In this document: one piece after another, positions 1 through 26,730 of the stretch | How positions within the stretch are numbered: position 1 is the stretch's first letter | Layout of the letters: each line of letters begins with the position of its first letter | Assembly (NCBI GenBank): GCA_000182565.2 | Contig: KQ257475.1 | DNA: 26,730 nt | Direction: 5' to 3' (one strand) | Source: Spizellomyces punctatus DAOM BR117 | Taxonomy: Eukaryota | Made by a program: the position numbers and the translations under genes | Notes under the pieces: generated by a model | Told to the model about the DNA's origin: nothing | Databases searched by the model: none | What the model saw: only the letters and a program-made list of their open reading frames with translations

Positions 1-2554
1 TGTTCGACTTTGCGCATTTCTACATTGGAGCGCAAGATAAGGCCAAACGCATGTTTCTTTCCGTCCAATACCCGGAAATCTTTTGGTAGCTCCATATCTC
101 TCGGGTCAGGAACCTTCATTCCCAATTCGAATGGCTTTCCTCCTGCTATTGTCCCTCCAGATGCGAGGGCGGGCATAGTCATTCCATCGCCAGCGTGGTT
201 CTCTTGGAGTTGATCGGACTGTTGTTGTGGCTCATGGGCAGATGAAGGACGGGACAATGTAACTCCAGGAGAGGACTGACTGGTCGATGAAGTTTCGAAA
301 ACTCGTCGTGCGGCTTCACGTAGCCGACTCACAACAGATTCCAAATCGTTTGAAGCTATCAAATCATGTTCGTACCGTAGCTCAAAGTCCACGTCTCTAC
401 GCTATAACATGGATTCGACTCATGTCAGCTGGACTGTAGAATGATCTGGGGCATATCAAACCTACCTGGCGCAGAAAATCAAACTGGGATTCTTGCCACC
501 CTTCAAACTCTGGATAAAACGCCACGTCGCGGATCCAGTCGGCATATCGCAACCGGGGAGCATTTGGGTCTAAAGCAATTCGGAGATGTGATTATCATGT
601 TTTCCCGGATACAGACGACATAATTTGGTGCATACTTTTGAATCCTGGATGTAAATTCAATCCCGCCAAAGCCGCAAGCGAAGCCTTTGAATCGTGTACA
701 GACGCAGACCCTTGTTGCGCACTCGGCAATCCAGCGGGTGCTGCACTTCCCACCCTCTGCTCAGATGGAGCAGTTTCACCATCAGAAATGATGCCAATAA
801 CATCATACGGTGGGAAAGATATCTCGGCTGTTTGCCGCCGAAAGGCTTCAGAAAACTTTGAATCTACTTCGTACGCAAATGGCCGGCCATCTTCGCGCGA
901 GATGGGGGTTTCGAGGTTCCAGTACGCAACGAGTAGATCGAATTCGGTCAGAAAGTCTTCAATTCGCGGAGTCTTGACGGGCGGGTTTTCAATATAACTA
1001 GTGTCAAATGAAAAGCAAATCAACGAGCCGCTCAGTCAGACCAATCTCCTCTGATCGCAATGCTTAACCCTACTTGTTTATGCCCTCCAAAATATTCAAG
1101 GTCTCCAAAACTCCCTGTGAAGGCTTGGCTTCGTTCACCAGTCGGTAATCCTTGATAAGTTGAACCCGGTCGCTGTGCACGAGCATCTTTTTGAGCATGA
1201 GCGGGAGATTTGATCGTGCGGGGTTTACGCAACGCGTACTAGTCTTTAGACTTTTGGGTATCCCTTACCTTGGCTCTTTGAATGAACATTTCAACGTGTT
1301 TTCGGGCAGCTATGGTTGAGATTGACCAACGGAGGAAGACTACAAAATCACTGATGTCGAATAAAGGATCGGTGCCGAGCTCATTTGGGCCAAAAGGTGG
1401 CGATGGGGCTTCTGTTGCCGACTTTGTGGATCCCGCTGCTTCTCCACCTTGCTGTTCTCCCCCCGCCATTTTGGTGCTCTGTCTTCCTTGACTGGCGGCC
1501 GTCTTTCCCACCGCTGTTGTCTTTGGACGGGTATTTTGTAAAATACCTCGACGTTCGCGCTCGATTCGTTCCGCCTCAGCTCTCGCCTGGAATTTAAAAT
1601 GTCAATGTTACTCTCTCCTATTCGCTTGGTGCAAGACGCCTTTACCTCCTCCTCCCGCGCACGGCGTTGCTGTCCCTCGTGAGCGTCCGCTAGCCTCTCA
1701 TATCTGCTGACTGCATCTGTGTACTCAGCTTGCAACCACTCTTGATATCTTTGAAAGGTGGTGAAAAACGTTGCAATGTCATAGGACGTACGACCTGGTA
1801 AACCAAACTCATTAGTGACGTGTCTTCCATTGCCCATGATAGGTTGAACGTACAGAATCTGCTCCATCTGGATAACAAAAGCGCGTTCTCTTCTACTAGC
1901 TGCGTTGCCTTTTCCTTGTAAAAAGTCATCAACAGCAGAAATAACTTGTCGGATGTGAGCTCGGCGTCAACATTCCAGTAACTGTCGAGCTATGTCATGT
2001 GTCAGAGGAGATCTAGTTTTACATGAGATAAAAGTACAAGATCTACCTCCTGTGCAATCGCCTCCCAAGCGTATTTTACTTTAACAGGCATCTCTATCCG
2101 AAGTATATTTTCTAGTCGCTCGGCTCGGATTTGCTTGAACTTTTCAAACACGCTTTTTTCAAAGCATTAACCAAGTCATATGGTGCTTAACTTGTATTTA
2201 ATGTTAAACAAACCTCATCCCTTGATAGGCACCCAGTCGATCTCTTCGGCCACTGATATTTTGATAGTCTTTGTGTCGACCTTCGTGAAGCCCGCGAATG
2301 TCATTGAGTAGCTAGGATCATATTCTTAATCAATGGATGCAGGGAAAAAAGCTTATGGGCTTTCTTAAACCTACGTCTTCCATTCTCTTATCTAAAGCAA
2401 ATAAACTTTCTGGTGGCTGCTCTTTCAATTCATCAGGGATCTCGGCTTCCACTTTTTCGTTTGCCAGCGGGTCTAGTTCGGCTTGGGCGGCAAGTGCTGC
2501 GACACCGGCCGCGACCGACAATTTCTCGGCCGCGCTGGCAGATGCAGCTGCCAT
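1..2554 (-). CDS. CCDC162/C6orf183 (DUF4549)-like coiled-coil protein; multi-exon (~10 exons in window), 3' end runs off the window
   Basis: ATG at 2554; exon 1 2554-2375. Manual GT-AG splicing gives an open frame: ...KFKQIRAERLENILRI...AIAQELDSYW...LFLLLMTFYKEKATQLVEENALLLSRWSRFC|RTSYDIATFFTTFQRYQEWLQAEYTDAVSRYERL...DISDFVVFLRW...YADWIR. This parallels my recollection of animal CCDC162 (LPLLLLQYYTERITQL..LRWKRFC..QEYNDAVQRAERL..DLVIYxRW). Family call is from memory. Confidence 0.72.
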
Positions 2555-3510
2555 ATTAGAATAGTTTTAAAAAGGACAGTCTAATCCCTCCTGCGGTTTT
2601 CTAACTACGACCAAATGTGCCCAATTTCCTCAAAACCGATATAAGTCGGACTTGAACACGCTCATCGCGATTCCATGTGACGTGGCGCATGGGGCTTACG
2701 TGATGCCGATCCATTTTTGTGTTGCTGAGGGCGGTTGAACTTATGGTTACCGATACTAGTTCATAGAATGGAACTATTGACCCGCGCAATAGAATCAAAA
2801 GACGGATTAGCCGTCGTTGAGCGGGTAACTTTGCCCACTATCAGGCAGGAATGGCTGCAAGCGATATGATCTATCTTGGGCGGGAACTCGAAACTGTTAT
2901 GTGTTGTAGACAAGATGCTGGCGGGTTGTGGCCTTCAAGTGGTTCACGTAGGAGGCTCCTTATTTAGACATGGTAGCCCAATATCCACCAAAACTTGAAT
3001 TATCAAAGTTTTATACTATGAGTAGGTCCGTATTTGTTTTGGAATCCTGCACACATTTGTGGGCATGTAGCAGTCATGCAAGATGCGCCGAACCCGCCCA
3101 ATGCCCCACACCGAATGTCTCTGTTTTGGTTCCCAAAATGCTGTCATTGTGCAAAATCCCTTGCTGTTGCGGCGCCTCCTTGCTGGTGCGTCGCCAGTGG
3201 GTGGTCGGGGATCGCACAGTGTTCCTGTGCATGCGCCAGTGCAGGCTCCTGTGCATGCTCCATGTGCAGGCTCATGTGGATGTTCCATCTGCCAGGCAAG
3301 TTCAACAACCACACAATCACGTGAAAATATCCAATGCACTCTAATGCGATGTGCCACTGTACGACATTGCCGTAACCTAAAAAGGCAATGCTTACTCATC
3401 ACTCTAATACTAAGCCCCTTTCAAAACACTGCAAGAGAACACAATGAAAAAGGAAGGCTTTGGGGCGGGTGAGCGTTTGCCGAAAAGGAGAACGGTGACT
3501 TTTTTGGTTT

Positions 3511-3512
<2 letters not shown>

Positions 3513-3541
<29 letters not shown>
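3513..3541 (+). repeat. poly(G) tract, 29 nt
   Basis: Uninterrupted G run about 300 bp upstream of the cyclase ATG. Confidence 0.95.
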
Positions 3542-3844
3542 AAGGCAAGTGCAAGAAGCAAAGGAGGTTTGAAAGGCAAGCGGCACTTTTCCACCCCATT
3601 TTTTTTTATTCTTTTTGGCTTTGTTTGCAAGCTTTGTATCTTGCTCCCCCGCTTCCTCGTCCTTCAGCAGTTTTCTTTTTGCGTGTGGCTACGATCGTTT
3701 AGCGTTTTTAGTTGTCCTGCAGTGGAGGAACTGTTGTCTTTAAAGAGTTTGGGTGCTGTTCGACGATAGCAGACCTATTCTCTACGCTTCCTATCCTCGC
3801 TTTTTATATTACCCAATACCACACATTTATATAAATCACACAGA

Positions 3845-5949
3845 ATGGAGTCAATATACGCATATCCTCCCGCAGTTCACAGAGAAGATGCCTATTTGCA
3901 AGCCTATGCGGCGCTAACTGGCGGAAAGCGACGGCCATCCGATGAATCCATCACATCCGGAATGACCTCGGCAACAAAGACGAGCGATCCACGGCCAAGC
4001 AATATCAACAACACGAACGGCTCGAGTGCAGACAAGCTGATCATGCACACATCGCCCAGACGGTCAGTCGCCACAGACGATGCCGCCCGATTGGTCTACA
4101 TGACAAAGTTTGGAGGAAAGACAGACTTTCCGTTGGTGAGAGAAGAAACGACCATTGGGCGAAAGGATGATAACCACATTGCATTGCCGTGCGCCAAAAT
4201 CTCAAAGTACCACGCAGTCGTCAAGAGAGGTGAACATGGTTACTACATACGGGACCGAAATTCTTCAAACGGCATCAAGATTAATGAAAAGCTCATTTCG
4301 AGTGCTCCACAGCTACTCAAGGATGGCGACAAGATTGATATCGGGACGTTTACATTGTTTTTTCAAGATGAGGTTCAGGAGGACGGTGGACAGGCCCAGA
4401 GAAATTCGTACGAGCCATCAAGCCCTCTTTCACCCACTGCCTCGACAGTCAACGGAACCCTAACCCAACGCCCCTCTTCCCTCACAGAAGAGGAATACCG
4501 CTTTACAAAACTTGTCACTATTCTTCCCTCTGATCAAAAGTATGAAGAAAGTGTTACGATCAGAGCCGAAATGTCTGCAACAACCGCCGATACGGATTTT
4601 CGGCAATGCCAGGATGTAGCAGACATGGCCACCTTGAAAGAGGACTATGAAAAGCTTCGACTCGCATATGAACTGTCCAAAGTTTTTACGACGAATGTCA
4701 CGGAAGCACTTTCCAAATCTTGCGAACTCATGTTTGAAATCCTCCCCGTCGATCGTGCCGTTGTTCTACTGGTTGATGACGACACCAATATGCTTGGAAC
4801 ACATTATGTCAAAGTACGGGAAGGCAAAGGTTACGATAAAAAGGAAATATGCCTGAGTTCCACTATCCTACGCAAGGTGTATCACTCCCGCAAGTGCCTT
4901 ATTACATCGGACGCGTTTGAAGATCCCATGTTGAGCAAACAGGCGTCCGTCAAAGTCGGTCAAATTCGGTCGGTCATTTGCGTTCCTTTGATTGCTCACA
5001 GCAAAGTTCTTGGAATCCTTCACCTGGACTCACGGGACAGGATAAACACCTTTTCGAAAAAGGATCTATCTCTTGTGTTGACCATCTCGACGCAAACCGC
5101 TATGGCGATCGAAAATTCAATGTTGATTAAAGAGATTCAGCAAAAAGCACGATTGACCGAAAACTTGTCCCGGTTCTTGCCTCCTCATGTGGTTTCCAAA
5201 ATGACGAGTGCCAAGGGTTCAGAGGGCATCACTCGCGGTGGTGGGCGGGATACAGTGGGAACAATTTTGTTTGCGGATATCAGAGGGTTCACGCAGATGA
5301 GCGAAAAGAGTACTCCGAGTGAGGTTGTGAGTTTGTTGAACGATTACTTTGAGCGGGTAAGTTCTGTCCCTCCAAGAGACGTTAATATGCTACTTGTCCT
5401 AATAAAAGGTCTTTTACCAGCTGGTGAATATTGTATTCAAGTACTCTGGTGTGGTCGACAAGTACATTGGTGATGCTCTCATGGCGGCCTTTGGCACACT
5501 CGAGCATGAAGGCCCGGACGCCGAGTACCGTGCCGTCTGTGCTGCCCTTGAATTCAAGCAAGCAATCGACGACATGAACGAGGAGCGGGCCAAGGTGGGC
5601 AAAGAGCCCATCTCGATTGGAATTGGTCTCAACACTGGTAAAGAAAAGCTTTTATGTTTGTATATTGAGATCGACGCGTGTATGAACCATTTTTGTTTCT
5701 ATTCCAGGTGAACTCTTGACGGGCTTTATTGGCTCTCCTCAGCGTCTCGAATACACTTGCATTGGCGACACTGTCAACACGTCCTCACGTATTTGTTCAA
5801 TGGCGTCTGTAAACCAAGTTTTAATTTCACAGTCGACCTTTGACGCCATCACAGGACGTGTGGAAGTCGTTCCGGTCGGTTTGCGCATGTTTAAGGGAAA
5901 AGTGAAGGAAGTGATGGTTTGGGAAGCGATAGGGATTCTGCCAGTATGA
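3845..5949 (+). CDS. FHA-GAF-class III adenylate cyclase (~656 aa, soluble); exons 3845-5356, 5421-5637, 5708-5949
   Basis: FHA motifs TIGR..ISKYHA..DRNSSNG. GAF motifs DRAVVLL..IRSVICVPL..LGILHLDS..FSKKDL..AMAIEN. Cyclase motifs FADIRGFT, DKYIGDALMA, GIGLNTG, EYTCIGDTVNTSSRI. Two canonical introns (gtaagt..ccag, gtaaag..ccag) restore the frame. Confidence 0.95.
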
Positions 5950-6504
5950 AATTGCTGTGTTTGGTGGACTGTAATTATTATTCTTATTTTGGGTTTGGTT
6001 GCTGATGGGTGGTGTATATATACTGCACATGTATGAAATTTAAATTCGCAAAGATTGGCATATTGGACTCGTTAACATTTTTTTGCATATTCTGAAGGGA
6101 TAAGTGTTTATTGTCTTGATTGGCGGTACGCCCGATACTTGCCTCTGATCATGTGATTCGGTAACAAAGATGGGACCTGCAATTTGATCCCATTTAGCTT
6201 TGGTTGGGTTGTCGAATCGCAATTACTGAAATGGATCGACGTTGACCATGCGCATCAAACGAGATCAAACGAGTCGATCACCGTGGTATCTATCGACTAC
6301 GAAAAACGATCTCCTCCTTGCGTCATGATCAAGCCCCGTACTTTGTCTGTGTACCTTACGAGATGAACGCCAAAGGACGCAGATTGTCTCCTGGGGCGTT
6401 ACAAACCGTCACCCGCGGGGTCATCGAAAGGTATACAGCCAGGGATAAGCTTATTATCCCCTTTATAAGGGGGACAACGAGAACAGGCGTTCAGTTCAAA
6501 AGAT

Positions 6505-6525
6505 GGGGGGGGGGGGGGGGGGGGG
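6505..6525 (+). repeat. poly(G) tract, 21 nt
   Basis: Uninterrupted G run in the cyclase-Pmp3 intergenic region. Confidence 0.95.
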
Positions 6526-7021
6526 CTTTGCTGAGGTTTAAGAGAAATGTCACGCTGTACGACTACAGCGTTTTTTGGGGAATGTTTCGTCGGTATGGAT
6601 ACGTCATGCTTCCATATCTAGATTTAATCACTTGTGGTAAAACAGAACGACGGGCCGTCTTTTTAATTGGATTTTCTATGCTCTCCATGTTCTGTAGCCA
6701 TTTGACTTGTTAGCGTTATTGGCTGACCCAACCACAAATGTTTTGTAGACAGCTGCAGTATGTTTTGCATGCTTTCAATCTTGTTCTTTTATGATGGCCT
6801 ACACTAGCGGAGGTCACAGTTTTTGAAGATCTTGTCCTATCTTGCGCGATGGTCAAGGACAATCAAACAGTACTGAAGAATAACCAATAATATCAGCGTC
6901 ATTTCATGACATGGCATTTCCTTTTGCTTTTGTTTTCATAAAATCACACACATTAAAAACACTCCAACACACACACGAAAGAGAAGCGAAATTCCATAGT
7001 CACAAATGACATACCTGTGCA

Positions 7022-7097
7022 TGACGTCAGAACGCGTTGATGTTTCTTTCTCCTCCTCCTTGGCTTCTCCTTTAGTGCCAAAATCGAGATATAAAAA
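7022..7097 (+). promoter_or_regulatory. Pmp3 promoter: CRE palindrome TGACGTCA (7022-7029) and TATA box TATAAAAA (7090-7097)
   Basis: Perfect ATF/CREB consensus about 60 bp upstream of a canonical TATA box, which lies about 130 bp upstream of the ATG. Confidence 0.55.
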
Positions 7098-7223
7098 GGG
7101 TTGGACTGGCAGCCGTTTCCCTTTTTATTCTTTACTCTTCAGATTCTGCAAGACGGGCATATAGCCAACAACATACAAGAACAACCAACACACGACCAAC
7201 CCATCACTACACACACAAAAAGA

Positions 7224-7484
7224 ATGGTGTCCGCAGCTCAAATATGCGATTACCTTCTCGCCTTTTTCCTTCCACCTCTTGGTGTCTTTTTCAAGCGAGG
7301 CTGTTCGGCAGATACGTTTATTAACATTGGATTGACCATCCTTGGATATATCCCAGGTAAGCTGCTTTAGTCTATTGGATGAATGACAAAAGATTGGGTT
7401 CTAATGACGCGCGTTTCGTTGGTAGGAATAATACACGCCTTTTACATTATCCACAAGCACCGTCCAGGTGTTGTTCTGGCATGA
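7224..7484 (+). CDS. PMP3: Plasma membrane proteolipid 3 (Pmp3/RCI2 family), 63 aa; exons 7224-7356, 7426-7484
   Basis: MVSAAQICDYLLAFFLPPLGVFFKRGCSADTFINIGLTILGYIPG|IIHAFYIIHK... carries the family signatures LPPLGV, INIxLTILGYIPG and IIHA. Intron gtaagc..ctaat..gtag. Confidence 0.93.
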
Positions 7485-10396
7485 GAAGAGGGTTAGTGAT
7501 GTGAGGAGGAGGAGGAAATGGTGGGGGGACGAATTATGATGAACGGATGGCTTTTGTTATCTTTGTATACGATGTAATGCTATAGTCAAACACATTGGTT
7601 TTTATGTTTGAACTGGCCACTGTCTTGATGGTTGACGTTGCTGAGGTAGCATTTCATTCTTTGGGGATCCTTCAAAAGAAGAGAAGTAATGAATGATCCG
7701 AGCCACTAGCCCGTATACTGAAAAAACGTCGTGGCATGCAAATAATGGCACCCATTTCTCCTCCATTATCCAACTGGAACTTGCCGATCACACTGCTATT
7801 GCCGCAGCGCATGTATGTAAAGCGCATACTTACTGGCAAGAAAAAGTCAAATCGTCGGCAAATGTACGATCACCCTCCAATAAAACCCTCAATCAAGCGA
7901 GTCTCAATGCGGAAGACACATCATCAATTTCCGCACCCTTGTCTGCTTCAAGCACCGTCACAGAACAAAGACAGAGGAAGAAACACGAGTGCGCTATATA
8001 CTCTTGCCTAGAAAATCCCATTTCCGTCAGTGTATGTGCAATCCATCAACCCGGCAGCACATAGACCAAAAGAAAAGCAGGATATGAAAGTAAATGTACA
8101 TGGCCAAACCAGGCCACCATGATCCACTATAGCTGAGTGGACGGCCAAAACGCTCCATGCAGGCCTGGCTCTACCGCTTCACACGAGAGAACAAGATGCT
8201 GTTGAATGCCATGCACAATGTTGTGGGTACTGTGGTGCGGTGCTGTCGTGGTAGCAAAGGAAACACAACTGCTGTTTGACAAGGTACAGAGTTGGTACAG
8301 CCATGGTTTGTCAAAGAACAGATGCAAATCTCGATGCAATCATGTGTGGATGCAATGGTCTTGGCTTTGGAGGCGAGACGACATCCCAAAAATCCGACAA
8401 TCACCATGGCAATGAAAAATCACGTTTCTGCGGTCATGTGCCTTGTCACACTCTGGGGTTCCAGATCACGTTGCAGAATCACGTGGCGTTCATTCCTTGA
8501 GATGGTCGGACCGCAGTCTGGGCGACCAATGGGGAACACAAAAGCAGACCCAGGAAAGACGTTTTCAGAGCGGCCATATTTCCTTGGCGGGGAATCGGGC
8601 GGAAGATCCCGGATTTAAACGGTTTTAGACTCGAAAGAGACTCCCATCAGGGCTGGTTACGCAACGGCCTTTGGCCTGTCCCCTTTTAGATGATGCCAGA
8701 CGCCAAAAAAGGTCTTTTGCAAGCCATAGCCTGAAGGTTCATTGCCGCTTTTGGCGGCTTGTATCGTTGGTGGTGACGTTTTGAATCTGTCGTACAGCTG
8801 CGAATCGTCGGTTTGACAAATTGTTTTGATTGTTTGCTTTAGAATCCAGGTGCTTGTTCCCATCACATTCTCCATCAAAACCAGGAAACGATACTATTTC
8901 CACAAAATTGTGGTGGTTGAATGGTGATGATGGGGAGAGATGGGCCGCTTGGTTTGTGATTTAAGACGCCATCGTGGATGATATTTTTTTTATCGCAGTC
9001 CATCTCTATGCCCATTTTTTTAATTTCCCATTCAACAATCCATGATTCATGAATGGGGGACAAGAGTCTTTTTTTTTGCTGTAACCAATCGCTCGACGGA
9101 CCTTTTATATCCGGTACGCTGGCCAAGCCCTCCGATTTTCACGCATTAGTAACTTTGGAATGCCACCATTGGCCCCTTTGTCGGCACAAGCGAGTCGTTC
9201 CAAAGAACGACACCGCGGACAAGATCAAATATCCGCATCTCTCTTTTTTTTAATCTTTTCCTTTCTTCCGATTTCTGAATGGCGCGAGGTAAGTCAACCT
9301 GTGGGAAGAACGCCAATCGGCTCCAATGGGCAGTTCATCTAGGGCATTCCCATAAGGCATCCCATAGCCAAAATGTTGAAAGGTTCCGCTTTTACTACAG
9401 GGATGAATCATTTTGCAGTTGCGCCGGATGGTTGGGGAAGCAAGTTATGTCACCCTGTTGTGTACCAGAACAGCCCAGATGGAAACTGCGATGATTTGAA
9501 AGCTTCCCAATCAAAAGAATCACGATTTTCCATGGTGACTCCATGCCTCGGCCTTTTGAGTTGCCTTTGCCGAGGTCCAGACTCGCCACCACGAATAAGC
9601 CGCCCACACGCGACACGTCCCAGGAGGGAGGTAAGTATATAACCGATACCACGGGATAATGCGAGCGTTGTACAAGACACGATCACGATCGTTACCAAAA
9701 CTGCGGATAATGTATGTTCCACCAATTGGGCCGTGTGAATTGGAAATCATCTTTTTTCAACTGCGCTTTCCCCACCAATGGGCTGATTTCTTACGACATT
9801 TCTTTCTAGTCCGTAGTTCGGAGGGTTAAAGGGGTGGAGGGGGCGTTTGTCGTAAAAAAGGGCCTAAAAATAATTGTTTTACACAAGGGAACAACGGGTG
9901 GGAAGAACAAGAAGGGAATGGGAGGCGGTTTTTTTTGTGTTGGAGTGTGTTGTTGTTGTGTGTGTGCCGCGCGTTTTTTGGCCCTGGAGAGAAACCTCAT
10001 TTTGTAAAATGTCGCAAACTGGGGGACAAAGGATGGGATATTCGTCATGGTGGTCGGGATGATGATGCATGAAATTGAGGGTTCCTTTGATTTTTTTCCT
10101 TTTTTTGACCCGTCGGCCCTCCATGGACTCTAGCCTTATTTTAGATACTCAATATTATCCCACTTTTAAAGAGCAGTTCTCCTCCCCTCCGTGGAATTTA
10201 TTATAAAAGATCCTTTTTTTTTTTCCTTGGCTGTGGGTTTCTGCAGTTCTGCCACAAGATCTAAAAAGGAAGACGCTTTCTTGCATCGCCGCCCCTTTCA
10301 ATAACCATCCAGACACACACACATCTGCATCTGCAAAAAACATTCAAGAAGCACGCATACCCACAATCCACGAAAACTTAGATCCTTTCCAATACG

Positions 10397-20949: not shown

Positions 20950-23900
20950 CTATATAGAGTTATCTACGGACCGTGTGTCCACAAGAGATTTTATCAGTGC
21001 GAAATCGTGCGCCGCGAACGTCTCCCGCCAAAAGCGAAGCAATAGGTCTGCTCGAGTCCGAACGCTGTAGAGTACATACATGAGCATCCCACCCTGGAAC
21101 AAGGTGGTTTTCGGCGGTTATGATACCTGTTGGCAGTCTTTCGCTGCTCCACCTCTGCCTCCAGCTCAGCGGCCTTCTCACGCGCAGTGGCGAGAAGCTC
21201 GTTAGGCAAATTAGCCAAGCGAGCGACATTCAGTCTTCAGGAGGTCCTTGTTAGAGCTTCTCACTTCCAGATATGCACCGTGGTTCTCTTGTCCCTTACC
21301 CATAAGACCTATGTGCGAGTCCTCTTGTGAGTTTATACAAGAAAATGATTGAATGTGAACCTTAGGACATATTGGGGTTTAGTTCTTTCCCCTTTATCGG
21401 AACTGCAACAAGAGAACTAGAAAGCCATACTCTCATCCTCTTCCTCGGTCTCGTGGAATGCCATATGACAGTTCCGCAAGGCGCCTGGAAACTCTTTCTC
21501 CAATTGCCCAAGCACTGGATAATGCGTGACAAACAAGGTAATACTCTTCAAATCCTCAATGAAGTACTTCAACGTTGCAAAGGCAATGGCAGTCCCATCG
21601 TGTGTGGAGGTTCCTCGTCCTAGTTCGTCCAGGATGACGAGCGACCGATTTGTCGCAGTCCGCATGATGTCAGATGTTTCCTGCAGCTCTTTCATGAAGG
21701 TGGATTGGCCACCTGCAAGATCGTCTGAGGCACCCATTCTGATGTTTCAAAGTTAGAGGTTTCGGTTACGGTAGACATTGTGGTTCAAAGTACCTTGTAT
21801 GGACGGAATCAAAAATACCCAACTGCGCAGACTTGGCAGGAACGTACGACCCAATTTGCCCCATGATAACAATGAGGGCTACCTGCCGAATATAGGATGA
21901 TTTTCCTCCCATGTTAGGACTGTGCATGATGTATTTAGCATTGCCATTGCAAAGCATAATTGTCGAACTTGGTCATTACTCACCCGGTGATCAATAAACA
22001 CCGCCGATCTTGCTAGAAAAAGACCAACATGAATACTTGCGCCGGACAGGGTTGCGCCTCCAGATATACTCACAGTCAAATCCACGTCATTGGTCACGTA
22101 GCTGGAGACGACATTCTCCACCATCGGATGGCGACCCTCTTTTACCAGGACGGTAGCGTCAGGAACAAACTCGGGTTTACAGTAACCAGGCTGAGCAGCG
22201 ACCGTCGCTAAACAAATCAAAAGCTATTGTCGGCAATCGTCTTTTGTAAACAATCATTCTGTAACCCACCTAACGATAGCAAACAATCCATTGTGGCAAT
22301 ACTCTGTACAACTCCCCGGAAGAGTTCATATCGGGACCCAACCTCTCTGCAAAGGGGCATATGTAAGCACCTTGCCTGTTCTTGTACATTCGAGGATCTC
22401 ATGATCGAGCGGACAAACCTTACAAAAGCAGCATAGGCGGTATCGCAAGCGGCCACGAGCTGTTCGCGATAACGATCTCGCTCCTTTATCTTTTCTGAGG
22501 AAATGATGAATGACACCTGTTGCTCATCTGGAGGAGGTTGGCCAATAAGAGATACTGACCAATGACGAACGGCGTGTGAAATCGCGCGACCGCTTTAGTA
22601 CTAGCAAGATATCCAGGTTAGTAAAGAATTTAGGGAAATCTAATGTAAGTGGGTAACCCACTTGCTGATCTTTATCCAATTACTGGGTACTTTTGATGCT
22701 TGATTTACCGGCACTTCAATCAAGTACTTTAAAACTTCGTCAGCGCAGGAAAAGGGTATTTTTTTCCCAAAACGCCATCCAACTCACCTCAATCCCCGCC
22801 ACTGTCACGTACGTCAAGTTCGGTTTCTTGATCTCTCCCCTAACCTCCTTCAAATGGGCCAGCAACTCCTCTTCAACAGTCTCTAGGTTCTTCATATAGC
22901 CATTGTTTATCGTAAGCAACGGGCCCATCCAATAGAGTATTTGTACAAACCTCCTTGAACTCGCCTATTTCGGGCCATTTAGAGGTGTCACTGAAGAACT
23001 CAATTTTGTCGTCGGATTTGGCAGCACTTTCATTTATCATGCCCCGAAAGTACATCACATCACTCTTAATTGCTGGAAGCGACTTGTAAATGTCTTTCAG
23101 AATAGGCGACCGAAATTTCTCCCAAGCATCAGAGATAAAACTTGAGCCAATTTTTTCGAACGCCAACAATGTATTGTTCAGCTCCGACGGAGAGCATCTT
23201 CCGTAGTGTATTCTGCACACGCTTTTTTCAAGGTCTGTGAGACGAAGGTCAGCTGAACTGCTTGCTGTTTAAGTTTTTTGAGGCAACAACCTGGCAATTG
23301 ACAAATCAACCCTCTCATTCGTTGGATGAAGACATTCCCTTGCGCATCGCCCTGAATGATCTCTTCCACGGCGTCAATGCGTTTTTGCAAGTCGCTTCCA
23401 GAAACAACAAGAAACAACAAACACGAAAGGATCATGCGTTGATACTCAACAGTAAATGCATTATTGTATGGTGAGACTTACGGGAGTTGCACTAATGGTC
23501 GTCCAATCCACTTCTTCAGTAGTCTCTGGCCAAACTTCGTCTTTGTGTGATCCAAGATCCAAAGCAAAGACCCCTTCTCCTCAAAATCAGTTTGATTACG
23601 GAATATCTCCAGGCTATTCAAAGTATTGGCATTGAGCACCATATGGGCCACGGACGCAAACGCTGTGAAGAACTTGGTAAGGCGAAGGATATCTTCGAGC
23701 CCAAATTGCACCAAATATTTGAGCAGCGCAGCAAGGCAGATAATCACTCGACGTGGAAGAGACAACGCTTGGCTGTAGAGTTCCGCTATGTATCCTGTGA
23801 GCCAGAGGACCTAGTTGCATCGCAACACCATACACCAACACACCAGCCAAAGCCGTTCCATTGTCGTTTCCAGTCGGCTTGTTGTCGAGTATTGGCTGTT

Positions 23901-25803
23901 CATAGAACTCTGCCAGCACCTTGCGCGCTGTGGCATGATCTAGAAACGCGCCCTTAAGCCGTTCAATTCTAACAGTGTCGCCAGTGGAGCCAAATCTGCA
24001 CATTGCACGTCATGTACTGTAAGCACCGCCCAACAACCCATTATAAGCCAGTGCACGACTTACGATTCGCAAAGCTGTCTTATGAGCGTCTCCGTCATAT
24101 CACTTAGTGGGTTTCCGGGTAGAATGATTTCGGTAGGTTGAATATGCATCATACGAGTCTCCAATTCGTTTCGCATATAATTGTCGTCAAACTCGTCAAA
24201 TATTACGTCCCCTGTATGCAGCTGGACAGCCTGCCACAATTGGATCAAGACGTCTCAGTCATCCGTAGAAATCACCAGAATGAATTTTCTCAACTGCAAC
24301 CTACCACAATGCTAATTTTGGCCGTGTCCATAGCACCCTTGCCTTCCTCTTCGTTGATACACAGCAGATAGCTTGATCGGACTTCAAAAGCTATATCTTC
24401 ACCCCCTATGTCATCCACAAAGGTGCCCTTGGAATACACATTCGTAAGCTTCCTTACGAATGGGGCGTTCTTGTTATCTCCGACAGCTGTATAGATTGTA
24501 AGCGGCCTTCGAAGCCGTATCATTACAATAGAACCTGCAAAAGCGTACCTTTCAGGGCAGCCGTTTCCATCTGGCGCACGATGCCAACTAAAAAAATCTT
24601 AGCACGGTGACACCCACCGGTGTGCGACTGACAATGGTTACCTTTGTAGCCCAACTGTACCAACCTATTGCAACAGCCAGTATATTTAGCATTCTCACAT
24701 ATATGAGGTAATGGGAAGTCGCTACCCACTTTTTAACATGCACGTGAAGCCGATGAGTCGGAAAACTTGCAGTATACATGCTGTGATCCCTGTATGCCAC
24801 GATGTTAAGTTCTGGATGTGGGCCAAGTACTTAGCATTGTGGAGCAATCACGCTGGAATTTCGACAATCTCACCTTTCGCCGCTATCTAACAACGACATT
24901 CCGTCTTTATTAAGATACGCAAATATAAAGTTCTGTCTGACGTACCTTGGCATCCTCTCCGAAGAAGCGAAATTTATAACCAACCTCTACTACAAGCAAA
25001 CAGTCTGGATGATTTGCCTTGATTTCCAAGAATTGTTGCTCCAGGGGCGTGTACGTTGATTTGGTTTTCCCCGAACCTTTCCGTGCTTGCACTGGCGTTG
25101 TGTCCCGCGATTGATTTCCCACCTTCCGTGGCAGCCCCTTTCCAGTACCATGTTCCACTTCTCCATCTTCTGCGCTATCCATATCTCCTTCATCAGCTTC
25201 AGGGTTCGGATCCTCCGACCGTTCGTCTATCGTAAACTTGGCCAGGAATCGCTCTCGGACGCGGTTACGCTCCGCGGCAGAAGCTCCGCTGACTTCCACA
25301 TACTGAGAATTTTCCCCCTCTGTATTTTCGCCACATGCATGGTTTTTCTTACGATAACGGAACGCTTCGGTCGACCTTCGCGGGATGGTCCCGCCTTTGG
25401 CTGCAGGCCGGGTCCTGCCTGGTAATTCCTCTTCACTGTCGGATGTCAGGCGCCGCAGCCTTTTGAACTTGCTCAATTTTGGAGATGGCGAGTCTACCTC
25501 CATTCGGCCACCTTCATTACCACTTTCGACGGCCGCATCTTGCTCTATTGCCCGCGGTGCTTCGTTGGGCGAGCATGGACCAGGGGAGTCATTCTGACGG
25601 TTCTCGTCATTCTCAGTAAATTTCCCTTTCAGAAGGTCCCGAGCATCTCGGGATGGCATTGCTTTGGCAGCCCTCGGCGCCGACGTATCCGTCTTTGGCG
25701 TGAAAAAGCTGCTAATAGTTCGCTGTTGGAAAGATGTTCCAGACGACTTCAACTTTTTAACGTTTCCGCCACTGTCGGCGGTTGCCTTTCTCTTCCCTGA
25801 CAT
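20950..25803 (-). CDS. MSH3: DNA mismatch repair protein MSH3 (MutS homologue), ~23 exons
   Basis: N-terminal PIP box [29 protein letters not shown] (Msh3-type mismatch-binding motif with K in place of the Msh6/MutS Phe); [50 protein letters not shown]. The last exon ends at TAG 20952-20950. Confidence 0.95.
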
Positions 25804-26067
25804 CTTCCAGGATTATGAGAATGGAAGCAATATCCTACTGCTGTCTATATCGTCACTTCATGTACGAAAACTGGTGGTAATGGACGGCCATTCTGAGGTC
25901 AGATCGCAGATTGGATTAGCGATCGCTTGTAATTTATCCTATTGTGGAAGTGTTACTCATGGTATCGTCTGGCAGGGTACTCCGTACAATAAGGACTTGT
26001 GTGATCCCACATGACCAGACGCATCTATAAATCAGTTATGATCGAGGCATCGGCACTGACGGTTTTC

Positions 26068-26270
26068 CTACTCATTATAGACTACTTTAACATGCTCGAT
26101 AAATACACTAAATGCATTGCAACACTTTCTAACCATTAAATAATGCTTTCTCCACATGTACTCAGCAAAATATCCACCAATATCTGCTCTTCCAGTCTTA
26201 GGAATGCTTATTTTTATAGCATTCCAAGTAGATTCAATTCTTTGACTGTGTACACCTATATCTGGGTTAA
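26068..26270 (-). mobile_element. Merlin / IS1595-like (ISXO2) DDE transposase, C-terminal fragment
   Basis: Minus-strand frame 26268-26068 (no ATG, not in the ORF track): NPDIGVHSQRIESTWNAIKISIPKTGRADIGGYFAEYMWRKHY..NAFSVFIEHVKVVY. Matches the recalled Merlin consensus DP.TG.HTQ.IE..W..K...YL.EFMWR. Confidence 0.8.
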
Positions 26271-26730
26271 TGGAGTGATGCTGGAAGGCCTCTGAGTCTC
26301 TTGAACTGTAGCAAGCCCTTCTTGGTTGTCCAAGAACAAAGGCTCCCCTCCCAGAGGAATCTCAAGCTTGCTGTCTTGCTGTGGTACACTCTGCTCCCAT
26401 TCCTGAGTGCTCCACATGAAGTTTCCATCAAAGATGACATCCATTGAGATAATAACTTGGCTCATTTCAGGTACCCACAGTCTGTAGGCCTTACTCTGGG
26501 TACTGTAGCTGACCATGACTGCCTTCTTGGCCTTCTCATCAAGTTTTGACCGCTTTTCCTTTGGAATATGAGTGTAGGCCATGCAGCCAAACACTCTGAG
26601 GTGCTGGAGATCTGGTTTACCGCCTGTAAACTCTTGAAATGAGGTTGATTGGTGCTGAGTGCTGCAGTGGGGCTCCTGTTTCCTGAATAGACCAACTGTC
26701 ATGATAGCTCGCCCAAGAACTTGTAGCTGA
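26271..26730 (-). mobile_element. Degenerate Ty1/copia retrotransposon fragment (post-integrase SH3-like/GKGY-type region)
   Basis: GGKPDLQHLRVFGCMAYTHIPKEKRSKLDEKAKKAVMVSYSTQSKAYRLW..VIISMDVIFD matches copia KP..HLRVFGC.AY..KLD..GY..KAYRL..ISRDV.FDE, with substitutions at conserved sites. No RT follows within the window. Confidence 0.88.

Follow-up and report, generated by a model that had tools for sequence, protein, structure and literature searches.

The class IIIb soluble adenylate cyclases CyaC of Spirulina platensis (1wc0-1wc5) and CyaB of P. aeruginosa (3r5g), and likewise Cya2 of Synechocystis (2w01), all of solved structure, have in common with the predicted product of SPPG_08774, a gene of the chytrid Spizellomyces punctatus DAOM BR117, the catalytic fold, with TM values of 0.85-0.91 by target, and a homodimer-type residue set. 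They differ from it in that no FHA and GAF domains stand ahead of the cyclase, and Cya2 has Glu and Gly at the base-reading positions that are occupied by Lys518 and Thr593 in SPPG_08774. The title of one CyaC entry in the PDB states that bicarbonate was present. Fungal Cyr1/Cdc35 (G-alpha-binding, LRR, PP2C, and cyclase domains) also belongs to class III, but SPPG_08774 lacks the LRR, PP2C, and G-alpha-binding parts. Mammalian soluble adenylate cyclase (sAC, ADCY10) carries two catalytic domains in tandem within a single chain and is a far weaker match (about 1e-9), whereas SPPG_08774 has one PF00211 stretch.

Likeness over the full length is found in FHA-GAF cyclases of Myxococcota (P0106, P0112, L001, and L002), which are colinear with SPPG_08774 at 42-44% identity, share the motifs LVTILP, LKxDYEKLRL, and LSRFLPP together with all catalytic and FHA residues, and form its sister group in trees. 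The bacterial genes have no introns and a GC content of 0.62-0.71, and the closest ones are followed by a Ser/Thr kinase gene, whereas no kinase homologue was detected by tblastn in the window, by which we mean the whole stretch of 26,730 nt that was analysed. Some bacterial members carry an N-terminal zinc-ribbon-like DUF7577; the fungal proteins differ from the bacterial ones by a disordered, S/T-rich N-terminus and a longer linker between FHA and GAF. An experimental description of any fungal or bacterial member, including those of Acidobacteriota and Mariprofundaceae, was not found in literature searches.

Cyclases of zoosporic fungi have been linked to bacteria before. In the accessible part of Sun et al. 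2016 (PMC5005798), a B. dendrobatidis adenylate cyclase is listed as a candidate for horizontal gene transfer (HGT) with a bacterial donor (36% identity, 3E-95), with introns, and as expressed; this identity and E-value fit the FHA-GAF-cyclase family. The accession given there (XP_006679093.1) could not be matched to the orthologue P0034 in the one supplement consulted, and a literature search by locus tags of the family returned only XP_006679093, in one preprint. Ciach et al. (bioRxiv 2023) described a B. dendrobatidis adenylate cyclase as an HGT candidate that is 'widespread across chytrids'. Leonard et al. 2022 placed adenylyl cyclases of B. emersonii among 'bacterial-like sequences' in their main text, and the accessible part of their data lists an orthogroup (OG0003372) that includes B. 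emersonii H9P43_009473, annotated as 'FHA GAF Guanylate_cyc' with no membrane helix, as well as members from four other blastoclads and R. globosum. OG0003372 is the same family, as its member P0124 (KAI9152677) is 54% identical over residues 58-654; the B. emersonii model, at 1655 aa, is longer by about 1000 N-terminal residues without a Pfam match. The group was catalogued in that study, the terms FHA and GAF have no occurrence in its text, and S. punctatus, Rozella, aphelids, and a donor are not covered there. The caution of the first-pass annotation that novelty would need checking was thus well placed: the core idea is partly in print (B. dendrobatidis in 2016, the blastoclad orthogroup in 2022, the spread among chytrids in 2023), and the novelty is modest, the family being already catalogued.

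A further proposal had been that the gene provides a second, Cyr1-independent source of cAMP. According to the accessible part of the survey by Soanes & Talbot 2010 (PMC2939053), B. dendrobatidis has six cyclase-domain proteins and no LRR-type cyclase, and Dikarya and zygomycetes have the LRR type only. Therefore, the two types may be complementary rather than coexisting, and the word 'second' is doubtful.

Gene structure and transcription

The gene lies on the plus strand and has three exons and two GT-AG introns, as had been annotated from the sequence for positions 3845-5949:

3845..5356 (+), exon 1: codons 1-504 with ATG start; equals residues 1-504 of the database protein P0004 at 100% identity
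5357..5420 (+), intron 1: 64 nt, GTAAGT...CAG, phase 0, after ...NDYFER; GC 0.39 vs 0.49 for the CDS
5421..5637 (+), exon 2: codons 505-576 and base 1 of codon 577
5638..5707 (+), intron 2: 70 nt, GTAAAG...CAG, phase 1, within the Gly codon after GLNT; GC 0.33
5708..5949 (+), exon 3: remainder of codon 577 to codon 656; TGA stop at 5947-5949
5950..6075 (+), 3' UTR: ends at poly(A) addition sites at about 6072-6075, seen in RNA reads of run X7

The joined translations of the three exons (656 aa) equal P0004, the protein named SPPG_08774, letter for letter, and removal of intron 1 is needed to obtain it. Exon 1 encodes, in this order, a disordered N-terminus, the FHA domain, an S/T/P-rich linker, a conserved helix, the GAF domain, a long helix, and the start of the cyclase domain. 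RNA depth in X7, a strongly 3'-biased run, reached 154 at 5887-5967, and loose poly(A) ends followed position 6072 in seven reads and position 6075 in 32 reads. Splice joints were not found in the X7 reads because depth over the introns was only 0.4-2.6, and the contigs of X1-X3 were colinear with the genome including intron 1, which makes them uninformative on splicing. Both predicted introns are supported by homology and by the deposited gene model.

Genes flanking the cyclase gene in the window encode Nop14, ankyrin, Arf, MutS, and C2H2 proteins, and the GC content of the cyclase coding sequence is 0.487 vs 0.48 for Nop14. SPPG_08774 is a transcribed and polyadenylated gene amid ordinary eukaryotic genes, with a host-like GC content.

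As the best non-fungal matches are bacterial, bacterial contamination or an assembly artefact was also considered. This explanation is refuted, and its probability is negligible: the gene has introns, eukaryotic genes on both sides, and poly(A)-tailed reads, its GC and GC3 are host-like vs GC 0.62-0.71 and GC3 0.77-0.96 in the bacterial relatives, and orthologues occur in dozens of independently sequenced fungi.

Domain organisation and catalytic residues

The full 656-aa protein was searched against Pfam (E<=0.001), scanned for hydropathy (Kyte-Doolittle, 19-residue window), and viewed as an AlphaFold2 model with DSSP assignment. The following features were obtained:

4148..4345 (+), FHA core: residues 102-167, Pfam PF00498 4.6e-17, 62.6 bits; pLDDT >90
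4691..5113 (+), GAF: residues 283-423, Pfam GAF_2 3.5e-14 and GAF 1.2e-12; modelled GAF fold at 285-400
5057..5170 (+), long helix from GAF to cyclase: residues 405-442, DSSP helix in the AlphaFold2 model
5261..5916 (+), class III cyclase catalytic domain: residues 473-646, Pfam Guanylate_cyc PF00211 9.1e-29
5276-5278, 5460-5462, and 5755-5757 (+), key codons in the cyclase domain: D478, K518, and T593, respectively

The PF00211 score was 100.8 bits vs a curated cut-off of 21.9, and the exon pieces match the cyclase profile colinearly, although both introns split this domain. The Pfam models GAF, GAF_3, and Yop-YscD_cpl also gave overlapping matches. LRR, PP2C, G-alpha-binding, or second cyclase domains were absent from the full protein at this threshold. 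The hydropathy maximum of 1.67 lies inside the GAF core, and therefore no membrane segment is predicted. Pfam and hydropathy thus agree with the original description of a soluble FHA-GAF-cyclase with one catalytic domain, no transmembrane segment, and no LRR or PP2C domains. The AlphaFold2 model has a pLDDT of 81.2 overall and of more than 93 in the cyclase domain, to which the PDB entries 2w01, 3r5g, and 1wc0 are closest; superposition on Cya2 (2w01) gave TM 0.88-0.91 and an rmsd of 1.3-1.8 A.

The FHA domain has the pocket residues G105, R106, S120, H123, and N142, each of which recurs in 75-76 of the 76 aligned family rows; we take them to be the phosphothreonine-binding positions of FHA domains (Gly-Arg, Ser-x-x-His, Asn). 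For the GAF domain, the NKFDE motif is of interest, which marks cNMP-binding GAF domains of the PDE2/5 and CyaB1/2 type. The stretch of P0004 aligned to it by eye reads N-T-F-S-K-K-D-L and departs from the motif: Asn, Phe, and Asp are kept, Lys and Glu are absent, and the GAF profile itself matches. The long helix 405-442 leads into the LSRFLPP motif (441-447), which is conserved in fungi and bacteria, and presumably forms with it a signalling helix or cyclase-transducer element.

Conservation of catalytic residues was counted over the 76 aligned family members, fungal and bacterial. Both Asp residues, D478 and D522, presumed to bind metal, occur in 76/76 rows each, and N600 and R604, presumed to stabilise the transition state, in 75/76 rows each with one gap. 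At the presumed base-reading positions, K518, four residues upstream of D522, is found in 75/76 rows (one gap), and T593, seven residues upstream of N600, in 71/76 rows, the others having Ser (four) or Trp (one), so that Thr or Ser is present in 75/76. The catalytic residues and the ATP-type Lys originally read from the sequence were thus all recovered, with conservation in 75-76 of the 76 rows. By a rule reportedly going back to Linder & Schultz, class IIIb enzymes carry Lys at the first and Thr or Ser, not Asp, at the second base-reading position. All predicted class III catalytic residues are intact, and the Lys/Thr pair is that of the class IIIb adenylate cyclase type. From this Lys/Thr signature, stimulation by CO2 or bicarbonate is plausible. 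As one chain holds all six catalytic residues, we infer a homodimer through the single catalytic domains.

The protein might, however, not act as an adenylate cyclase in vivo and be a guanylate or promiscuous cyclase instead, or it might serve chiefly as a phosphothreonine-dependent scaffold and catalyse little. Among solved catalytic domains, the nearest is that of Cya2 (2w01), titled a guanylyl cyclase, and two residues cannot fix the substrate choice of class III enzymes with certainty. However, it is precisely at the positions of K518 and T593 that Cya2 has Glu and Gly, the six catalytic positions are kept in fungi and bacteria, which argues for an active enzyme, and in Leonard et al. 2022 the B. 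emersonii cyclases of bacterial-like type are either assigned as adenylyl cyclases or left unassigned. We therefore regard this possibility as quite improbable.

Relatives, phylogeny, and probable transfer

Among the 120 matches listed in the protein search, every named eukaryote was a chytrid, blastoclad, aphelid, or sanchytrid, and the highest named bacterium held rank 103 (39% identity, 92% query coverage). Non-fungal eukaryotes did not appear among these listed matches, nor did non-zoosporic fungi, Neocallimastigomycota, Monoblepharidomycetes, or Olpidium (compare the 2010 survey), and the gene seems, among the matches listed, to be confined to spore-swimming (zoosporic) fungal lineages. 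An exhaustive search returned 6283 proteins at E<=1e-30, with the score falling from 428 bits (Sanchytrium) to 336. On the bacterial side, a relative was encoded in 594 of 603 candidate stretches of species genomes, and the best 80 loci, in which open reading frames were picked by phmmer, came mainly from Myxococcota, followed by Acidobacteriota and Mariprofundaceae. The closest Atlas clusters were all bacterial, and a metagenome scan found a relative in 53 of 386 stretches (52 loci), nearly all of them bacterial-like, with L088 as the only eukaryotic-looking one.

Membership of the SPPG_08774 protein in a bacterial FHA-GAF-cyclase family that is best represented in Myxococcota is supported by these searches. 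LKEDYEKLRL and LSRFLPP, which the first-pass annotation had likened to myxobacterial proteins, are indeed conserved in bacterial relatives. The likeness to cyanobacterial Cya1/CyaD that it had also named did not hold up, as only one of the 80 best bacterial loci was labelled cyanobacterial and grouped with Nannocystaceae/Polyangia.

The main tree (IQ-TREE, LG+C20+F+G4, 76 rows x 561 columns) was unrooted and had no outgroup from outside the family. The 26 fungal rows formed one clade (support 100/99), in which Rozella branched first, followed by aphelids (100/97) and then by sanchytrids plus blastoclads (99/95) beside chytrids (100/99), a branching order like that of the species tree. Fungi joined 11 bacterial rows of an uncultured Myxococcota subclade, here labelled SIS, at 100/100, and the next group outside was Myxococcaceae/Archangiaceae (98/95). 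A FastTree analysis of 218 rows agreed with this picture, with 61 fungal rows, including unnamed ones, in one clade (99), and none of 58 further representatives fell inside the fungal or the SIS clade. Rozella forms a long branch (2.1) and has a truncated GAF domain. Trees of each domain, as had been suggested at the outset, placed fungi with SIS for the cyclase part (100) and, with Rozella excluded, for linker plus GAF (99); in the FHA-only tree (92 columns), fungi (97) and SIS (95-96) were each clades and were not joined. An AU test with SIS constrained as one clade gave p 0.089, and the constraint was not rejected; the donor is therefore placed only to the SIS subclade, and nesting of fungi within SIS is not claimed.

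As the fungal clade joins a bacterial subclade, the best reading is an ancient transfer from a bacterium to fungi, apparently from a Myxococcota-like donor. The transfer had been proposed before on the basis of the chytrid gene; the trees support it, but not at the level of chytrids, since Rozella, aphelids, sanchytrids, and blastoclads share the clade. A broad, vertically inherited eukaryotic clade and a position among bacteria had been set against each other as the two outcomes of a phylogeny. The gene is found in a broad vertical fungal clade and among bacteria alike, and the opposition therefore was a false either/or.

Alternatively, the gene could have been inherited vertically from an early eukaryote or opisthokont and lost outside zoosporic fungi, with SIS as the nearest prokaryotic kin or itself derived from eukaryotes. 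Such a history would be compatible with an unrooted tree, with an old, species-tree-like fungal clade, the topology of which demands no transfer, and with the AU test, which permits fungi as sister to SIS rather than inside it. We nevertheless consider it unlikely, as fungi plus SIS (100/100) are surrounded by successive Myxococcota branches, bacterial members of the family number in the thousands over several phyla, and the matches listed include no eukaryote outside fungi. SIS is not nested in fungi, so an origin of SIS by transfer from eukaryote to bacterium is not seen, and in the SIS bacteria, with genomes of 8-10 Mb and high GC, the gene shares an operon with a kinase. With the root on the fungal stem, root-to-tip variance is almost twice as high (1.048 vs 0.595 for the minimum-variance root, which lies among the other bacteria), midpoint or minimum-variance rooting being a weak argument.

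Several independent transfers into single fungal lineages are a very unlikely alternative to the single early transfer. They would follow the 'multiple HGT events' of Sun et al. 2016 (PMC5005798), where, in the accessible part, B. dendrobatidis cyclase copies stand on different branches near donors; moreover, the six cyclase-domain proteins reported in the accessible part of the 2010 survey of this species leave room for separate histories of other bacterial-like cyclases. For the present orthogroup, in contrast to the several transfers argued by those authors, the trees show one: the fungal rows form one clade (26 rows at 100/99, 61 rows at 99) in species-tree-like order, and relatives from several orders break at the same intron site.

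This break was found among 40 truncated relatives, 25 of which lose similarity right after YFER/YFEK, the site of intron 1. All but one of these (24 of 25) carry on with Val, that is, with the GTN of the intron start read as a codon. The nearest named relatives of the 25 belong to Rhizophydiales (16), Rhizophlyctidales (eight), and Chytridiales (one). Similarity is lost at the site of intron 2 in 5/40. The low-GC environmental relative L088 is without intron 1, and its coding sequence reads through the site. Because the intron 1 break is common to relatives near three other chytrid orders, both introns appear to be of old rather than recent date, a point on which the partial intronisation put forward initially needs amending.

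Neighbouring kinase and possible role

A Ser/Thr kinase gene lies directly downstream in 10/10 of the closest bacterial genes (L001, L002, and 8/8 SIS-like metagenome loci); in L002, the Pkinase gene (1.6e-51) overlaps the stop codon of the cyclase gene. A kinase gene flanks the cyclase gene at 39 of the best 80 bacterial loci; it follows immediately on the same strand in 30, precedes it on the same strand in seven, and lies upstream on the opposite strand in two. The adjoining kinase gene fits phosphothreonine gating through the FHA domain. A kinase homologue was not detected in the 26,730-nt window (tblastn, best E 4.3), and the best 120 of 7636 matches to the operon kinase, all bacterial-labelled or unnamed, contained no named eukaryote; with the best 120 of 7636 covered, a fungal kinase copy at 40-45% identity may have been missed.

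Taken as a whole, SPPG_08774 is likely to be an expressed nuclear gene for a soluble class IIIb adenylate cyclase that stems from a single early transfer from a Myxococcota-like bacterium, with a mechanism modelled on family knowledge. The single catalytic domains of two chains would dimerise head-to-tail, giving a pair of equivalent ATP sites. Each site would draw D478 and D522, which would hold two metal ions, from one chain and K518 and T593, which would read the adenine, from the other; N600 and R604 would stabilise the transition state, and cAMP would be made. The register of the catalytic domains, and hence activity, may be set by the GAF domain together with the long helix into LSRFLPP. 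The FHA domain would dock on a phosphothreonine made by a Ser/Thr kinase, carried either by a partner protein or by the S/T-rich N-terminus or linker of the enzyme itself. The whole three-domain gene would have entered the fungal lineage once, from a Myxococcota-like bacterium that had it in an operon with a Ser/Thr kinase, before the split of Rozella, aphelids, sanchytrids, blastoclads, and chytrids; vertical inheritance, acquisition of host base composition, and gain of introns would have followed.

If this is true, the cAMP signalling of the earliest fungi received a complete bacterial sensor-enzyme (reader, ligand domain, and cyclase), and the event is an inter-domain transfer of a signalling module that can be dated. 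The module would have been kept through the entire history of the zoosporic lineages, among which, in the matches listed, are the amphibian-pathogenic Batrachochytrium and Synchytrium, the agent of potato wart, and terrestrial fungi, as far as the accessible part of PMC2939053 goes, use a different cyclase. The gene would then be a marker that apparently tracks the zoosporic lifestyle and a candidate controller of zoospore biology. At present its practical value is limited, the family being already catalogued.

A more far-reaching and rather doubtful idea is that the myxobacterial-type FHA-GAF cyclase, acquired before Rozella, aphelids, and true fungi diverged, is the ancestral and still the principal soluble cAMP source of spore-swimming fungi. 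Through this enzyme, zoospore swimming, encystment, or germination might respond to kinase signals, sensed by FHA, and to CO2/bicarbonate or a small ligand, sensed by the class IIIb site and GAF; it would correspond, in fungi, to the soluble adenylate cyclase of animal sperm. It might have been dropped, with its role passing to LRR-type Cyr1, when the flagellum was lost.

Gene model and expression of the cyclase gene

Judged by its sequence, the product of the gene is a bacterial-type FHA-GAF-class IIIb adenylate cyclase with predicted activity. The gene model and the Pfam domains of the full protein are as follows.

3845–5356, plus strand: exon 1, a 504-codon open frame that ends in ...NDYFER, with GTAAGT next (read from the sequence)
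5357–5420, plus strand: intron 1, GT...AG, between coding pieces (homology and deposited model)
5421–5637, plus strand: exon 2 (translation, cyclase profile match)
5638–5707, plus strand: intron 2, GT...AG, between coding pieces (homology and deposited model)
5708–5949, plus strand: exon 3 (translation, cyclase profile match)
Residues 102–167: FHA
Residues 283–423: GAF
Residues 473–646: Guanylate_cyc, single copy

The three exon translations match the Pfam cyclase profile colinearly (profile positions 10–40, 55–108, and 112–179). Joined, the exons encode 656 amino acids, and the deposited protein SPPG_08774 of Spizellomyces punctatus DAOM BR117 (P0004) has the same length and sequence, letter for letter over both junctions; a database search with the exon 1 translation found it to be 100% identical. 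Pfam recognised no further domains in the full protein beyond overlapping models for these three, and the top 19-residue hydrophobicity window (1.67) is situated within the GAF core. The first-pass annotation, which had described a soluble protein of this architecture encoded in three exons, was thus right on every point tested (gene model, Pfam domains, and hydrophobicity).

The gene is a genuine, expressed fungal gene. It shares the window with genes for Nop14 (12616–15653), an ankyrin-repeat protein, an Arf GTPase, a MutS-domain protein, and a C2H2 zinc-finger protein. Its coding sequence has a GC content of 0.487 and a GC3 of 0.53, comparable to the Nop14 pieces (0.48; GC3 0.47–0.55), whereas the closest bacterial genes reach 0.62–0.71 and 0.77–0.96; intron GC lies below that of the coding sequence (0.39 and 0.33 for introns 1 and 2). 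RNA reads from one run with the same species label are concentrated at the 3' end of the gene (depth up to 154 at 5887–5967) and carry untemplated poly(A) after 6072 (n = 7) and 6075 (n = 32), so the gene is transcribed and polyadenylated about 125 nt beyond the stop codon. No splice joints were listed for this 3'-biased run, in which intron depth was 0.4–2.6, and support for the introns therefore comes from homology and the deposited model.

Some features of the flanks were also recorded. An unbroken run of 29 G at 3513–3541, intergenic and about 300 nt 5' of the start codon, may represent a G-quadruplex-prone promoter element or else an oddity of sequencing or assembly, and a short array of tandem repeats (period 12 or 25, 3–4.6 copies) lies upstream of the gene at 3223–3297. 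On the 3' side, stop-free frames within the roughly 4 kb of 6100–10380 are all 155 amino acids or shorter, and the one frame tested there (6246–6713) had no Pfam match; this stretch may be intron-rich or non-coding.

Relatives, intron sites, and origin

Exon 1, used as query in a word-indexed search, had at least 120 matches, and most of those listed carry the same three domains. The named eukaryotes among the listed matches were exclusively chytrids of many orders, blastoclads (Allomyces, Catenaria, Blastocladiella, Coelomomyces, Paraphysoderma), Amoeboaphelidium, Caulochytrium, and Homolaphlyctis, and one EukProt entry was identified by look-up as Sanchytrium. The first named bacterium, at rank 103, was a Deltaproteobacteria MAG protein of 653 amino acids (39% identity, 92% query coverage). 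Exhaustive HMMER screening of 1.84 billion cluster representatives yielded 6283 proteins at E ≤ 1e-30, with a score gap between 428 bits (Sanchytrium) and 336 bits. Look-up added Rozella allomycis (P0131), Amoeboaphelidium occidentale, Amoeboradix gromovi, a second Synchytrium copy, and a 1655-residue Blastocladiella emersonii model (P0124). About 1000 extra N-terminal residues of P0124 match no Pfam family and could stem from a fused gene model or be a genuine extension. P0131 (547 amino acids) has kept FHA and cyclase; its GAF is no longer recognised by Pfam and lacks the C-terminal third in the alignment.

On the bacterial side, a relative is encoded in at least 594 of at least 603 candidate stretches (one genome per species). 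The best 80 of these loci belong mainly to Myxococcota, then to Acidobacteriota/Pyrinomonadaceae, Mariprofundaceae, Syntrophobacteraceae, and a small number of other groups, and the nearest large ESM Atlas clusters are bacterial without exception. The only cyanobacterium-labelled locus of the 80, from a MAG labelled Geitlerinema (L008), groups within Nannocystaceae/Polyangia, which could reflect mis-binning or transfer between bacteria. Fungal and bacterial proteins align colinearly at 42–44% identity, including the inter-domain stretches LVTILP, LKxDYEKLRL, and LSRFLPP, so the resemblance to myxobacterial proteins noted in the first-pass annotation was correct. The closest bacterial relatives (P0106 and P0112) differ from the fungal ones by an N-terminal CxxC...CxxC zinc-ribbon-like segment before FHA (DUF7577 in P0106).

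A FastTree phylogeny was built from 218 rows (45 named fungal, 4 named bacterial, 25 unnamed, 67 representatives, and 77 of the 80 bacterial loci, the partial L019, L038, and L079 being left out). It placed 61 fungal-type rows in a single clade (99), sister to 18 bacterial rows that include P0106, P0112, and the loci L001 and L002; together they were separated from the remaining 139 bacterial rows with support of 100. An unrooted IQ-TREE analysis (LG+C20+F+G4, 76 chosen rows, 561 columns) recovered the fungal clade at 100/99, with Rozella branching first, then aphelids (100/97), then sanchytrids and blastoclads (99/95) beside chytrids (100/99), in agreement with the accepted species tree. Fungi and 11 rows of an uncultured Myxococcota subclade (SIS) were joined at 100/100, with Myxococcaceae/Archangiaceae as the next sister group (98/95). 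Fungi fell inside SIS beside the L001/L002 group (99/87); however, SIS as a single clade was not rejected by the AU test (p 0.089), and the claim is thus limited to fungi being sister to or within this subclade. None of 58 added representatives entered the fungal or SIS clades, four others having been dropped for length. Part trees gave 97 for fungi and 100 for fungi plus SIS with the cyclase, and 100 and 99 with linker and GAF, where Rozella was omitted for its truncated GAF. The FHA part (92 columns) supported fungi (97) and SIS (95–96) as two clades that were not joined. The minimum root-to-tip variance root lies among other bacteria (0.595, versus 1.048 for a root on the fungal stem). L001 and L002 come from genomes of 8.0 and 9.8 Mb, with one close orthologue in each.

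Taken together, these results speak for a single transfer, from a Myxococcota-like donor, of the entire three-domain gene into the ancestor shared by the sampled zoosporic Holomycota, with vertical descent since. The trees hence support the previously proposed bacteria-to-fungus transfer and place it earlier, at the base of the fungal lineage.

Many of the database relatives are predictions from unspliced sequence or short contigs. Similarity to P0004 is lost before residue 640 in 40 matches, 25 of which end at residues 504–513, right behind YFER or YFEK; the next residue is Val in 24 of these 25, which corresponds to reading GTN at the intron start. Their nearest named relatives are Globomyces (8), Boothiomyces (5), Gorgonomyces (2), and Batrachochytrium (1), together 16 Rhizophydiales, Borealophlyctis (8, Rhizophlyctidales), and Obelidium (1, Chytridiales). 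Look-up confirmed the order for Globomyces, Borealophlyctis, and Obelidium; the other three genera belong to Rhizophydiales. Intron 1 is therefore common to at least four chytrid orders including Spizellomycetales, and the two introns look old rather than recent, which speaks against the partial intronisation suggested earlier. Intron 1 is not universal, as a eukaryote-like environmental metagenome contig (L088; GC 0.36, 56% identity) reads through residue 504 without it; L088 also has a 12-nt gap or frame change around query residues 131–134. Five of the 40 stop at the intron 2 site (577–584, after GLNTG); two sanchytrid-type sequences stop at 616. The deposited models of Gorgonomyces haynaldii (P0020) and Phlyctochytrium arcticum (P0006) appear to read through introns 1 and 2, with unrelated residues after YFER+V and GLNTG, respectively, and are probably mis-annotated.

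Active site, predicted mechanism, and FHA gating

The six catalytic positions (D478, K518, D522, T593, N600, R604) and five FHA pocket residues are kept in 71–76 of 76 family members. A confident AlphaFold2 model (mean pLDDT 81.2) shows the following layout.

Residues 1–60 and 181–208: disordered segments
Residues about 80–175: folded FHA
Residues 261–278: conserved helix
Residues 285–400: GAF
Residues 405–442: single long helix
Residues 468–653: cyclase

The modelled cyclase superposes on Cya2, CyaB, and CyaC at TM 0.85–0.91, and the best overall structural match is an engineered phytochrome-cyclase, in which sensor, helix, and cyclase align across 439 columns. Lys and Thr together mark class IIIb adenylate cyclases, a class with many members that respond to bicarbonate/CO2; in the sequence alignment, Cya2 differs by Glu and Gly at the positions of K518 and T593. 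When one chain holds the whole set of catalytic residues (the two metal Asp, the base-reading pair, and Asn/Arg), it acts as a head-to-tail homodimer with two active sites, an assembly likewise predicted here. The helix ending in LSRFLPP, presumably a cyclase-transducer element as in the family, would pass the state of the upstream sensor to the catalytic dimer. The NKFDE motif is a feature of cyclic-nucleotide-binding GAFs, and by eye P0004 is without it.

The cyclase gene of L002 overlaps at its stop codon with a Ser/Thr kinase gene (Pkinase 1.6e-51). A kinase lies in the flanks of 39 of the best 80 (of at least 594) bacterial loci, directly downstream on the same strand in 30 of them. In L001, L002, and 8 of 8 SIS-like metagenome loci it is directly downstream. 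This adjacency is contextual evidence for FHA gating. No kinase neighbour of the fungal cyclase was found in the window, nor any named eukaryote among the best 120 listed matches of the bacterial kinase; the fungal FHA presumably reads phospho-marks written by host kinases. cAMP effectors are on hand, since the supplement of Leonard et al. (PMC9730499) includes orthogroups of PKA/PKG, cyclic-nucleotide-gated channels, and phosphodiesterases for blastoclads and two chytrids.

Earlier reports

Family and bacterial affinity are already in print, so novelty is modest. Sun et al. 2016 (PMC5005798) list a bacterial-origin 'adenylate cyclase' (36% identity, 3E-95) as one of 23 transferred families in B. 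dendrobatidis, record introns and expression, and propose multiple transfers. Ciach et al. (bioRxiv 10.1101/2021.12.02.471044) call the B. dendrobatidis cyclase XP_006679093.1 'widespread across chytrids'; a link to the orthologue P0034 was not found by look-up or in the supplement searched. Leonard et al. 2022 (PMC9730499) count 17 cyclase genes in B. emersonii, place its adenylyl cyclases among bacterial-like sequences, and describe H9P43_009473, which corresponds to P0124, as 'FHA GAF Guanylate_cyc' without membrane helices, its orthogroup being present in five blastoclads and R. globosum. Literature searches outside bioRxiv supplements and figures, which may contain trees of relevance, turned up nothing more on FHA-GAF cyclases in zoosporic fungi or on the locus tags.

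The idea of a cAMP source second to Cyr1, the LRR-type fungal cyclase, is doubtful: Soanes & Talbot 2010 (PMC2939053) report that Dikarya and zygomycetes have LRR-type cyclases only, and that none of six cyclase-domain proteins in B. dendrobatidis has LRR. New here are the single-origin tree including Rozella and aphelids, the donor subclade, the kinase operon conserved in donors, the conserved position of the intron, and a class IIIb signature. Chytriomyces confervae P0038 (737 amino acids, 54% identity, three domains) is given as '-' for the orthogroup in Table S8 of Leonard et al. (PMC9730499), probably an orthogroup-clustering difference.
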